Positions 1-64,000 of a DNA stretch of 64,000 nucleotides are shown here, piece after piece. Position numbers and translations under genes: made by a program. Position 1 is the first letter of the stretch; every line of letters begins with the position of its first letter. Origin of the DNA: an uncultured Candidatus Rokubacteria bacterium. Its GTDB lineage: Bacteria > Methylomirabilota > Methylomirabilia > Rokubacteriales > DASRDR01. The notes beneath the pieces are model-generated. The model saw only the letters and a list, made by a program, of their open reading frames with translations. It was not told the origin of the DNA and did not search any database. The stretch lies in NCBI GenBank assembly GCA_963805625.1, contig CAWDVE010000013.1, positions 512,001 to 576,000 of the forward strand, read 5' to 3'.

Positions 1-10
1 GCGCGCGTCC

Positions 11-1243
11 GTGGTCGTCGAAGGCGCGCGGATTCGCGAGGTCGTCGTCGGCACGGCCGCGCTGCCCCGCGACGCCCGGGTGCTCGACGGTCGCGGGGGC
101 ACGCTTCTCCCGGGCTTCGTGGACATGCATTCCCATCTCGTCTCGGAGCTCGGGGCGCGCCTCTACCTCGCGAACGGCGTCACGACCGTCCGCTTCGCCG
201 GGAACGACCCCGACGCGGTCCTCGCGCTCCGGGACGCGGTCGAGACCGCGCGCATCCCGGGGCCGCGAATCTTCTCGCTCGGCCCGCTCCTCGACGGGAT
301 CTCCCCCGACTATCCCGCGATGTCCTGGCCTCTCTACTCCGCCGTGGAGGCACGCCTCGCCGTCCAGCGCCTCAAGAGGGACTACCGGGTCGACGGGATC
401 ATCCTGACGCAGAAGCCGGCCCTCGAAGTCGCCCGCGCCGCCGTCGACGAGGCACACCGGCTTGGGATCGGGGTGACGGGACAGACCTGGAGCCTGACCG
501 GGCGCGAGGCGATCGCCCTGGGCTACGACGGCCTCGAGAACACATCGCGGCTCCCGGAGGCCCCGCGCGCCCTGCCCGAGGTCGCGCTCCTCCGGTACCG
601 GACCATTCCCGAGCGGTCGGCCATGCTGGCGCTCCTCTGGGCTCGCGCCGAGGGGAGCCGCCTGGAGCGCCTCGGTCACCAGATGGTCAAGAACGAGACC
701 TATCTGGTACCGACGCTCGCCGGGATGGACGCAATCCTGGGACGGTACACCGCCCGCATCCGTCGGGACGGCGACACGCGCCGGCTCCCCGCCGGAGCCC
801 GGCGGGACCTCGGCAGCTGGCTCGGCCAGCGATTCTTCGGCGCCGCATGGACGTCGCGCGACTTCGCGAACTGGACGCGTGGCCTCGCTCGCTACCAACG
901 CTTCATCCGGGACTACGCGCGGCTGGGCGGGCGTGTCCTCGTCGGAACGGACGCCCTCAAGCCCTGCGGCGGGTTCCTCTTTCACGAGGAGCTCCACCGG
1001 CTCCGAGCGTGCGGGCTGTCGAGCGCCGCCGTGCTGCGGGCCGCGACCGCGGCCGCCGCGGACACGCTCGGCCGACCCGACCTCGGCCGCATCGCGCCGG
1101 GCGCCCAGGCCGACCTCGTCCTCGTCGCCGGCAACCCTCTCCACCGTCTCGCCGACGCCCGGGCCGTCCGGGCCGTCGTCGTGCGCGGGCGGCTCCTCGA
1201 GCCCGACACCCTGCTCCCCCATCCTCGAACCCGAACCTCGTGA
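11..1243 (+). CDS. Amidohydrolase family protein (metal-dependent, imidazolonepropionase-like); probably 5'-truncated by the window edge
   Basis: LLPGFVDMHSH (HxH), GVTTVR, VGTD, and C-terminal GRIAPGAQADLVLV motifs. Confidence 0.85.
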   Translation: MVVEGARIREVVVGTAALPRDARVLDGRGGTLLPGFVDMHSHLVSELGARLYLANGVTTVRFAGNDPDAVLALRDAVETARIPGPRIFSLGPLLDGISPDYPAMSWPLYSAVEARLAVQRLKRDYRVDGIILTQKPALEVARAAVDEAHRLGIGVTGQTWSLTGREAIALGYDGLENTSRLPEAPRALPEVALLRYRTIPERSAMLALLWARAEGSRLERLGHQMVKNETYLVPTLAGMDAILGRYTARIRRDGDTRRLPAGARRDLGSWLGQRFFGAAWTSRDFANWTRGLARYQRFIRDYARLGGRVLVGTDALKPCGGFLFHEELHRLRACGLSSAAVLRAATAAAADTLGRPDLGRIAPGAQADLVLVAGNPLHRLADARAVRAVVVRGRLLEPDTLLPHPRTRTS

Positions 1244-1253
1244 GGAGGCTCAC

Positions 1254-2390
1254 ATGACCATGCTGCGTATCCTCGGAGTCCTGTTGCTCGTGGGGGCGGC
1301 CACGCTCCCGGCGAGTCCGGCCGCCGCCCAGGACGTCGTCATCGGCGTCGCTGCACCCATGACCGGAAACCTGGCCCAGATCGGCAAGCAGTTCGCGGAG
1401 GGCGCCCAGCTTGCCGCGGATGAGGTCAACGCCCGAGGCGGGATCAAGGGCAAGAAGGTCGTCATCCGGGTGGAGGACGACAAGGGCGACCCGAAGGAGG
1501 CGGCCACCGTCGCCCAGAAGTTCGCCTCGGACGACGCGATCCTCGCGGTCCTGGGCCACTACTCGTCCTCGGCCTGTTTCGCGGCAATCCCCATCTACAC
1601 GAAGGCGCGCCTCGCCACGATCACGCCCTCGGCGTCGCACACGGACCTCACCAAGCAGGGCGGCAAGTACATGTTCCGCATGTGGTCGCCGATCTCCGTG
1701 TACGTCCCCGACCTCGCCCAGTACACGGTCAAGAAGCTCGGCAAGAAGAACATCGGCGTGGTCTACGTCCAGAACGACTGGGGCATCCAGACGAAGGACT
1801 ACTTCGTGAAGGAGCTCGAGAAGCTCGGCGCGAGGGTCGCCGCCCTCGAGGTGGTGTACGACAAGGACACGGACTTCAAGGCCCAGCTGACGAAGGTCAA
1901 GGCGGCCAACCCCGATGCCCTCGCCATCCTGACCTACTACACCACTGGCGCCCTCGTGACGCTTCAGGCGCGGAACCTCGGCATCACGGCGCCGCTGGTC
2001 GGCACCGGCACCCTCTACGAGGACAAGTTCATCGAGCTCGCCGGCAAGGGCAACGCGGAGGGGCTCGCGGTGAACACCGAGTTCAACGCCGACGACCCGG
2101 CGCCGGTCGTCAAGAACTTCGTCGCCATGTACCAGAAGCTCCACCCGAACGAGAAGCCCGAGCCCTACCACGCGACCACGTACGACGCCGCACGGATCAT
2201 GCTCGGCGCGATCGACAAGGCCGGGACCGACCGTGACGCCATCCGCGATGCCATCGCCGCGACCAAGACGTTTGCCGGCGTCACCGGTACGTTCTCGTTC
2301 AACGACCAGCGGGAGCGTGAGGCGAAGGACCAGGTCTACCTCTTGGTGAAGGACGGCAAGTGGACCTTCATCGGGCGGCAGACGTACTGA
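1254..2390 (+). CDS. Branched-chain amino acid ABC transporter substrate-binding protein (LivJ/LivK family)
   Basis: GAGGAGG RBS before ATG 1254; signal peptide; IGVAAPMTG, EDDKGDPKEA, YDAA, FAGVTGTFSF motifs. Confidence 0.92.
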   Translation: MTMLRILGVLLLVGAATLPASPAAAQDVVIGVAAPMTGNLAQIGKQFAEGAQLAADEVNARGGIKGKKVVIRVEDDKGDPKEAATVAQKFASDDAILAVLGHYSSSACFAAIPIYTKARLATITPSASHTDLTKQGGKYMFRMWSPISVYVPDLAQYTVKKLGKKNIGVVYVQNDWGIQTKDYFVKELEKLGARVAALEVVYDKDTDFKAQLTKVKAANPDALAILTYYTTGALVTLQARNLGITAPLVGTGTLYEDKFIELAGKGNAEGLAVNTEFNADDPAPVVKNFVAMYQKLHPNEKPEPYHATTYDAARIMLGAIDKAGTDRDAIRDAIAATKTFAGVTGTFSFNDQREREAKDQVYLLVKDGKWTFIGRQTY

Positions 2391-2411
2391 GCCGCTGAGC
2401 TCACGCACCCC

Positions 2412-2457
2412 GACCGCCGGCCGGACTCGTGCCCCTCGACGGGTCCGGCCGGCGGTC
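2412..2457 (+). terminator. GC-rich inverted repeat (15-bp perfect stem), possible terminator or mRNA-stabilising hairpin
   Basis: GACCGCCGGCCGGAC (2412-2426) pairs with GTCCGGCCGGCGGTC (2443-2457) just after the SBP stop; no U-tract. Confidence 0.55.
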
Positions 2458-2466
2458 AGCGCTCCC

Positions 2467-3036
2467 GTGCCCGACAAACCCCCTCCGCCGCCGCGCCGGT
2501 TCGGCTACTACGAGCGCCTGACCCGCGCCCAGCAGCGCATCTACCGGGACAGCGACGCGGTCACGAGCCTGCGTCTTCCCGGCGCGGCCGAGCTTCACCC
2601 TCGCGTGGCGGCGCTCGACGCGTCCCTCATCTCCGAGGACCGCCTCGCCGTCCAGGTGGCGTCCCAGATGCTCTTCACCGCGCTCACCCAGGCGTTCGGC
2701 ATCGGGCCCTGCCGTCTGGAGGTGCTGGCCGCCCGCCCACACGGTCGCTGGGGTGAGCTCCAGGGCCTCTACATCGAGGACCGCCGTTTGCCTCGCGTCC
2801 AGCTCTGGATGCGCACGGCGCGTCAGCGGCGAGTCGTGGCGTTCCGGACGTACCTCAGGACTCTCCTCCACGAGCTCGGCCACCACGTCGACTACCGGTA
2901 TCTCAAGCTCGCCGATTCCTTCCACACGCAGGGCTTCTACCAGCGCGAGTCGAGCCTCTTCCACCAGCTGGTGCCGGACGCCCGCGAGGAGATCCCGACC
3001 CAGGACCCGGCCCCGACCGACGACACCGAACGCTAG
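2467..3036 (+). CDS. Hypothetical protein with zincin HExxH motif (small metallopeptidase-like)
   Basis: TLLHELGHHVDY followed by SFHTQGF (possible third His ligand). Confidence 0.7.
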   Translation: MPDKPPPPPRRFGYYERLTRAQQRIYRDSDAVTSLRLPGAAELHPRVAALDASLISEDRLAVQVASQMLFTALTQAFGIGPCRLEVLAARPHGRWGELQGLYIEDRRLPRVQLWMRTARQRRVVAFRTYLRTLLHELGHHVDYRYLKLADSFHTQGFYQRESSLFHQLVPDAREEIPTQDPAPTDDTER

Positions 3037-3113
3037 GATCCGGCGGCCGCCCAGAAACCGCAACAGAAGTGTAATATTCCGGTGCCGGGGAGATCCGGCG
3101 AGTCGAATCCTCC

Positions 3114-3280
3114 GTGAGCGAGCCGAAGATCCGCGTCTCCGCCTGCCTGCCGGCGGCAAGACGACGCTCCGGATGGTGGCGGGGTTCGAGACGCCGGACG
3201 ACGGGAGCGCGATCGTCGACGGCCAGGACCTGCTGGCGCTTCCGGCTCACCGTCGTGGTATGGGCGTCGTCTTTCAGAGC
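3114..3280 (+). pseudogene. Remnant of a PotA/MalK-type ABC ATPase
   Basis: MSEPKIRVS joined out of frame to GGKTTLRMVAGFETPDDG...LPAHRRGMGVVFQS (Walker A remnant plus Q-loop); the rest is absent. Confidence 0.7.
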
Positions 3281-3366
3281 TCCCGTCGCAGCCTGCCGCC
3301 TGCTCCCGGCGACGGAGTCCGGCGGCACGGAAGCTCCCGTATGACCGAAACCGACTGGAGATCGGC

Positions 3367-4125
3367 ATGGAACTGACAATCCTCGGAGCCGGCACTGCCG
3401 TACCCTCACCGGGCCGGAGCCCGGCGGGTTACCTCCTGCGCGTCGGCGGGATCCCGCTCCTGTTCGACCTGGGGCCGGGCACCCTCGCCCGTCTCGCGAC
3501 GGCCGGCGTGAGTCACCGGGAGCTCCGCCGGGTGTTCATCTCGCACCTGCACTCCGACCATGTGCTCGATCTCGTGACCCTGCTGCAAGCGAGCAACGCG
3601 ACGCCCGGCTGGAGGCGGGAGGATCCGCTCGAACTCTACGGCTGCCGCGGGCTCGCCACGCTCGTCAGCCAGGTGATGGCGGCGTTCGACGGGACGACCC
3701 CGGAGGGCTTTCCGCTCCGCATCATCGAGCTCGGCGAGGAACGCCACGACCTCGGGGGCTTCACGGTCGAGACCGCCCTCACCGCCCACACCGAGACCAG
3801 CCTGGCCTTCCGCATCGAAGCCGACGGTCAAACGGTCGTCTATTCGGGTGACGCGATCGAAACCCCGGCGCTCGCGCGACTCGCGCAGGAGGCCGACGCC
3901 TTCGTCTGCGAATGCTCCTTCCCGCGCGGCTGGCGGACGGCCAACCATGTCACCGCCGATGGCGCGGGCCGCCTGGCCCAGTCGGCCGGCGCCCGACGGC
4001 TGGTGCTCTCGCACCTCTACCCGCCCGCGCAGGAGGCGGACGTCGCCGGGCAAGCGCGAGCCGAGTACGAGGGGGAAGTGATCGTGGCAGTCGACGGCAC
4101 CGCGGTGGACTTGAGGCCGCGATGA
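3367..4125 (+). CDS. MBL-fold metallo-hydrolase (RNase Z/AtsA-like)
   Basis: LTILGAGTAVP, SHLHSDH, YSGD, CECSF, NHVT, LSHLYP motifs. Confidence 0.88.
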   Translation: MELTILGAGTAVPSPGRSPAGYLLRVGGIPLLFDLGPGTLARLATAGVSHRELRRVFISHLHSDHVLDLVTLLQASNATPGWRREDPLELYGCRGLATLVSQVMAAFDGTTPEGFPLRIIELGEERHDLGGFTVETALTAHTETSLAFRIEADGQTVVYSGDAIETPALARLAQEADAFVCECSFPRGWRTANHVTADGAGRLAQSAGARRLVLSHLYPPAQEADVAGQARAEYEGEVIVAVDGTAVDLRPR

Positions 4126-4274
4126 CGGCAGCGCAGCCAGGGCGCGGCCAGCCGGCCGGTGGCTCACGACGGGTCTGGCGCTGGCGCCATTCTTCCGGTT
4201 CGGGCTGGCCTTCGAGGTGGCGTCCTCCTCCGCTCGAGCCTGCTCGTCGCGAGCGCTCCGGTCGCTGAGCCTCG

Positions 4275-4475
4275 GTGAGCGGCGCCGTGCTGTTCTCGGA
4301 CGCGATCTTCGACTCGGTCTACAGCTCGCTCAGCCGGGCCTTCGTCCACACCTCGACCTACAGTTGAGAACGGGCTCGCCATGCGGGCGGGGTTGGCCAC
4401 CCTCGACGTGCTCGAGGACGAGAAGCTCGGTGCTCGCGCGACCGACCTTGGCGAATACCTGCGACGGAGCTCTAC
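4275..4475 (+). pseudogene. Internal fragment of a class III (ornithine/acetylornithine-type) aminotransferase
   Basis: AVLFSDAIFDSVYSSLSRAFVHTSTYS, +1 frameshift near 4365, then ENGLAMRAGLATLDVLEDEKLGARATDLGEYLR. Confidence 0.65.
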
Positions 4476-4711
4476 GGGAACACGCAGCGAAAGAATGGAG
4501 CGGTGACCGTGGAATCTCCCGTCATGCGGTAGTACGCGGTCACGTAGCCGAACCGGTCTACCTCGTAGTTCGTGACCTCCGGGTGGGCCCGCATGCACTC
4601 CTGGGCCCTCGTCTGCAGCTCGCTTTGGCGCTCTGCGCTCACTGTCGCCGATGTCGCGCAGGCGTTCAGAAAGAACGGGAGCAAGGTCAACGCCAGGAGT
4701 GTGGGCTTCAC
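4472..4711 (-). CDS. Small predicted lipoprotein
   Basis: GTG start after GGAGAGG-like RBS; MKPTLLALTLLPFFLNAC lipobox-like signal; two further Cys. Confidence 0.6.
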   Translation of the reverse strand: MKPTLLALTLLPFFLNACATSATVSAERQSELQTRAQECMRAHPEVTNYEVDRFGYVTAYYRMTGDSTVTAPFFRCVFP

Positions 4712-5234
4712 GAGTGGTCTCCTTTCCCCGAGGTGATCGATCGAGGGGGATGACACCGCCAGGTGCAGTCATCACCGAGCCTCGGCAAAGCCGTCGCGAC
4801 CCTGTCGCTCTCGGGTTCGCGACTCCGCCCGCGCCGCGCACCCGATCTGCGCCAGGAACAGGGATGTAAGGAGGTATGCCCCGCATCGTCCTCGCGATCT
4901 GTTCATCCGCCTGCCCCCCAATCGGTCGCCGCTCTCACGGGTCCGCCCCGCTCGTGCACCGTAAGGAGCGCAAGCAGGGTGCCAGCTGCGTCGGCGCGAG
5001 GACTGATCGTGAAATCAGCGACTTGGGCGTGTCGACACTCCATGACGAGCCGGCGGCGCAGGCCCTCAGCCGGGGCCTGGGTGGGGGAAAATTCGGCAAG
5101 CCGTTCCGGCCGAGACGCTTCACGTCGGTCGGGCGGGGCGTACGGAAGCGGGCGCGCGGCCCGAGAGCGCCGCTCAGCCCCGTGAAAGGGAGCGGACCGG
5201 TCCGGTGCCTGGCGGTCAGCCGGAAGCGGGGACC

Positions 5235-6905
5235 TTACATCAGGAAGTAGCGGCGGTTCATCGGCAGGTCGTCGTCGGGGATCGGCGGGAGCGGCTGGCC
5301 GTCGATCTGGATCTCCGCCGAGCCGGGGTCGATCTCGATCCGTGGATTCGCCTGGTTGTAGAGCATGTGGCGCTTGGCCACCTGCCGGGTTCCCGCCACC
5401 GGAATCGCCCGCCGCCGGGTCCCGAGCCGCCGGCGAAAGCCGCCGGCCGCCGCCGCGGCGGAGACGAAGTCGATGCTGAGGCTCGCGGCCGCCAGCCCGC
5501 TGCCCCCCCAGTGCGGCGCGTAAATCTGGGGCTCGGTCTGCGCGACGGACGCGTTGCCCTCGCCGAGGGCGCCCCAGGCGGGGTAGCCGCCCTTGATCAC
5601 CAGCTCCGGCTTGACCCCGAAGAACTCGGGGCGCCAGAGGACGATGTCGGCGCTCTTCCCCGGCTCGAGCGACCCCACCCACCGGTCGACGCCGTGGGCG
5701 CGCGCGGGGTTGATCGTGTACTTCGCCAGGTACTGGAGGATCCGCGGGTTGTCGTGCAGCGGGCGCTCGGCGCGCATGCGCTTCATCTGGTGCGCGAGCT
5801 GCCAGGTCCGGCGGATCACTTCCCCGATCCGCCCCATCCCCTGGGAGTCCGAGTTGATGATGCTGATCGCCCCCAGCTCGTGGAGCACGCTCTCCGCCCG
5901 CATCGTGGAGTCGCGGACGCGGTCGGCGATCATCGCGCGGTCGCTGGGCACCCGCGGGTTCATGCCGTGGACCGACCACATCATGGCGTGATGCTCCGCC
6001 ACCACGTTCCGGCCATACGGGATCGTCGGGGTCGTCGACGAGCCGATGACGTGGCCGATCCCCGCGATCGCCAGGATGTCCGGCGAGTGGCCGCCGCCGA
6101 TGCCCTCCACGTGGTACGCGTGGATGCTGCGCCCGGCAATGGCGGCGACCGTCTCACCGAGCTCGCACGACTCGTTGATGCCGTCGGTATGCATCGCGAT
6201 CTGGACGTCGTACACGTCGGCGACGGTGAGCGCCTCGTCGACGATGCTCGGGTACCCCGCGTAGTCCTCGTGGACCTTGAGCCCACAGGCGCCCGACTCG
6301 ATCTGGCGCTCGAGCGGGGCCGCGGTGTAGCTGGCCGCCCGCCCCAGCACGCCCAGGTTCACGGGAAAGCCCTCGAAGGCGAGGAACATGTGGTCCAGGT
6401 TGAACGCGGGGTTGTCGTTGAGGCCGCCGGTGATCAGCGTCGTCATCCCGGCAGCCAGCGCCGACGGGATGAGGCGCGGCTGGACCAGGTGGACGTGCGT
6501 GTCGATGCCGCCGGGCGTCGCGATGAAACCCTGCCCGTAGACCGGCGCGGTGTTGGAGCCGATGAGGAGATCGGGGTTGTCGACCACGTCCGGGTTGCCG
6601 GCCCGGCCCACACCGACGATCACCCCGTCCTTCACGCCGATGTTCGCCTTGAACACGCCGAGCACGGGATCCAGCACGATCACGTTCGTGACGATCAGGT
6701 CGAGCTCGCTCGCGGCCGGCAGCTCGGCGCTCATCATGATGCCGGTGCGCAGGGTCTTCGCCCAGCCGCGCAGCACCTCGTCCCCGTAGCTCGACTCGTC
6801 CCGCTCGATCCGCGCCAGGAGGTCCGTGTCCCCGAGACGCACCCGGTCACCAGTCGTGGGGCCGTAGCGCGCCGAGTACTCGGGGCGGCTCAGCTCACCG
6901 GCCAT
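5235..6905 (-). CDS. ureC: Urease alpha subunit homolog (divergent)
   Basis: YGPTTGDRVRLGDT, GGIDTHVH, GLKVHED, MHTD, YHVEGIGGGH, SDSQGMGRIGEV, KYTINPA, LPMNRRYFL. Confidence 0.92.
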   Translation of the reverse strand: MAGELSRPEYSARYGPTTGDRVRLGDTDLLARIERDESSYGDEVLRGWAKTLRTGIMMSAELPAASELDLIVTNVIVLDPVLGVFKANIGVKDGVIVGVGRAGNPDVVDNPDLLIGSNTAPVYGQGFIATPGGIDTHVHLVQPRLIPSALAAGMTTLITGGLNDNPAFNLDHMFLAFEGFPVNLGVLGRAASYTAAPLERQIESGACGLKVHEDYAGYPSIVDEALTVADVYDVQIAMHTDGINESCELGETVAAIAGRSIHAYHVEGIGGGHSPDILAIAGIGHVIGSSTTPTIPYGRNVVAEHHAMMWSVHGMNPRVPSDRAMIADRVRDSTMRAESVLHELGAISIINSDSQGMGRIGEVIRRTWQLAHQMKRMRAERPLHDNPRILQYLAKYTINPARAHGVDRWVGSLEPGKSADIVLWRPEFFGVKPELVIKGGYPAWGALGEGNASVAQTEPQIYAPHWGGSGLAAASLSIDFVSAAAAAGGFRRRLGTRRRAIPVAGTRQVAKRHMLYNQANPRIEIDPGSAEIQIDGQPLPPIPDDDLPMNRRYFLM

Positions 6906-7293
6906 GAGGCCTCTCCGGCGTGCCGGCCTCCCGGTGGCCGTAGCCGCCCTCGCGCACGCGCGCCAGGCCCTCGGCGAGCCGATCGGGCGTGGCGGCGCCC
7001 TCGGTCAGCCGGTTGAAGCCGCGCACCGCCCGCTGGCCGCCGTACGCCACGAGCCGCACTGTCCGCGTCTCGCCGGGACGCCAGCGCACCGAATCGCCCG
7101 CGGGCACGTCGAGGTGCATGCCCCAGGCCCGGCGCCGGTCGAACACGAGGCGGCGGTTGATCTCGAAGAACGGAAAGTGCGAGCTGATGAAGATCGTGTG
7201 ATCCGAGGTGTTCGTCACCGTCACCTCGGCCGTGGGCCGGCCCGCGTTCAGCGGAATCGCGCCCTCGGCGAACAGGATCTCGCCCGGCTTCAT
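6895..7293 (-). CDS. ureB: Urease beta subunit homolog
   Basis: MKPGEI...LNAGR...VTNTSDHTIFISSHFPFFEINRRLVFDR...LDVPAGDSVRWRPGE; ATGA-type overlap with ureA. Confidence 0.9.
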   Translation of the reverse strand: MKPGEILFAEGAIPLNAGRPTAEVTVTNTSDHTIFISSHFPFFEINRRLVFDRRRAWGMHLDVPAGDSVRWRPGETRTVRLVAYGGQRAVRGFNRLTEGAATPDRLAEGLARVREGGYGHREAGTPERPHGR

Positions 7294-7613
7294 GCGGTCC
7301 CCTTCCTGCCCGGTCCGATCGGCCGCTCCACGTGGAGGATCCGGGTTCCGTCCCCGAACAGGCACTCGAGCTTGACGGTACCGACGAGGTCGGCGACACC
7401 TTCCAGCACGTCGTCCTCGGTGAGAACGCTCCGGGCCGCAGTCACCACCTCCTCGTAGGAGGCTCCGCCGCGGGCGGCCTCGTGCATCTCGTCGCAGATG
7501 AGAGCCAGGGCCTCCGGGTATGTGAGCCGCCAGCCCTTGGCCCGCCGGCGGCGCGCGAGCTCCGCGGCGGTGAAGATCGTCAGGCGATCCAGCTCGGTCG
7601 GTGTCAGGCGCAT
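7290..7613 (-). CDS. ureA: Urease gamma subunit homolog
   Basis: MRLTPTELDRLTIFTAAELARRRRAKGWRLTYPEALALI...FGDGTRILHVERPI. Confidence 0.92.
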   Translation of the reverse strand: MRLTPTELDRLTIFTAAELARRRRAKGWRLTYPEALALICDEMHEAARGGASYEEVVTAARSVLTEDDVLEGVADLVGTVKLECLFGDGTRILHVERPIGPGRKGTA

Positions 7614-7699
7614 GGGTGCACTCCGTCTTGCCGGTCCTGCGGCTCGGCGGTTACGGGCGCCGGCATGATAGACGACGGGTCCCGGCCAGACAACCGCGG

Positions 7700-8836
7700 T
7701 CAGACGTCGCGCGCTCCGAGCTTCAAGAGCTCGCCGATGGCGGCCGACGCCTTGAGTCCGGAGCCCGTGAGAACCAGCACCGTCGTCTCCCCCGGCCGGA
7801 TGGTTCCGCTCGCCTGGAGCCGGCTCAGTCCCGCGGCGGCCGCGGCCGCCGTGGGCTCGACGTAGAGCCCCCGGCGCGCCAGGTCACGGAGCGCCTCGAC
7901 GATCTCCGCCTCGTCCACCGCGACCACGGCCCCGCCGCTCTCGCGCACGGCGCGCAGGACCTCGGCCACCCGCGTGGGCTTGGCCGACGCGATCCCCTCC
8001 GCCACCGTCGGAGCGATCGAGGTGGGGACGAGGTGCTCGACGCCCGCGAGGAAGGCTGCGTGGTAGGGCGCGCAGTTCGCTGCCTGGACGCCGAAGAGAC
8101 GCGGAACCGCGCCGATCTCGCCCCGGCGGAGCAGCTCGCCGAAGCCGCGGTCGCACCCCAGCACGTTGCTCCCATAGCCGAGGGGGACGACCACGTTGTC
8201 GGGCGGCCGGAAGCCGAGCTGCTCCCACAGCTCGTAGGCGAGCGTCTTCACGCCCTCCACGAAGAAGGGCTGCCAGTTGTGGCTCGCGTAGAAGATCTCG
8301 GCGCTCTGGCGGAGCGCGGCGTCGGCCACGTCCTGCCTGGAGCCCCTGATGGTGACGACGTCGGCGCCGCACGCGGCGATCTGGGCGATCTTCGGGTAGG
8401 ACGCAGTTTCGGGCACGAGGATGCGGCACGAGAGGCCGCTCCTCGCGGCGTACGCCGAGAGCGAGGCGCCGGCGTTCCCCGACGAGTCCTCCAGCACCCG
8501 CCGGATGCCGCGGCTCTTGAGGTAGCTCACCATCACGGTCATGCCGCGGTCCTTGAACGATCCCGTCGGCATCGTGAACTCGAGCTTGAAGAGGACGGCC
8601 GCGCCGCCCCAGTCGCCCGGCACGAGCGGCGTCCAGCCCTCACCGAGGCTGACGGCATCCTCGGCCTCGACCAGGAGCGCCTTCGCGTACCGCCAGACCG
8701 AGTGGCGCGAGGTCTCGATCTCCTCACGCCCGAGCCCCGGCGCCGGCCCCAGGTTCAGGTAGTGGCCGTTATCCGCGCACCACCGCGCCTCGGTGAGCGG
8801 ATACGTGCGTCCGGTGGAAGGGTCGACGTAGTTCAC
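7700..8836 (-). CDS. Threonine synthase-like PLP enzyme (fold type II)
   Basis: SLGEGWTPL, PTGSFKDRG (PLP Lys), DSSGNAGAS, EGVKTLAYE, VEPTAA, LTGSGLK; GTG start inferred. Confidence 0.88.
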   Translation of the reverse strand: MNYVDPSTGRTYPLTEARWCADNGHYLNLGPAPGLGREEIETSRHSVWRYAKALLVEAEDAVSLGEGWTPLVPGDWGGAAVLFKLEFTMPTGSFKDRGMTVMVSYLKSRGIRRVLEDSSGNAGASLSAYAARSGLSCRILVPETASYPKIAQIAACGADVVTIRGSRQDVADAALRQSAEIFYASHNWQPFFVEGVKTLAYELWEQLGFRPPDNVVVPLGYGSNVLGCDRGFGELLRRGEIGAVPRLFGVQAANCAPYHAAFLAGVEHLVPTSIAPTVAEGIASAKPTRVAEVLRAVRESGGAVVAVDEAEIVEALRDLARRGLYVEPTAAAAAAGLSRLQASGTIRPGETTVLVLTGSGLKASAAIGELLKLGARDV

Positions 8837-8874
8837 GGTGTCGGAGCGACGGGGAGTCCCCGGATCAGCCCACC

Positions 8875-11169
8875 TCAGCCGGCATCTCGCCCCGCACCAC
8901 CGTCGAGCGCCTCGACGACGTCCTGAGCGGTGATCGGGAGCGACGTGAACCGATGCCCCGTGGCAGCGGCGACGGCGTTCGCGATCGCGGCCGGCACCCC
9001 GATCACCGGAGGCTCCCCGACCCCCTTGGCGCCGAACGGTCCGTGCTCGGACGCGACCTCCAGGAGCACGGACTCGACGAGCGGCACCTGGTCGCTCTGC
9101 GGCAGCGCGTAGTCCATGAGCGTGGCGGCCAGCAGCTGGCCCTGGGCATCGTAGGGCATCCGCTCGAGCAGCGCCCAGCCGATCCCCTGCACCACCCCGC
9201 CCTGGATCTGACCCTCGACCGCGGCGGGATTGATGGCCCGGCCGACGTCCTGCACGGTGAGGTGACGCGTCACCCGGACGGCCCCGGTCTCCGTATCCAC
9301 CTCGACCTCGCTCAGGTGGGCGGCGAAGGCGGGCGAGCGCGCGACTGTCGCGCTCCCGCCCCGGCCGTACACGGGCTCGTACTTGGCGCCGAACTGCATG
9401 CTCGCCTTCGCGAGCTCGCCGAGCGGAACGGCACGGCCCGGCACCCCGCGCACCCGGACCGCGCGGTCGACGATCTCGAGATCCTCGACCGCCGCCTCCA
9501 GCCGGTCGGCGGCGATGGCCAGGAGCTGGCGCCGGGCGTCTCGGGCGGCACGCTCGACGGCCAGGCCCACGGTGTAGGTGATTTTGCTGCCGCCGCTCGC
9601 GCCGGCGTAGGGCGCGGAATCGGTGTCGCCGTTGACCACCTGGATGTCCTCGACAGGCAGACCGAAGGCCTCGGCCGCGATCTGTGCCAATGCCGTGTTG
9701 GTCCCGCTCATGTCGACGGTCCCCACGAGGATGCTGAGCGTGCCGTCCCGATCCAGCCGACAGGCCGCGTTGGCAGGCTCGATCCCGCCCATCCACCCGC
9801 CGATTGCCACCGCCGCCCCTCGCCGGTAGCGGCCGTTGGCGGGACTGGCGGGCGCGGCCTGCCGCCCGCGGTCGACCCGGAGCCGCTCGAGGCACTCGAC
9901 GAGGCCCATCTTGGGCCATGGCTGTCCGTTCACCATGGGGTCGCCCGGGCGAGAGGCGTTCCGGAGCCGCAGGTCGATGGGGTCGAGACCCGTCGCCCGC
10001 GCCAGCTCGTCCATGACGGACTCGATCGCGAACGTCCCCTGCACCGCGCCGGGCGCGCGGTAGGCGCCGTTGCCCGGCTTGTGGGTGAGCACCTCGTAGC
10101 CGCGCAGCTCGAGATTCGGCACCTGATAGTAGCTGCCCATCAGCAGGAGCGCGATCCCGAGCGGCGCACCCGCGTAGGCGCCGGCATCGAACACGGCCCG
10201 GCCCTCGAGGGCCGTGAGCGTCCCGTCGCGCCGCGCCCCCACCTTCAGCTCGATCACGGCGGGCGGCGCCGGCGTCGTCGCGAGGAACTCCTCCGTCCGC
10301 GTCATGACGATGGAGACCGGCCGGCGGAGCCGGAGCGCGAGGGCCCCGGCCAGGGGCTCCAGGAGCACGAACTTCGCCCCGAAGCCGCCGCCCAGCGGCG
10401 TCGCCACGATCCGCACCCGGTGCTCCGGCAGCCCGAGCACCTCGCACACCTCCGACCGCGTGAAGAAGAGCGCCTGCGTCGCGGTCCAGATGGTGAGCGC
10501 GCCGAGCGGATCGACGTCGGCCACCACGGCCCGCGGCTCGAGGTAGCCCTGGTGGACCATGGGGGTCTCGAAGCGGCGCTCGACCACCACGTCGGCCTCG
10601 GCGAAGCCGCGGGCGAGGTCTCCTCGGTGGAACCGCTGCGTGCTCACCACGTTGGGGCCGACCGCCTCCCGGAGCTGCTCCCCGCCGGTCGCCGCCCCGT
10701 GCATCGCGAGCTCCGCCTCGCCTCCGGCGCCGGCCGCGGCCCGCACGCGCGGGGCGTCCAGTCGCATGGCGCCCCGCGCGTCGAGCGCCGCCGGGAGAGG
10801 CTCGTACTCGACCTCGACGAGCGCGGCTGCGTCCTCGGCGATCGCCGCCGTCTCGGCGACGACGGCGGCCACCGGATGCCCCACGAACAGTGCGTGGCCG
10901 AGCGCGAGGGGCGACTTACTCCGCGCGGTGGGATCGACGTTGGCGAGGCCGAGATCGGCGGCAGCGAAGACGCCCAGGACCCCGGGCCGGGCCGCGGCCT
11001 CGCTCCCGTCCACCCGCGCGATCCGCGCGTGGGCGTGGGGGCTCAGGACGAGGCGGGCGTGAAGCATGCGAGGCAGCTGGAGATCGCCCGCGAAGCGGGT
11101 GAGGCCGGTCACCTTCTCTCCGCCGTCGAGGCGGCGAACGGACCGGCCAATGGACGAACCCTGGGTCAT
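8875..11169 (-). CDS. Xanthine dehydrogenase family molybdopterin-binding (large) subunit
   Basis: KVTGLTRFAGD, HQGYLEP, GGGFGAK, AYRAPG, ASGGS, VEGQIQGG, GAKGVGEPP. Confidence 0.92.
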   Translation of the reverse strand: MTQGSSIGRSVRRLDGGEKVTGLTRFAGDLQLPRMLHARLVLSPHAHARIARVDGSEAAARPGVLGVFAAADLGLANVDPTARSKSPLALGHALFVGHPVAAVVAETAAIAEDAAALVEVEYEPLPAALDARGAMRLDAPRVRAAAGAGGEAELAMHGAATGGEQLREAVGPNVVSTQRFHRGDLARGFAEADVVVERRFETPMVHQGYLEPRAVVADVDPLGALTIWTATQALFFTRSEVCEVLGLPEHRVRIVATPLGGGFGAKFVLLEPLAGALALRLRRPVSIVMTRTEEFLATTPAPPAVIELKVGARRDGTLTALEGRAVFDAGAYAGAPLGIALLLMGSYYQVPNLELRGYEVLTHKPGNGAYRAPGAVQGTFAIESVMDELARATGLDPIDLRLRNASRPGDPMVNGQPWPKMGLVECLERLRVDRGRQAAPASPANGRYRRGAAVAIGGWMGGIEPANAACRLDRDGTLSILVGTVDMSGTNTALAQIAAEAFGLPVEDIQVVNGDTDSAPYAGASGGSKITYTVGLAVERAARDARRQLLAIAADRLEAAVEDLEIVDRAVRVRGVPGRAVPLGELAKASMQFGAKYEPVYGRGGSATVARSPAFAAHLSEVEVDTETGAVRVTRHLTVQDVGRAINPAAVEGQIQGGVVQGIGWALLERMPYDAQGQLLAATLMDYALPQSDQVPLVESVLLEVASEHGPFGAKGVGEPPVIGVPAAIANAVAAATGHRFTSLPITAQDVVEALDGGAGRDAG

Positions 11170-11262
11170 GTCGGGGCTCCCTTGAGCGAGTGGGGTCGGC
11201 GACACCTCCTCGATCTTACTGCGAGGGATGCGTCAGGGCGAGTGGATGCGCCTCACTCGACC

Positions 11263-11694
11263 TCAGGGCGCGAGCAAGGCGTCGACCGACCACAGGCCGG
11301 CCCCACCCAGGATCAGCGCGAGCGCGACGCCGAGGACCAGGAGGTGGAACTCGAAGCCTTCCCCCTTCTGGCTGCCGTACCAGTTCATGAAGAATCCGTG
11401 CGGCGTGTGGGTCGTCAGCACCGCGACCACCATCACGCACGCGATCCCGAACGCCGCCACCCGGGTGAGCAGGCCGATGGCGAGGCCGATCGGCCCGAGG
11501 AACTCGGCCACGATGGCCAGGAATCCGAGCGGCGCCGGGAATTTCTGGTTGAAGTACCCCATCGTGCCCTTGAAGCCGTAGCCCCCGAACCACCCGAGCG
11601 CCTTCTGGGCGCCGTGCGGGAACATAACGATGGCGAGGGTCCATCGGAGGATGAGCTGGATCACGCTGGCGTCGGTCGAGAGCAGCCATCTCAT
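11263..11694 (-). CDS. DoxX family membrane protein
   Basis: AGGAGGT RBS; LILR...MFPHGAQKALGWFGG, AEFLG, GFEFHLL, GAGLWSVD. Confidence 0.9.
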   Translation of the reverse strand: MRWLLSTDASVIQLILRWTLAIVMFPHGAQKALGWFGGYGFKGTMGYFNQKFPAPLGFLAIVAEFLGPIGLAIGLLTRVAAFGIACVMVVAVLTTHTPHGFFMNWYGSQKGEGFEFHLLVLGVALALILGGAGLWSVDALLAP

Positions 11695-11769
11695 TGGCGG
11701 ACCTCCTACTGGGAAGTGGTGGTCCCGAGTCAGGATGCCCGTTGGGGCCAGCATCCTGGACGCTCTCGG

Positions 11770-12750
11770 TCACGGATAGAAGGTGCGGCGCCCTTCCTCT
11801 CGCGTCCAGACCCGGAGCAGGTGACGCTTCCGGCTCGGCTCCGGCGCGTCCCGGAAGTCGGTGCGGCTGTGGGCGAACTCACGGTTGTTGAGGTACTGGA
11901 TCTGGCCGCGGTCGATCGTGAACTCCACCCAGAGGTCGGGCGAGTCCACGACGAGGCGCATGGCCTCGAGCGCGTCCTTCCCCTCCCGGTCGAGCGGCGT
12001 GCCGGCCAGCTCGGCCCCCGCCTCGATCAGCCGCTCGTTGAAGCGCCCCACGAACGAGCGGCCGTCGTACTGGAAGATCGGCTGCGCGCCCACCTTCGAA
12101 TCATCGGGCGCATGCTCGGCCTGGCGGTCCCACGGGAACGGCTGGTAGAGGCGCGGGAGGAGGTCCGGGTGGCGCCGCCGGAGCTCGTTGTGCACAGTGC
12201 ACAGGCTGACGAAGCGGCTCACTCCGCCCTCCTGCGCCGGGTTGATGCAATAGAGCCCGACCAGGTGGGGCGGCAGATCGAGCCACGGGCCGTCGGTGTG
12301 AAACGTCAGGTCGAGGTTGGTGATCGACCGCCGCACTCCGTACTCGAGCGGCTTCCCCGTGTCCCGGACGTCGTACAGCATGGCGCCGTTCCACGCCTGC
12401 GCAACCGGGCGCTGGAGGAGCTGACTCAGGAGCCAGCACAGCACTCGGTTCTCCTCCGGCTCGTATCGCTCCACGGGCAGCCGATCCACCACGGCCAGCC
12501 CGATGCCGGTGGAGAGCCGGGCGCGGACGTCGTCCATCAGCGCGCCACACGCGGGGAGCGCGAACTGGTCGGGGCTCAAGAGGAGCATCGGCAATGGGTT
12601 CCGGCGAACCTGCCGGACGACCTGATCTAGCTCGTCGACGCACCGGGGCGACAGCGGCACCAGCCAGTCGCGCGGGGACAGCGTCTCCCGACGCCATGTC
12701 CGCCTGTCCCGAACGTCGTGGGTCAGCATGAGTGGCGCGAGACCGGGCAT
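11770..12750 (-). CDS. TauD/TfdA family Fe(II)/2-oxoglutarate dioxygenase
   Basis: FHTDG (HxD), GGVSRFVS, NNREFAHSRT (distal His), RHLLRVW. Confidence 0.88.
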   Translation of the reverse strand: MPGLAPLMLTHDVRDRRTWRRETLSPRDWLVPLSPRCVDELDQVVRQVRRNPLPMLLLSPDQFALPACGALMDDVRARLSTGIGLAVVDRLPVERYEPEENRVLCWLLSQLLQRPVAQAWNGAMLYDVRDTGKPLEYGVRRSITNLDLTFHTDGPWLDLPPHLVGLYCINPAQEGGVSRFVSLCTVHNELRRRHPDLLPRLYQPFPWDRQAEHAPDDSKVGAQPIFQYDGRSFVGRFNERLIEAGAELAGTPLDREGKDALEAMRLVVDSPDLWVEFTIDRGQIQYLNNREFAHSRTDFRDAPEPSRKRHLLRVWTREEGRRTFYP

Positions 12751-12876
12751 CGTCAGGAAGCCTCCGGCGCCACTATAGCTCTGTCGCGTCCGGCCGGCAT
12801 CCCGCCCCAGCCCGGCGGTAGAGCCCGTCACCTGCGGGCGCGGACCCCGCGCCCCGCACCCCTCGGCGCGCTCCCG

Positions 12877-13542
12877 CTACCCCTTCAGCAGGGACTTCAG
12901 CAGCGTGCTCACGCCGTTCCAGATGATCTGGACGCCGATGCACAGCGCGATGAAGGCCGAGAGGCGAAGGAGGACGCTGGTCCCCGTCGGTCCGAGCACC
13001 CGCGCGATGCCCTCGGCGAAGCGGTAGCAGAGGAAGATGAAGAGCGCGATGAGGGCCACGCCGATGACCATCGCCACGATCATCGCCACGATGTTGATGC
13101 CGGTCTGCGACGTGTTGGCGCCGAGGGTGATGGCCACCGACATCGAGCCCGGTCCCACTGTGAGCGGCAAGGTGAGCGGGTAGAAGGCCCGCCTCGCCAG
13201 CTCCTCGGGTCTCCACGTCGTGGCGGCGGGCGCCGCCACCTCCTCTTCACCCTGATGGAGGAACCTCCAGCCGAAGGACATGATCAGAAGGCCGCCTCCG
13301 ACCTGCACGATGGGAAGCGACAGCCCGAAGAAGTCGAGGATGTACGACCCGATGAACATCGACACCACCAGGATGAAGAAGACGTTCACGGCGATCCGCC
13401 AGGCCAACGCCTTCCGCATGGCCGTCGAACAGCTGGCCGTGCTCGCCAGGAAGATCGGCACGCTCGCCGGGGGATTGGTGATGGACGCGAGCGCGGCGAA
13501 CACGAGCGCGACGACCTTCAGCGCCAGGACGAGCTGGGTCAC
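12877..13542 (-). CDS. MarC family membrane protein
   Basis: NPPASVPIF, ILDFFGLSLPIVQVGGGLL, YPLTLPLTVGPGS, LGPTGTSVLLRLSAFIALCIGVQ; GTGA overlap with upstream gene. Confidence 0.9.
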   Translation of the reverse strand: MTQLVLALKVVALVFAALASITNPPASVPIFLASTASCSTAMRKALAWRIAVNVFFILVVSMFIGSYILDFFGLSLPIVQVGGGLLIMSFGWRFLHQGEEEVAAPAATTWRPEELARRAFYPLTLPLTVGPGSMSVAITLGANTSQTGINIVAMIVAMVIGVALIALFIFLCYRFAEGIARVLGPTGTSVLLRLSAFIALCIGVQIIWNGVSTLLKSLLKG

Positions 13543-14161
13543 AGGCCGAGCACCGCGCGCCGGCGTCCGGGCCCATCGAGGACTTGGTCCAGCACCCAGT
13601 TGTTGAGTCGGTGCACCGCCGGCTCGCGGAGCGCGAACGGGCCGGGCCGCCTCAGGACGGAGGTGAGGCCGGCCTGCTGCGCCTCGCAGATGTCGTTGTC
13701 CTCGGCGATGCCCGTCTCCCATCGATGCATGTACTTCTTCACTCCGGCCTCGAAGTCCGCCCGCGCCACCGTGGTCCGCGGGAAGCAGAAGCCGACGCCG
13801 AGCCGGGAGCGCGCGGGCCCGAGCGGGACGACCCGGAGCCACCACATGCAGTCCTGCGTGCAGGCGAACTGGGTGGCGGGGTGGAGCATCGTGAAGTACG
13901 TCCCCCGGGCGGCTCGCCCGGAGAGACCGGGCACCGGCGGGAACGGCGCCGTCTCGCCGGGCAGGACGGCGATGCTCGTCTCCTGCGGGATGTGGATGGC
14001 GTCCCAGTGCCCGCGGGTGTCCTCCTGCACCGCGTACTGCTGCCCGAGGCTCGCGTGATGGACCGTCCCGGTCTGGGCGTGTAGCACCACGCGGGGAGCG
14101 TCTCGGCCTCGCCGACCGGCCGGCGGACGCCGCGGTACTGCGCGGGATCGAAGAGATCCAT
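13539..14161 (-). pseudogene. Rieske ring-hydroxylating oxygenase alpha subunit with the Rieske domain deleted
   Basis: N-terminus MDLFDP...AETLPAWCYT joins out of frame near 14075 to TGTVHHASLG...EDNDICEAQQAGL...EPAVHRL; no CxH/CxxH motifs. Confidence 0.8.
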
Positions 14162-14235
14162 GGAGACCGTCCTATCGCGTCACGGACGTCGCGTCCACCC
14201 GGGGCAAGGGCACGGCGCGGCCAAGGCGGTCATCG

Positions 14236-15441
14236 TCATCGGGTCGCCCGGAGCGACCCCAGCGCTCCGGCCAGGCGCTCGTAGTCCGCGGCCACGTTGT
14301 AGAGTTGGGCGGAGACGCGGAGGATGCGGCACGCGAGCGCCGGCCAGGTGAAGACCGGGAGCTCGAGTCCGAAGCGATCGAAGAGGGCGGTCTGGAGCGG
14401 GTCGCGCTCGCCGTCCACCGGGGCCGGGCCAAAGCCCGGCGGCACGGGCAGCGCGACGAGGGATCCGATCATCGAGTCCGGCGCCGGAGGCGGCACGCCC
14501 AGTGCGGCGGACAGGCGGTCGCGGGCCGCGAGGGCAGTGCTCCGGTTGTGCGCCATGAGCGCTGGCCAGCCACCGGGGAGGAGCGACCCCATGTAGCGGA
14601 TGGCCTCCGGGACGGTGAGGTAGGCCGTGGGGTCAGCCGTGCCCGTCCAGTCGAACTCGAGCCGGAACGTCGAGCGGTCCGTTCGCGGCGAGTTGGCGCC
14701 GTGGCTGATCACCAGCGGGCGCACCCCCTTCTGGCGGTCACGCCTCACGTGCAGGAACCCCGAGCCCTTCGGCGCACAGATCCACTTGTGACAGTTCCCC
14801 GTGTAGTAGGCGGCACCGAGCGCTCGAAGGTCGAGGGGGACCATCCCGGGTGCGTGCGCGCCGTCGACCAACGTGTCGACCCCGCGCGATTCGAGCCCGC
14901 GGACGAGTCGCTCGATCGGAAGGATCAGGCCCGTCGGGCTCGTCACGTGGTCGACGAGCGCCAGCCGTGTCCGCGGGCTCACCCGCGACAGCACCGCTTC
15001 GAGCGCCCGCTCCGGGGTGGCGGCGGGGAACGGCAGGGTGGCCACGACGACGCGCGCGCCCGCGCGAGCCGCGACGGCCTCCAGCGCGTTCCGGCAGGCG
15101 TTGTAGGTGTGGTCCGTGGCGAGGAGCTCGTCGCCCGCTCCGAGATCCAGCCACCGGAGCACCGTGTTGGCGCCCGTCGTGGCGTTCGGGACGAAGACGA
15201 GGTCGTCCGGATCGGCGCCCACGAACGCGCCGAGCGCGTCTCGCGCCTGGTCGAGCAGCCCCTCCAGCTCCCGGCTCAGGAACCGCACCGGCTCCGCCTC
15301 CAGGCGGTCGCGGAGACGCCCTTGCGCGTCCAGCACCGCGCGGGGGCAGGCCCCGAACGAGCCGTGGTTCAGAAAGGTGACGTCGGGGTCGAGCGGCCAG
15401 AGTCGGCGCCAGCCGTCGGAGGAGGGTCCTGGAAGGGTCAC
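14236..15441 (-). CDS. Class V PLP enzyme, isopenicillin N epimerase / L-cysteine desulfhydrase-like
   Basis: FLNHGSFGACP, VPNATTG, DHVTSPTG, VDGAHAPG, GNCHKWICAPKG, RVSAQLYN. Confidence 0.88.
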   Translation of the reverse strand: MTLPGPSSDGWRRLWPLDPDVTFLNHGSFGACPRAVLDAQGRLRDRLEAEPVRFLSRELEGLLDQARDALGAFVGADPDDLVFVPNATTGANTVLRWLDLGAGDELLATDHTYNACRNALEAVAARAGARVVVATLPFPAATPERALEAVLSRVSPRTRLALVDHVTSPTGLILPIERLVRGLESRGVDTLVDGAHAPGMVPLDLRALGAAYYTGNCHKWICAPKGSGFLHVRRDRQKGVRPLVISHGANSPRTDRSTFRLEFDWTGTADPTAYLTVPEAIRYMGSLLPGGWPALMAHNRSTALAARDRLSAALGVPPPAPDSMIGSLVALPVPPGFGPAPVDGERDPLQTALFDRFGLELPVFTWPALACRILRVSAQLYNVAADYERLAGALGSLRATR

Positions 15442-15606
15442 GACCCGCCATCCTCGGCCACCTGACGCGCCTCGTCAACGGCCACCTCCCGCCGGACGAG
15501 AGCCCCGCCCAGCCGGGTGGAACCTCCGGTCACGCCTCGGCGTTCCCCGGATGGGCGGCGGGGACCGACCGCGCTACTTCGGCACGCCCCGGCGGTACGG
15601 GCTCTG

Positions 15607-16270
15607 AAATATAATAAAATTAATAAATATATGTTATATGGAATGTGCGCTGTGTGTGTGCGACGCGTGGGGATGAGGACGTGAGAGATGAGTATGAACG
15701 CAGTGCACAGAGTACGTGACGAGAGTGCGGCGGCGATGAAGCGCGAAGGCGATCGACGAAGCGCCGCACCGGAGCGTATGGAAGAGGGTCGTGCACGAGC
15801 AGGCGCTAAGGACGACGGCGGAAGACGTGAGCGACCTACTGGCTATCATGCTCGGCTCATCGTGATCGCGATATGATGGCTTTGACGCGTTCACGCTGAT
15901 GGCTGATGTTTGGTATGATTTAAGAGAACTGTCAGAACAAGATTTGATGATGGTGCAGGAAGTACGGTGATAAAAATTTATGTTTGTGTTATTAATATAG
16001 TTAATGTTAAGTATGGTTGGTTGTGTAATTGTGTGGGTTTGGTATGTTGGTGTATGGCCGCCGCGGTGGCGAGCGTGCCCGGTGGCACCGCGGACCACGC
16101 ACCAGACCTCGGGACGGCGACCGCGCGCGCGCGGCGGTGAGGAGAAGCCCCAGGAGCTCGGGCCGCGGAACCGAGGTGGCGGAGATCGAGCCGCCGGCCT
16201 ACGATGCGCCGCCGAGGAGATGACGTCCGCGCGGGCCAGACCGCGGCTCGACGGCGAGCAAGGTTCCCGC
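15607..16270. other. Low-quality AT-rich, low-complexity sequence; garbled TRAP transporter dctQ-end/dctM-start; probable assembly artefact
   Basis: Abrupt AT-rich runs (aaatataataaaattaataaatat) in a GC-rich genome; near 15845-15902 the degraded bases read approximately IMLGLIVIAIMMGF..AFTLM, like a DctM N-terminus. Confidence 0.7.
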
Positions 16271-16280
16271 GCATTTTACA

Positions 16281-17156
16281 GTGGTTCTGGCTGACCCTCT
16301 CCGCGCTCTGCTCCTAGTCTACTTCTGGCGCATGGACGGCGAGCAGCTCGAGATCCTCAAGGAGCTGATCGCGTCGGTCGTGCCGCTCGGAGTGCTCACC
16401 GCCGTCGTGCTCGCCGTGATCCTGTTCGGATCTGCACCGCCACGGAGTCGGCGGCGATCGGCGCGCTCGGCGCCTCTACTGGCCGTGATGTCGAAGTTCG
16501 CGCGCGAGGCACTGTGGTGGAGCCTGGTCGGGGCCATTCTCGGCTTCGGTCTCGGATGGTACGAGGGTAGAGCTTCGCGTCGCTGCTCGTGGCGGCTCGA
16601 TCAGCGGAGCTTCCTGGACCGTGGTGCCGACCTTCGACCGTGGCACGTGAGAGCTCGCCCAAGCAGTCGACGTTCCTCACCGCGAAGACGACCGCCATGG
16701 TGTGCTGGCTGTTCGTCGGCTCGGCGCTGTTCTCGGCCGTCTTCGCGCTGCACGGCGGTCAGGGGCTGATCGAGCGGTGGGTACTGAGCATGAACCTGTC
16801 GCCGCTCGGCTTCAGATCACGGCGCAGCTGATATCTTCCTGCTCGGCTGGCCGCTCGAGTGGACCGAGATCATCGTGATCTTCTGCCCGATCTTCATTCC
16901 GCTGCTGAGCCACTTCCACATCGATCCCATCCTGTTCGGCACATGGTCGCGGTGAACCTCCAGGCCGCGTTCCTCTCGCCGCCGGTGGCGATGTCCGCCT
17001 TCTACCTCAAGGGCGTCGCGCCAAAGCACGTGACGCTGAACCAGATCTTCGCCGGGCATGATGCCGTACATGATCATCGTGTGCATCTGCCTGGTCTTCA
17101 TGTACATCTGGCCGGGCATGACGCTCTGGCTGCCCGAGTTCCTGTACGGGAACTGA
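16281..17156 (+). pseudogene. TRAP transporter large permease (DctM), multiply frameshifted
   Basis: Fragments TFLTAKTTAMVCWLFVGSALFSAVF, LLGWPLEWTEIIVIFCPIFIPLL, VAVNLQAAFLSPPVAMSAFYLKGVAP, WPGMTLWLPEFLYGN in different frames. Confidence 0.8.
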
Positions 17157-17237
17157 GATGCCGGAGCGGGCCCCTCTTCGCCTATCCTCGCGAGCACTCC
17201 AGCCGGCCGGGCTAGTTCTTGGAGGACCAGCTAGGAC

Positions 17238-17855
17238 ATGGACCTGACGAACCTCCACGCGCTCTCCGCATCGGACGGGGCTCGGCTGATCCGGGAGGGG
17301 GCGATCAGCTCGGCGCAGCTGGTGGAGGCGTGCCTGGCGCGGGTGCGCGAAGTCGAGCCGGAGGTCCAGGCGTGGGTGTTCCTCGATCCGGGCCACGCGC
17401 TCGAGCAGGCGCAGGCGGCCGACCGCTGGCGGCGCGAGGGCATACCGGTCCTCACGGTCGTCGGCGTGAAGGACATCATCGACACCGCGACATGCCGACG
17501 AGAACGGCTCGGCGCTGCACGCCGGGCGCACGCCTCGCGCGCGGCGCGGATCGTCGTCGACACGAGCCTCCATGCCGACGACATGGCGCTGGAGGACGCG
17601 CAGCGCTTCATGGTCGAGCGGGCGAACCTCACCGAGCCGACGGCGCGGGCCGAGGTCGCGCGCTACGCCGCCTGGCCCACCCAGGCGTCGGCCTACCTGG
17701 TGGGCTGCCTCGAAATCCTCGCGATCCGGGCGCGCTACCTCGCGCGCGTGGGCGGCAGCGGCGCGGCGACCCTCCGCGCCTTCCACGACCGTCTGGCAAG
17801 CAGCGGGGGACTCCCGCCCGCCCTGGCGGAGCGCGCGCTCACGAACGAGCGCTGA
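17238..17855 (+). pseudogene. Chimeric ORF: amidase (GatA-like) N-terminus fused to a DUF885-family C-terminus
   Basis: LIREGAISSAQLVEACLARV...VGVKDIIDTA (amidase), then RAARIVVDTSLH...AEVARYAAWPTQASAYLVG...LRAFHDRL..SGGLP (DUF885). Confidence 0.7.
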
Positions 17856-19047
17856 GCGGGCCGCGCTCCTCGGTGGCGCGCGGGGCGGAGCTTGTCAGGG
17901 CCTCGGCGGCCACGAGCGCGCCGATCAGGCAGAGAGCCAGGAAGAAGTAGGGCCCGTCGCGGTCGATCCACCCGCCGGCGAACAGAAGCCAGGCGGCGGC
18001 GAGACCGACGAGACGAAACCGGGCCCGGGGTCCGGATCCTGCCGGTAGCGAGCGGAGAGCGAGCAGCCCTGCCGCCGGAACAGCGTAGACGAGATGGTGG
18101 ACCTCAGAGAGCGGGGTAATCAGCGGCTGGGCGAGGAGATAGAGGCAGAAAATCCAGAGCTCCTGCCCGGCCGTTCGCCGTCGCCGGGACAGGATCTCCA
18201 CGACGGCGAGCCCGAGCAGCGGCAGGCTCGCGCCCACCGCCCGTCTCCAGAAGGCCTGGTCCCACGCCGGCACGAGCGCCCCGAGAGCGCCGTTCACCGA
18301 GAAGCGGACGCCGCGATGTGCAGGGTACTCCGAATGCAGACGCGGCAAGAGGACGGAGTGTAGATAGTTCCGGTAGGCCTGTCCGCCCTGCGCGCCGGGG
18401 AAGACGACGGGAGCGAGCACGAACGCGGCGCTCAGGCCAAGGCACAGGACAATCGCAGCCCATCGTCGACGGATAGCCAAGAAACCGAGAAACAACGCCG
18501 GGGTGAGCTTCACGGCGATGGCGGCCGCCAATGGCCACGCCGACCCGAGCGTCCGGCGCCTGAGATACGCTCTCAGGCTCAGCACACAGAGCAAGAGAAT
18601 CTGGAAGTTGACTTGTCCGTTGAGCAGGTTGTTCTGGATGGGATCGAAGAGCAGGAACCAGAGCGCGACCAGCGGGACGGTCAGCGGCACGTCGGGCCGG
18701 ATGACGCCTTCCGCACGCGCCAGGCCAACGGTCACCCGGACCGCGCCGAGAAGCGACGCCACGCTCGCGAGGAACCACACGATCGTGGCCACGTCTGGCG
18801 GCACGGCCGTCAGCGGCCCGAGCACTGCGGCGAGGAACAGCGGGTACATGTACGGCAAGGTCCCGCCGATCGCATACGGGTTCCGCCCAGCGATCAGGGC
18901 TCGGGCGGCGTCGAGATACATCGTGAAGTCGTTGCCGTTGACCCGATGCGCCTTGTGGAGCACCCCGAGGGCCAGGACCACGACCGAGATACCCCACAGG
19001 CACGCGCTGCTCACCCGGGCGAGACGGCTCGAGAGAAGGGCACCCAC
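17839..19047 (-). CDS. GT87/DUF2029 family polyprenol-phosphate-sugar glycosyltransferase
   Basis: NDFTMYLDAA, YMYPLF, NLLNGQVN, AVKLTP, HHLV; multiple TM helices. Confidence 0.82.
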   Translation of the reverse strand: MGALLSSRLARVSSACLWGISVVVLALGVLHKAHRVNGNDFTMYLDAARALIAGRNPYAIGGTLPYMYPLFLAAVLGPLTAVPPDVATIVWFLASVASLLGAVRVTVGLARAEGVIRPDVPLTVPLVALWFLLFDPIQNNLLNGQVNFQILLLCVLSLRAYLRRRTLGSAWPLAAAIAVKLTPALFLGFLAIRRRWAAIVLCLGLSAAFVLAPVVFPGAQGGQAYRNYLHSVLLPRLHSEYPAHRGVRFSVNGALGALVPAWDQAFWRRAVGASLPLLGLAVVEILSRRRRTAGQELWIFCLYLLAQPLITPLSEVHHLVYAVPAAGLLALRSLPAGSGPRARFRLVGLAAAWLLFAGGWIDRDGPYFFLALCLIGALVAAEALTSSAPRATEERGPLSARS

Positions 19048-19206
19048 GCCGGACCACTCTAGCCGCGCCGGGAGGCTGGCGGCAAGACGGCTGGACGCGC
19101 CTCATGGACCGGCGGGCGGCGACGGCGAGCGTGTACACTGACCCGGGTGGCGTGGCAGCTTCTTGAGCGTTCGTGCCGACAATCCTCGCGAGCGGAGGCG
19201 GTCTTG

Positions 19207-21207
19207 ATGAGCGCACGAAAGATGGACCGAGCGGCGATCGGGTTCGACGAGATCGTCGGCAGCTCGGCGGCGACGTCGGGGCTTCTCGACGTTCAAACGG
19301 TGGGAGCGGGACCGGCGGGCAGCCTGCCGCTGACACCGGAGATGCTCCTCGACGGGCCGAGCGGCGATCTCTTCGGCTGGACCCAGAACGCGGGCATGGG
19401 GTGGGATCCCCGCGAGCTCGGGCGCCCCCAGTTCCTGATCCTCTCGACCCAGGGCGGCATCCGCGCGCCTGACGGCCGGCCGATCGCCCTCGGCTACCAC
19501 ACGGGCCACTGGGAGGTGGGCCTCCTGATGGAGGCGGCCGCGGGCGAGCTGCGCCGGCTCGAGTGCCTGCCGTTCGCCGGCTTCGTCACCGACCCCTGCG
19601 ACGGCCGGACCCAGGGCACGGTCGGGATGATGGACAGCCTCCCGTACCGGAATGACGCCGCCCAGGTCTTCCGCCGGCTCATCCGCTCGCTCCCGACGCG
19701 GCGCGGCGTCCTCGGAGTCGCCACGTGCGACAAGGGCCTCCCCGCGATGATGATGGCGCTCGCCGCGATGCGGGATCTGCCCTGCGTCCTGGTCCCGGGC
19801 GGGGTGACCCTCCCTGCCCGCGATGCGGAGGACGCCGGCACGGTGCAGTCCATCGGCGCGCGCTTCGCCCACGGCGAGATCACGCTCGCACGCGCGGCCG
19901 ACATGGGCTGCCGCGCGTGCGGGTCGGCGGGCGGAGGCTGCCAGTTCCTCGGGACGGCGGCGACGTCTCAGGTCGTCGGCGAGGCGCTCGGCCTCGCCCT
20001 GCCCCACTCGGCCCTGGCGCCGTCGGGCCAGCCGATCTGGCTGGACGCGGCCCGGCGATCTGCGCGCGCGCTGGTGGAGCTCGAGGCGCGCGGGCTCGCC
20101 ATCCGCGACATCCTCACCGACGCGGCCGTGCGGAATGCCATGATGGTCCACGCGGCGTTCGGGGGATCCACCAACCTCCTGCTCCATCTCACGGCGATCG
20201 CCCATGCAGCGGGCCTCCGGCGCCCCACCGTCGACGACTGGACCGAGATCAATCGCCGGGTCCCGCGGATCGTCGACGTCCTGCCCAACGGACCGCGCTA
20301 CCACCCGACGATCCGCGTCTTCATGGCCGGCGGCGTGCCCGAGGTGATGCTCCACCTCCGGCGACTCGGGCTCCTCGAGCTCGGCTGCCTCACCGCCTCC
20401 GGTGACACGCTCGGGCGAACGCTCGACTGGTGGGAGAGCTCCGAGCGCCGCCTCGCCCTGCGGGAGCGACTGCGCGCGCAAGACGGGGTGGATCCCGACG
20501 ACGTGATCATGTCACCGGAGCAAGCGCGAGCCCGGGGGCTCACCAGCACGATCACGTTCCCGCGCGGCAACCTCGCGCCCGAGGGATCCGTGATCAAGAG
20601 CACCGCCATCGATCCCACCGTGGTCGACGCCGACGGCGTCTACCGGAAGACGGGGCCAGCGCGCGTCTTCACGACGGAGCGCGCGGCGATCGCCGCAATC
20701 AAGAGCACGGGGCCCGAGCGTGTGAAGGCGGGCGATGTCCTGGTGCTGATCTGCCGCGGACCGCTGGGCACGGGCATGGAGGAGATCTACCAGATCACGG
20801 CTGCGCTCAAGCACCTGTCGTTCGGCAAGCACGTCGCCGTGCTCACGGACGCGCGCTTCTCCGGTGTCTCCACGGGTGCGTGCGTCGGGCACATCGCGCC
20901 CGAGGCGCTGGCCGGCGGCCCGATCGGCAGGCTTGTCGAGGGAGACCGGGTCCGGATCGTGATCGACCGGAACCGGCTCGAGGGCTCGATCGACCTGGTC
21001 GGCCACGGCGACCGCGAGTGGGACCCCGCGGAGGGTGCCCGTGTCCTCGCTGGCCGGCCGCCCCGACCCGACCTCGCGGCTGATCCCGATCTCCCGCCGG
21101 AGACCCGGCTCTGGGCGGCGCTCCAGGCAGTCGGCGGAGGCACCTGGGGCGGGTGCGTCTACGACGTCGACGCGATCACCGAGGTGCTCGGGCGCGGAGC
21201 CCGCTGA
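19207..21207 (+). CDS. yagF: YjhG/YagF family D-xylonate dehydratase (IlvD/Edd family)
   Basis: [68 protein letters not shown]. Confidence 0.9.
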
Positions 21208-21474
21208 CGCGCGTGGACGGTCGGCGGCGCCCGGATCCCCCCGCCGGGATGCCTGGCGCAGCGTCGCCCTCCGCACGGGCCGATCTCCTCGCATCACTCC
21301 TCATGCCGAGGGACAGGGCGCATTGAGCAATCGGCCCCTGGGGGCATCCTCCTCCTCGGCACGCTCACCATCCTCGGGGGCGACAACTGGCCCGCCAGTC
21401 TGGGGACTCACGGGCGGAGCGCCCGAATCGATGCCCGGGCATCAGGCCGTCTCAACAGCCAGGAGGGAGTCGAG

Positions 21475-21903
21475 ATGACGGCCGTGGCCCTGTCCGTCCA
21501 CCAGCGTTCCTCCCATCCGGTCCTGCGGCTGCTCCCGGTGCTCGCCATGCTGGCGACCGTGGCGGGGTGCGCCGCCGCTCCCCGGATCGATGTCCCGGCC
21601 GAGCTTCCCCTCCAGACCAACGACCAGCTCTTCACCATCCGGTGGGCGCTCCAGCGGGAGGCCTCCGTCGTGCGGGCGGTGGGACGGACGACTCCCTCGA
21701 TCGACGCCGAGGCCCGGCTGACTCTCGCCTTCTTCGGCCTGGACGCCGGGGGACGCATCGTCAGCCGCGGCACGACCTACCTGCGATCGGAGTTCGGCAC
21801 CCCGTCCATCCCGTTCGCCGTCGAGCTCACGCCGACCGGCAGCGAGGCGAGCTTCGAGCTGCGCATCCTGGACTACCACGTCCCGGGACTTCGCACGAAC
21901 TGA
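21475..21903 (+). CDS. Hypothetical lipoprotein
   Basis: AGGAGGG RBS; LATVAGC lipobox; beta-rich mature region. Confidence 0.7.
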   Translation: MTAVALSVHQRSSHPVLRLLPVLAMLATVAGCAAAPRIDVPAELPLQTNDQLFTIRWALQREASVVRAVGRTTPSIDAEARLTLAFFGLDAGGRIVSRGTTYLRSEFGTPSIPFAVELTPTGSEASFELRILDYHVPGLRTN

Positions 21904-22077
21904 GCCGCGGCCGCTCGGCCCTCTCTCGCTGCCGCTCTCACACGGCGGCGATTGCAGCAAGCAGGCGATCGCCTCTTGTGGATCGCGGGAGTCCTCGACT
22001 ATCCTGAGCGCGCCCGGACAGGACATCCCTGCCGCGTCGTGCGCGGGGCCTCCCAGAGCCGGACACGGACGCCCCAC

Positions 22078-23029
22078 GTGACGCCAGAACCGCCCTCGGC
22101 ACAGCTCGCCCACATCGGCGGGTCCGGCACGTGGGCTTTCCCTTACCCGGATGGCGCCCTGGACGGCCACCCGCACCTGTCGGTCGAGGTGGTGCAGGCC
22201 GGACATCCGGGTTGCGACCCCGTATGGCCCGTCGCCCTCCTTCCGCCTCTGCCGGCTGACCGACGGCCGCACGCGCCGGTCGACGGACTACCTTTACGTA
22301 TGGATGCACGGAATCGACCCTGAGAACCGATCGGAAGCCCCGGGCACCAGCGGGCGGGCCAGCGAGCGCGTGTTCGACGTGCTGCGGCGCGCCGGGGTCC
22401 GTCGCGTGATCGTCGACAACAGCACGGGCGGCGTCGCCGAAGACCTCCGCCCCTGGGACCTCGCTGTGGTGGGCGACGTCCTCGACCTCTCCAGCGTCGT
22501 GCCGCGCCCGGTGCCCCCGGGGCTCATCCGGTTCCGCGAGGCGCTGTGCCCCCGGCTCGGCCGCAACCTGGAGGGGGCCGCGCAGCGTGGCCTGCCGCGC
22601 TTGGCGGCGCAGGCTGGGGCCGGCGTGAGTCCCAAGGTCAAGCCTGGCGCCCTCTACGTTCACAGCCCCGGCCCCTGGTTCGAGACGCCGACAGAGGACC
22701 GCCTCTACCGCCGGCTCGGGCTCGATCTCGTGGGCAAGACGGCCGGCCCCGAGTATCGCCTGGCCCGGATGTACGGCATGTGTCTCGGCATTCTCTCGAT
22801 CGTGGTCAACCCGGCGGAGGGGCTCGGGGAGTTCGAGCACGCCGACCTCCGCGCGATCTATCGCCGCTGCGGACCGGCCATGGCCCGCATGGTCGTGGAG
22901 GCTCTCGCCGAGGCCGCCGCCGAACCCCACCGCGCCGACGGCTGTCACTGCGCCGATGAGCGCAGTGGCTCGCTCTTCCGGGAATTCTCCGTTCACGCCC
23001 GCTATGGAGGAGACCGCCACCATGGCTAG
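22078..23029 (+). CDS. Divergent MTAP/purine nucleoside phosphorylase family protein (one frameshift near 22200)
   Basis: LAHIGGSG in one frame; TPYGPSP, LCPRL, PGPWFETPTE, LVGKTAGPE, VVNPAEG and C-terminal CHC in the next. Confidence 0.75.
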
Positions 23030-24071
23030 CCACCGCACCCTGCTCCCGCTCGCCCTCTCGCTCCTCCTGGGTCTCGGTTGGGGCCTCGGCTGGACCGCGC
23101 CGCCCCCGGCCGCCGCCCAGACGGAGGTCCGGACCCAGCTCGGGTGGCTCCGCAACGGGGAGTTCGCGCCCGTCATGGTCGCCGAGGCCAAGGGCTTCTT
23201 CACCGAGGAAGGCATCCGGCACCGCATCATGGACGGCGGCCCGGGCAAGAACCCCGTGCCCATCGTGGGGGCGGGGCAGGCGACTTTCGGGATCACGGCT
23301 GGCGGCAACAACGTCTTCCAGGCCCGGCTCGCGAAGGATCCCGTGGATGTCGTGGCGGTGGGAACGCTCCTCCAACGGGGCCCCTACAGCTACATCACCC
23401 TGGCGAATCTCGCCGACCCTGACCCGAAACCGAAGGACCTCGAGGGCAAGGTCGTCGGGATGCAGTCCGACGGCGAGATCTTCCTCAAGGCGTTCGCCAA
23501 GAAGCACGGAGTGGATCTCTCGAAGGTGAAGGTGGAGGTCGTCCAGGCCAATGCCGAGCCGCTCCTGGTGGGCCGCGTCGACTTCTTCACGGGCTGGGTG
23601 ACCAACCAGCCGTACCTGATCGAGCAGGAGATCGCCAAGCCCGACGCGATGCCCCGCCTCCGGGGCAAGACCTGGAAGGCGATGCGCTACGCCGACTGGG
23701 GGATCCGGAGCTACTCCGACGTCATCTTCGCGACCGGGAAGACCGTCCGCGAGAACCCCGATCTGGTCCGGCGTTACGTGCGGGCGGTGGCGCGGGCCAT
23801 GCAGTACATCCTCGAGAACCCCGAGGAGACGGTGCAGATGGTGGCGAGCTTCCCGGACCAGGTCGAGAAGGCGGACAAGCTCGCGTGGCGCTGGAAGATC
23901 CAGAACGCCCTGTTCACCAGCGAGGACACCAAGAAGAATGGTCTCCTCTGGATGAACCCGGCCGTCTGGGACGAGATGATGGCCTTCTACAAGGAGTACG
24001 AGCAGATTCCGCGTGTCGTCCCGGCTGACGAGATGATGACCAACGGGTTCAACCCCGGCATCAAGCGCTGA
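23022..24071 (+). CDS. ABC transporter substrate-binding protein, NMT1/THI5-like
   Basis: GGAGGAG RBS; signal peptide; QLGWLRNGEFAPVMVAEAKGFFTEEGI, GWVTNQP, YSDVIF. Confidence 0.88.
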   Translation: MASHRTLLPLALSLLLGLGWGLGWTAPPPAAAQTEVRTQLGWLRNGEFAPVMVAEAKGFFTEEGIRHRIMDGGPGKNPVPIVGAGQATFGITAGGNNVFQARLAKDPVDVVAVGTLLQRGPYSYITLANLADPDPKPKDLEGKVVGMQSDGEIFLKAFAKKHGVDLSKVKVEVVQANAEPLLVGRVDFFTGWVTNQPYLIEQEIAKPDAMPRLRGKTWKAMRYADWGIRSYSDVIFATGKTVRENPDLVRRYVRAVARAMQYILENPEETVQMVASFPDQVEKADKLAWRWKIQNALFTSEDTKKNGLLWMNPAVWDEMMAFYKEYEQIPRVVPADEMMTNGFNPGIKR

Positions 24072-24154
24072 CCGGGCGGCGAGTCGAGAAAAGGTCCGCC
24101 GGGACGTCCGGCCGCGCGCCTGGCACCGCGGCTGGTCGATCGGAGCCTGATCGC

Positions 24155-24931
24155 GTGCTCCCGATCTCGATCCGCGGCGTCTCCCGCCGCTTCGACGCGA
24201 CGCTCGCGCTGGACCGAATGGATCTCGAGGTGCGCGCCGGGGAGTTCGTCGCCCTGGTCGGCCCCTCCGGCTGCGGCAAGACGACGCTCCTCCGGATCGT
24301 CGCCGACCTCGAGTCCCCGTCGAGCGGCGAGGTCCGGATCGGCCCCCAGCCTGCCGGCGCCGCCCGCGCGCAGCGCCTGCTGGGGCTCGTGTCGCAGCGG
24401 CCCGCCGTCCTGCCCTGGAAGCGCGCCATCGACGACGTCCTGTTCACCCAGCGCATCGCGCGGCGCGCGGGCTTCCCCGCCGGCGAGCTCCTGCGGGAGT
24501 TCGGGCTCGAAGGGCACGAGGAGAAGCGCCCTCACCACCTCTCGGGCGGCATGCTCCAGCGAGTCAACATCGCGAGCGCGCTGGCCCACGATCCTCCCGT
24601 GCTGCTGATGGACGAGCCTTTCTCGGCCCTCGACGAGATGAAGCGGGAGGAGCTCGGGGAGTGGCTCGGCCAGGAGCTCGCGCGGCGGCCCAAGACGGTC
24701 CTGTTCGTCACGCATCACATCGACGAGGCGGTGCTCCTGGCGGACCGCGTGCTGGTCTTCTCCCCCGCCCCGGGCCGCGTCCTCGAGCTGGTCCCGGTGC
24801 CGGCGGCGCGCCCCCGCGGTCCGGAGTTCCGGCGCGATGCGGGATTCGTGGAGACGGCAGCCCACATCCGGCGGCTCCTCTTCCGGGCCTCGGGGGCCGG
24901 CGCCCGGGTGTCCGCCACGGTGCCGAAATGA
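24155..24931 (+). CDS. ABC transporter ATP-binding protein (TauB/SsuB-like)
   Basis: GPSGCGKTT, LSGGMLQR, LLMDEPFSALD, FVTHHIDEA. Confidence 0.93.
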   Translation: MLPISIRGVSRRFDATLALDRMDLEVRAGEFVALVGPSGCGKTTLLRIVADLESPSSGEVRIGPQPAGAARAQRLLGLVSQRPAVLPWKRAIDDVLFTQRIARRAGFPAGELLREFGLEGHEEKRPHHLSGGMLQRVNIASALAHDPPVLLMDEPFSALDEMKREELGEWLGQELARRPKTVLFVTHHIDEAVLLADRVLVFSPAPGRVLELVPVPAARPRGPEFRRDAGFVETAAHIRRLLFRASGAGARVSATVPK

Positions 24932-25695
24932 CACGCGCCCTCGGCCGAGCTCTGGTACAGGTCGTGATGCCGGTCGTCTCGATCCTGATCCTCTGGTATC
25001 TCGCGATCCTGACCACGGGCCTGCCGGCCTTCGTCATCCCGCGCCCCGAACGTGTCTTCCAGGCGCTGGTGGCCGATCGGGGGCTCATCACGCGTCACCT
25101 GATCGAGACGCTGAAGGCCGCGGCGGTGGGGTACGTCCTCGCCAACGTCGTGGGGATCGGTCTCGCCGCACTGCTGGTCGCGCTCCCCGTGGCGCGCCAG
25201 CTGGTCATGCCGGCTGCGATCACGCTCCGGAACGTGCCCTACGTGGCTCTGGTCACGGTCCTGTCGCTGGCGCTCGGTGACACCCTCGGCTCCAAGGTCG
25301 CGATCGTCGTGCTGGCGGGATTCTTTCCTGTCATGGTCAACACGTACCGGGGCTTTCTGGCCGCGGATCCGGTGGTGCTCGACCGGATGCGCGTCCTCAG
25401 CGCGAGCCCGCTCGAGACCTTCCTCCACGTTCGCCTGCCCTACGCGCTTCCGTACATCGTCTCCGCGCAGGAGATCACCGGCAGCGGGAGCATCATCGTG
25501 GCCATCGCCGCCGAGTGGATGATCTCGGGCTCGGGGCTCGGCTACGTGATCAACCGCGCCATGCAGCAGTACCGCGGCGACCAGGTGTACGCGGTCGCGC
25601 TCCTGGCGGCGCTCCTCTCGTTCCTCGTGTACTCCGCGGTCCACGTCATAGGGCGGCGCCTCGACTGGCAGGGAGCCGCGCGGGACCGCGCGTGA
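24928..25695 (+). CDS. ABC transporter permease (TauC/SsuC-like)
   Basis: ATGA overlap; FVIPRP, FFPVMVNT, RLPYALPYI, AEWMISGSGLG. Confidence 0.9.
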   Translation: MTRALGRALVQVVMPVVSILILWYLAILTTGLPAFVIPRPERVFQALVADRGLITRHLIETLKAAAVGYVLANVVGIGLAALLVALPVARQLVMPAAITLRNVPYVALVTVLSLALGDTLGSKVAIVVLAGFFPVMVNTYRGFLAADPVVLDRMRVLSASPLETFLHVRLPYALPYIVSAQEITGSGSIIVAIAAEWMISGSGLGYVINRAMQQYRGDQVYAVALLAALLSFLVYSAVHVIGRRLDWQGAARDRA

Positions 25696-25708
25696 GCGCC
25701 TCCGCTCC

Positions 25709-26335
25709 GTGATGCGCGCGTCCTCGCATACCTGGGGTCTCGCCGCGGTCGCAGCGGCGGGCATCGTCGCCGTCAGCGCCGTCGTGGCCGCAACCGGCGT
25801 CCTGCCGGGCGAGTCGGCGGTGCGTGCCGTGGTCCGCGGAGCTTCGTCCCCCGAGATGAGGTCCCTTGCCCGTACCATCCGCCCCCTGGGCACGTGGTGG
25901 GGGATCGTTCCCGGGGTCCTGCTGCTCCTGGCCATGTCGCGTCACGCCCGCCGGCGGTGGTGGCTGTGGGGCCTGGCCCTCATCGTGGCACCGCTGGCCG
26001 GCGAGGCCCTGCAGGAGCTGGTGGGTCGGCTCCGGCCCCGGGGCCCGGCCCTCGGCTTTCCGAGCGGACACGCCACCGCCGTCGCGGCCTTCGCTGTCGC
26101 GACGATTTACCTGGTCGAGCGCTCGAGACTGCCGCGCGCCCTGCGGGCGGCCATCGCGCTCCTGGCCGTGATCCTGACACTCGCCGTCGGACTTTCGCGG
26201 ATCGTGCTCGACGCCCACTGGCCCCTCGACGTCGTCGCGGGATTCGCGCTCGGCGCCGCCGGCACCGCCGCCGCGGCCTGGTGGGACACGTCCCACCCGC
26301 CAGAGCAGCCAGAGAAGCCTCCGCGTAGCCGATAG
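25709..26335 (+). CDS. PAP2 superfamily phosphatase
   Basis: RLRP, FPSGHAT, SRIVLDAHWPLDV. Confidence 0.88.
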   Translation: MMRASSHTWGLAAVAAAGIVAVSAVVAATGVLPGESAVRAVVRGASSPEMRSLARTIRPLGTWWGIVPGVLLLLAMSRHARRRWWLWGLALIVAPLAGEALQELVGRLRPRGPALGFPSGHATAVAAFAVATIYLVERSRLPRALRAAIALLAVILTLAVGLSRIVLDAHWPLDVVAGFALGAAGTAAAAWWDTSHPPEQPEKPPRSR

Positions 26336-26827
26336 CGCCTCGGTTCAGATTGAGACTCTGTGCCATCGCCAACCGCCACCTCGAGGGCACCCAGCGCGCG
26401 TACCGGGAGGCCGGGCTCGAACACGCGAAACGGGAGCTCCTTCCTCGCCACGCATGCCTGTTCAGATGTGGGCCTGATCTGGAAGACGCTCTCCCAGGTG
26501 GCGGACATTCCCGTCATCGGGACCCCGCTGCGGTTCATCTCGTCGGCGCCGGCGGGGTGCCTCGCGCCGGAGGCCCCATCGGGCCCCGGCACGTCGCCCG
26601 CGATCCGCTCGGATCCCGCGCTCCCCCGGCCTAACCGCGCTGTACACGGTTCCCAGCTGAGCCCACGCGCCCGTTCACCCATACAATTGGGCAGGCGCGG
26701 GGCGGGCCGGGCGGTCGGCAACCACGTCCGGTGCCACGAGCCGGCTCTCCGGAGTGGCGGGTCGGCCGGCCGACGCCTCCACCGGCAGCTCGAGCGGTCT
26801 CCCTAGAGGACGAAGGCGAGGGTCTGG

Positions 26828-28546
26828 ATGCAGAGATGGCAGCCCCGGACGCTGACCGGGGTGGCGTTCCTCCTGGCCGCGGTGCTGTTCTTCGCCCGGC
26901 TCGGCGACCTGCCGCTCATCGACCCCGATGAGGGGCGAAACGCCGAGGTCGCGAGGGAGATGGCCGAATCCGGCGCGTGGGTGGTGCCGACCTTCAATGC
27001 GATTCCCTACCTCGACAAGCCGGCGCTCTACTTCCGCGCGGTCGCTTTCTCGTTCAGCGCCTTCGGGCGCAGCGAGACCACCGCCCGTCTGCCCTCCGCG
27101 CTGAGCGCCGCGGCCCTGGTCGTCATGATGTTCGTGTTCTGCCGGCGCGTCTATGGCGAGCGGACGGCCGCGTTGACCGTGCTCGTCCTGGCGACGACCC
27201 CCCTCGTGATCGGCTTCGCGCGGCTGGTCATCTTCGACATGCCGCTCGCACTGTTCATGTCCGCTGCCATCCTGGCCGGCCACCTTGCCGAGGAAGACGC
27301 GGAGCCGACGCGCCGGCGATGGCTCCTGCTCGGCGCGGCCTCGAGCGCGGTCGCCACCCTGATCAAGGGGCCGGTGGGATTCCTCGTGCCGGGCGCGGTC
27401 CTGGCGGTCCTCCACCTCGTCGAGCGGCGCCCGCGGGCGATCCTGCGCATGCTGGCGCCGGTGAATCTCCTCGTCTTCCTCGCCCTCGTCCTGCCGTGGT
27501 TCGTCGCCCTCCTCCACGAGCACCCCGAGTTCCTCCACTACGGCCTGGTCGAGGAGACCATGCGCCGCTACCTCACCACGACCTTCCGCCGGAGCGAGCC
27601 CGTCTACTACTACGGGCCGATCCTGCTGCTGGTCTTCTACCCGTGGAGCGTGCTCTTGCCCGAGGCCGTGGTGGCGGCCTGGCGGAGCCGCGCCCGGTGG
27701 ACGCGGACCGACCGCTTCTTCATCGTGTGGGCGGTGGTCGTGGTGGTCTTCTTCTCGAGCTCGCAGTCCAAACGCCCGGGCTACATCCTCCCGGGCATCG
27801 TCGCGCTCGCGGTCCTGACGGGGCGCCTGTTCGACCACGCCCTCGCCGGAAGGGAGAACCGGGCCGTCCGGCTCATCCTCCGCGGAGCGCTCGGGGTCGC
27901 GATCCTCAGCGCTGTCGCTGCCGGCGCGCTGTCAGTCAACCTGGGCGGACCGGAGCGCCTCGAGACCCTGCTCGGCTTCGAGAGCAACGAGTTCCGCCGG
28001 CTGCAGCCCGACGTGGGCATTCTCGTCGCGTCCCTCCTGGGCGTGGCGATCATGGCCTCCGCGGTCCGATTCTGGCGCGATGTCCGGCTGGCCCTCGGGG
28101 TGTTCGCGCTCCCCGCGGTCCTGTTCCTGTCGGCCGGTTTCGGCACGGCCGCCCGCTACGCGGAGGCGAGCTCGGCGCGCGCGCTGGCGCGCGCGATCTC
28201 ACCGCTGCCGCCCGGCGCCACGGTCGCCTGTCTCGAGTGCTTCGCCGTCGGTCTGCCCTTCTACGTGGGTCAACCGGTGATCTACATCACCCAGCGTGGC
28301 CGAGGGGGGCTGACCAGCAACTATGTCCGCTACCGCCTGAAGCACGATGCCAACTGGCCGGCGGTGCTCGTCCGGCTGGACGACCGGACGCGGTGGCTGG
28401 CAAGCCAGACGGTGCCCGTGTACGTGCTGACCAAGGACCACGGTCGGCCCTTGCTCGACGACATCGCCAGGTCCCGGGGTGTCCCCGTGGTGGAGCTCCG
28501 CCCGGGCTGGTGGGGCGCCCTCGTGCCTCCGCCGACTCGGTCCTGA
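26828..28546 (+). CDS. ArnT/PMT-like (GT39/GT83) membrane glycosyltransferase
   Basis: DPDEGRNAEVAREM, YLDKPALY, RLPSA, FDMPL, KGPVG, SKRPGYILP. Confidence 0.9.
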   Translation: MQRWQPRTLTGVAFLLAAVLFFARLGDLPLIDPDEGRNAEVAREMAESGAWVVPTFNAIPYLDKPALYFRAVAFSFSAFGRSETTARLPSALSAAALVVMMFVFCRRVYGERTAALTVLVLATTPLVIGFARLVIFDMPLALFMSAAILAGHLAEEDAEPTRRRWLLLGAASSAVATLIKGPVGFLVPGAVLAVLHLVERRPRAILRMLAPVNLLVFLALVLPWFVALLHEHPEFLHYGLVEETMRRYLTTTFRRSEPVYYYGPILLLVFYPWSVLLPEAVVAAWRSRARWTRTDRFFIVWAVVVVVFFSSSQSKRPGYILPGIVALAVLTGRLFDHALAGRENRAVRLILRGALGVAILSAVAAGALSVNLGGPERLETLLGFESNEFRRLQPDVGILVASLLGVAIMASAVRFWRDVRLALGVFALPAVLFLSAGFGTAARYAEASSARALARAISPLPPGATVACLECFAVGLPFYVGQPVIYITQRGRGGLTSNYVRYRLKHDANWPAVLVRLDDRTRWLASQTVPVYVLTKDHGRPLLDDIARSRGVPVVELRPGWWGALVPPPTRS

Positions 28547-28547
28547 G

Positions 28548-30416
28548 ATGTGCGGCGTCTGCGGCATCGCGGCTCCCGGCGGAGGGCTCGACAGCGCCCA
28601 GGCGAGCCACCACGTCCGCGCGATGGTCGACGCGCTCGCTCACCGGGGACCGGACGACTCGGGCCTCCACGGGACGAGCGCGGCGGTGCTGGGAGCGACG
28701 CGGCTCGCGATCCGCGGCCTCGCGGACGGCCGGCAGCCGATGGTCGACGCCGGGAGCGGGGTCGTGGTGGTCTGCAACGGCGAGATCGACAATCACGCGA
28801 GCCTCCGAGCGTGGCTGGCGGCGCGCGGGCGTCCCGTCGCCTCCGCCACCGACGTCGCGGTCATTCCCGGTCTCTACCTGGAGCTGGGGGACAGCTTCGT
28901 CGAGCGGCTGGCCGGGGTGTTCGCCGTCGCCATCTGGGACCCCCGCGAGGGCCGGCTGCTCCTGGCCCGTGACCGGGCCGGGGAGCGCCCCCTGTTCTAC
29001 TGTCAGGCGAACGGCATGGTGCGCTTCGCGACCGAGATCGCGGCCCTGAGAGTGGACCCCGCCCTCGAGCTCACGCCGGACCGGAGTGCCCTGGCCCGCT
29101 ACGTCCGGTTCGGATACTTCACGGCGCCCGAGACGCCGTTCACCCAGGTCCGCAAGGTCGCACCGGGAGAGGTGGTCGTCATCGAGCCGGACCGGGTGAC
29201 GCGACGCCGATACTGGCGCTGGGCGATCACGACAGCCCCGAGACGGGTCCCGACGGTCGAGGCGTTCGATGAAATCTTCCGGGAGGCCGTCCGCCGCCAG
29301 TCCGACGCCGAGGTCGAGTGCGGCGTGTTCCTGAGCGGGGGGCTGGATTCCTCCCTCGTCGCGGCGGTCGCGAAGAGCCTCGCGCCCCGCCGCCGGCTCC
29401 GCGCCTACACGCTCCGCTTCGCCGAGACCTCCTACGACGAGGGAGTCTTTGCCGAGCAGATCGCTCGACACCTCGGGCTCGACTGGACCCCTGTCTCCGT
29501 CACGCCGGAGGTGCTCCAGGAGGGCATCCCGGAGCTCATCCGCGTCGTGGGCGAGCCGCTCGCCGATCCGGCCTGGGTGCCCACGGCCCTGCTCGCCCGC
29601 CGGGCGTCACGGGACGTGAAGCTCGCGCTCGTCGGCGAGGGTGCGGACGAGCTGTTCGGAGGGTATCCCACGTACGTCGGCGCCACCCTGGCCGAGCGCT
29701 ACACGCGCCTCCCCAGAGCGGTGCGCGCCGTGCTTCGGGCCCTGGTCGACCGGTGGCCGCCCAGCGACCGCAAGGTGACCCTGTCCTATCTGCTCAAGCG
29801 GTTCGTGGCCGCTGCCGAGCTCAAGGCGGTGGATCGACACCGGCACTGGACGTCGAGCATCTCCCCCGAGCTCCTCGAGCGGCTGGGCATCGAGCACGAC
29901 ACGTCCGACGCGCCCGACGTGGACGGGGAGGTCCTCGACGTCCTCCAGCGAATCGACCTGGAGACCTCCCTGGCAGAGGGGCTCTTGACGAAGGCCGACC
30001 GCGCGAGCATGAACTCGGCCCTCGAGCTCCGCGCTCCCTATCTCGACCAGGCGGTCATGGAGTTCGCCGCGACGCTCCCCGTCGAACAGCGGGTGCGGGG
30101 CGTGGCGACGAAGGTCTTCCTCAAGCGCTTCGCGCTCCGTTACCTGCCGTCCAGGATCGTGTCCCGCCGGAAGCGTGGGCTCTCGGTCCCGCTGGCCCGC
30201 TGGCTCCGGGGGCCGCTCCATGCCTGGGCGGCCTCCCGTCTCGGCGACGATCGGCTCCGCATGGCGGGAGTGGACCCGAACGCGGCGGTCGCACTGCTCG
30301 AAGCGCACCGGAAGCGCCGCGGTGACCACGCGAGAGCCCTCTGGACGCTCATTGTCCTGGCGGAGTGGGTCGCGTGGGCGTCCTGCCAGGGCAGCGCTCC
30401 TGGGGGGGCCAAGTGA
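28548..30416 (+). CDS. asnB: Asparagine synthase (glutamine-hydrolysing) family amidotransferase
   Basis: MCGVCG, HRGPD, RLAI, NGEI, ARDRAGERPL, FLSGGLDSS, GEGADELFGGY, KADRASM. Confidence 0.9.
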   Translation: MCGVCGIAAPGGGLDSAQASHHVRAMVDALAHRGPDDSGLHGTSAAVLGATRLAIRGLADGRQPMVDAGSGVVVVCNGEIDNHASLRAWLAARGRPVASATDVAVIPGLYLELGDSFVERLAGVFAVAIWDPREGRLLLARDRAGERPLFYCQANGMVRFATEIAALRVDPALELTPDRSALARYVRFGYFTAPETPFTQVRKVAPGEVVVIEPDRVTRRRYWRWAITTAPRRVPTVEAFDEIFREAVRRQSDAEVECGVFLSGGLDSSLVAAVAKSLAPRRRLRAYTLRFAETSYDEGVFAEQIARHLGLDWTPVSVTPEVLQEGIPELIRVVGEPLADPAWVPTALLARRASRDVKLALVGEGADELFGGYPTYVGATLAERYTRLPRAVRAVLRALVDRWPPSDRKVTLSYLLKRFVAAAELKAVDRHRHWTSSISPELLERLGIEHDTSDAPDVDGEVLDVLQRIDLETSLAEGLLTKADRASMNSALELRAPYLDQAVMEFAATLPVEQRVRGVATKVFLKRFALRYLPSRIVSRRKRGLSVPLARWLRGPLHAWAASRLGDDRLRMAGVDPNAAVALLEAHRKRRGDHARALWTLIVLAEWVAWASCQGSAPGGAK

Positions 30417-30501
30417 CGCGTTGCCGTCACCGGCGGGATTCGTGCCCCGCCGTCGCCTGGTTCTTCGCTCGGACGGGAGCGACGAGGCGTTGCCGCGGCG
30501 C

Positions 30502-30894
30502 CTATAACAGTCGGCGCAGCCGGTCGGCGATCTCGGTCGGGCCGACCGTGGCCGGGAACACGAGATCCGCACCCGAGCGCGAGGCCGTACGCCCCATTCG
30601 AGCCGCCGCCTCCGCGACGAGAACGAACGGGACCTTCTCTGCGACGGGGTCGCGGCGCAATTCCGCGCAGAATTCGAGGAGCTCCATGTCGGGAACGGTG
30701 CCGGCCAGAACGACGAGGTCGGGGCCTTCGCCCAGACGCGCCAGGGCGGTGGCGCCGTCCTCGACCTGCACGACCTCGTAGCCAGCACGCTCCAGCGCAC
30801 CCTTCAAGGTCTGGCCACGACGCATGGCGGATCGCTCGGTCCCCGATGGCTGCTCGGTCCCGGTTCCCCCGCTCACCAGCAGCAGTGTGCCCAT
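30502..30894 (-). CDS. Stand-alone pseudo-receiver (response-regulator-like) protein
   Basis: LERAGYEV...DGATAL...PDLVVLAGTVPDM...VPFVLV...GAD receiver pattern with the phospho-Asp replaced by Ala. Confidence 0.7.
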   Translation of the reverse strand: MGTLLLVSGGTGTEQPSGTERSAMRRGQTLKGALERAGYEVVQVEDGATALARLGEGPDLVVLAGTVPDMELLEFCAELRRDPVAEKVPFVLVAEAAARMGRTASRSGADLVFPATVGPTEIADRLRRLL

Positions 30895-31183
30895 GGTCGA
30901 TACCGAGATGGCTTGAATGCGAAGGGCGTGCCACGGCGGGGACGCCCCCGCAAGCCGCCGTTGAACCTCAAGTGGATGGACCAGGCCAGCCGCGCCGGCA
31001 TGGCGGAGCGCCACACCGTGTCAAACTTCGGCAACGGGGGTGACCCCGCGCGTCAGAGCACCGAGCCTCACCCCGAGGCACGGTCAGGACACGGCGGTCG
31101 ACGGGGTTGACTTCTACGGGCACGCCTACCACGCTCTAGCGCGTGAAGCCCGTCACGCGCGTCCATTCGGCTCGCTCCCGCCG

Positions 31184-32254
31184 ATGAGTCCCGGCCACAA
31201 CGGCTGTCTCTGCGATCTCGACCCGAGCGTGCCGTACGAGGGGCCGAGCGCGGCGATCGCGACGCTCGGGGGAAGCCCCACGTGGGGCCTCGGAGATCGC
31301 TTCCACGAGCTGGCGGCAGAGCAAGGGCACGCTCGGCTCGGGGTCCATCGCCCCCGGACCCCGTACGGTCTCGGTCCGCAGATCGAGCACTACCGGGCGC
31401 CGGGCGGCCGCGAGTTCCTCCGCATCCCGACCTACGGCCAGGTCGTCGGCGAGGACCCGCTGCTCCGCGCGAGCGAGTGGAAGACGTTCTGGATCCTCTG
31501 GCAGGCGGGCGTGCGGGTCCTCCTGGTCGGCGGCACCAGCGGGAGCTGCGACTGGCGGCGGAGCGTGAGCGACGAGGACGCCGTCCGCCCGGGCGACCTC
31601 GTCCTGCCGCGGAGCTACCTGCCGCGCGATACGATGCCGACCGGGCTCCCGGGCACCGAGCTCGAGTTCTGTCTCGCCCGCCAGGTCGCGATCATGGACG
31701 ACCCCTTCTGCCCGGCGCTCGCGGGAGCGATCCGCGAGGAAGCCCATCGCGTGCCGGGGTTCCGCTTCCGGCGCGTCCACGGCCCCGAGGGAGGCGTCGT
31801 CCTCAATCGCTGGCTTGCTGGCAATGGCTTCGAGTCGCTGGCGAGTTGCCGGGAGCTCGAGCTGTACGGGCGCCTGACCGGGATGCCGGTCATCACCGGC
31901 GACTGCGTCAGCCCGGTGCTGGCCCGGGTCTGCGGGATGCATCTCGGCTACTACCACGTCGTCGCCAACTGGGGAACCGGGCTCGAGCCCGATGATCCCA
32001 CCATCACGCTCGACCGGCTGTACCTCGAGACCCTCCCCCGCGTCGCGGCCACGCTCGAGCTGGCCCTGCTCGGGCGCCTCGACGAGCCGGCCGCGTGCCG
32101 CTGCCGGGCGCTCCTGCGCTCTCGCCCTCCGGAGTACGCGCGGGCGTTCTCCCCCCGCCGTGAGGGCGCGCCGGCTCGGGCTGCTCCTCCCCTCCTCGGG
32201 CACGGTCCAGGAGGTGGGACACGATCGCCGCCGCGCTCGGCGTGCCCGTCGTGA
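31184..32254 (+). CDS. Highly divergent MTAP/PNP-family protein
   Basis: IATLGGS, TPYG, RPGDLVLP, MDDPFCPAL, LARVCGM, VVANWG, C-terminal CRC; true stop may be TGA 32161-32163 if one C is missing from a C-run. Confidence 0.7.
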   Translation: MSPGHNGCLCDLDPSVPYEGPSAAIATLGGSPTWGLGDRFHELAAEQGHARLGVHRPRTPYGLGPQIEHYRAPGGREFLRIPTYGQVVGEDPLLRASEWKTFWILWQAGVRVLLVGGTSGSCDWRRSVSDEDAVRPGDLVLPRSYLPRDTMPTGLPGTELEFCLARQVAIMDDPFCPALAGAIREEAHRVPGFRFRRVHGPEGGVVLNRWLAGNGFESLASCRELELYGRLTGMPVITGDCVSPVLARVCGMHLGYYHVVANWGTGLEPDDPTITLDRLYLETLPRVAATLELALLGRLDEPAACRCRALLRSRPPEYARAFSPRREGAPARAAPPLLGHGPGGGTRSPPRSACPS

Positions 32255-32313
32255 CCAGCAACCAGGCGGCGCTCGGCGCCGCGCTGCGCGTGCTCGACGG
32301 GGACCGCGGGTGA
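32160..32313 (+). pseudogene. Collapsed maleate isomerase / Asp-Glu racemase family gene
   Basis: N-terminal RLGLLLPSSGTVQE joined out of frame to C-terminal AALGVPVVTSNQAALGAALR; the whole middle is missing. Confidence 0.7.
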
Positions 32314-32353
32314 GCCGCCGGGAACAGGCGGGCGGAGCGGGCCGGGACGACGC

Positions 32354-32590
32354 TCAGGGATTCAGCGCCTTCCGCCGTTCCAGCTCGGCGGCCACCAGCC
32401 GAGCGACGTTCTCGTGGCCGGCGGCCCTCAGGTGGCCGTCCAGCACGTAGTAGTCGGCCGGCCCGAGCGCGCGCGACACGTCGACGGCGTTGACCCATCG
32501 CGCGAGCGCCACGTATCGCGGCTGGGCGAGCCAGCCGCGCAGCGCGCCGACGAACCGCCGCGACGTGCATCGGGCCAGCCGCCCGATATA
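32354..32590 (-). pseudogene. C-terminal remnant of an SGNH/GDSL-type hydrolase
   Basis: VDVSRALGPADYYVLDGHLRAAGHENVARLVAAEL (DxH block V motif); no credible N-terminus. Confidence 0.5.
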
Positions 32591-32599
32591 CAGTGAGCG

Positions 32600-34087
32600 A
32601 TGCTGGTGAACTCGGACGCGGCCAACAGAGAGCGACGGACGCCGAGCGACGGGCCGCCCGGAGCCGCGGCCGTCGCTCCCCTGGAACGGCTCCGTCCGCT
32701 CGTGGTCCTCCTCCTCGCCGCGCTGGTCCTGTTCACGGCTCGCATGGGGGACCTGAGCCTCGCCTCGCTGGAGGATGCCTTCTACGCGCGCGAGGCGGTG
32801 GAGATGGCCCGGAGCGGTCGCATCTACACCGTCACCTGGAACGGGGTGCCCACGCACCAGCACCCGCCGCTCCACCTCTGGCTCGTCGCCCGGACCTTCG
32901 ACGCCCTCGGCGAGCGCGACCTCGCCGCGCGGCTCCCCACGGTGCTGCTGGCGCTCGGCACTCTTGCCCTCACCTGGCGGATCGGCGTGCTCACCGTCGG
33001 ACGCGCGGCCGCCGTCGCCGCGACGGCGTGTCTCCTCGCCACGCCGATCTTCGTCGACAACGCGCGCCGCCTCATGATGGAGGTGCCCCTCACGTTCTGG
33101 ATCACGGCCACCGTATGGGTGTACCTGGAGGCGCGTGGCCGCCCCCGGTGGCAGGTCGCGCTCGCGGTGCCCCTCGGCGCGGCCATCCTGACGAAGAGCG
33201 TGCTCGGCCTGATGCCGCTCCTCGCGCTCGTGGGCGTGCTCGCCAGCGAGGAATTACGCGCGCCCCTCCGCCGGCCCTGGGCGTGGATCGGTCTCGGACT
33301 CGGCCTCGGCATCGGCGCGTCGTGGCTCGTCCACCAGTGGTGGACGCAGGGACCGGACGCCGTGGCGTCGCACCTCCTCGCGCACGTGGTCCGGCGATCC
33401 TCGCGGTCCTTCCGTCTCCGCGCCCTCTACGCCTACCCGCTGATCCTGCTGAAGTTCTACCAGCCGATCATCCTCCCCGCCCTCGTGGGGCTCTGGCTCG
33501 TCCTCCGCCGGCCGGGCGGACTCCGCTCCCGGGCCTCCGTCCTCGCGGCCTGGATCGTGCTCCCCGTGGTCCTCTACAGCCTGTCGTCCTTCCGGACGCC
33601 GCGCTTCATCTTCCCGATCCTGTCGCCGCTCGCGCTCTGCGCCGGTCACGCCCTCGTCCTGATCGTCCCGCGCGTCGCGGCTCTCCTCGCATCGGTCCTG
33701 GTCCCGGCCGCCGCGGTGATCGTCGCCCTCCTCTTCTGGTGGACCCCGTCCCTCCTGACGCGGGACCCGAATGCCGCCTTCAAGCGGAACGCGGGGACGA
33801 TCCAGGCGCTGGCGCCCGCAGGCGAGTCGGTGCCGTACCTCGGGAGCCACTACTGGGCGTCGGCAAACCCACTCCTCTACTATGGCGAGCGCCACCTCGC
33901 GCTCTCCAGCCGGTCAGGCGCCGAGGCGGTCGAGGCGGCGCGGCGCCACGGTGGCCGGCTCATCCTGGTGACGCGGAAGCGGCTGCCCGAGCTGGCGGGC
34001 CTCGACGCCCCCCACGAGACCCTCCTTGAGGGGCGCGACTGGGTCCTGCTTCGTTTCACCGCGGCGGGCGGCAGCCCGGGCGGCTGA
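32600..34087 (+). CDS. Second ArnT/PMT-like membrane glycosyltransferase
   Basis: LEDAFYAREAVEM, HQHPPLHLW, AARLP, MEVPL, LTKS, PRFIFP; many TM helices. Confidence 0.85.
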   Translation: MLVNSDAANRERRTPSDGPPGAAAVAPLERLRPLVVLLLAALVLFTARMGDLSLASLEDAFYAREAVEMARSGRIYTVTWNGVPTHQHPPLHLWLVARTFDALGERDLAARLPTVLLALGTLALTWRIGVLTVGRAAAVAATACLLATPIFVDNARRLMMEVPLTFWITATVWVYLEARGRPRWQVALAVPLGAAILTKSVLGLMPLLALVGVLASEELRAPLRRPWAWIGLGLGLGIGASWLVHQWWTQGPDAVASHLLAHVVRRSSRSFRLRALYAYPLILLKFYQPIILPALVGLWLVLRRPGGLRSRASVLAAWIVLPVVLYSLSSFRTPRFIFPILSPLALCAGHALVLIVPRVAALLASVLVPAAAVIVALLFWWTPSLLTRDPNAAFKRNAGTIQALAPAGESVPYLGSHYWASANPLLYYGERHLALSSRSGAEAVEAARRHGGRLILVTRKRLPELAGLDAPHETLLEGRDWVLLRFTAAGGSPGG

Positions 34088-34105
34088 GGACAGCCTGCCC
34101 GGCGC

Positions 34106-34588
34106 TCAGGGATGCTCGAAGCAGTAGTAGATGTAGTCGAGGTCGCCGGGCGAGCGCCCGAGACGCTCGAGAAGCAATCCCGTCTCCGCCCGGTGTGCCG
34201 TGCCGTGGTTCACGACGTGCGTGATCGCGTGCGCCAGCACGACCTGGCGCGCGTTCCCGCGGAGATCCGTGTAGCGGAGCACCCGATCGGCGTCGGTGTC
34301 GGAGAGCCCGGCGACGTACGCGCGGAGGGCCCCGTGCGTTGCCGCGTAGGCCTCGCGCCAGGGCTCGGCGATGGTCTGGTCGTAGGGCGGCGCCTCGCCG
34401 CGCCACCGCGCGAGCCAGTTACGCTGCGCCACGAGCGTGTGCCGGACGTTCGCCGCGATCGTCCCGAAGTACGCCTCGCGCGGCCGGGTGAGCTCCTCGG
34501 TCGAGAGTCCGTCGAGCGCTGTCAGGATCCGTTCGTCCGCCCACTGGTTGTAGGCGACCAGCCGGCGCAGCTGTCCCGAGTCAGCCAT
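34106..34588 (-). CDS. DinB family protein
   Basis: GGAGGG RBS; YNQWADERI, RHT, HVVNHGTAHRAE, DLDYI. Confidence 0.88.
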   Translation of the reverse strand: MADSGQLRRLVAYNQWADERILTALDGLSTEELTRPREAYFGTIAANVRHTLVAQRNWLARWRGEAPPYDQTIAEPWREAYAATHGALRAYVAGLSDTDADRVLRYTDLRGNARQVVLAHAITHVVNHGTAHRAETGLLLERLGRSPGDLDYIYYCFEHP

Positions 34589-34787
34589 GCCCGTTCCCTC
34601 CCTGCGTGAATGTGTCGTCGCGGCCCTGATCACCGTCCGGCCGCCGGAGGCAGCGTAGCATGCCGCCCGGCGACTGGACGGGCGCGCATGGCGGGAGATC
34701 CCCGCCTGTGGCAACATTTCGGACGGTCGGGCCGTGCCGCCCCGCCCTCGACGCCACCCGCGACGCGAGCATGACACGAGGAGACTC

Positions 34788-35903
34788 ATGAAGATCACCG
34801 ACGTCCGCACGATCCCACTGTCAGGGGCCACCCACGACACGGGCTGGCCCGGCGGCACCCGGACCGACGAGCAGATGAACACACTCCTCGAGGTGACGAC
34901 CGACGAGGGTCTCAGCGGGATCGGCAGCGTCTTCACGAGCCAGGCCCTGGTGGAGGCGGCGCTCCAGCTCCTCCGGCCCATGCTGATCGGGGAGACGGGC
35001 CTCGAGGCCGAGCGGGTCGCCGAAAAGCTTCGCCAGATGACCTTCTGGCAGGGGCGGGGGGGCAGCGTCGAGCACGCGATCAGCGGCATCGACATCGCGC
35101 TGTGGGACCTCCAGGGGCATGCACTCGGTCAACCCGTCTCGCGGCTCCTCGGCGGCAACTATCGGGATCGCATCAAGCCCTACGCCTCGATCCTCTTCGA
35201 CCACCCCCCGGTGCTCCGCGAGAAGCTCCTGGTCCAGACCTCGCGCGGCTTCCGCGCGATCAAGATGGGCTGGCGCCCGTTCGGCCGCGTCAGCCGGAAG
35301 CTCGACGAGCTGCTGATCAAGACCGCGCGCGAGACGGTGGGAGAGGACGTGGAGCTGATGGTCGACGCGGGCGGAAGCGAGCAGTTCTGGCCCCACGGCG
35401 TCTCCTGGGCTCGCGAGACCGCCAGGATGCTGGGCGACTACGGGATCGTCTGGTTCGAGGAGGCTCTCCGCCCCGACGACGTCACAGGCTTCAAGGAGCT
35501 CCGCCAGACCTCGCCCGTCCTCGTCGCCACCGGCGAGGTCCTCACGCGCCGCCAGGCATTCCAGCCCTTCATCACCGAGCGGGCGGTCGACGTGATCCAG
35601 CCGGACGCCACCAAGTGTGGCGGGCTCTCGGAGGTGCGCCGGATCGGCTGGATGGCGCAGGACCACGGGGTCCTCCTGGTCCCCCATGGCTGGAACACGG
35701 GCATCGGCGTGGCCGCGGACCTGGCGCTCAGCGCCGCGATGCCGGTCGCCCGCTGGGTCGAGTACCAGACCGGCGTGCCGTACATCGAGGACATCATCGA
35801 TCCGCCGTTCCGGCTGGACGACGAGGGGATGCTCCGGGTGCCCACGGGCCCGGGCCTCGGCGTGCGGTTGAACCGGGACGCGCTCAGGCGCTACACGCGA
35901 TGA
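34788..35903 (+). CDS. Mandelate racemase/muconate lactonizing enzyme family (enolase superfamily, likely acid-sugar dehydratase)
   Basis: GAGGAG RBS; SGIDIALWDL, AIKMG, LMVDAG, WFEE, TGE, QPDATKCGG, PHGW. Confidence 0.9.
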   Translation: MKITDVRTIPLSGATHDTGWPGGTRTDEQMNTLLEVTTDEGLSGIGSVFTSQALVEAALQLLRPMLIGETGLEAERVAEKLRQMTFWQGRGGSVEHAISGIDIALWDLQGHALGQPVSRLLGGNYRDRIKPYASILFDHPPVLREKLLVQTSRGFRAIKMGWRPFGRVSRKLDELLIKTARETVGEDVELMVDAGGSEQFWPHGVSWARETARMLGDYGIVWFEEALRPDDVTGFKELRQTSPVLVATGEVLTRRQAFQPFITERAVDVIQPDATKCGGLSEVRRIGWMAQDHGVLLVPHGWNTGIGVAADLALSAAMPVARWVEYQTGVPYIEDIIDPPFRLDDEGMLRVPTGPGLGVRLNRDALRRYTR

Positions 35904-36343
35904 CGAGCTGGCCCGTCCGCCCCGGACGCGCGCGCGCGCGGGGCATCGTGGCGGCCCTGCTCCTCCTTACCGCCACCGGCTGCACTGGGGGCGGACCTGC
36001 TCCGGCCCCCCTGCCGGGTACCCAGGCCCTCGTCCGGAGCGAGCTCTACTTCGGCCGGCTCAAGCCGGACGGCAGCGTCGTGACGGACGCCGAGTGGCGG
36101 ACCTTCGTCGCGGAGCAGGTCGTCCCCCGCTTCCCCGACGGCTTCACCGTGCTCGACGCCCTGGGCCAGTACCGCGGCCGCGATGGCAAGATCATCGCGG
36201 AACCGACGAAGGTCCTGCTGATCGTCCACGGGCCGGATGCCCGGCCGCGCGCATCGATCCAGGAGCTCCGCGACGTCTACCGCCAGCTCTTCCAGCAAGA
36301 GTCGGTGCTCCTGATCGAGAATCCCGCCCGCGCCGGCTTCTGA
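35900..36343 (+). CDS. DUF3574 family lipoprotein
   Basis: ATGA overlap; TATGC lipobox; ELYFG, W..FV...V.PRFPDGFTVLDALGQY, FQQESVL. Confidence 0.85.
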   Translation: MTSWPVRPGRARARGIVAALLLLTATGCTGGGPAPAPLPGTQALVRSELYFGRLKPDGSVVTDAEWRTFVAEQVVPRFPDGFTVLDALGQYRGRDGKIIAEPTKVLLIVHGPDARPRASIQELRDVYRQLFQQESVLLIENPARAGF

Positions 36344-36355
36344 CGAGGTCAGACC

Positions 36356-37399
36356 TTGGCGACCCGGCAATCCGACACCCTGCCCTCACCGGCCTCGGCC
36401 GGCCGGCCCCGGACCGTCGATGAGAACGGCGCCTTCCGTCCACCCTGGTGGGGCAGGAACGGCCACGTTCAGACGATCTGGGGCCCCCTCTTCCGGAATG
36501 AACGCCTCTCGCTCCGCCGGGAGCGGCTGGCGACGCCCGACGGCGACTTCGTCGACCTCGACTGGCTCGACGGCGATGGAGACGCGACCGGAGCACCGAG
36601 ACTCCTCGTGCTCCACGGGCTCGAGGGGTCATCGCGATCTCACTACGCGTCGGGGCTCCTCCGGGCGGGGCGGGCGGCGGGCTGGCACGGCGTCGTGTTC
36701 AACTTTCGCTCCTGCAGCGGCGAGCTGAACCGCCTCCCGCGCTTCTACCACTCCGGCGAGACGGGCGACCTCGCCTGGGTGGTCCAGACGCTCGTCGCGC
36801 GTGCCCCCGGCGTCCCGATCGGCGCCGTCGGTGTCTCGCTCGGCGGCAACGTCCTCCTCAAGTGGCTCGGGGAGGTGGGCGGGGCGGCGCCGGCGGAGCT
36901 CCGGGGCGCGGTCGGGATCTCGGTCCCCTTCGACGTGGCCGCCTCCGCGCGTGTGCTCGACCGCGGCTTCCATCGTCTCGTCTACGCCGCCAACTTCCTG
37001 AAGACGATGCGCTCGAAGGTGATCGAGAAGGAGCGGCGGTACCCGGGCTTCGTCGACGTCGCGGCGATGCGCCAGGCGCGAACCTTCGCCCGGTACGACC
37101 GGGTCGTCACGGCGCCGTTGAACGGCTTCCGGGACGAGGTCGACTACTGGACCCGGGCCTCGAGCGGCCCCTACCTCGCGCGGATCCGCCGCCCGACTCT
37201 CCTCCTCGGCGCCCACGACGACCCGATCGTGCCCGGACGGACCCTGCCGGATCCCCGGGACCTTCCGCTGGACGTCCGGACCGAGTTCACCGCGCGCGGC
37301 GGCCACGCCGGGTTCCTCGAGGGCCGATGGCCCTGGCGTGCGGGGTCGTGGGCGGAGCGGCGCGCCGTGGAGTTCCTGACTTCCCTGCTGCGAGGTTGA
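36356..37399 (+). CDS. YheT-like alpha/beta hydrolase
   Basis: NGHVQTI, DGDFVDLDW, HGLEGSS, YHSGETGD, GVSLGGN, DDP, GGHAGF. Confidence 0.9.
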   Translation: MATRQSDTLPSPASAGRPRTVDENGAFRPPWWGRNGHVQTIWGPLFRNERLSLRRERLATPDGDFVDLDWLDGDGDATGAPRLLVLHGLEGSSRSHYASGLLRAGRAAGWHGVVFNFRSCSGELNRLPRFYHSGETGDLAWVVQTLVARAPGVPIGAVGVSLGGNVLLKWLGEVGGAAPAELRGAVGISVPFDVAASARVLDRGFHRLVYAANFLKTMRSKVIEKERRYPGFVDVAAMRQARTFARYDRVVTAPLNGFRDEVDYWTRASSGPYLARIRRPTLLLGAHDDPIVPGRTLPDPRDLPLDVRTEFTARGGHAGFLEGRWPWRAGSWAERRAVEFLTSLLRG

Positions 37400-37516
37400 C
37401 GGGAGCTTGCTACGATGGCGCGGGCGCCCGTTCGATTCGCCCCGCGCCGATCGCCGTGCCGCCGGGAAGCCGCGCCCCGAGGAGTTGTGCCCCAGGGAAC
37501 CGTGCCCGAAGGAGCC

Positions 37517-38062
37517 ATGCAAATGACGCATCCCGAGCTGACCTCCCCGCTAGGCCCGCGCGAGGTGGCCAACGCGCTCCGGGCCACGCTCCTCGCCGTG
37601 CGCGTGGAGTGCACCGGGCTGCCCGGGGCCATGCTGCGCTGGCACCCTGCTCCCGGCGAATGGTGCGTCCTCGATGTCCTCGGTCATCTGATCGAGGCCG
37701 AGGAGCGCGGCTTCGCGGGCCGCGTCCGGACCCTCCTCGCCGAGACCGATCCCGAGTTCCGGACCTGGGACCCGGACGCCGTTTCGCGGGACCGGCGGGA
37801 TTGCGAGCGCGATTTTTCGGCACTCCTGGCCGAGTGGACGCGCCTCCGGGAGGCGAGCACCGCGCTGGTCGACACACTCCGTCCCGGGGATCTCTCGCGA
37901 GCCGGCCGCCACCCCCATGTGGGGCGGCTGTCCATCGCGGAGCTCCTGGCCGAATGGGTCCACCACGATCGCAATCACCACCGGCAGATCCTGGCCAACG
38001 TCCAGGCGTACGTCTGGCCGCATATGGGGAATGCCCAGCGCTTCTCCCGACCCGGCCCATGA
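37517..38062 (+). CDS. DinB_2 family protein
   Basis: GAAGGAG RBS; GEWCVLDVLGHLIEAE, HHDRNHHRQI. Confidence 0.85.
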   Translation: MQMTHPELTSPLGPREVANALRATLLAVRVECTGLPGAMLRWHPAPGEWCVLDVLGHLIEAEERGFAGRVRTLLAETDPEFRTWDPDAVSRDRRDCERDFSALLAEWTRLREASTALVDTLRPGDLSRAGRHPHVGRLSIAELLAEWVHHDRNHHRQILANVQAYVWPHMGNAQRFSRPGP

Positions 38063-38125
38063 CCGGGCGGGCCGGGAACGGACGCCGCGGCACCGCTCAC
38101 GCTGACTGACCAAAGGAGCCCGACC

Positions 38126-39106
38126 GTGCGCATCGTCATCCCCGAGGGAGCCGAGTTCGTCCAGAAGCCCGAGCACCTCGATCCCCTCCGCCGCCTCGGG
38201 GAGCTCGTCGTCTCTCCCGGCCACCCCCGCGACCGGGCCGACTTCATCGAGCGCGTCAAGGACGCCGACGTGGTGGTCCTCGACTACACGCTCATGGACG
38301 AGGAGGTGCTCGCCCGCTGCCCGCGCCTCAAGTTCGTCGCGTTTCTCGGGATCGGCTACGCGAGCTGCATCGACATCGAGGCCGCCACGCGCCGCGGGGT
38401 CGTCGTGAGCAACACGCCCGACTACGGGGCGACCTCCGTCGCCGAGCACTGCCTGGGAATGATCCTCGCGCTCACCCGCCACATCGCCACGTCCTACGTG
38501 TCCCTCAAGGAGGGCCGCTGGGAGCCCGGGCGGTTCCAGGGCTCTGAGCTCCGGGGCAAGACGCTCGGCCTGGTCGGCCTCGGCCCCATCGGCCAGGAGA
38601 TGGCCCGTCTCGGGGCGGGGGTCGGCATGAAGCTCGTGGGCTGGACCCGCCACGCGACACCGGACCGCGCGAAGCACGGCCTCGTCCTCGTCCCCCTGGC
38701 GGAGGTCTTCAGCCGCTCGGACGTGGTCTCGATCCACCTCTCGCTCCGGCCGGAAACGGAGCATCTCGTGTCGCGGTCCCTCCTCTCGCGGATGAAGCCG
38801 GACGCCTACTTCGTGAACACGGCACGCGCGAAGATCGTGGACAACGCGGCGCTGGCCGATCTCCTCCGCGCCGGACGGATCGCCGGCGCGGCGTTCGACG
38901 TCTACGACGAGGAGCCCGTGCCCCCCGGTCCCCACATCTTCCGCGACCTGCCGAACACCCTCATCACGCCCCACATCGGCTACAACACCCACGAGGCAAG
39001 CCTCAACATGCTGAACATCGCCATCGCAACGATCGCCGCCCATCTGAAGGGGGAGCAGCTCCACGTCGTCAACCCGGACGCGTTCGCGCACCGGAGCGGG
39101 CGCTGA
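38126..39106 (+). CDS. D-2-hydroxyacid dehydrogenase (D-3-phosphoglycerate DH-like)
   Basis: AAGGAG RBS; SVAEH, GLVGLGPIG, VNTARA, DVYDEEP, TPHIG. Confidence 0.9.
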   Translation: MRIVIPEGAEFVQKPEHLDPLRRLGELVVSPGHPRDRADFIERVKDADVVVLDYTLMDEEVLARCPRLKFVAFLGIGYASCIDIEAATRRGVVVSNTPDYGATSVAEHCLGMILALTRHIATSYVSLKEGRWEPGRFQGSELRGKTLGLVGLGPIGQEMARLGAGVGMKLVGWTRHATPDRAKHGLVLVPLAEVFSRSDVVSIHLSLRPETEHLVSRSLLSRMKPDAYFVNTARAKIVDNAALADLLRAGRIAGAAFDVYDEEPVPPGPHIFRDLPNTLITPHIGYNTHEASLNMLNIAIATIAAHLKGEQLHVVNPDAFAHRSGR

Positions 39107-39132
39107 GCCCCGTCTGCCCGCGTCCCGCGCCG

Positions 39133-39936
39133 ATGCGGGAGCGCCTGGCGCTTCACACCTGGACGCTCGACTCCTCGCCCTTGCCGGACGCGCTCCGGAC
39201 CGCGCGCGATGCGGGGTGGCCGGCCGTCGAGCTCCGGCGGCTCGACTTCGCGCGCGCCGCCGAGGCCGGCCGGCCGGCCGAGGCGGTGCTGGATCTGGTG
39301 CGCGCGAGCGGCCTGGTCGTGGCATGTGTCGGCGGCCAGCTCGGCTGGATGTTCGCGGATGGCGCGGAGCGGGCGCGGCTCCTCGCGGCGATGGCCGAGT
39401 CCTGCCGGTGGGCGCGGGCTCTCGGGGCCTCGACCGTCATGAGCCCCGCCGACCTGGGGACGGGCGACCTCGCCCGGGCGGCCGCCGCCGTCCGCGAGGT
39501 GGGGGACATTGGTGCCGCCCACGGGGTCCGGATCGCGCTCGAGGCCCCGTCGCAGGCCGCCCAGCTCAACACGATCGAGCGGCTCCGCGAGCTGCTCGCG
39601 CGGGCGGACCATCGATCCTGCGGCCTTCTGCTCGACGCGTATCACCTCCACCGCGGCGGAGGTGGGCTCCGCGCTGTGGAGGATCTCGATCCCGGCGAGA
39701 TCGCCTACGTCCAGTTCAGCGACGTGCCGGCGTCGGGGCTCCAGCCCGGCCAGACCCTCGACCGCCTCCCGCCGGGCCGGGGTGTCGTCCCGTTCCGCGA
39801 TTTCTTCCGGCTCATCGCCGACTCGGGCTACGCCGGGTACTGCTCCTACGAGGCGCCCAATCCCGCTGCCTGGGCGCGGGACCCCCTGACCGTCGCCCGC
39901 GAGGCGCTCGCCGCGACGCACGCCGTCCTTCCCTGA
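39133..39936 (+). CDS. Sugar phosphate isomerase/epimerase (xylose isomerase-like TIM barrel)
   Basis: IALEA, LDAYHLHR, VQFSD, DRLPPGRG, YCSYE. Confidence 0.85.
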   Translation: MRERLALHTWTLDSSPLPDALRTARDAGWPAVELRRLDFARAAEAGRPAEAVLDLVRASGLVVACVGGQLGWMFADGAERARLLAAMAESCRWARALGASTVMSPADLGTGDLARAAAAVREVGDIGAAHGVRIALEAPSQAAQLNTIERLRELLARADHRSCGLLLDAYHLHRGGGGLRAVEDLDPGEIAYVQFSDVPASGLQPGQTLDRLPPGRGVVPFRDFFRLIADSGYAGYCSYEAPNPAAWARDPLTVAREALAATHAVLP

Positions 39937-40011
39937 CGGGGTCAGACCCCAGCATGCCCACAGAACGCTCCACAGTCATGAGATCCGGGGTCTGACCCCG
40001 CAGGAGGACGC

Positions 40012-40962
40012 ATGACCCCGAGGGGACTCGAGCTGAACGTCATGATCGAGGGCCAGGAGGGTCTCACCTGGGAGCGCTGGCAGCGCCTGGCGCGGGCCGC
40101 GGAGGACGGCGGATTCGGCGGGCTCTACCGCTCCGACCACCTCACCGGGCTCTTCGGGGACTCGACGCGACCCTCGCTCGAGACGTGGGCGTCGCTGCCG
40201 TGGCTCGCGACCGCGACGAAGCGGATCCGCTTCGGCCCGATCGTCTCCCCCCTGACGTTCTACCACCCCGCGCTCCTGGCCAAGCGCGCCGCCGCCATCG
40301 ACCAGCTGGCCGGCGGCCGCTTCGACCTCGGCATCGGAGCGGGCTGGAACGAGATGGAGCACCGCATGTTCGGGATTCCGTTCCCGCCGCTTCGCGAGCG
40401 CATGGACCGCCTGGAGTCCGGGGCGCGGGCGATCCGCGCGCTCTGGCACGGGACGCCGGTGACGCTCGATCAGCCCTACTCTCCGCTCGTCGAGGCGCAG
40501 AGCTTCCCCCTCCCGACGGGCGTGCGGCTAATCGTCGGTGGGCGCGGCGAGCGGCGGACGATGCGCGTCGCCGCCGAGCTCGCCGACGAGTGGAACGCGA
40601 CGCGCGTGACCTTCGACGAGTATCCGCGGAAGCTCGAGGTTCTGGCCGGCCACTGCCGCGCCGTCGGACGGGATCCGGCGACGATCCAGCTGTCGCTGAT
40701 GGCCCCGATCGTGGTGGGCCGCACGCGGGCCGAGGTCCTAGCCCGGCTGGCCCGGGGCCGCGAGTGGTTCCCGCGCGTCCCGGAGCACGAGGCGGAGTGG
40801 CGGGCCCAGAGCTTCCTCTTCGGCTCGGTGGACGAGGTGGTGCGTGACCTCCGTCGCTGGCAGGAGCTCGGGATCCGGCGCGTCATGCTCCAGTGCCTCG
40901 ACATCGACGACCTCGCCGCGCTCGAGCTCGTCGCCCGCGAGGTGATCCCCGCCGTCGTTTGA
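40012..40962 (+). CDS. LLM-class (luciferase-like), probably F420-dependent oxidoreductase
   Basis: AGGAGG RBS; EGQEG, YRSDH, GRFDLGIGAGWNEMEH, VGGRGERRT, ADEWN. Confidence 0.88.
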   Translation: MTPRGLELNVMIEGQEGLTWERWQRLARAAEDGGFGGLYRSDHLTGLFGDSTRPSLETWASLPWLATATKRIRFGPIVSPLTFYHPALLAKRAAAIDQLAGGRFDLGIGAGWNEMEHRMFGIPFPPLRERMDRLESGARAIRALWHGTPVTLDQPYSPLVEAQSFPLPTGVRLIVGGRGERRTMRVAAELADEWNATRVTFDEYPRKLEVLAGHCRAVGRDPATIQLSLMAPIVVGRTRAEVLARLARGREWFPRVPEHEAEWRAQSFLFGSVDEVVRDLRRWQELGIRRVMLQCLDIDDLAALELVAREVIPAVV

Positions 40963-40981
40963 GCCGGAGTGCCTGAGTCCG

Positions 40982-41896
40982 ATGACCCCTGACCGTCCGC
41001 CAGCGTCAGCGCCGGCCCCAGCGTCGGCCAAGATCTCACGCGCGGGCCGCCTGCGCGCTCAGCTCGCCCGCGGGCGCCTCACGGTGCCGAGCTGCTACGA
41101 CGCGCTCGGCTTCCGCATGATCGCCCGGGCCCGCTTCCCGGCGGCCTTCCTCAGCGGGTTCTCGGTGTCCGCGGCCCGGCTCGGGGTTCCGGACGCCGGC
41201 CTCCTGTCCTACGGCGAGATGGCGGCGCAGGCCCGCGACGTGGCGGCGTCGGCGTCGATTCCCCTGATCGTCGATGGCGACACGGGCTTCGGCAGCGCGC
41301 AGAACGTGCAGCGCACGGTCCGAGGCTTGGCCGCGGCCGGCGCCGCGTGTCTCATGCTGGAGGACCAGGAAAGCCCGAAGCGGGACTTCGGAGCGCCCGG
41401 CGCGGTGGCTCCGCGAGCTGACGCCCTTCGCCGGGTGAAGGCGGCCGTCCAGGCTCGCGAGGCCGGCGCCGAGATCCTGATCATCGGTCGCACCGACGCC
41501 CGCAACGCGGCCGGGCGAGCCAGCGGGCTGGACGAGGCGCTGTGGCGCGCCGCCGCGTTCGCGGACCTCGGCGCCGATCTCGTGTTCGTCACCGGGCCGC
41601 ACGACGCAACGGAGCTCGGGCGCGTCCGCGGCGCCGCCCGGGTGCCACAGATCGTTCAGGTGGACGAACCGGGTCGGACATGGCTCGGGCCGGCCCAAGT
41701 CCACGAGCTCGGCTTCGAGGTCGCGCTGTACGGGATCTCGCTCGTGCTCGCGGCCGCCGCCGCGTTTCGAGACGCGCTGGCCGCGATGGCCGCCGGCCGG
41801 CCGCTGCCGGACGATCGGGCCGTCACGTCCGGGGAGATCGGCGACATCGTCGGGGTAGCCGACTACCTCGCCGTCGAGCGCGACCTGGAGAGCTGA
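40982..41896 (+). CDS. Isocitrate lyase/PEP mutase superfamily protein
   Basis: YDAL, SGFSVSA..LGVPDAG, VDGDTGFG, LEDQ, GRTDA, GADLVF. Confidence 0.88.
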   Translation: MTPDRPPASAPAPASAKISRAGRLRAQLARGRLTVPSCYDALGFRMIARARFPAAFLSGFSVSAARLGVPDAGLLSYGEMAAQARDVAASASIPLIVDGDTGFGSAQNVQRTVRGLAAAGAACLMLEDQESPKRDFGAPGAVAPRADALRRVKAAVQAREAGAEILIIGRTDARNAAGRASGLDEALWRAAAFADLGADLVFVTGPHDATELGRVRGAARVPQIVQVDEPGRTWLGPAQVHELGFEVALYGISLVLAAAAAFRDALAAMAAGRPLPDDRAVTSGEIGDIVGVADYLAVERDLES

Positions 41897-41993
41897 TGAG
41901 TTGACGAGTCACCGGGCCGGGTCTACCGTCAAGACAGGCGACTCGCGAGAGCGCCGGGCGTGACTCGGCGGCGAAACCGCCGTCACCGTCACG

Positions 41994-42018
41994 CCGCCAA
42001 CAGACCGCCAACAGACCG
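41994..42018. repeat. 11-bp tandem direct repeat (CCGCCAACAGA x2 plus CCG) just upstream of an RBS
   Basis: Seen directly at 41994-42004 and 42005-42015. Confidence 0.6.
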
Positions 42019-42031
42019 AAGGAGGCCCATC

Positions 42032-42208
42032 ATGGCGAAGGTGCTTCATTGCGGAGACTTGATGCCAGGCTGCAAGGCCGTGATCGAGGGACACGACGTC
42101 GCCGAGGTCATGAAGAAGGGGGCGGAGCACGCCAAGACCGCTCACGGCATGAGCACGATTCCTCCGGACATGGCGAAGAAGGTGGAGGCGGCGATCAAGA
42201 ACAAGTAG
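42032..42208 (+). CDS. DUF1059 family small metal-binding protein
   Basis: AAGGAGG RBS; MAKVLHCGDLMPGC...EHAKTAHGM (CxxxxxxC...H...H). Confidence 0.88.
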   Translation: MAKVLHCGDLMPGCKAVIEGHDVAEVMKKGAEHAKTAHGMSTIPPDMAKKVEAAIKNK

Positions 42209-42227
42209 CTCGCCTTCCCGCTAGCTC

Positions 42228-42272
42228 CCCGTGGCGGGCGGATTCGCCGTGCGGCGGCCGCTCCGTCATGGG
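42228..42272. terminator. Imperfect hairpin between convergent genes
   Basis: CCCGTGGCGG-GCGG ... CCGC-T-CCGTCATGGG pairing with G-U wobbles. Confidence 0.4.
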
Positions 42273-42358
42273 CGAGACGCCGGCGCCCAGGCCAGAGCCC
42301 CGTAGTTACCGCTCCGCTGGCTGACGCGCCGGCGATTCCCGCCCGTCCGGATCGCTCG

Positions 42359-43024
42359 CTATCCTCCGAGCTGCCAGCGCCGGATCGCCTCGATCGGACG
42401 CAGGAGCATGAGAATGTTGAGCGTGAGATTGTCCCGGATCCAGACGGCCAGGATTCCCTCGAGGAGCCCGATTCCCACGACGAGCAGCCACACGGGCAGC
42501 CTCGTCGCGAGCACGCAGCCGAGCGTCACCGCCAGGATATCACCCACGGAGTTCAGCACGCTGTCGCCGTAGTAGCCGAGCGAGGCGGTGGCGGCGCGAT
42601 AGCGCTGGATCACGGCGTCGGTGTTCTCGAAGACTTCCCAGGAGCACTCGAGCGCGAGCGCGACGACGACGCGCGTCCGGGCCGGGAGCCGCCGGCACAC
42701 GAGTCCCACCAAGCCGAGGAGCAGGACGCCGTGCGTGACGTGCGTGAGCGTGTACGGATCGGTCAGCTGCTGCGAGTTCTGGTCGCTCTGGACGTCGCCC
42801 GACCACAGCCGGACGGGCCCGTGCCGATACACGAGTGGCCGGCCCATGGCGAGCAGGAGCGTCGCGCTCAGCGCCACGATCAGGCTCACGATCGCCACGT
42901 CCGTCCACACTGGCGGGGCCGCCCCATCCACGCCCGGCCGAGACCAGGCGAACCGTCTGCCCGCGAGCAGCAGCGCCGTCAGGAGCAGAACCAGAAGCGG
43001 CGGAAGGACACCGTCCAGGATCAC
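42359..43024 (-). CDS. DUF2585 (UPF0314) family membrane protein
   Basis: LW.GDV.S..NSQQLTDPYTLTHVTHG, WEVFENT, YYGDSVLNS.GD, IRDNLTLNILML; start uncertain. Confidence 0.85.
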   Translation of the reverse strand: MILDGVLPPLLVLLLTALLLAGRRFAWSRPGVDGAAPPVWTDVAIVSLIVALSATLLLAMGRPLVYRHGPVRLWSGDVQSDQNSQQLTDPYTLTHVTHGVLLLGLVGLVCRRLPARTRVVVALALECSWEVFENTDAVIQRYRAATASLGYYGDSVLNSVGDILAVTLGCVLATRLPVWLLVVGIGLLEGILAVWIRDNLTLNILMLLRPIEAIRRWQLGG

Positions 43025-43090
43025 GCGCCCGGAGACTCGCCTTCCATCGGACACGCGGGATCGCGGGCCCACTCCTCGAGCGAGCCATCG

Positions 43091-43285
43091 TCAGCGGGAC
43101 TGAACTGACGGAAGGCATTGAGCCGGGCCTCGTGGGCGCGCCAGTCGAGCGCGCCCGCCAATACTCGCGAGTGCACAGGACCGAGGTCCGGCGTCGCAGC
43201 CGTCCGGGAACCTCGTCGGCCAGCGCGTCCGCGCGAGTCGCTCGGAGATCTTGCAGGACCCCGTCGGGGACGTGCCCGTGACGGC
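43091..43285 (-). pseudogene. Degraded N-terminal remnant of a microsomal-type epoxide hydrolase
   Basis: Frame-hopping fragments VPDGVLQDL / ERLARTRWP / EYWR / DWRAHEARLNAFRQF. Confidence 0.65.
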
Positions 43286-43444
43286 GCCAGCAGTGCCCAT
43301 CGCGCGCGCCTAGTATGCCTTGACCCTCTCCCGGCCAGGAGGGCAGAACGCGGCCCACCGACCGAGCCAGCCGGCCCGGGGAGGACCACATCCATGGCGG
43401 AACATCACCGGATGTTCGTCGAGGCAGTCCCCGCTGGGACGGCG

Positions 43445-43774
43445 CTAGCGCCCCCGGCGAGCCGCCACCGCGAAGTCGAGGAAGTAGCGGTCGAGATCCT
43501 CCAGCGTGGCTCCGTACTCGCGCCCGCCGTCGGCGGCGTCGCACAGCACCTCTCGGGCCCGCGCGATCTCCTTGAGCCGGCCCCGCCAGCGCGGGTCGGC
43601 CAGCGTGAGATCCAGGAGCTCCAGCGCGCGCTCGAAGGCGGCGGTCCGCTGCGCCGCAGCGCGGCGACGCATCCGTCCTACCTCCGCCCCGACGTTGGCC
43701 AGCTGCTCGGCAAGGGACAGCTGCTGCCAGCGGCCGCCGGCGAGACCCGGGTGACGGGGAGGCGGCGTCGTCAT
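43445..43774 (-). CDS. Conserved-looking helical hypothetical protein coupled to the DUF5674 gene
   Basis: ATGA overlap; RWQQLSLAEQLANVGAEV, FERALELLDLT, KEIARARE, YFLDFA. Confidence 0.75.
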   Translation of the reverse strand: MTTPPPRHPGLAGGRWQQLSLAEQLANVGAEVGRMRRRAAAQRTAAFERALELLDLTLADPRWRGRLKEIARAREVLCDAADGGREYGATLEDLDRYFLDFAVAARRGR

Positions 43775-44124
43775 TCCCGGACCAGGCGATCCACGATCGC
43801 TAGGATCCGCTCTCGCCGCGCGGCGTCCTCCACCGAGCGAGAGCGATTCCCCTGCAAGGGTCTGACGTTGATCATCGAGTCGAACTCGACGCGCTCGGCC
43901 CCGGCGGTGTCGGGATACAGGTTGATGCCCCACAGATCCGCCTGACGGGAGCCCTGATCCAGGAGGGCTGCCTCCTCGTCGGCGTGTAGCTCGCCGCCGA
44001 TTGCCATGATGCCCTGCTCCACGTCCACCACTGCCTTCACCATCTCGCCGAACTGCTCCCGCGCAAGGCTCCGCACCTCGTCGAGCGTGAGGGGTTCGCG
44101 GACGATCTGGATCGGGATGGCCAC
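43771..44124 (-). CDS. DUF5674 family protein
   Basis: AGGAG RBS plus GTG; MVKAVVDV...GGELHADEE..LL..GS.Q..LWGINLYP...EFDSMINVRP..GNRSR. Confidence 0.8.
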   Translation of the reverse strand: MAIPIQIVREPLTLDEVRSLAREQFGEMVKAVVDVEQGIMAIGGELHADEEAALLDQGSRQADLWGINLYPDTAGAERVEFDSMINVRPLQGNRSRSVEDAARRERILAIVDRLVRE

Positions 44125-44170
44125 AGGACTCCTGTCCGGCCGCCGCCTCGGCGGCGGATCGCGAGCGATG

Positions 44171-44848
44171 CTATCCCGCGCGGTCCTCCGCAGCAACCCC
44201 GGGCGACGCCGACCGGTCCCAGGCCACGAACCGCCGCATGCTCCCGCTCGCCCGCCGGGTGGCGGGCTCGATGGCGAAGCCGGCGGCCTCGATGGTCCGC
44301 TCGGTGTCCCGGTTCGGCCGGCAGCCGCCGGCCACCCGGGTCCACGCGGGCTGGATCAGGTCCTGCACCCGAGCGCGCCAGGGGCGGTCGGACCGCACGT
44401 GCTCCAGCATCCGGAGCGCGCCGCCCGGGCGGAGGACGCGCCGGACCTCGGCGAGGCCCGCCTCCGGGTCGTCGACGCTGCAGAAGACGAGGCCGCTCAC
44501 CACCGTGTCGAAGGCCTGGCTCCGGAACGGCAGGGCCTCGGCCCGGGCCTGGACGAGCCGCGCGACAGGGGCACGCCGACGGGCGCGGCGGAGCGGGTCG
44601 CGCGCGGGGTCGACGGCCACGGTGCCGACCGGAAGGAGCGGCAGGTTCCGGCCGGTGCCGCAGCCCAGGTCGAGGACGCGGCCGCGGGCGCCCTCACAGA
44701 GCCAGCATCGCCAGCGCTTGAGCCCCGTCCACTCGGCAAGCGCAAGGGTCGCGTCGTAGAGCCACGGGATCTGCTCGAACCCCCGCCCCGGTGGACGCGT
44801 TGAGCGCGCCGCCCCGCTGCCCGACGAAGCGGCGGGGCGGCGCGACAC
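44171..44848 (-). CDS. Class I SAM-dependent methyltransferase
   Basis: VLDLGCGTG, AEALPF, FDTVVSGLVFCSV, VLRPGG, EHVRS, GCRPNRD; start codon uncertain. Confidence 0.82.
   Translation of the reverse strand: MSRRPAASSGSGAARSTRPPGRGFEQIPWLYDATLALAEWTGLKRWRCWLCEGARGRVLDLGCGTGRNLPLLPVGTVAVDPARDPLRRARRRAPVARLVQARAEALPFRSQAFDTVVSGLVFCSVDDPEAGLAEVRRVLRPGGALRMLEHVRSDRPWRARVQDLIQPAWTRVAGGCRPNRDTERTIEAAGFAIEPATRRASGSMRRFVAWDRSASPGVAAEDRAG
44805..44844. terminator. 16-bp GC-rich inverted repeat just downstream of the Tat-MBL gene
   Basis: CGCGCCGCCCCGCTGC (44805-44820) and GCGGCGGGGCGGCGCG (44829-44844), one wobble. Confidence 0.5.
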
Positions 44849-44853
44849 TGGAG

Positions 44854-45726
44854 TCAGTTCGGCCGGCGGTGCGACTGGACGTGGCGGTACATGCCGGCCA
44901 CGTTGAGCGGGAACGTCTCCTTGTAGCCTCCCCACCCCTCGTATTTCGGCATCGTCACGGCCTGGACCACCTCTTGCTCGCTCTTCCCTTCCCGCGCGAG
45001 CCGGAGCACCTCGTCGCGGAGCTCCTCCATGTACACGCGGAAGGCGCGCACGTCGTCCTTCGTACCGACCGGGCCGTGGCCAGGGACGAGCACGTCGAAA
45101 TCCATCGCCTCGACGCGCCGGAGCGACTCGATCCACTCCTCGATGTAGGCGTCCGGCCAGTCCCGGAACCCGATCGCCTTCACCGGGATGAAGTCGACGG
45201 CGAACAGGAGGCGCTCCCTCGGGAAGCGCATCACGACGGAGTTGTCCGAGTGGTTCCGGCCCACGTACAGGAGCTCGACCATCGTGCCCCCCAGCTCGAT
45301 CGTCATGCGGTCGGAGAACGTGGCCTGGGGCACGGCCGTCGGCCGCTTCTCGGCGACGATCGTCCGCCGGGCATTCTCGTGGGCGATGATCCGGGCGGTG
45401 TCCGCGAAGACCTCGCCGCCCGAAATGTGATCGGCGTGGTCGTGGCTGTAGACCACGACTCGGATCGGCTGGGAGAAGCTCTTGGCGATCTCGGCCTTGA
45501 GCCAGCGGGCGGCATCGGCGTTGATGGGGTCGGTCGCGATGACACCCTCGGGCGTCACGGCGAAGACCGAGTAGTGGAAGTTGTTTCGGAAGCGGTACAC
45601 CGGCCCCACGAGCGGGGTGATCTCCCGGACCGGAGCCGTGGCCTGAGCGGATACCAGCTGGGCCCGGAGGGGCAGGACTGCCAGGCCGAGGCCCCCGGCG
45701 AGGACAGCGCGGCGCGTGATCGTCAT
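44854..45726 (-). CDS. Tat-exported MBL-fold metallo-hydrolase
   Basis: AGAGGAGG RBS; ITRRAVL twin-arginine signal; SHDHADH, NHSD, VD, VPGHG. Confidence 0.88.
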   Translation of the reverse strand: MTITRRAVLAGGLGLAVLPLRAQLVSAQATAPVREITPLVGPVYRFRNNFHYSVFAVTPEGVIATDPINADAARWLKAEIAKSFSQPIRVVVYSHDHADHISGGEVFADTARIIAHENARRTIVAEKRPTAVPQATFSDRMTIELGGTMVELLYVGRNHSDNSVVMRFPRERLLFAVDFIPVKAIGFRDWPDAYIEEWIESLRRVEAMDFDVLVPGHGPVGTKDDVRAFRVYMEELRDEVLRLAREGKSEQEVVQAVTMPKYEGWGGYKETFPLNVAGMYRHVQSHRRPN

Positions 45727-45883
45727 GAACGCCTCCTCTTTGTATGCGAAGGGTTAGAGCCGCGGGTGCCCGACAGCCCCGGGCATCACCCGCCGGTCGA
45801 CACTCATTCAACTGGCCGGGGCCCCCGGAAGTTCAAGGCTCCGCCGTACCCGGGGGGCCGCCCCGCGCCCGGCCCGGCAGGCG

Positions 45884-46684
45884 TCAGTGCATCAGGAAGC
45901 CACCGTCGACGGTGACCGCTTGCCCCGTGATGTACCCGCCCGCCGCGGACGCCAGGAAGACGATGACGCGGGCGACGTCGTCGGGGTCGGCCAGCCGGCC
46001 GAGAGGCACGGTGGCAGCGCGCTGCTTCATGAACTCGCCGGCGGCGAGACCCTGCTGGCGAACGCCGATCAGGTCGTCGAGCCGCCAGTTGAAGTCGGTG
46101 TCGACGATCCCCGGGCAGACCGCGTTGACGCGGACGCCGTGGCGGGCGAGGGCGCGCGCCGCCTGCTGCGTGAGCGACAGGACCGCCGTCTTGCTGGCCG
46201 CGTACGGGGGCGAGAGGCTCGCCGAGCCGCGGCCGGCGATGGACGAGACGTTCACGATGGCGCCCGCGCCCTGGCGGATCATCACCGGCGCAGCCGCCTG
46301 CATGCAGAAGAAGAGGCCGCGCGCGTTGACGGCGAAGGTCTCGTCCCAGTCGCGCTCGCTCACCTGGCCGAACGGGGTCGGCCGGATCACCCCCGCGTTG
46401 TTCACGAGGACGTCGAGCCGCCCCAGGCCCTCGGTGACGCGCGCGACCAGGCGCTCGATCTCCGGCACCGCCGAGACATCGGCCGGAAGCGCGAGGGCCT
46501 TCCGTCCGAGCGCGCGCACCTCGCCGGCCACCCGCTCGGCGGCGTCGGCGCGGAGGTCGTTGACGGCGAGGTCGGCTCCCGCGCGAGCCAGGGCGAGCGC
46601 CGTCGCCCGGCCGATCCCCTGCCCCGCCCCCGTGACGAGGGCGACCTGGCCCGCGAGCGACTCGCCCGCCGCCCTCTCAGGCAC
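45884..46684 (-). CDS. SDR family oxidoreductase
   Basis: TGAGQGIG, NNAG, YAASK, NAVCPG, ITGQ..TVDGG; overlaps the aroG stop. Confidence 0.92.
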   Translation of the reverse strand: MPERAAGESLAGQVALVTGAGQGIGRATALALARAGADLAVNDLRADAAERVAGEVRALGRKALALPADVSAVPEIERLVARVTEGLGRLDVLVNNAGVIRPTPFGQVSERDWDETFAVNARGLFFCMQAAAPVMIRQGAGAIVNVSSIAGRGSASLSPPYAASKTAVLSLTQQAARALARHGVRVNAVCPGIVDTDFNWRLDDLIGVRQQGLAAGEFMKQRAATVPLGRLADPDDVARVIVFLASAAGGYITGQAVTVDGGFLMH

Positions 46685-47747
46685 GGATCTTCTCCCGGCG
46701 CGCGCGCACGGCCTTCGCGAGGTCGTCCAGCACCGGCAGCGTGTCGTCCCAGGCGAGGCAGGCGTCGGTGACGCTCTGGCCGTACACGAGGGGCTCGCCG
46801 GGGCGGACGTCCTGTCGCCCCCCCACCAGGTGACTCTCGATCATCACCCCGAAAACGTGGCGGAGACCGTCGGCGATCTGCCCGGCGAGGTCGCGCGCCA
46901 CGGCGGGCTGCCGCGTATGGTCCTTGCCGCTGTTCCCGTGCGAGCAGTCCACCATGATCCGGGGAGGCAGCCCGGCCCGGGTGAGCACCTTCGCCGTCTG
47001 CTCGACGTCCTCGGCGTGGTAGTTCGGGCGCCGGTGGCCTCCGCGAAGGATCACGTGGCAGGCATCGTTGCCGCGCGTGACCACGATGGCTGCCAGCCCC
47101 TGCTTCGTCACGGAGAGGAACTGGTGCGGGTGCATCGCCGCCCGGATCGCGTCGACCGCGATCTGGACGTTGCCGTCCGTGCCGTTCTTGAACCCCACCG
47201 GCATCGAGAGGCCCGACGCGAGCTCGCGGTGGACCTGGCTCTCGGTGGTACGGGCGCCGATGGCCCCCCACGACACCAGGTCGGCGATGAACTGCGGAGT
47301 GATGGTGTCCAGGAACTCGCATCCCGCGGGGAGACCCATGTTCGCGAGATCGAGGAGAAGGCCCCGCGCCAGGCCCAGCCCGTCGTTGATCGCGAAGCTC
47401 CCGTCGAGCCTGGGGTCGTTGATGAGCCCCTTCCACCCGACGGTCGTCCGCGGCTTCTCGAAGTAGACGCGCATGACGAGCAGGAGGTCGGCGGCGAGCC
47501 GATCGGCGGCGCCCCGGAGGCGCGCCGCGTATTCGCGCGCGGCCTCGACGTCGTGGATCGAGCAGGGCCCCACGACGACCAGGAGCCGGTCGTCCTCGTC
47601 ACGGAGGACGCGGTTGATCGCCTCGCGCCCCTCGGCGATCGTGTTGGACGCCTCCTCCGTGATCGCGAATTGCTCCATCAGGATGGCAGGCGGGATCAGC
47701 GGCCGGAGCCGCTCGATCCGGAGGTCGTCGGTCGGACGCAGCATCAC
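46677..47747 (-). CDS. aroG: 3-deoxy-7-phosphoheptulonate (DAHP) synthase, class I-alpha
   Basis: GPCSIHD, RVYFEKPRTTVGWKGLIND, IGARTTESQVHRE, GFKNGT, DCSHGNS, GQSVTDAC. Confidence 0.95.
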   Translation of the reverse strand: MMLRPTDDLRIERLRPLIPPAILMEQFAITEEASNTIAEGREAINRVLRDEDDRLLVVVGPCSIHDVEAAREYAARLRGAADRLAADLLLVMRVYFEKPRTTVGWKGLINDPRLDGSFAINDGLGLARGLLLDLANMGLPAGCEFLDTITPQFIADLVSWGAIGARTTESQVHRELASGLSMPVGFKNGTDGNVQIAVDAIRAAMHPHQFLSVTKQGLAAIVVTRGNDACHVILRGGHRRPNYHAEDVEQTAKVLTRAGLPPRIMVDCSHGNSGKDHTRQPAVARDLAGQIADGLRHVFGVMIESHLVGGRQDVRPGEPLVYGQSVTDACLAWDDTLPVLDDLAKAVRARREKIRA

Positions 47748-48019
47748 AGCTCAATCTCCGCCTTGATCGGCAATGGTTTACGCCCCCAGGACTCCGTCGG
47801 CGCATGAGGTCCGCCGATGGCAATCGGCCCGACCGTGGGGTCGGGCCGTCGTCACGACTATAGGGGCAGCTCCGCCCTGCCGCAAGCTGCTTGGAACCTG
47901 GGAAGCGTGAGGAGTGCGGAGGAACGGAACGCCCCGAGGTCCGAGGCCGGTTGACGCGACGCGCGAACGCGTAGCACAGTGCGGAGTGAGGCCCGACTCA
48001 GGGTTCCCGTGCGTGCTCC

Positions 48020-48793
48020 ATGACGCAATCGACGCCACCTCATCCCGTCCTCGACCGGTACTACGGCAGTGCGGCGGATCGGCGATCGTTCGTCGCCGCG
48101 CTGTTCGACGGCGCCGCTCGCCACTACGACCGTGTCGGGCGAACTCTCGACCTGGGCTCGGGACCGTGGTATCGACGCCAGGCCCTCCGGCGGGCCGGTC
48201 TGCGGCCCGACATGAAGCTCCTGGACGTCGCGACCGGCACGGGTCTCCTGGCCCGCGGAGCCGCGCGCATCCTCGGCAACCCGGGTGGGGTGGTCGGCGT
48301 CGATCCGAGCGCCGGCATGCTGCGGGAGGCACGGAAGGCGCTCACCGGGCCCCTCGTGCGGGGGTGGGCCGAGGCGCTGCCGTTCAGGAGCGACCACTTC
48401 GACATGCTCAGCATGAGCTTCGCCCTGCGTCACGTGGCGGAGCTCGAGGTGGCCTTCGGAGAGTATCTACGTGTCCTGAAGCCGGGGGGTCGCCTCCTGC
48501 TCCTCGAGGTGTCTCGTCCCCGCTCAGCCGTGACCCGCTGGGTGATGAGGGTCCACCTGCAGCGGGTCCTGCCGTGGCTCATGCAGATCAGCACGGGCAG
48601 CGAGCCCGCTCAGCTGCTCATGAAGTACTACTGGGACACGATCGACCGGTGCGTCCCGCCGGAGACGATCGTGGACGTCCTGCGCCGGAGCGGCTTCGTC
48701 GGCGTCGAGCGTCGGGTGTTCTTCGGCTTCCTCAGCGAGTACGTGGCGTCCAAGCCGGGCGGCGGGCGACCCGTCCGCGCCGTCAGCGGATAG
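48020..48793 (+). CDS. Class I SAM-dependent methyltransferase (UbiE/MenG-like)
   Basis: LFDGAARHYD, LLDVATGTG, AEALPF, FALRHV, RVLKPGG. Confidence 0.88.
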   Translation: MTQSTPPHPVLDRYYGSAADRRSFVAALFDGAARHYDRVGRTLDLGSGPWYRRQALRRAGLRPDMKLLDVATGTGLLARGAARILGNPGGVVGVDPSAGMLREARKALTGPLVRGWAEALPFRSDHFDMLSMSFALRHVAELEVAFGEYLRVLKPGGRLLLLEVSRPRSAVTRWVMRVHLQRVLPWLMQISTGSEPAQLLMKYYWDTIDRCVPPETIVDVLRRSGFVGVERRVFFGFLSEYVASKPGGGRPVRAVSG

Positions 48794-50120
48794 CCAGCGT
48801 GGAGGGATCGATCCCCCCCAGCCCGTAGCGGCTCAGCAGCCGCAGCAGGCCCCGGCTGTACCGGGAGGTCGTGGCGGCCCCGCTCGCCTGCAAGCCGATG
48901 TGGCGCTCGATGTGATGCTGCGCCCTCTCCCGGACGAACCTCGATCCGTGCCCCATGAACGCTCGCCCGGACCGCATGAGGGCCGCGAGCCGCCCATCGT
49001 AGAGGTAGGCGACCAGGTCCTGCCAGGCGGCCAGCATCGCCGTCTGGACCTCTGCGTAGGAGGCAAGCGCCGAGTCGAGCTCGGCCGGTGACGGGGGCTT
49101 GCGCCGCCGAATCACTGGACCGAGACCTTCGGCCACGAGCTCGGCCGAGCGCAAGGCGAGGAAGACCCCGGGCGAGAGCATGGGATCCACGAAGCCGAAG
49201 GCGTCTCCGACCATCACCCAGCCCGGGCCGTGGCCACGCCGGGAGATCAGCTGATAGTTGGCGTAGGTGGCAACGCCCGTGACCCGTCGCCCCTCCCCGA
49301 CCACAGAGCGGAGCCAGGAATCCCGGTCGACGGCCTGATCGAGCCGCTCCTCCGGGGTGCGTCCGAGCTTCGCGGCGTCCTCCTGGCCCAGCACGATCCC
49401 CACCGACAGCCGATCCTCGAGCGGAATGCACCAGCTCCAGCCCGCCGGGCCGCGCGCGATGAGCACCTGCCCCGGCGCGTCGTCCCAGCGGAAGCTCTCG
49501 AAGTGGGCGAAGTGCGCCACGTCCTTTCGCGGCCCGAGCTGGGCACCGATTCCCAGCGCACGGGCCCCGTGACGGGCTCGGCCCGTCGCGTCGACGATCA
49601 GGTCTGGCTGACGGCCGCCCAGAACGGGCGCCGCCGCCAGGGTCTCGGGCGCCAGGGCCAGTTCCGCTCCGGTCCCGTCGGCGAGCTTGCGCTCGAGCCG
49701 GGCCCGGCCGACCACGTGGTGGACGCCGGCCGCGAGGGCCCGGTCGCGCAGGGCCTCGTCGAAGCGCGGGCGCGGGATGTTGTAGGCGTACGGGAACACG
49801 GACGGCGCGAAGCGGGCGAACGTGAAGCTGAATCGGTCCGTCGGCGACCAGATGAAGGAGACGCCCGGCTTCACGCGGCCGAAGGCCGCCATCTCTTCCT
49901 CGACGCCGAGACGCTGGAAGATCGGCACGACGGCCGGCACGAGCGATTCCCCGACCAGGAGCTCCGGGCGTCGGTCCTCGTCGAACAGGGTGACCTCGGC
50001 CCCCTCGCGGGCCAGCAGCATCGACAGGGCTGATCCCGACGGTCCGGCGCCGATCACCGCGACCCGGAGGCGACCAGGGCCGTCGGGTGACCTTCGATGC
50101 GTGTCGCCCAGCCCACGCAT
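48783..50120 (-). CDS. FAD-dependent halogenase-like oxidoreductase
   Basis: GAGPSG (FAD), VGESL, K in RVKPG, R..FD, DATGR, GWSWCIP (WxWxIP), GDAFGFVDPMLSPGV. Confidence 0.85.
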   Translation of the reverse strand: MRGLGDTHRRSPDGPGRLRVAVIGAGPSGSALSMLLAREGAEVTLFDEDRRPELLVGESLVPAVVPIFQRLGVEEEMAAFGRVKPGVSFIWSPTDRFSFTFARFAPSVFPYAYNIPRPRFDEALRDRALAAGVHHVVGRARLERKLADGTGAELALAPETLAAAPVLGGRQPDLIVDATGRARHGARALGIGAQLGPRKDVAHFAHFESFRWDDAPGQVLIARGPAGWSWCIPLEDRLSVGIVLGQEDAAKLGRTPEERLDQAVDRDSWLRSVVGEGRRVTGVATYANYQLISRRGHGPGWVMVGDAFGFVDPMLSPGVFLALRSAELVAEGLGPVIRRRKPPSPAELDSALASYAEVQTAMLAAWQDLVAYLYDGRLAALMRSGRAFMGHGSRFVRERAQHHIERHIGLQASGAATTSRYSRGLLRLLSRYGLGGIDPSTLAIR

Positions 50121-50124
50121 GGGG

Positions 50125-51606
50125 TTACGACCGCTCCGCGGGAACGCGCGCCTCGGTCGGAGGCGGGCGCCTGAGGATCTTCCCGCCGGGCGTCTTCGGG
50201 ATGGCCGCCACGACCGTGAACTCGACGGGCACCTTGTGCGAGGAGAGCGCGCGAGCGCAGTGTGCCCTGAGAGCGTCCAGGTCGCAGGCGGCGAAGCCCA
50301 GCACGATCTCGGCCCGAGGGACTTCACCCAGGCGCGCGTGCGGGTGGCCGAACACCCGGGATTCCCTGACGCCCGGGAACGCGTTGATGCAGGCCTCGAC
50401 CTCCTCCGGAAAGAACTTCAGTCCGCCGACGAAGATGACGGCCTTCTTGCGCCCCTCCAGATAGAGTGCCCCGGACCCATCCACCCGGCCGACGTCGCCC
50501 GTGAGGAACCAGCCGTCCCGCGTGACCTGCTCGCGAAGCTGCCACGGGGCGTAGTACGCGGAGAAGAGCCCACCGCCCCGGAGCGCGATCTCCCCGACAG
50601 CGCCGGCGGCCAGCGTCGCCCCACTCTCGCCGAGTACGACGACCTCGTAGCCCGGGACCGCACGACCCACCGAGGTGGCGGGCAGCCCGTCGCCGGGGAC
50701 GTTGATGCAGGGCAGGCCCGCCTCGATGATCCCGTAAGCCTGAGCGACCGGGACGCCGTGGACGGACTCGAAGCGGTCCATCACCGCCGGCGTGATCGGG
50801 GCGCTGGTCGACAGGGCCAGCCGCAGGCTCGTCAGGGCTTCGCTCGCCGGCAGGTTGGCCAGGCGCTCGAAGTGAAGCGGCGAGGCGTAGAAGACGGTGG
50901 CCCGGAGTCCCCGGATCGCGTCGATCACGGTTCCGGGCAAGGTGTCCGGACACAGGAAGACGTGAGTCCCGGCCCGGACGTAGGCCACGATGGTCACCGC
51001 GAAATGGTAGGCCAGCGGCAGCACCCAGAGAACACGATCGTTCTCGGTGAAGCGAAGCACGCGGTCGGCCGCCTCGACCCGGGCAAGGGTGGCCTCGTGG
51101 GAGAGCACGACGCCTTTGGAGCGGGCCGTGGTCCCGGAGGTGAAGCGGATGAAGGCGGGGTTCACGCTCGAGAGCCCCACCGGCCCCTCGGCCTCGCGAT
51201 CGAGCCACTGGAACGTGAATCCCTGGCACGGCCCGCCGGCGAGGAGCGCGCGCTCGTCGGAGCTCGGCAGCGAGTCCGCCCTGGGCCAGGCGAGACAGCC
51301 GTTCACGTCGACCTGGCTCAGGAGCTCGGCCGTCTCGGTCGGCGTGAGGTGCTCGGCCACGGGCACCAGCGAAGCGCCGGTACCCAGGACACCGAAGGCC
51401 GCGGCCAGATACGCGAGGCCGTTCGGTGCGAGGAGCCCGATCCGCTGTCCCGGCTCGACGCCCCGGGCGCGGAGAAACACGGCGACCCGCTCCCCCTCGC
51501 GGGCCAACTCGCCGTACGTCAGCATCCGGGCGGACCGGACATCGGTCACGGCCGGACGGTGTGGATGCCGCGCGGACGTGGCTCCGAGGAGCTCGTTGAG
51601 ATTCAT
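50125..51606 (-). CDS. Class I adenylate-forming enzyme (acyl-CoA/acyl-ACP ligase)
   Basis: FTSGTTARSKG, YGIIEAG, FLTGDVG, GRKK...GG..FFPEEVE, PKTPGGKILR. Confidence 0.9.
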   Translation of the reverse strand: MNLNELLGATSARHPHRPAVTDVRSARMLTYGELAREGERVAVFLRARGVEPGQRIGLLAPNGLAYLAAAFGVLGTGASLVPVAEHLTPTETAELLSQVDVNGCLAWPRADSLPSSDERALLAGGPCQGFTFQWLDREAEGPVGLSSVNPAFIRFTSGTTARSKGVVLSHEATLARVEAADRVLRFTENDRVLWVLPLAYHFAVTIVAYVRAGTHVFLCPDTLPGTVIDAIRGLRATVFYASPLHFERLANLPASEALTSLRLALSTSAPITPAVMDRFESVHGVPVAQAYGIIEAGLPCINVPGDGLPATSVGRAVPGYEVVVLGESGATLAAGAVGEIALRGGGLFSAYYAPWQLREQVTRDGWFLTGDVGRVDGSGALYLEGRKKAVIFVGGLKFFPEEVEACINAFPGVRESRVFGHPHARLGEVPRAEIVLGFAACDLDALRAHCARALSSHKVPVEFTVVAAIPKTPGGKILRRPPPTEARVPAERS

Positions 51607-51613
51607 CGAGCGC

Positions 51614-52921
51614 TCAGGGCCGCGCGGTCCATTCCATCCCCTCGGCGATTGCCTCGACGATCCGCGTGACCTCGTCCTCGCTCACGACCCCCTCGATCCA
51701 CGAGACGACGAGGTTGTCCTGCCCCGCGCACCGGTTGAAGAACACGCCGATCCCGGGCCGGAGCGGCACCGCCGGCACATGATAGGCGTTCAGGACGCGG
51801 CGATCGAAGCATCGATCCAGAGACGTCGGGAACGCCGTCACGTCGGCACAGTTGAACGAGAAGATTTCGCCGCCCTTCGTCCATGGAAGACTGCGCAGCA
51901 CCCTCGAGAGGGGGCGGTACTTGAGAAACTCCATGCTCACCTCGTTGGCCTCGATCTGACCGTCGCGCACCGCGTCGGCCATCTGGCGGCGCAGGCTCCG
52001 GGCCAGGCTGGACGGGTCGGCGGTGTCGGACGGCCGGAACCGCGCGAAGTGGAAGGCGAGGAGATTCCCGAAGGTCGGTCCCGCCTCCCCCTTCGGGCGG
52101 AGATCCACCGCGATCGGCAGAAGGAACGGGACGTCCGGAAGGCCCCGCCGCTCCCACAGATGCGCCATGGCCCGGCCGACGACGGCCACACGCCAGGAGA
52201 TCTCCCGGCTCGTCGGCCGGTGTCCGTTCCTGTTCGTCCCCCCGAAGGTCACGCGCCGGAAGCGCGCCCCTCTCGAGGCGACCCGTGCGGGGGCCGGTGA
52301 GACCGGGGGAACGGGAGCCAGGGTGCGGATGTACGCCAGGCTCTGGCGGCCGAGCCGCGCACGCTCTCCGAGAGGCCGCTTGTCCGGGGACGGCACGAAG
52401 GCGGGGAGCGCCCCGTTCCACGGCCACTCGCCCTCGAACCGATCGAGGTGGCAGAGGTGCGCGAGGAGGTTCTGAGCGCCTCGCGGGTCCATCAAGGGAT
52501 GGAACCACGTCAGGACCAGGAAGCCCCGCTCCGGCCCGTCGAGGAGCAGCACGCGGAGTGGCGCCTCGCGCGCAGGATCGACCGGCGCGTTGAGCTCCGT
52601 CGTCAGCGCACGCTGGAGATCCTCAGGCGTGGCGACGGCTCGCCGGCTGATCGGCGGGCGGGTCAGCCTCTCGCGCGGACCGGCCGCCCAGTGAAGCTGG
52701 CCCCACGGAAACGGGCGGCGCAGGCGCGCCCCGGGCCACGGGCACGCGTCCAGAAAGCGATCGAAGGCGCGACCGATCCGCTCGAGGTCGACCGGGCCAT
52801 CGCACTCGACCACCAGGAGGGCATTGTTGCTCAGCCCCATGCGGCGGCCGCGCATGTGCATCGCCATCAGGACGAGGTCCGCCCCGCGGAGGGGAAGCCG
52901 ACGACGCAACGCTCGCTTCAT
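51614..52921 (-). CDS. Stand-alone condensation-domain / CoA-dependent acyltransferase-like protein
   Basis: DGPVDLERI..A, PLRVLL, WFHPLMDPRG (HxxxD), PIAVDLR, FGNL. Confidence 0.72.
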   Translation of the reverse strand: MKRALRRRLPLRGADLVLMAMHMRGRRMGLSNNALLVVECDGPVDLERIGRAFDRFLDACPWPGARLRRPFPWGQLHWAAGPRERLTRPPISRRAVATPEDLQRALTTELNAPVDPAREAPLRVLLLDGPERGFLVLTWFHPLMDPRGAQNLLAHLCHLDRFEGEWPWNGALPAFVPSPDKRPLGERARLGRQSLAYIRTLAPVPPVSPAPARVASRGARFRRVTFGGTNRNGHRPTSREISWRVAVVGRAMAHLWERRGLPDVPFLLPIAVDLRPKGEAGPTFGNLLAFHFARFRPSDTADPSSLARSLRRQMADAVRDGQIEANEVSMEFLKYRPLSRVLRSLPWTKGGEIFSFNCADVTAFPTSLDRCFDRRVLNAYHVPAVPLRPGIGVFFNRCAGQDNLVVSWIEGVVSEDEVTRIVEAIAEGMEWTARP

Positions 52922-52974
52922 AGGTCACGTGACGCCGTCGGGCCCGGTTCGGCCCGGATGCGGCGAAGGGGTGG

Positions 52975-53319
52975 CTAAGCCAGGCTCCTCCGGCGGGACA
53001 CGTAGCCCGCCAGGGCACGGAGGGACGAGACGTTCTCCGTCCGGAGATCCGCGTCGGGCATCCAGAACCCGAATTCGGCCTCGACGAAGAGCAGGATCTT
53101 CAGCAGTCCCATGGAGTCCACGCCGGCCGCCTCCAGGTCGTCGTCCGGCTGGATCGGACGGCCGCGGGCCATGATGTGAGCGTTGACGAAAGCAGCCAGG
53201 GCGCGGGCCACGCCGTCCGCGTCGGCGGATGGCCCGGGGGTGGGCGAAGACTCCGTGCGACCCGGATCAGGCTCCGGGTCGCGGAGATGCAGTCCGGCCC
53301 ATGATCCTCCCCTCGGCAC
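52975..53319 (-). CDS. Acyl carrier protein (start uncertain, possibly GTG 53211)
   Basis: DDDLEAAGVDSMGLLKILLFVEAEFG...ENVSSLRALA; phosphopantetheine Ser motif GxDS. Confidence 0.88.
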   Translation of the reverse strand: MPRGGSWAGLHLRDPEPDPGRTESSPTPGPSADADGVARALAAFVNAHIMARGRPIQPDDDLEAAGVDSMGLLKILLFVEAEFGFWMPDADLRTENVSSLRALAGYVSRRRSLA

Positions 53320-53435
53320 GGCGCGGTAACACTACCGCCGGCGCCGCTCCCGGGTCAACCCGCGGCCGACCCGACTCCGGGGCGGTCGGGACTGGTCCTC
53401 GCGGGCCGTTGCCGGGGGCGTCCGCGGGAGGGATC

Positions 53436-54209
53436 ATGGGGGCCGTGAGGCTCGGCTGGAAGGCCCGCGCCACGCAGTGGGGCAAGGCTCCGGGAGCCCC
53501 GGAGGACATCCAGTTTCTCCGGGGTCCGCAGCGTCGGAGCTTCGAGCTCTGGCGGACCATCCGGATCTTCTTCGAGTTCCTGCGCGGATTCCGGACCCTT
53601 CACTTCGTGGGCCCGTGCGTCACCGTCTTCGGCTCGGCGCGCTTCCCCGAGACGCATCCCTACTACGTCCTGGCCCGCCAGCTCGGGGCGCGCCTCGGGC
53701 GCGCCGGGTTCACCGTCATGACGGGGGGCGGCCCCGGCATCATGGAGGCGGCAAACCGGGGGGCGCGCGAGGTCGGAGGCCGCTCGGTCGGCTGCAACAT
53801 CGAGCTGCCGCAGGAGCAGCGCCCGAACCCCTACCTCGACCGCTGGCTCACCTTCCGGCACTTCTACGTGCGGAAGGTCATGCTAATAAAGTACTCGTAC
53901 GCCTTCGTCGCGCTGCCGGGCGGATTCGGCACGCTCGACGAGATCTTCGAGACGGCGGTGCTGATCCAGACCGGGAAGATCCGGGACTTCCCGCTGGTCC
54001 TCATGGGCCAGGAGTTCTGGCAGCCGCTCCTCGACTTCGTCGAGGTGCGCCTCCTCCGCGAGGGCCTCGTGGACCCTATCGACGCCAAGCGCTTCACGGT
54101 CACGGACTCGGTCGAGGAGGCCGTGACGGCCATCGTCGACGCCGCGACGCGCCACTTCGGGCTGACCTACCACCCGCCGGTCAAGCGGCGCTGGTTCCTC
54201 TGGGAGTAG
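53436..54209 (+). CDS. LOG family (TIGR00730) nucleotide monophosphate nucleosidase
   Basis: GGAGG RBS; VFGSAR, TGGGPGIMEAAN, RK, PGGFGTLDE. Confidence 0.92.
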   Translation: MGAVRLGWKARATQWGKAPGAPEDIQFLRGPQRRSFELWRTIRIFFEFLRGFRTLHFVGPCVTVFGSARFPETHPYYVLARQLGARLGRAGFTVMTGGGPGIMEAANRGAREVGGRSVGCNIELPQEQRPNPYLDRWLTFRHFYVRKVMLIKYSYAFVALPGGFGTLDEIFETAVLIQTGKIRDFPLVLMGQEFWQPLLDFVEVRLLREGLVDPIDAKRFTVTDSVEEAVTAIVDAATRHFGLTYHPPVKRRWFLWE

Positions 54210-54260
54210 CCCCCCCACGCCGCCCTGGGACGAGCAGCGGCCGGGCGCGCGGCGAACCGG

Positions 54261-55670
54261 TCAGTCGAGCGTGACGAGCTCGCGGTAGTCCGGGACGGAC
54301 GCCTCCCAGCCGAGCTCGCGGCGGATACGCCCCGCCAGCGTCTCCGCGGGCCCGAGCTCTCCATGGACCACGAAGACGTGCCGCGGCCGGCGGGCGGCGG
54401 TGCGGAGCCAGCGGAGCAAGCCGTTGGCGTCGGAGTGAGCGGAAAGCCCGTGGATCACCTCCACGTGCGCACGAACGGGGACGTCCTCGCCGAAGATGCG
54501 CACCGTGCGAACGCCGTCCTGGATCAGCCGGCCGCGCGTCCCGGGGGCCTGGAAGCCGACGAGGAGGACCGTGGTCTTCGAATCCGGGAGGCGGCGGCGG
54601 AGGTGGTGCAGGACGCGCCCTCCCGTGACCATGCCGCTCGCGGCGATGATGATCGCGGCGCCGCGGACGTCGTTGATCTTCCGCGACTCTTCCACGGAGC
54701 GGGTCAGCTGGAACCGCGCCGTGTGGAGCGGGCAGGTTCCCGAGATCACGGGCTTGGCCGTGTCCGGATCCAGGTCCTCCGGGTGGGAGCAGTAGAGGCC
54801 CGTCGCCTCGATCGCCATCGGGCTGTCCACGAAGGTCGGCAGCCGGGGAATGCGGCCCGCATCCTCGAGCGCCCGGAGGTGATAGATCAGCTCCTGGGTC
54901 CGGCCGACCGCGAAGGCCGGCACCACGAGCGCGCCGCCCCGGTCTACCGCGGCCCGGACGACGCGCTCGAGCTGGTCGGGAATTGACGTGGGATCGTGGA
55001 GCCGGTCGCCGTAGGTCGACTCGACGAAGATGTAGTCGGCCTCGTCGATCGGCTCCGGATCGAGGAGGATCGGCGCCGCATAGCGGCCGATGTCTCCCGA
55101 GAAGACGAGGCGCCGGGGAACCGCGCCCGCGGCGAACTCGAGGTGAACGGCCGCCGACCCGAGGATGTGCCCGGCCCGCCGGAACGTCCCCTGGAGCCCG
55201 GGGAGCAGCCGGATCGGCTTGTGGTAGTCGATGCCCTTCACGGTCTCGGCGGTCCGGGCGCCCTCCTCCGCGGTGTAGAGCGGCAGGGCGGGTGTGTGCT
55301 TGGACGTCCCCCGCGCGTTGTGGTACGCGGCCTCCTCCTCCTGGAGGTGGCCCGAGTCCGGCAGGAGGACCCGCGCGAGATCCTCGGTCCCTCGAGTCGC
55401 GGTGATCCGGCCTCCGAAGCCGTCCTTGACGAGCCTGGGCAGGTACCCGATGTGGTCGATGTGGGCGTGGGTGAGGGCGACGGCATCGATCCGCGCGGGA
55501 TCGACGGGCAGCTTGTCCCAGTTCCGGAGGCGGAGGTCCTTCAGGCCCTGGTAGAGACCGCAGTCCACCAGGAGCCGCCGGTCGGCCGTCTCGACCAGGA
55601 ACTTCGAGCCGGTAACCGTCCTCGAGGCACCCAGGCACTGGATGGTGGCGATCGGCGCGCGCGTGGGAAT
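54261..55670 (-). CDS. MBL-fold beta-CASP ribonuclease (Ysh1/TTHA0252-like); apparent ATT start
   Basis: LGASRTVTGSKFL, DCGLYQG, THAHIDH, AGHILGS, FSGD, ESTYG, PAFAVGRTQE, SAHSD, VHGE. Confidence 0.9.
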   Translation of the reverse strand: MPTRAPIATIQCLGASRTVTGSKFLVETADRRLLVDCGLYQGLKDLRLRNWDKLPVDPARIDAVALTHAHIDHIGYLPRLVKDGFGGRITATRGTEDLARVLLPDSGHLQEEEAAYHNARGTSKHTPALPLYTAEEGARTAETVKGIDYHKPIRLLPGLQGTFRRAGHILGSAAVHLEFAAGAVPRRLVFSGDIGRYAAPILLDPEPIDEADYIFVESTYGDRLHDPTSIPDQLERVVRAAVDRGGALVVPAFAVGRTQELIYHLRALEDAGRIPRLPTFVDSPMAIEATGLYCSHPEDLDPDTAKPVISGTCPLHTARFQLTRSVEESRKINDVRGAAIIIAASGMVTGGRVLHHLRRRLPDSKTTVLLVGFQAPGTRGRLIQDGVRTVRIFGEDVPVRAHVEVIHGLSAHSDANGLLRWLRTAARRPRHVFVVHGELGPAETLAGRIRRELGWEASVPDYRELVTLD

Positions 55671-55675
55671 GGTCG

Positions 55676-55684
55676 ACCTCCTTT
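55676..55684 (-). promoter_or_regulatory. Strong Shine-Dalgarno AAAGGAGGT, 5 nt before the ATT codon at 55670
   Basis: Plus strand reads ACCTCCTTT at 55676-55684. Confidence 0.7.
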
Positions 55685-55837
55685 GCGAACGGACGAGCTC
55701 GGTGACCGAGCACCTGCGACGAGCCTATGCTCGGGCGGGCGCCTCGTCAAACACGCCGGCCCTGATTCGCATCGCCCATCGCCGCGGGGAACTCGTGCTC
55801 TTGACGGAAGGCGGGTGCGGTGCGATAACCCCGAGCG

Positions 55838-56824
55838 ATGACCGCGCGCCGCGTCCTCATCACCGTGCCCCACACCTATCAGCGCGACGCCCCCTACCTC
55901 GGGCGTCTCGAGGCCGCCGGGCTCGAAGTCGAGCGCCGCATCGGCCGCCACGGCAAGATGACGGAGGACGAGCTGCGGGAGGCCCTGCCCGGCGTCTTCG
56001 CCACGCTCGCGAGCAGCGAGCCCTACACCGAGCGCGTGTTCCGATCGGCTCCCGACCTCCGCGTCGTCGCCCGCTGGGGCGTGGGCTTCGACGCGATCGA
56101 CGTAGACGCCGCGACCCGCCACGGCGTAGTCGTGTGCACCGCGGTGGGCGCCAACCACGAGGCGGTGGCGGACTACGCGGTGTCCCTGATGTGTGCGCTC
56201 CAGCGGGGACTCCTGCGGAACCACCACCTGATCACGGGCGGGCAGTGGAAGACCGAGTTCCGGCCGGGTCTCTGGCGCGCCACGGTCGGGGTCGTCGGCC
56301 TGGGCCGCATCGGCCAGGCGGTCGTTCGCCGGTGCCGCGGCTTCTCGATGACGATCCTCGCCTACGAGCCCTACCCTGATCGGGACTTCGTGCGCGAGCA
56401 TGGCGTGGAGCTCGTGTCGCTGGAGGAGCTCCTCCGCCGCGCCGACCTCGTGACCCTCCACTGCCCCGCGACGGCCGAGAACCGGCACCTGATCAACCGC
56501 GAGCGCTTGGCCCTGATGAAGCCCACCGCCCACCTCGTCAACACCGCGCGAGGGCCGCTCATCGACGAGAGCGCACTCCACGAGGCGCTGGTCACCGGCC
56601 GGATCGCGGGCGCCGGGCTCGACGTGTTCGAGAAGGAGCCGCTGTTCGACTCCGCCCTGTTCGGCCTCGACAACGTCGTGCTGAGCCCTCACGTGGCAGG
56701 GATCGACGAGACGTCCGAGGTCGCGATGGCGGACCGCGCCATCGACGCGATCCTGGCGGTCTGGCGAGGCGAGGCCCCGCCGAAGGAGTGCGTCGTCAAT
56801 CCCGAGGCGATCCACCCGCGCTGA
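55838..56824 (+). CDS. Phosphoglycerate dehydrogenase-like D-2-hydroxyacid dehydrogenase
   Basis: RWGVGFD, GVVGLGRIG, LHCP, VNTARG, DVFEKEP, SPHVAG. Confidence 0.9.
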   Translation: MTARRVLITVPHTYQRDAPYLGRLEAAGLEVERRIGRHGKMTEDELREALPGVFATLASSEPYTERVFRSAPDLRVVARWGVGFDAIDVDAATRHGVVVCTAVGANHEAVADYAVSLMCALQRGLLRNHHLITGGQWKTEFRPGLWRATVGVVGLGRIGQAVVRRCRGFSMTILAYEPYPDRDFVREHGVELVSLEELLRRADLVTLHCPATAENRHLINRERLALMKPTAHLVNTARGPLIDESALHEALVTGRIAGAGLDVFEKEPLFDSALFGLDNVVLSPHVAGIDETSEVAMADRAIDAILAVWRGEAPPKECVVNPEAIHPR

Positions 56825-56873
56825 CCGCAGGGCGTCCGGCCGCGCAGTGTCCCTGAGCGCTTCCGGCGGGACG

Positions 56874-58025
56874 ATGTCGACGTTCGAGCTGCTCCTCGAC
56901 TGCGTCACCGCTCCGCGGCGGGACGAAGCGCGCGCGCGGCTCCGCCGGCGGCTCGGCGGGCCGATCGACTGGGATGCGGTGCTGGACTCCGCGCGCCGGC
57001 ACGGGATCACGCCGCTCGTCTACCTGGAGCTGCGCGCCGCGCCCGACGGTCTCGTGCCGCCCGACGCGCTCGCACGGCTGCAGGCCTTCCACTCCGGGAA
57101 CACGCGCCGCTGCCTCCTCCTCACCGGATGGCTCCGGCGTGCTGTCGACGCTCTCGCGGCCGCGGGCGTCCAGGCGATTCCCTACAAGGGGCCCGTGCTC
57201 GCGGCGCTCGCATATGGGAGCATCGCCAGCCGCCAGGCCGGTGACCTCGACATCCTGATCGATCCCGGGGACCTCGGCACCGCCAAGGAGGCGCTCCACG
57301 CGGAAGGATTCCGGGCGCAGATCCCGCTCGAGGGCTGGCAGGAGCAACAGCTGGTGCGGTCCGCGCACCCCTACGGCCTCGTCCGGGACCATGAGGGCAT
57401 CGTGCTCGAGCTCCACTGGAGCGTCTCTCCGCGGTCCCTCTCGGCCGGTCTGGGCGGGAAGCTCCCGCGCGAGCGGCTCGAGGAGGTGGCGGCGGCGGGC
57501 ACGACCTTTCTCACGCTCCCGGTGGACGTGCTCCTCGTCGCGCTGTGCGTCCATGGCGCCAAGCACGTGTGGGAACGGCTCGGCTGGATCGTGGACGTGG
57601 CGGAGCTGATCCGGAGGCGGCCGGGACTCGACTGGGCCGGGGTGCTTGCCCGCGCCGGCGAGGCAGGTCACCTGCGAGAGCTCCTGCTCGGCTGCCTCCT
57701 GGCGCGGGACCTCCTGGGCACGGATCTGCCCGAGATCCTGTGCCGCCGCCTCGCCGCCGATCCATGGCTCCCGGCGCTCGCGCGCGTGGCTCGCGCCCAG
57801 CTCGCCCTCACGGCTCACGGGCGCCTCGGTATCGCCGAGACGGCGCGGTTCCACCTCGGGGTCCGCGGAACCTGGCGCGACCGCCTCGCCTACTTCCGGT
57901 TCGCGATGATGCCGACCGTGGCCGACTGGACGGCCGTCCCGCTACCGCGGTGGCTCGCGCCCCTCCACTATCCCCTGCGGGCGGCGCGCCTGCTCCGGGG
58001 CGGGGCGTCCCACGGTCACCACTGA
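56874..58025 (+). CDS. Nucleotidyltransferase family protein (NTP_transf_5-like)
   Basis: YKGPVLA..AYG...R.AGDLDILI, LELHW, VHGAKH.W..L.W..D. Confidence 0.82.
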   Translation: MSTFELLLDCVTAPRRDEARARLRRRLGGPIDWDAVLDSARRHGITPLVYLELRAAPDGLVPPDALARLQAFHSGNTRRCLLLTGWLRRAVDALAAAGVQAIPYKGPVLAALAYGSIASRQAGDLDILIDPGDLGTAKEALHAEGFRAQIPLEGWQEQQLVRSAHPYGLVRDHEGIVLELHWSVSPRSLSAGLGGKLPRERLEEVAAAGTTFLTLPVDVLLVALCVHGAKHVWERLGWIVDVAELIRRRPGLDWAGVLARAGEAGHLRELLLGCLLARDLLGTDLPEILCRRLAADPWLPALARVARAQLALTAHGRLGIAETARFHLGVRGTWRDRLAYFRFAMMPTVADWTAVPLPRWLAPLHYPLRAARLLRGGASHGHH

Positions 58026-58069
58026 CTGAGCGCCCGTCAAGGGAGGCTCGGTGCGGGTGGACGGCGGCG

Positions 58070-59038
58070 TCAGGGGATCAGGAGGACCTTGCCGGTCGTC
58101 CGGCGCCCTTCCAGGTCCCGGTGCGCCTGGGCGGCCTCGGCGAGCGGGAACGTCGCGCCGATGCGGAGCTTGAGCTCGCCCTTCTGGATCCAGCCGAGGA
58201 CTTCGCCGGCGCGCTGCACGAGGTCGTCCCGCGACGCGATGTAGTGGGAGAGGTTCGGCCGGGTGAGGAAGAGCGAGCCCTTGGCGTTCAGCACCTGGGG
58301 GTCGAGCGGCGCCACCGGCCCGCTCGATGCCCCGTAGAGCACCATGTACCCGCGCGGGGCCAGGCAGTTGAATCCCTTCTCGAAGGTGTCCCGGCCCACC
58401 GAGTCATAAACGACCTGGACCCCCTTCCCGCCGGTCAGCCGCTTCACCTCGGCCTCGAAGTCCTGGCGCGTGTAGAGGATCACGTCGTGCGCGCCTGCCT
58501 CGTGCGCGAGCTTCGCCTTGTCCTCCGTGGAGACGGTCCCGATGACCCGGGCGCCCGCGCGCTTCGCCATCTGGCACAGGAGGAGGCCGACGCCCCCCGC
58601 CGCCGCGTGGACCAGGCACGTGTCCCCGGGCTTCAGCGGGTAGGTCGAGTGGGCGAGGTAGTGAGCCGTCATGCCCTGGAGCATCGCGGACGCCCCCGCG
58701 CGCGCGTCGACCCCGGCGGGCAGCGCGACGACCCGGTCGGCCGGCACGACGTTGTGGGTCGCGTACGATCCCGGCACACCGGTCCACGCGACACGGTCCC
58801 CGCCGTGCACGGTGGTGACCCCGGATCCCCGCGCCTCGACCACGCCCGCCCCTTCGAGTCCAAGGGGAACCGGGAGCTGGCCCTTGTAGAGCCCGGAGCG
58901 CTGGTAGACGTCGATGAAGTTCACGCCGGCCGCCTCGAGACGGACGAGGACCTGGCCGTCACCGGGCTTGGGCATGGGCAGTTCCTCGAGCCGCATGGCC
59001 TCCGGACCGCCGTACTCGTGGACGCGGATCGCACGCAT
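58070..59038 (-). CDS. qor: NADPH:quinone oxidoreductase (zeta-crystallin/MDR family)
   Basis: GVNFIDVY, LQGMTAHYL, HAAAGGVG, YDSVG, GSLFLTRP, TTGKVLL. Confidence 0.92.
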   Translation of the reverse strand: MRAIRVHEYGGPEAMRLEELPMPKPGDGQVLVRLEAAGVNFIDVYQRSGLYKGQLPVPLGLEGAGVVEARGSGVTTVHGGDRVAWTGVPGSYATHNVVPADRVVALPAGVDARAGASAMLQGMTAHYLAHSTYPLKPGDTCLVHAAAGGVGLLLCQMAKRAGARVIGTVSTEDKAKLAHEAGAHDVILYTRQDFEAEVKRLTGGKGVQVVYDSVGRDTFEKGFNCLAPRGYMVLYGASSGPVAPLDPQVLNAKGSLFLTRPNLSHYIASRDDLVQRAGEVLGWIQKGELKLRIGATFPLAEAAQAHRDLEGRRTTGKVLLIP

Positions 59039-59091
59039 CAGGGAACCCTCCTCGTGGTATTGGCTCGTCGGGCCGGCTTGCGGCGCGGGCG

Positions 59092-59604
59092 CTAGCGCCG
59101 CCGCCCGCGGCGAGGGCGCGCGCGACGCCGCCGGGACGCCGCCGCCCGCCGGGGCTTGCTGCGCTCGGCGGCGGCCGCCGCCAGGAGCCGCTTCGCCTGG
59201 CGCCGCCCGAGCCGGCGGAGACCGACGAGCGCCGCGCGATTCTTCCCCGCCGGCGTGGCGCGGCCCTGCTCCCACTGGACGACGGCGGCGGGACTCACGC
59301 CCACTAGGCGCGCCACCGCCGCCTGGCTTAGAGCGAGCCGCTGCCGGAGCTTCCGGATGAGACCGGGCGACAGCCGCGCGGCCCGTGCCTCGTCCTCGGA
59401 CACCGCGGGCTGCCACCCGCGGCCCGCGAGGGACTCCGTCCAGCGCGCCGCCACCTCGCGGAGCGCCCCGACCTGCGCGCGCAGCTCCCGCACCGCCTGA
59501 CGCAGCCGCCGCACGTCACGCCGGAGGGGCGTCGCCACGCTCCGGATGTGCTTGCGCGCACCGCGCGCGATCGCGTCCTTGATTGCCATCTCGATTTTGG
59601 CCAA
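59092..59604 (-). CDS. XRE-family HTH DNA-binding protein with N-terminal coiled coil and Arg-rich tail
   Basis: GGAGGAG RBS plus TTG; IRKLRQRLALSQAAVARLVGVSPAAVVQWEQGRATP. Confidence 0.85.
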   Translation of the reverse strand: MAKIEMAIKDAIARGARKHIRSVATPLRRDVRRLRQAVRELRAQVGALREVAARWTESLAGRGWQPAVSEDEARAARLSPGLIRKLRQRLALSQAAVARLVGVSPAAVVQWEQGRATPAGKNRAALVGLRRLGRRQAKRLLAAAAAERSKPRRAAASRRRRARPRRGRRR

Positions 59605-59751
59605 GCCGGGCTCCTCCGGGATTCTCGCGTTGAGTCAAGCGATTCGTCGCGTTCGACGAGTCGACGCTAGCAGCGAGGGATGGGGCTTGTCAAACGACGG
59701 GTGCGGCGGGCGATCCGGAGACCCTTCGCGGGCTTGGCGCGTTAGAATCGT

Positions 59752-59911
59752 CCGGGACTACTACGACCTCGCCGCTGGCCGACGGCTCGAGATCGAGACG
59801 CTCAACGGAACGGTCGTTCGGCTCGGCCGGGAGCGCGGCGTCCCCACCCCGGCCAACTTCGCCGTCTATGCGGCGCTCAAGCCGTACGCGGCCGGCGCGC
59901 CGGCCGCCTGA
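59752..59911 (+). pseudogene. C-terminal remnant of a ketopantoate reductase (PanE/ApbA)
   Basis: YYDLAAGRRLEIETLNGTVVRLGRERGVPTPANFAVYAALKP; no N-terminal Rossmann domain. Confidence 0.75.
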
Positions 59912-60061
59912 GCCCCCGGCGTGAGGAGCCGCGACCCGCGCGGGCGCCGGGCGCGGAACAGGCCCGCTCCCCGCTGACGCCCGCGTGCTAGGATGGGGCA
60001 TCCGCGCCCCGGGCGCGGGAGCCCGCGGCGCACGTGCCCCCCGCGCCGGAAGGAGTCGCGC

Positions 60062-61234
60062 ATGTCCGGTCGGCCGTTCCTGCAGATCCCCGGCCCCACC
60101 CTCGTTCCCGAGCGGATCGTGCGCGCCATGTCACAGTCGATCATCGACCACCGCGGTCCGAAGTTCGCGGCGCTGGTCGGCGAGATCCTCGCCGGGCTGA
60201 GGACCGTGTTCCAGACCGAGCGTGGCCAGGCGATCCTGTACCCGGGCTCGGGCACGGGCGGCTGGGAGGCGGCCGTCGTCAACACGCTGTCTCCCGGTGA
60301 CCGGGTCCTCGGGGTCGTCAACGGCCACTTCTCGAACCACTTCTGCCGGACCGCCGCGGCGCTCGGCATCGAGGTGGACCGCCTCGAGGTGCCCTACGGC
60401 GACGGCGTGCCCGCGGCGCGCGTGGCCGAGCGGCTCCGCGCCGACTCGACCCACCAGGTGCGGGCGGTCCTCGTGGTCCACAACGAGACCTCGACGGGCG
60501 TGACGAGCGACATCGCGGCGGTGCGCCGGACCCTCGACGAGGCGCGCCACCCGGCGCTGCTCCTCGTCGACGTCGTCTCGTCCCTGGCGTCGATCGACTT
60601 CCGGTTCGACGAGTGGGGAGTGGACGTCGCCCTCACGGGCCCCCAGAAGGGGCTCATGCTCCCGCCCGGGCTCACGATCCTGGCGGCGAGCGAGCGGGCC
60701 ATCCGCGCGAGCCAGGCCGCCAAGTGCCCGCGCGCCTACTGGGACTGGGGACCGGTGCTCGAGCGGAACAAGCGCGGCGAGTTCCCCTACACGCCCGCCA
60801 CCGCGCTCCTCTTCGGCCTCCGCGAGTCGATCGCCATGCTGGAGGAGGAGGGCTTGCCGCAGGTGTTCCGGCGCCACGCGCGGCTGGCCGAGGCCTGCCG
60901 GCGCGCCGTCCGGGCCCTCGGGCTCGGGATCCTGTGCCGCGACGAGCGCGAGCACTCGAACACGCTGACCGCCGTGGTCATGCCGCCCGGCTTCGATTCG
61001 GACGCGTACATCGTCCACGCCAACCGGACGCTCGACATGTCGCTCGGCATCGGGCTGGGCGAGGTCAAGGGCAAGGTGTTCAGGATCGGCCACCTGGGGA
61101 GCCTGAACGAGCTGGAGCTCCTCGCCGGGCTGGCCGGCGTGGAGATGACCCTCAAGAGTTTCGGCGTGCCGGTGACCCTCGGAGCGGGGGTCGCCGCCGC
61201 CCAGTCGTACCTGATGGAGAGCCGACCGAACTGA
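60062..61234 (+). CDS. Serine-glyoxylate / alanine-glyoxylate aminotransferase (class V PLP)
   Basis: AAGGAG RBS; QIPGPT, DHRG, SGTGGWEAA, VHNETSTG, VDVVSS, GPQKGLMLPPG, FRIGHLG. Confidence 0.92.
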   Translation: MSGRPFLQIPGPTLVPERIVRAMSQSIIDHRGPKFAALVGEILAGLRTVFQTERGQAILYPGSGTGGWEAAVVNTLSPGDRVLGVVNGHFSNHFCRTAAALGIEVDRLEVPYGDGVPAARVAERLRADSTHQVRAVLVVHNETSTGVTSDIAAVRRTLDEARHPALLLVDVVSSLASIDFRFDEWGVDVALTGPQKGLMLPPGLTILAASERAIRASQAAKCPRAYWDWGPVLERNKRGEFPYTPATALLFGLRESIAMLEEEGLPQVFRRHARLAEACRRAVRALGLGILCRDEREHSNTLTAVVMPPGFDSDAYIVHANRTLDMSLGIGLGEVKGKVFRIGHLGSLNELELLAGLAGVEMTLKSFGVPVTLGAGVAAAQSYLMESRPN

Positions 61235-61332
61235 CCAGGAGACCGTCGCGTCCCCCCGGGCCGAGGGCCGTCCAGACGGTCCGGAGGCCCGAGGCGCGAC
61301 GGCGAGCTCACCGAGCCAAAGGAGACGCCCCC

Positions 61333-62463
61333 ATGAAAGGCCGCCTCGCCGTCATGACGAAGTTCAGTGCCGACTTCGACATCCGGGAGTACACCGTCCC
61401 GGAGGTCGAGCCCGACGCCGCCCTGGTCCGGATCACGCGCGGTGGGATCTGCGGGTCGGACCTCCACATCTGGCGTGGTGAGCTCCAGGACCTCATCGGG
61501 GCGCCGGATCGCGGCCAGACCTTCGGCCACGAGATGTGCGGCGTGATCGAGCGGCTCGGGAAGAACGTCACGACCGATTCGACGGGTGCCCCCCTCAAGG
61601 AGGGGGACCGGGTCACCTATTGCTACTTCTACCCGTGCGGACGCTGCCCCGCCTGCCTCGACGGGCATCGGGCCGCCTGCCCGAACAAGCGGCGCGGGAC
61701 GCGGTACGCGGACGACCCGCCGCACTTCGTGGGCTCCTACGGGGAGTACTTCTACCTGCGCCCCGGCCACTTCGTGTACCGGGTGCCCGACAGCATCTCC
61801 GACGACGTGGCCACGCCGGTCAACTGTGCTCTCGCCCAGGTCCTGTACGGGCTGGACCGCGTGCGCGTCCGGGTCGGGGACACGGTCGTCCTCCAGGGCG
61901 CGGGCGGGCTCGGGCTCAACGCCGCCGCCGTCGCCAAGGAGATGGGCGCAGCGCAGGTCATCGTCATCGATCAGATCCCGGAGCGGCTCGAGCTCGCCCG
62001 GCGGTTCGGCGCCGACCACACGCTGAGCCTCCAGGAGCTCTCCCGGCCCGAGGACCGCGTGGCGGCGGTGAAGGAGCTCACGCGGGGCTGGGGCGCCGAC
62101 ATCGTCTGCGACTTCGTCGGGTTCCCAAGCGTCATCCCCGAGGGCCTCCAGATGCTGAAGAGCGGGGGCACCTATCTCGAGATCGGCCACATCAGCCCAG
62201 GGCACAAGTTCGAGTTCCACCCGGCGTCCATCGTCTGGCGGTCCCAGACGATCGTCGGCATGATCCAGTACGAGCCGTGGGCGATCCAGCGAGGCCTCAC
62301 GTTCCTCGAGCAGAACCAGCGGAAGTACCCGTTCACCGAGGTGATCTCGCACGTCTACCCGCTGGAGAAGATCAGCGAGGCGTTCCGCGAGGCGGAATGG
62401 CTGGGTCGCCAGCACAGCCCGCACAAGATCAGCCGCGCGGCGATCGCGCCCTGGGGCAAGTGA
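61333..62463 (+). CDS. Zinc-binding alcohol dehydrogenase (MDR family)
   Basis: AAAGGAG RBS; GICGSDLH, GHE, CGRCPAC..C, QGAGGLG. Confidence 0.92.
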   Translation: MKGRLAVMTKFSADFDIREYTVPEVEPDAALVRITRGGICGSDLHIWRGELQDLIGAPDRGQTFGHEMCGVIERLGKNVTTDSTGAPLKEGDRVTYCYFYPCGRCPACLDGHRAACPNKRRGTRYADDPPHFVGSYGEYFYLRPGHFVYRVPDSISDDVATPVNCALAQVLYGLDRVRVRVGDTVVLQGAGGLGLNAAAVAKEMGAAQVIVIDQIPERLELARRFGADHTLSLQELSRPEDRVAAVKELTRGWGADIVCDFVGFPSVIPEGLQMLKSGGTYLEIGHISPGHKFEFHPASIVWRSQTIVGMIQYEPWAIQRGLTFLEQNQRKYPFTEVISHVYPLEKISEAFREAEWLGRQHSPHKISRAAIAPWGK

Positions 62464-62497
62464 GGGCGGTCCGACCGCGGATGGCCCTCGGGAGCGA

Positions 62498-62797
62498 GTG
62501 ATGCCGGCCGAACGCATCGAAAACTGGATGATGGAAGAAGTGAAGAAGTTCATGGAGCAGGCGTTTCTCGAGAGCACGGTGGACTACTTCCCCCGGGGGA
62601 ACGGCTCCGCGGTGCTCTTCCGGGCCGAGGGACGGCCGTCACATACGGAACCGCGGAGGCTCCTCCATCAGCTCTGGATCGACAAGAGCTTCTTCCTGCG
62701 CTGTGCCGACCGCACCAGCCTGCAGAACGCCCTCGAGGGGGCCGACGTGATGGTATCGATGAAGAAGGCCGGCGACAAGATCGTGGAGCTCCATTGA
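62498..62797 (+). CDS. Hypothetical protein
   Basis: Natural amino-acid composition, GGAG RBS, stop overlaps the next gene. Confidence 0.65.
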   Translation: MMPAERIENWMMEEVKKFMEQAFLESTVDYFPRGNGSAVLFRAEGRPSHTEPRRLLHQLWIDKSFFLRCADRTSLQNALEGADVMVSMKKAGDKIVELH

Positions 62798-63393
62798 GGA
62801 AGCCCGGCCGGCGGGCCGCGTCGTCCCCCCGGAGCCGAAGGCCGCCCGCTCGGCCGAAGGTCCGACGTCTGGCGGCAAATCGAACGCCCAACCGCCTCGC
62901 GTTCCGCCCGGCCGCCCGGACCGACGTCCCGACGATCCTCGGCCTGATCCGGGGCATCGCCGAGTACGAGCGCCTAGCGCACGAGGTCGAGGCCACCGAG
63001 TCCTTGCTCCACGAGCACGGCTTCGGGCCGCGTCGCGTCTTCGAGGCGATCCTGGCCGAGCGCGAGGGGCGGGCGGTGGGATTCGCCCTCTACTTCTTCA
63101 CCTTCTCGACCTTCACGGGTCGGCCGACGCTCTACCTCGAGGATCTCTTTGTCGTCCCCGAAGAGCGGCGGGGTGGCATCGGCAGCCGCCTGCTGACTCG
63201 TCTCGCCCAGATCGCGGTCGAGCGGGATTGCGGTCGGATGGAGTGGTCGGTTCTCGACTGGAACACGCCGGCCCGGGACCTGTACCTCAAGCTCGGCGCC
63301 AAGTCGATGGACGAGTGGACGGTCTTCCGCATGACGCCCGAGGCCTTCGGCCGCCTCGCGCGCGAGGGCGTGACGGGCGGATCATCGGAATAG
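62794..63393 (+). CDS. GNAT acetyltransferase (diamine N-acetyltransferase-like)
   Basis: IAEYE, VGFALYF..FSTF.G...LYLEDLFV...RRGGIG, EWSVLDWN.PA. Confidence 0.9.
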   Translation: MRKPGRRAASSPRSRRPPARPKVRRLAANRTPNRLAFRPAARTDVPTILGLIRGIAEYERLAHEVEATESLLHEHGFGPRRVFEAILAEREGRAVGFALYFFTFSTFTGRPTLYLEDLFVVPEERRGGIGSRLLTRLAQIAVERDCGRMEWSVLDWNTPARDLYLKLGAKSMDEWTVFRMTPEAFGRLAREGVTGGSSE

Positions 63394-63465
63394 CCGGCTC
63401 GCGGCCGCAGCCGGGCAAAACCGGATGCTTGGGCGACGACGGCGCTTGCTACGTTCCACCCCACC

Positions 63466-64000
63466 ATGATCGGCTCTCCTCCCGATTCCGGCGCGCCCTC
63501 GACGGTCCCCCGCAGAAGGGTGCCGGCGAGACGGGGCGCCGCCCGCTTCCTCGTCCCGGCATTCGTCCTCCTGATCGCGTCGCTCACCCCGAAGGCCGAG
63601 GCGCAGCCTGGTAGGGTCTGGCGGGTCGCCGTGCTCACCGGCGCCGTGCCGCGAGAGGCCCCGGCGCCGCACGCCCTGGAGCAGCGGCTGGCCGAGCTGG
63701 GCTACGTCGAAGGCAAGAACCTCCTCATCGACTTCCGTACCGCGGGGGGGCAGCTCGACCGGCTACCGGCGCTGGCCGCCGAGCTGGTAGGCCGCAGGCC
63801 GGATGTCATCGTCGCGATCTCCACGCAAGCTGGGATCGCCTTGAAGAACGCGACCCGACAAATCCCTATTGTCCTCGCCGCCGCCGGGGACCCGGTGGGA
63901 ACGGGAATCGTTCCCAGCCTGGCGAGGCCGGGGGGGAACATCACCGGCGTATCGCTGCTCAACGCCGAGCTGAGTGGCAAGGCGTTGCAGCTCCTGAGGG
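63466..64000 (+). CDS. ABC transporter substrate-binding protein (ABC_sub_bind type), runs off the window end
   Basis: AEAQ..RVWRVAVL, LAELGYVEGKNLLIDFR, LPALAAELV...PDVIV, ATRQIPIV...GDPVGTG...SLARPGGNITG. Confidence 0.88.
   Translation, partial: MIGSPPDSGAPSTVPRRRVPARRGAARFLVPAFVLLIASLTPKAEAQPGRVWRVAVLTGAVPREAPAPHALEQRLAELGYVEGKNLLIDFRTAGGQLDRLPALAAELVGRRPDVIVAISTQAGIALKNATRQIPIVLAAAGDPVGTGIVPSLARPGGNITGVSLLNAELSGKALQLLR

What the first reader, a model, noticed from the sequence alone, without database searches (positions are those of the whole stretch)
5235..6905. Urease alpha homolog with an intact dimetal site but a remodelled substrate pocket
Seen: all six metal-ligand positions are present (HxH in DTHVH, K in GLKVHED, H in MHTD, H in YHVEG, D in SDSQ). 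The normally near-invariant GGGTGP..GT.ATTCTPG loop is replaced by TGGLNDNP, about 10 residues shorter. The flap MVCHHL reads WSVHGM (Cys319 to Val, His321 to Gly, K. aerogenes numbering), SQAMG is SQGMG, and FGGGK is RGWAK. Known: the Ala167 loop, the Cys319 flap and Ala363 line the urea-binding pocket. Inference: this is a urease-fold enzyme for a different or bulkier substrate, such as a substituted urea, amide or guanidine-type compound, and pipelines would misannotate it as urease.
Basis: partly seen in the sequence, partly recalled or inferred. Interest (0 to 1): 0.72.

Follow-up and report, generated by a model that had tools for sequence, protein, structure and literature searches.

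The report
Chaperone-free urease paralog with rebuilt pocket
These three genes encode an intact urease-type metal enzyme from a conserved branch found mainly in uncultured bacteria; it has a rebuilt substrate pocket, lies apart from urease's nickel-loading and urea-import genes, and likely splits a urea derivative rather than urea although databases call it urease.

Summary
Observation confirmed. Window 5235-6905 (-) is an intact 556-aa UreC homolog behind ureA and ureB. All six metal ligands and the partners H219, D221, G277, H320 and R336 (K. aerogenes numbering) are kept. The Ala167 loop is exactly 10 residues shorter, and the flap, Ala363 and FGGGK motifs differ as described. These changes are fixed across 121 close sequences under purifying selection. 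The proteins form a clade outside canonical ureases (AU p 8e-20), inside a wider radiation of remodelled UreC paralogs. No ureD/E/F/G lies in 64 clade loci (29 of 32 canonical controls have them). The 99.9%-complete host genome lacks ureDFG and urtA. Nine of 24 carrier genomes hold ureF, eight of them beside a second, separate ureC. The short loop lines up with the Asn94 loop of allantoinase. Best reading (0.5): an accessory-independent dimetal hydrolase for an N-substituted urea or ureide. Main rival (0.25): an accessory-free, iron-type true urease. 'Bulkier substrate' is not shown, because Trp48, Trp310 and Ile269 add bulk. Nothing was assayed, and I found no paper on this clade. The scan noted similar short-loop paralogs on other DNA before (e1-5243281).

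The parts
5235..6905 (-). ureC-like catalytic alpha subunit, 556 aa (P0002)
   Evidence: Pfam Urease_alpha + Amidohydro_1; NF009686 692.9 bits over cut-off 354, TIGR01792 628.4 under cut-off 680; AF2 pLDDT 89.5; VIA Z 51.5, rmsd 1.9, 538 aligned to 2kau_C
6895..7293 (-). ureB-like beta subunit, 132 aa; stop overlaps the ureC start by 11 nt
   Evidence: (TIGR00192 117.3 over 90.3)
7290..7613 (-). ureA-like gamma subunit, 107 aa; ATGA overlap with ureB
   Evidence: (TIGR00193 103.5 over 82.3)
6756..6770 (-). R46-G-W48-A-K50 in place of FGGGK; W48 aligns to H. pylori Gly47, which lines the neighbouring subunit's active site
   Evidence: alignment; passage in bioRxiv 10.1101/2020.09.14.290999; W48 121/121
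6489..6497 (-). H137-x-H139 metal ligands
6408..6431 (-). T159-GGLNDN-P166, short beta2 loop (10 aa shorter than canonical; Ala167 segment gone); in ungapped register with allantoinase MPLNxxP
6264..6278 (-). K210 (predicted carbamylated bridging Lys), H212, E213, D214
   Evidence: carbamylation inferred from family knowledge
6189..6191 (-). H239 metal ligand (K. aerogenes H246)
6111..6113 (-). H265 metal ligand (K. aerogenes H272)
5961..5978 (-). flap W310-S-V312-H313-G314-M315 (C319V, H320 kept, H321G, M317W)
5832..5849 (-). D353 metal ligand and SQGMG (A363G)
7665..7693 (-). sigma70-like site TTGTCT-17-TATCAT, 52 nt upstream of ureA; a possible own promoter
   Evidence: 1 found, 0.1 expected in shuffles; kept in L004-L006 only among 14 other loci aligned; function untested

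Best explanation
The three genes encode an intact urease-fold alpha/beta/gamma enzyme of a distinct clade that likely loads its two metals without UreDFG and likely hydrolyses a small N-substituted urea or ureide (R-NH-CO-NH2) rather than urea itself. Shown: the fold, all six ligand positions, the fixed pocket changes, the clade, and the separation from the accessory and urea-uptake genes. Inferred mechanism: K210 is carbamylated and bridges two divalent metals, likely Fe, Mn, Zn or Co, as in cyclic amidohydrolases and iron urease. The substrate carbonyl binds metal 1 with H212, and the bridging hydroxide attacks it. The flap H313 with R329/D214 and G270 handles the free NH2 end as in urease, releasing ammonia plus an N-substituted carbamate that decays to amine and CO2. 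The substituted nitrogen would sit where the deleted Ala167 loop closed the pocket, contacted by the new L-N-D-N-P loop (N163 in the register of allantoinase Asn94) and W48 from the neighbouring subunit. The role would be scavenging organic nitrogen from ureide or hydantoin breakdown; the exact substrate is open.
For: Ligands and catalytic partners are invariant while the pocket is fixed in another state. dN/dS is 0.06-0.17 in 13 pairs, and pN is 0.02 against pS 0.40 over 32 motif codons. The clade (20 rows) has support 1.0 inside a non-canonical radiation; joining it to canonical ureases is rejected (AU p 8e-20). UreD/E/F/G hits: 0 of 64 clade loci, 29 of 32 canonical loci. The host genome (99.91% complete) has no UreD, UreF, UreG, UrtA or full-length urea carboxylase. 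In the host genus, 8 of 10 genomes carry the gene and 0 of 10 carry UreF or UrtA. In 8 of the 9 carrier genomes with UreF, it lies beside a second 48-51% ureC, and UrtA lies on that ureC's contig in 5 of 6 such Methylomirabilota genomes. Urea contacts in 6QDY are His222, Ala366, Ala170 and Gly280 (PMC12873531 table); the Ala170 segment is deleted here. The loop aligns ungapped with allantoinase MPLNxxPA. Some loci put it directly behind an N-carbamoyl-amino-acid hydrolase, with dihydropyrimidinase and a CobW-type chaperone downstream (L023, L070, L087).
Against: No activity data. Accessory-free true ureases exist: H. mustelae UreA2B2, and B. subtilis lacks accessory genes (PMC6737895). UreB2 shares AYH[IV]EG and SSTTPT with this clade. 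Ala167 and Ala363 bind urea through backbone carbonyls (my knowledge), so A363G keeps the group, and it also occurs in accessory-linked UreC next to urtA (L140). W48, W310 and I269 add bulk, so the pocket may not be larger. There is no conserved neighbour beyond ureAB. The hydantoinase/carbamoylase link comes from one lineage plus L057, L058 and L067. My enrichment test was circular and did not discriminate: control families were also above expectation. An agmatinase-like ureohydrolase, which would make urea, lies downstream in L068 and L018. The host-genus genomes are kin, not independent.
Confidence: 0.5

Rival explanations
1. It is a true urea hydrolase that self-assembles without chaperones, probably with iron or another non-nickel metal, like H. 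mustelae UreA2B2. The shorter loop and Cys/His loss in the flap would serve metal or CO2 entry or oxidation resistance rather than a new substrate.
For: All urea-side catalytic residues except the Ala167 loop are kept. It shares AYH[IV]EG and SSTTPT with 3qga. UreA2B2 needs no accessory proteins and co-exists with a Ni urease (PMC6737895; PMC11541087). The host has no other urea-splitting system. A ureohydrolase is adjacent in L068 and L018.
Against: UreB2 keeps the full-length loop, FGAGK and MTCHHL, whereas this clade changes all three. UrtA tracks the canonical copy, never this one, in the genomes searched. Each branch of the radiation has its own fixed loop and flap, as expected for substrate diversification.
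Confidence: 0.25
2. It is a carboxamide or cyclic amide/imide hydrolase (formamide, acetamide, oxamate, or a small hydantoin or cyclic urea), using the allantoinase-like loop as cyclic amidohydrolases do.
For: Loop register with allantoinase; amidases, hydantoinases and a RutD-like hydrolase among the neighbours; jack bean urease was studied on formamide, acetamide and N-methylurea (title only, reference list of PMC6077230).
Against: The urease flap with H320 and R336 and the GGGH loop that bind a terminal NH2 are fully kept. Neighbour enrichment is not specific. Sister short-loop branches lack the Asn.
Confidence: 0.15
3. It is a guanidine- or amidine-type hydrolase.
Against: The carbonyl-binding His219 equivalent is invariant. 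No Rfam family, guanidine riboswitches included, reached its gathering score in the window and 5 loci.
Confidence: 0.05
4. It is a decayed or non-catalytic urease remnant.
For: Two loci carry frameshifted copies (L026/G207; L096), and the accessory genes are absent.
Against: The frame is intact, the ligands are invariant in 121 of 121 sequences, dN/dS is 0.06-0.17, and the model is confident.
Confidence: 0.03

Closest known systems
Canonical Ni-urease UreABC (K. aerogenes 2KAU/1FWJ, S. pasteurii 4UBP/6QDY, H. pylori 1E9Y)
   Same: Three subunits in ABC order; same fold (TM 0.92-0.94; Z 51.5, rmsd 1.9); six ligands, H219, D221, G277, H320 and R336; 43-44% structural identity.
   Different: Ala167 loop 10 aa shorter; C319V, H321G, M317W, A363G, A276I, G47W (H. 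pylori numbering); no ureDEFG or urtA linkage; below the TIGR01792 cut-off (628-652 for 8 clade proteins against 962-981 for 3 canonical); separate clade.
Iron urease UreA2B2 of Helicobacter mustelae (3QGA)
   Same: Accessory-independent second urease-type enzyme kept beside a Ni urease (PMC6737895 passage); shares AYH[IV]EG and SSTTPT.
   Different: UreB2 keeps the long loop, the Cys-His-His flap and Ala363, is a two-subunit enzyme and hydrolyses urea. It could not be placed in my tree.
Stand-alone ure(AB)C clusters of Streptomyces (SCO5525-5526, SAV2715)
   Same: Described as clusters of structural genes only (PMC2492869 passage). A Streptomyces plasmid stand-alone UreC (L138) falls in the same non-canonical radiation.
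   Different: L138 has a different, longer loop (QNFGPTWGCGV) and a fused ureAB-length gene. I found no biochemistry for these. SCO5526 itself was not fetched, so its placement is by analogy.
Allantoinase AllB and other cyclic amidohydrolases (3E74/8HFD, dihydroorotase, hydantoinase)
   Same: Same 4His/Asp/carbamyl-Lys site (PMC9863593 passage); short beta2 loop L-N-x-x-P-A in ungapped register, N163 on Asn94.
   Different: About 17-22% identity and Z about 24 for hydantoinases and dihydroorotases. They have no beta/gamma subunits, no urease flap and no C-terminal arm. The loop match is four residues, was noticed after the fact, and is off by one against dihydroorotase.

Membership tests
Urease alpha-subunit family (structural) | Urease_alpha N-terminal domain plus amidohydrolase barrel, urease fold | tested here: met
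Urease alpha-subunit family (structural) | Encoded with beta and gamma subunits | tested here: met
Canonical Ni-urease (EC 3.5.1.5) | His134, His136, Lys217, His246, His272, Asp360 ligand set | tested here: met
Canonical Ni-urease (EC 3.5.1.5) | His219, Asp221, Gly277, His320, Arg336 catalytic partners | tested here: met
Canonical Ni-urease (EC 3.5.1.5) | Full-length Ala167 loop (GGGTGP...ATT.TPG) | tested here: not met
   10 residues shorter; 29 against 39 residues between anchor columns (groups there were picked by motif)
Canonical Ni-urease (EC 3.5.1.5) | Flap Cys319-His320-His321, Ala363, FGGGK | tested here: not met
   V-H-G, Gly, RGW[AG]K
Canonical Ni-urease (EC 3.5.1.5) | Equivalog TIGR01792 above cut-off 680 | tested here: not met
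   628.4; 8 of 8 clade proteins below
Canonical Ni-urease (EC 3.5.1.5) | UreD, UreF, UreG available for activation | tested here: not met
   none in the 99.91%-complete host; 0 of 64 clade loci
Canonical Ni-urease (EC 3.5.1.5) | Groups with canonical UreC in phylogeny | tested here: not met
   AU p 8e-20
Canonical Ni-urease (EC 3.5.1.5) | Nickel content and urea hydrolysis | not testable with these tools
   needs purified enzyme
Iron urease UreA2B2 type | Structural genes without linked accessory genes | tested here: met
Iron urease UreA2B2 type | Canonical urea pocket (long loop, CHH flap, Ala363) as in 3QGA | tested here: not met
   alignment to 3qga_C
Iron urease UreA2B2 type | Fe-dependent urea hydrolysis | not testable with these tools
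   needs assay
Cyclic amidohydrolases (allantoinase, hydantoinase, dihydroorotase) | Family HMM cut-off or nearest fold | tested here: not met
   NF009941 26.6 bits against cut-off 647; Z about 24 against 51 for ureases
Cyclic amidohydrolases (allantoinase, hydantoinase, dihydroorotase) | Short beta2 loop with substrate-side Asn | tested here: inconclusive
   in register with allantoinase, one residue off against dihydroorotase; no coordinates to superpose

The most novel reading that the evidence does not exclude
The urease family is not a one-substrate family. This clade is a chaperone-free, probably non-nickel hydrolase for a urea derivative, one of many substrate-diversified branches all annotated as urease. 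Its allantoinase-like short loop could even be the ancestral state from which Ni-urease and its long urea-clamping loop arose (a root on the short-loop group is not rejected, AU p 0.20, though not preferred).
Probability: 0.45. Interest if true: 0.78.

Novelty: new variant of a known kind. Interest (0 to 1): 0.58.

Why it matters
Urease is treated as a urea-only nickel enzyme that needs UreDFG, and ureC counts are used as a proxy for urea use in soils. A strongly conserved clade with an intact metal site, a different pocket and no chaperones would be the first UreABC with another natural substrate, or else a second self-assembling non-nickel urease. Either result gives a direct handle on why urease needs chaperones and on what the Ala167 loop and flap do. 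It would also mean that 'urease subunit alpha' calls in Rokubacteria and other uncultured bacteria overstate ureolysis. The test is simple: three small genes and an ammonia assay.

Tried and rejected
Conserved neighbour: none beyond ureAB across 64 loci. The thrC-like, Mo-enzyme, TauD and DoxX block upstream is shared only by close Rokubacteria relatives and is read as kinship synteny. Neighbour enrichment test: 8 C-N hydrolase hits in 24 locus groups against 0.79 expected. The query proteins came from these same loci and the control families were also high (7 against 1.45), so it is not used as evidence. HypA/HypB about 70 kb away belong to a hydrogenase cluster, not UreG. Rooting with 7 cyclic amidohydrolases put the root among ure2-type rows, but roots on short-loop, short+mid or canonical groups were not rejected (p 0.198, 0.206, 0.215): the order of events is unsettled. 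Expression: 15 runs held only 5-12% of the words, and laid contigs are relatives' fragments in RNA libraries, so transcription is not shown. Rfam: no match in 6 sources. Wider sampling at E<=1e-185: the clade was found only in the seed genome among 301 of the Burkholderiales-labelled genome's order, and only in the seed among 301 Chloroflexota; the other Chloroflexota hit, at 56%, is another subfamily. No clade member among 167 plasmid records with a match (all under 60%). Literature: nine answered searches gave no paper on this clade; the library lacks most subscription papers, and Carter et al. 2011 was not held. No complex prediction was run.

Full report
What is there. The window carries ureA (7290-7613), ureB (6895-7293) and ureC (5235-6905) on the minus strand, with overlapping stop and start codons. 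UreA and UreB pass their NCBIfam domain cut-offs. UreC passes the broad subfamily model NF009686 (692.9 bits, cut-off 354) but not the equivalog TIGR01792 (628.4, cut-off 680); 8 of 8 clade proteins tested score 628-652, and 3 canonical controls 962-981. Close relatives are Rokubacteria/Methylomirabilota MAGs. No accessory gene is in the neighbourhood: upstream lie a threonine-synthase-like PLP enzyme and a molybdo-enzyme subunit.

Observation check. Residues 128-189 align to K. aerogenes UreC 125-196, so the loop is 10 residues shorter and later numbering shifts by 7. All six ligand positions are present, as are H219, E220, D221, G277, H320 and R336. Changed are the Ala167 loop (TGGLNDNP), C319V, H321G, M317W, A276I and A363G; FGGGK reads RGW[AG]K. 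In P0002 plus its 120 best hits (81-94% identical), 238 of 556 positions are invariant, including all ligands, W48, W310, H313 and G356; N163 is 119/121. dN/dS over the first 370 codons is 0.06-0.17 in 13 pairs; over 32 motif codons pN is 0.02 against pS 0.40. An AlphaFold2 model (pLDDT 89.5, pTM 0.93; its alignment held canonical and non-canonical rows) matches ureases at TM 0.92-0.94 and Z 51.5, rmsd 1.9 over 538 residues to 2kau_C.

Phylogeny. A search of 50%-identity representatives showed several further UreC subfamilies with intact ligands, each with its own loop and flap. In a FastTree tree of 69 chosen rows (549 columns), 20 clade rows form one branch (support 1.0), sister to other short-loop forms (0.987), inside a 36-row non-canonical radiation (0.999). 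An IQ-TREE quick tree of 37 rows with the loop columns removed gives the same nesting. Forcing 4 clade rows together with 10 canonical rows is rejected (AU p 8e-20). The root is unsettled: three alternative roots are not rejected (p 0.198-0.215). H. mustelae, B. subtilis and S. coelicolor sequences were not in the trees.

Decoupling from urease biology. The host genome (99.91% complete, 6.26% contamination) has this one ureC and no UreD, UreF, UreG (the only hit is a hydrogenase HypB), UrtA or full-length urea carboxylase. tblastn with 15 annotated UreD/E/F/G proteins hit 0 of 64 clade loci (656 kb; 30 loci of 9 kb or more; many are kin), 0 of 12 other non-canonical loci, and 29 of 32 canonical loci. 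Among 200 genomes of the phylum, 118 have a ureC hit, 14 carry the clade gene at 80% identity or more, and 108 have UreF. In the host genus, 8 of 10 carry the clade gene and 0 of 10 have UreF or UrtA. The other 6 carriers also hold a second ureC at 48-51% identity; ureF lies next to that copy in 5 of 6 and urtA is on its contig in 5 of 6. I did not read the motifs of those 6 second copies; 15 of 16 sampled hits in the same score range were canonical. Ten more carrier genomes reached through loci (labelled Planctomycetota, Chloroflexota, Nitrospiraceae, Burkholderiales, Gammaproteobacteria and others; completeness not given) have UreF in 3 of 10, each beside a separate ureC. UrtA was found in 1 of the 5 tested, a genome with such a second copy. 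In all, 15 of 24 carriers lack UreF. Outside the seed genomes the clade was not found in 300 genomes each of two larger groups, so it is patchy.

Pocket. The review PMC12873531 (passages) lists His222, Ala366, Ala170 and Gly280 as urea contacts in S. pasteurii 6QDY. The Ala170 segment is the part deleted here; His222 and Gly280 are kept, and Ala366 becomes Gly. The preprint 10.1101/2020.09.14.290999 (passages) shows Gly47 and Ile467 of the neighbouring subunit lining the site; Gly47 is Trp48 here. The deletion opens space, but Trp48, Trp310 and Ile269 add bulk, so 'different' is supported and 'bulkier' is not. I recalled the allantoinase loop motif from memory and then tested it: hhalign of the clade alignment against 3 allantoinases aligns AGMTTLITGGLNDNPA without gaps to AGGITTFVEMPLNAQPA, and counting in the 8HFD alignment puts that Asn at 94. 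That Asn94 binds substrate is my recall; PMC9863593 (passages) shows it only as a docking contact. The match is four residues, is one position off against dihydroorotase, and sister branches lack the Asn, so it is a lead only.

Neighbours. I scanned 129 called genes from the 23 genome loci and 64 plus 93 proteins mostly from the metagenome loci, out of 344 and about 190 called. Nothing besides ureAB is conserved. One lineage (L023, L070, L071, L072, L080, L087) has an allantoate-amidohydrolase/N-carbamoylase gene directly upstream; the three longest go on to an ABC transporter, CobW and dihydropyrimidinase. L058 is divergent from dihydropyrimidinase plus carbamoylase, L057 from a gene of that cluster, and L067 lies next to cytosine-deaminase-like and hydantoinase-like genes. 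L068 and L018 have an agmatinase-like gene downstream, which fits urea as well as a substituted urea. A count against genome background was circular and control families were also high, so this context is suggestive at most.

Against my reading. Accessory-free true ureases are described: UreA2B2 is active without accessory proteins and B. subtilis has none (PMC6737895, passages; PMC11541087, passages). UreB2 shares AYH[IV]EG and SSTTPT with this clade but keeps the long loop, the CHH flap and Ala363. SQGMG with a loop 4-5 residues shorter occurs in accessory-linked UreC, one next to urtA. Without this enzyme the host has no recognised way to split urea. Transcription was not shown.

Mechanism. 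Shown: fold, ligand set, fixed pocket changes, clade, and absence of chaperone and urea-uptake linkage. Inferred: carbamyl-Lys dimetal centre loaded without UreDFG and probably not Ni; urease-type attack on a ureido carbonyl with the free NH2 at the H313/G270 side; the substituted nitrogen at the rebuilt loop. I put an N-substituted urea or ureide at 0.5, accessory-free true urease at 0.25, amide or cyclic amide at 0.15, guanidine at 0.05 and dead enzyme at 0.03.

Known or new. Nine answered full-text searches (listings and abstract starts) returned no study of this clade. PMC2492869 (passages) notes Streptomyces clusters of ure(AB)C only, and PMC3293853 (passages) calls SCO5525-5526 urea-utilising without an assay in the passages seen. 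PMC6077230 (passages) states that UreD, F and G are crucial; PMC2667541 (passages) added nothing. Carter et al. 2011 was not held, and no supplements were read. Earlier scan notes on other genomes describe a chaperone-free short-loop urease-like enzyme and related stand-alone branches; my reading was written before I saw them, and the words 'short-loop' and 'chaperone-free' follow that note. Verdict: a real, uncharacterised variant of the urease family, not a canonical urease by the tested criteria, with substrate unproven; interest 0.58.

Noticed in passing
P0123, P0124, P0126-P0129, P0132, P0134, P0139; L097, L098, L101, L103, L108, L157: At least eight further UreC subfamilies keep all metal ligands and His320 but each has its own loop, flap and a non-Gly residue at the Gly47 position; 0 of 12 such loci had ureDEFG.
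   Followed up: partly
P0138, P0153, P0158, P0162, P0163, P0172, P0201: Full-length UreC-like proteins that have lost most metal ligands yet keep a long loop: possible non-catalytic urease paralogs.
   Followed up: no
L138:6267-8647 (Streptomyces anulatus plasmid NZ_CP109401.1): Stand-alone non-canonical ure(AB)C directly downstream of NRPS adenylation and condensation genes and a phosphotransferase, suggesting a role in a biosynthetic cluster.
   Followed up: no
L157:7897-8454 and 8467-9999 (G750): A non-canonical UreC (GSGGVWDLGVNP loop) convergent with a DUF1989/UAAP-like gene, below cut-off.
   Followed up: no
L023:14683-15702, L070:15524-16567, L087:15456-16475: CobW/COG0523-type metallochaperone in the same gene run as the clade ureABC and dihydropyrimidinase: a candidate alternative metal supply.
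   Followed up: partly
L026:10001-11670 and L096:8001-9634: Clade ureC split by frameshifts in a Gammaproteobacteria-labelled MAG and a metagenome contig; decay or assembly error not decided.
   Followed up: no
L156:7853-9490 (G202): A second, split non-canonical ureC in a Chloroflexota genome that also holds the clade gene and no UreF.
   Followed up: partly
window 7700-15441: Run of thrC-like PLP enzyme, xanthine-dehydrogenase-like Mo subunit, DoxX, TauD-family dioxygenase, MarC, a Rieske-oxygenase fragment and a class-V PLP enzyme, conserved upstream in close Rokubacteria relatives. The Rieske gene looks truncated in the window (183 aa against about 383 in relatives).
   Followed up: partly
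window 15634-16294: A stretch with low-GC, low-complexity-looking sequence inside a 70% GC contig (seen in the ORF list); possibly an assembly artefact.
   Followed up: no
L019: The record is titled Candidatus Acidoferrum but matches genome G151 placed in the window's own phylum, so NCBI labels overstate the clade's phylum spread in this case.
   Followed up: partly

Follow-up and report, generated by a model that had tools for sequence, protein, structure and literature searches.

The question raised by this locus is whether a compact set of carrier-protein biosynthetic genes in an uncultured soil Rokubacteria bacterium constitutes an undescribed and self-standing architecture, as a sequence-only reading had proposed, or belongs to a type of chemistry that is already known. 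The window, a stretch of 64,000 nucleotides on contig C13 of the bacterium's genome (G000), carries a five-gene cassette at positions 48020 to 53319 in which genes for an ACP, a condensation-like protein (CL), an adenylate-forming ligase, and a flavin halogenase-type enzyme (FAD enzyme) lie on the minus strand and a methyltransferase gene lies on the plus strand. Between the minus-strand genes, in that order, lie 53, 7, and 4 nt; the methyltransferase and halogenase genes converge, and their ends overlap by 11 nt. The five genes, their packing, and the overlap were confirmed as first described, and the assignments given to their products hold by domain, profile, and fold matches.

The ACP gene (positions 52975 to 53211, minus strand; PF00550, E = 7.6e-7) encodes 78 aa when read from the GTG codon at 53211, and the open frame extends to a GTG at 53319, the end coordinate of the cassette. 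Phosphopantetheine is predicted to attach at Ser33 of a GVDS motif (codon 53113-53115), and G-x-D-S is invariant in 15/15 cassette ACPs. The NCBIfam model for AmcB-type ACPs matched at 8.1e-8, below the cut-off of the model. The ligase (positions 50125 to 51606, minus strand; 493 aa) matched PF00501 (E = 3.8e-65) and PF13193 (E = 4.6e-12) and is 33 to 40% identical to ligases of the same cassette in other phyla. It is predicted to charge this dedicated ACP, rather than CoA, with an acid that is probably aromatic. The best solved relatives of the ligase are fatty-acyl/feruloyl-CoA and malonyl-CoA synthetases (E of about 1e-47), so that these structure matches do not discriminate an aryl from a fatty or malonyl substrate and count against the loading of an aromatic acid.

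The FAD enzyme (positions 48783 to 50120, minus strand; 445 aa from the ATG at 50120) matched PF04820 (E = 6e-23), a family that also matches control genomes such as that of E. coli, so that this match alone is no proof of a halogenase. The protein contains the motifs GAGPSG (residues 24 to 29), RVKPG with Lys84 (codon 49869-49871), GWSWCIP (227 to 233), and FVDPMLSPG (310 to 318). The earlier observation that a Lys is placed as in PltA/CndH-type halogenases was borne out, in that Lys84 was aligned by HMMER with the Lys of 8zop, CndH (3e1t), and CmlS (3i3l). The best sequence matches in the PDB were all halogenases (8zop, 9.4e-43; CndH, 2e-30; CmlS, 4.9e-29; then Bmp2, Mpy16, and PltA), and a Foldseek search with the predicted model (pLDDT 82.4) returned FasV, Bmp2, ChlB4, 3nix, CmlS, PltA, Mpy16, and CndH, with ranks 1 to 45 occupied entirely by halogenases except for 3nix, an unassigned Cytophaga flavoprotein. 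Moreover, Lys84, WxWxIP, F-x-D-P-x-x-S-x-G, and GESLxP are invariant in 14/14 homologues of 23 to 93% identity, and a conserved C-terminal extension is common only to the cassette-linked orthologues. The enzyme thus shares its fold and signature residues with the halogenases of the PltF/PltL/PltA, Bmp1-4, Mpy16, CndH, and ChlB4 systems; as in the cassette, carrier-dependent pyrrole and phenol halogenase systems place a discrete ligase and carrier beside the halogenase, whereas the dehydrogenase for pyrrole formation is absent from the cassette. The best single match was FasV (8zop), with 27% identity in the fold alignment, and FasV acts on a free polyketide. It is likely that the cassette builds a halogenated acyl group, and halogenation would take place on the tethered substrate, with the FAD enzyme and the methyltransferase decorating the ACP-bound acid.

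We give little probability to the alternative in which aromatic halogenation is not the reaction of the FAD enzyme. It would then be a same-fold oxygenase or reductase, or its target for chlorination would be an activated aliphatic carbon, that of a beta-ketoacyl thioester, a reaction that has been suggested for CmlS and the ligase CmlK that partners it. In favor of this reading, CmlS ranks high in both the sequence and the fold searches, the ligase is as close to fatty-acyl/malonyl-CoA synthetases as to aryl ligases, PF04820 matches occur in nonhalogenating genomes, and the best NCBIfam model was that of the QhpG monooxygenase (E = 1.4e-34), slightly ahead of CmlS (2.1e-33), both being far below their cut-offs. 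However, the solved QhpG structure (7ctq) matched the FAD enzyme only at E = 6.2e-7, compared to 9.4e-43 for the best halogenase, and the invariant signature residues and the fold ranking also argue for a halogenase.

CL (positions 51614 to 52921, minus strand; 435 aa) is a stand-alone, divergent protein of the condensation superfamily that had 0 Pfam families at E <= 0.001 and no Pfam match at gathering score, PapA_C appearing at 0.0019, below its cut-off. A profile of 69 CL relatives nevertheless matched NRPS C domains (E = 2e-12) and 8s6l (E = 2.6e-12), and a Foldseek search with the AlphaFold2 model (pLDDT 93.7) placed AzeD (8s6l) at the top (E = 1.2e-22; TM 0.74), followed by C, Cy, and E domains. 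CL is therefore modeled with a condensation-domain fold, in agreement with the initial assignment of this HxxxD protein. Its motif reads FHPLMDPRG (F140-H141-P-L-M-D145-P-R-G148; H141 codon 52499-52501); W78, D145, and G148 are invariant among the 69 relatives, at least 90% of which retain H141. The protein also contains a GPTFGNLLAF stretch (residues 281 to 290), which we take to be C5-like.

In the proposed scheme, CL would pass the acyl group from the ACP to an acceptor, forming an ester or amide. The complex predicted for ACP and CL reached an ipSAE of 0.70 compared to 0.00 for the best control and so passed its controls, at a mark that is reached by 116/157 solved complexes and 2/215 mismatched pairs. 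At least 80% of the contacts agreed between runs, the pLDDT of the partner was at least 82, and the predicted interface takes in ACP residues 27 to 38, centred on the loop of Ser33. The prediction supports the load, halogenate, and transfer logic that had been suggested for the locus, although the pass may reflect a likeness to PCP-C complexes because such complexes have already been solved.

The position of AzeD in these searches, as the best structural and second-best profile match, raises the possibility that CL is a dehydratase or another noncondensing catalyst of the C family, or that it merely passes a starter unit on, either to another ACP or to a ketosynthase. AzeD is a dehydratase of azetidomonamide biosynthesis in Pseudomonas aeruginosa that acts on a free substrate, and the preprint describing it recognizes a clade made up of free-standing C proteins, most of them without a known function (bioRxiv 10.64898/2026.07.17.738954). 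Both proteins are stand-alone and both are without the first His of HHxxxDG, the motif being F-H-x-x-x-D-x-x-G in CL, with Phe140 at that position, and P-H-x-x-x-D-G in AzeD. However, the two are only 16% identical, and HH is retained in many members of the CL family. The substrate of AzeD is a free intermediate of an NRPS pathway, whereas CL is encoded beside an ACP and a ligase, a CL gene adjoins an ACP gene in 51/80 metagenome loci, and the predicted ACP-CL interface lies around the Ser33 loop. We therefore regard a CL that does not transfer acyl groups as improbable.

The clustering of the cassette genes is more than chance, since 8/8 related genome loci (CL identity of 58 to 90%) have the genes for CL and the FAD enzyme side by side and 6/8 preserve the order ACP-CL-(x)-ligase-FAD enzyme, the same fraction that contains both ACP and ligase. 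The cassette is conserved in Rokubacteriales with a patchy distribution, CL being carried by 48/251 genomes of the phylum and, besides the window's own genome, by 4/14 others of its genus. Distant CL relatives belong to a widespread cassette of the form ACP-CL-(B12 radical SAM)-PF12831 flavoprotein-ligase. Among 12 metagenome loci of at least 14 kb with such relatives, a ligase was found in 12, an ACP in 11, a PF12831 flavoprotein in 11, a B12 radical SAM protein in 8, and a KS within about 7 kb in 5, leaving 7/12 without a KS in that range, which counts against a link to lipid synthesis. The KS-linked loci are flexirubin/aryl-polyene-type lipid clusters that also contain LolA, MMPL, LpxL-like, and GT2 genes for lipid export and anchoring; distant relatives likewise occur in flexirubin or "ladderane"-type lipid clusters, one locus containing a flexirubin LolB2 equivalog (112.9 bits; cut-off, 60). 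The radical SAM genes of the cassette match TIGR04072, "lipid biosynthesis B12-binding/radical SAM" (432.6 bits; cut-off, 360).

No ketosynthase gene is present in the window, as had been noted for the neighborhood of the cassette, and tblastn matches to KS/CLF were confined to contigs C4, C10, and C19. The C4 cluster comprises LpxL-like, KS, CLF, ACP, KS, CLF, GT2, FtsX, ABC, CDP-alcohol transferase, HpnL-like, and HpnJ genes. In two Rokubacterial relatives, the ACP-CL-ligase-halogenase-methyltransferase set lies inside a comparable KS/CLF, LpxL-like, GT2, and ABC lipid cluster (L102 in G212 and L103 in G165). The order in L102, on one strand, is KS-CLF-KS-CLF-GT2-halogenase2-FtsX-ABC-...-rSAM remnant-ACP-CL-ligase-halogenase, followed by the convergent methyltransferase, an LpxL-like gene, and an ACP; L103 is arranged similarly. 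The claim of an unrecognized, self-standing architecture was therefore not upheld, and the match to an aryl-polyene or lipid-modification accessory block, which the sequence-only reading had named as grounds for rejecting its proposal, was found in part: the set is embedded in such a block in these two genomes, but a hand comparison of listed positions in 37 CL-positive genomes placed a CLF2-like match within 20 kb of CL only in those 2. In G242, the two are on one contig about 975 kb apart. CLF2-like genes occur in 236/251 genomes of the phylum (E <= 1e-30, FabF-level matches included), so that their co-occurrence with CL weighs little.

We see about an even chance that the cassette supplies an envelope-lipid pathway as a module for loading, halogenation/methylation, and transfer, the acceptor of the acyl group most likely being an envelope lipid from the type II KS/CLF cluster on C4. 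A possible but more doubtful reading is that the cassette is self-contained, has no link to the KS/CLF lipid cluster, and transfers its acyl group to a soluble alcohol or amine, giving a small aryl ester or amide that bears halogen and methyl groups; its enzymes would then work like the SgcC1/C2/C3/C5 module of C-1027 or like VibE/VibB/VibH. CL was unlinked to KS/CLF genes in 35/37 genomes, the flanks of L003 to L006 vary (luciferase-like monooxygenase, amidase, Rieske oxygenase, and alcohol dehydrogenase), L066 has the cassette alone with housekeeping genes on both sides, and the patchy spread is also in keeping with such a module. In C-1027, the (S)-3-chloro-5-hydroxy-beta-tyrosine moiety is handled by the ligase SgcC1, the carrier SgcC2, the flavin halogenase SgcC3, and the free-standing ester-forming C enzyme SgcC5, and by analogy the cassette may follow the same four-part logic of discrete adenylation and carrier, halogenation of a tethered substrate, and off-loading by a stand-alone C enzyme. 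However, the cassette is without an aminomutase or an enediyne context, and CL is only remotely related (profile A1 versus chain 4znm, presumably SgcC5; E = 0.036). Further evidence against self-containment is the same-strand position of the cassette within the KS/CLF clusters of L102 and L103, the KS-linked metagenome loci, and the lipid biosynthesis equivalog matched by the radical SAM genes.

A lipid-feeding module is also consistent with the closest parallels, and the proposal of an undescribed system did not hold against them. In xanthomonadin, arcuflavin, and aryl-polyene pathways, the combination of ligase, ACP, halogenase, and methyltransferase is already known as the set that provides the starter and its tailoring (PMC3949708, PMC8253772): 4-hydroxybenzoate is attached to an ACP by ApeH, with ApeB as the methyltransferase for the head group (PMC8253772); in the arcuflavin cluster, ArcA is the halogenase, ArcM the methyltransferase, ArcT the 3-HBA AMP-ligase, and ArcV the ACP (PMC3949708); and xanthomonadins are brominated and methylated, with a halogenase gene in their clusters (PMC3691225). 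These pigments (ApeH/ApeE/ApeB, ArcT/ArcV/ArcA/ArcM, xanthomonadin, and flexirubin) share with the cassette an AMP-ligase, a dedicated ACP, a flavin halogenase, a SAM methyltransferase, and, as predicted for the cassette, an aromatic substrate, and in both cases there is an association with KS/CLF pairs, an LpxL-like acyltransferase, GT2, and exporters (PMC8253772, PMC3949708, PMC3691225, PMC3992019). In the passages compared, neither a condensation-family enzyme nor a PF12831 flavoprotein is mentioned for those pathways. Unlike aryl-polyene clusters, the present cassette is detached from the KS/CLF genes, and the examined stretch of the C4 cluster yielded neither a ketoreductase nor a dehydratase domain, so that a polyene product of that cluster is unsupported; the search for aromatic-acid supply likewise found neither chorismate lyase (PF04345) nor, by tblastn, an aromatic ammonia-lyase. 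The cassette is accordingly a variant of known pigment-lipid chemistry and not a new kind of system.

The methyltransferase (positions 48020 to 48793, plus strand; 257 aa; PF01209 UbiE, E = 1.1e-26) is a UbiE/MenG-like protein of the SAM-dependent type that scored at most 129 bits with the NCBIfam UbiE/MenG models, all below the cut-offs. It was not found at loci L002, L005, and L007 and is reduced to a 43-aa remnant in L001; the methyltransferase and halogenase genes converge in L003, L004, L006, L008, L102, and L103. A paralogue with 48% identity is encoded elsewhere on contig C13.

The window has a G+C content of about 71%, and the public sequences nearest to its genes come from Candidatus Rokubacteria/Methylomirabilota metagenome-assembled genomes. 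Five genes, picked out by third-position G+C together with Pfam scans, make up the cassette considered here. Four lie on the minus strand: a PP-binding carrier protein (ACP; 52975-53211), a 435-aa stand-alone protein of the condensation superfamily with no Pfam family at E <= 0.001 (CL; 51614-52921), an AMP-binding ligase (50125-51606), and a Trp_halogenase/FAD_binding_3 protein (the FAD enzyme; 48783-50120), with intergenic gaps of 53, 7, and 4 nt. The gene for a UbiE-like methyltransferase (48020-48793, plus strand) converges on that of the FAD enzyme with an 11-nt overlap. Reading of the DNA placed the start of the FAD enzyme at an ATG (50120), 4 nt past the ligase stop, and the most ACP-like start of the carrier protein at a GTG (53211), which yields a protein of 78 aa whose GVDS motif contains Ser33; the frame is open until 53319. 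The tightly packed genes and convergent methyltransferase described in the sequence-only reading were thus confirmed in every listed feature, by the Pfam scans and by DNA reading of starts, gaps, and overlap. A scan for terminators and promoters gave nothing exceeding shuffled expectation. Two RNA-library runs returned only short contigs of 90-99% likeness, covering parts of the methyltransferase gene, the methyltransferase/halogenase junction, and the ligase gene, which does not show transcription.

Since E. coli and other control genomes also match PF04820, a match to this family alone is weak evidence for a halogenase. The FAD enzyme was aligned with homologues (n = 14; 23-93% identity) that included cassette-linked ones from 40% G+C DNA. 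The FAD-binding GxGxxG (GAGPSG, residues 24-29) was conserved across the alignment, and Lys84, which occupies the position of the halogenase catalytic Lys (about 50-60 residues after GxGxxG), was invariant in 14/14 homologues and aligned with the corresponding Lys of 8zop, CndH, and CmlS in HMMER alignments. WxWxIP was present as GWSWCIP (227-233), with W228, W230, I232, and P233 invariant in all 14, and FVDPMLSPG (310-318) fits Fx.Px.Sx.G, a motif of flavin-dependent halogenases, with F310, D312, P313, S316, and G318 invariant, as was G57-E-S-L-x-P62. The best solved relatives by sequence were 8zop (E = 9.4e-43), CndH (2e-30), and CmlS (4.9e-29), with Bmp2, Mpy16, ChlB4, RadH, and PltA further down; the monooxygenase QhpG (7ctq) reached only 6.2e-7. 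The fold search with an AlphaFold2 model (pLDDT 82.4) recovered the same halogenase set, led by FasV (8zop), Bmp2, ChlB4, 3nix (a Cytophaga hutchinsonii flavoprotein without assigned function), CmlS, PltA, Mpy16, and CndH. Judged by these motifs and relatives, the FAD enzyme of the window is a putative flavin-dependent halogenase.

The ligase comprises an AMP-binding core (PF00501, E = 3.8e-65) and a C-terminal subdomain (PF13193, E = 4.6e-12), with the motifs TSGTTARSKG at 156 and GEIALRG at 338, and by sequence it is a generic ANL adenylate-forming enzyme. Among solved enzymes, those closest to it are fatty-acyl/feruloyl-CoA and malonyl-CoA synthetases, FadD13, oxalyl-CoA synthetase, and 4-coumarate ligases, which do not point to one substrate. 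It is the neighbouring ACP that suggests that the ligase may load the carrier directly, without a CoA intermediate, in the manner of ApeH.

CL belongs to no family in Pfam or NCBIfam. The window protein did not match PF00668 at the gathering score, phmmer against the PDB returned nothing at E <= 10, and tblastn against 72,556 plasmids gave no match. Its relatives were represented by 598 50%-identity clusters at E <= 0.001 and by 333 at 1e-10; 8 of 69 relatives matched Pfam Condensation (PF00668) at E <= 0.01, and a profile of the 69 matched NRPS condensation domains (E = 2e-12) and chain 8s6l (2.6e-12). The model of CL (pLDDT 93.7) has the two-lobed chloramphenicol-acetyltransferase-like C-domain fold, for which Foldseek found 293 PDB matches at E <= 0.001, headed by 8s6l, the dehydratase AzeD (E = 1.2e-22; TM, 0.74; 16% identity), and followed by C, Cy, and E domains. 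Compared with HHxxxDG, the active-site stretch FHPLMDPRG keeps the second His (H141) and D145; Phe140 stands where the first His would be, and the Gly is found at +3 instead. Many relatives have HHxxxDxxG, with the first His retained; D145 and G148 do not vary among the relatives, at least 90% of which have H141. AzeD is described, in the accessible part of its report, as the founder of a stand-alone C clade in which Pro replaces the first His (bioRxiv 10.64898/2026.07.17.738954); the likeness of CL to AzeD, a member of this clade (C_standalone), is one of fold and profile similarity.

A complex of CL with the ACP was predicted with an ipSAE of 0.70 (best control, 0.00), a mark that 116 of 157 solved complexes attained, against 2 of 215 mismatched pairs. 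Contact agreement between runs was at least 80% and partner pLDDT at least 82, and the predicted interface takes in ACP residues 27-38, Ser33 among them. Because carrier-C-domain complexes have been solved, this pass may reflect likeness to known complexes. The prediction supports binding of the ACP by CL and stops short of showing it.

Within the phylum, the CL and halogenase genes were adjacent in all eight related genome loci (L001 to L008), with the ACP and ligase present in six; L003 and L004 have only CL, halogenase, and methyltransferase. The methyltransferase was full-length in four of the eight and was not found in L002, L005, and L007. In L001 and L002, the closest relatives of the window (about 90% identity), the other four genes are intact and the methyltransferase is a 43-aa remnant (L001 5751-5879) or gone, which indicated that it is dispensable for retention of the cassette. 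A PF12831 FAD oxidoreductase lies between CL and the ligase in L006 and L007 and as a broken copy in L008; the window is without it. CL, single-copy in the window's genome, occurred in 48 of 251 genomes of the phylum (19 of the 104 of high quality). Leaving the window's genome out, the carriers were confined to two families, both of the same order (4/20 and 43/159), and none of 71 genomes in the remaining eleven families had CL. Within the window's genus, it was found in 4 of 14 further genomes. This patchy distribution points to an accessory rather than a core cassette. In L008 and in L103, a cassette locus of genome G165, the CL, ligase, PF12831, and halogenase genes are split into several frames, which could be cassette decay or long-read assembly errors.

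A metagenome scan with an 11-sequence alignment (A3) of distant CL relatives returned 80 loci of 34-70% G+C. Partner genes, counted by tblastn at E <= 1e-6 at loci many of which were short, were the ACP (51/80), the PF12831 flavoprotein (45/80), a ligase 33-40% identical to that of the window (39/80), a B12-binding radical SAM protein (37/80), a ketosynthase (KS; 12/80), and a halogenase-type enzyme (8/80); the UbiE-like methyltransferase was found at none of the 80. Among the 12 loci of at least 14 kb, 12 had the ligase, 11 the ACP, 11 the flavoprotein, 8 the radical SAM protein, 6 an amine oxidase, 5 a KS, and 2 a halogenase. When the long loci were scanned with Pfam and NCBIfam, radical SAM proteins in them fell in TIGR04072, "lipid biosynthesis B12-binding/radical SAM protein" (432.6 bits; cut-off, 360), and the surrounding genes were found to encode KS and chain-length-factor (CLF)-like proteins, a second ACP, LolA-like and MMPL proteins, GT2-DUF2062, an LpxL-like acyltransferase, a phosphopantetheinyl transferase, and a polysaccharide deacetylase, with FabA/FabZ-like dehydratases at L054, L074, and L047, a flexirubin LolB2 equivalog at L074 (112.9 bits; cut-off, 60), and an aromatic amino-acid lyase of the tyrosine-ammonia-lyase (TAL) type beside the L047 cassette. 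The same gene families are described for flexirubin, aryl-polyene, and xanthomonadin clusters in the available portions of the respective reports (PMC3992019, PMC8253772, PMC3949708, PMC3691225).

One metagenome contig of 40% G+C (L066, 4132-10999) carries Hal-x-ACP-CL-PF12831 flavoprotein-ligase among housekeeping genes, with pheT/HU/MerR on one side and PagL-like/mnmE/yidC on the other. Its halogenase is 40% identical to that of the window in the alignment, and a C-terminal extension is common to both. The encoded PheT shares 76% identity with the PheT of a Nitrosomonas sp., and a cultured genus may therefore carry the cassette.

The sequence-only reading had noted that no ketosynthase lies nearby, and indeed no KS and CLF pair is present within the window; such pairs were found on contig C4 of the same genome and in the cassette loci L102 and L103. 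The C4 cluster (about 23.7-36.6 kb; L101 2774-15596) is a type II KS/CLF lipid cluster on one strand, in the order LpxL-like acyltransferase, KS, CLF-like, ACP, KS, CLF-like, GT2, FtsX/ABC exporter, CDP-alcohol phosphatidyltransferase, HpnL-like, and radical SAM; the last passes the cut-off of the hopanoid-associated HpnJ equivalog (756 bits against 577.6). The LpxL-like (PF03279), GT2 (PF00535), and FtsX/ABC exporter genes are thus on C4, outside the window. No ketoreductase or dehydratase domain was found in the scanned C4 stretch; therefore, a polyene product is not claimed. In genome G212 (L102), ACP-CL-ligase-halogenase comes directly after homologues of the C4 genes and shares their strand; a methyltransferase converges on this set, with an LpxL-like gene and an ACP beyond. 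The arrangement in G165 (L103) is the same, with a second, opposed copy that has a PF12831 gene and with several frameshift-like breaks. This embedding argues more strongly than any other evidence that cassette and C4-type cluster work together. Such linkage is the exception: by hand comparison, CL and a CLF-like gene lay within 20 kb in 2 of 37 CL-positive genomes, and in G242 a distance of about 975 kb separates them on a single contig. With CLF-like genes near-universal in the phylum (236/251), their co-occurrence with CL says little. A lipid of the C4-type pathway would be the most likely acceptor for the cassette, with a chance close to even. The main rival is a soluble acceptor, for which the C-1027 SgcC1/C2/C3/C5 module and VibE/B/H are precedents.

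A second halogenase-family gene of the window's genome (contig C24, 46230-47348; L111 8096-9646) is 41% identical to the "Hal2" of L102, which sits between GT2 and FtsX. The C24 gene was rejected as a cluster member, its neighbours being unrelated (a solute-binding protein, a peptidase, and an enolase-superfamily protein).

With a C4-type lipid as the preferred acceptor, we propose that the ligase would likely adenylate an acid and load it on the ACP, that the halogenase-type enzyme and the methyltransferase would modify the loaded acid, and that CL would then transfer the acyl moiety to the acceptor, at a hydroxyl or an amine. An aromatic acid is favoured because halogenases of this type need an electron-rich carbon, because a UbiE-type methyltransferase fits aromatic tailoring, because a TAL-type gene adjoins the L047 cassette, and because ApeH, ArcT, and the xanthomonadins offer precedents. 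In the parts of the literature available, ApeH is reported to load 4-HBA on an ACP (PMC8253772), ArcT to activate 3-HBA in a cluster that also holds a halogenase (ArcA), a methyltransferase (ArcM), and an ACP (ArcV), with the hypothetical protein ArcU encoded between ArcT and ArcV (PMC3949708), and xanthomonadins to be brominated and methylated (PMC3691225). Against an aromatic acid, neither chorismate lyase UbiC (PF04345) nor, by tblastn, TAL was found in the window's genome. The cassette is followed (44854-47747, minus strand) by genes for an AroG-type DAHP synthase (535 bits), an SDR, and a metallo-beta-lactamase-fold protein. They adjoin it in L001, L002, and L007 only, and the synthase lies next to the cassette only within the genus. 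The genome has three PF00793 genes in all, the synthase included, and a type II DAHP synthase (PF01474) was not found in it. The adjacent synthase was rejected as a dedicated supply gene and not counted in the cassette.

Rokubacteria are, to our knowledge, an abundant soil phylum with no cultured member, and the cassette offers a concrete, testable way into their chemistry. The earlier suggestion of an undescribed architecture was not supported; the load/halogenate/transfer logic and most of the parts are known. Since that logic is textbook, the value would lie in the product and in a new enzyme clade and not in a new principle. As far as our literature searches reach, the CL family, any product from Rokubacteria, and the constant association of CL with ACP and ligase, often joined by a PF12831 flavoprotein, are undescribed; a search of limited scope found no literature on halogenases in Rokubacteria. 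A soil BGC survey reports, in the portion available, moderate BGC and KS numbers for Rokubacteria and nothing more (bioRxiv 10.1101/818815), and celluxanthene (PMC12144888), considered for comparison, was not relevant, judging from the accessible part of that source.

Members of the CL family were found in Rokubacteria, Planctomycetota, Lentisphaerota, and a Nitrosomonas-like betaproteobacterium. This large part of the condensation superfamily, so far unannotated, is thereby connected with a carrier protein and a ligase and with gene clusters of lipid type. The broadest reading, which we hold to be unlikely, is that CL represents a large functional clade of free-standing condensation enzymes that no Pfam family covers and that, with a private ACP and ligase, would ester-link a tailored acid onto KS/CLF envelope lipids, the tailoring in Rokubacteria being halogenation and methylation and the products undescribed halogenated membrane-anchored lipid pigments. 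The related cassette and orthologous halogenase on the Nitrosomonas-like contig would make the function of the cassette testable in a cultured genus, if a cultured strain carries it.

Elsewhere in the window, a luciferase-like monooxygenase gene (PF00296) is followed by one for a PEP-mutase/isocitrate-lyase-family protein (PF13714, E = 8e-42) at 40012-41896 (plus strand), which may be a phosphonate or methylisocitrate-type pair. A beta-CASP/RMMBL nuclease is encoded at 54261-55568 (minus strand), whose best NCBIfam match, the type VII CRISPR Cas14 model, falls far below the cut-off (341 bits against 800). An NTP_transf_5 "uncharacterised nucleotidyltransferase" at 56847-58025 (plus strand) has a 46%-identical paralogue on contig C12 of the same genome.
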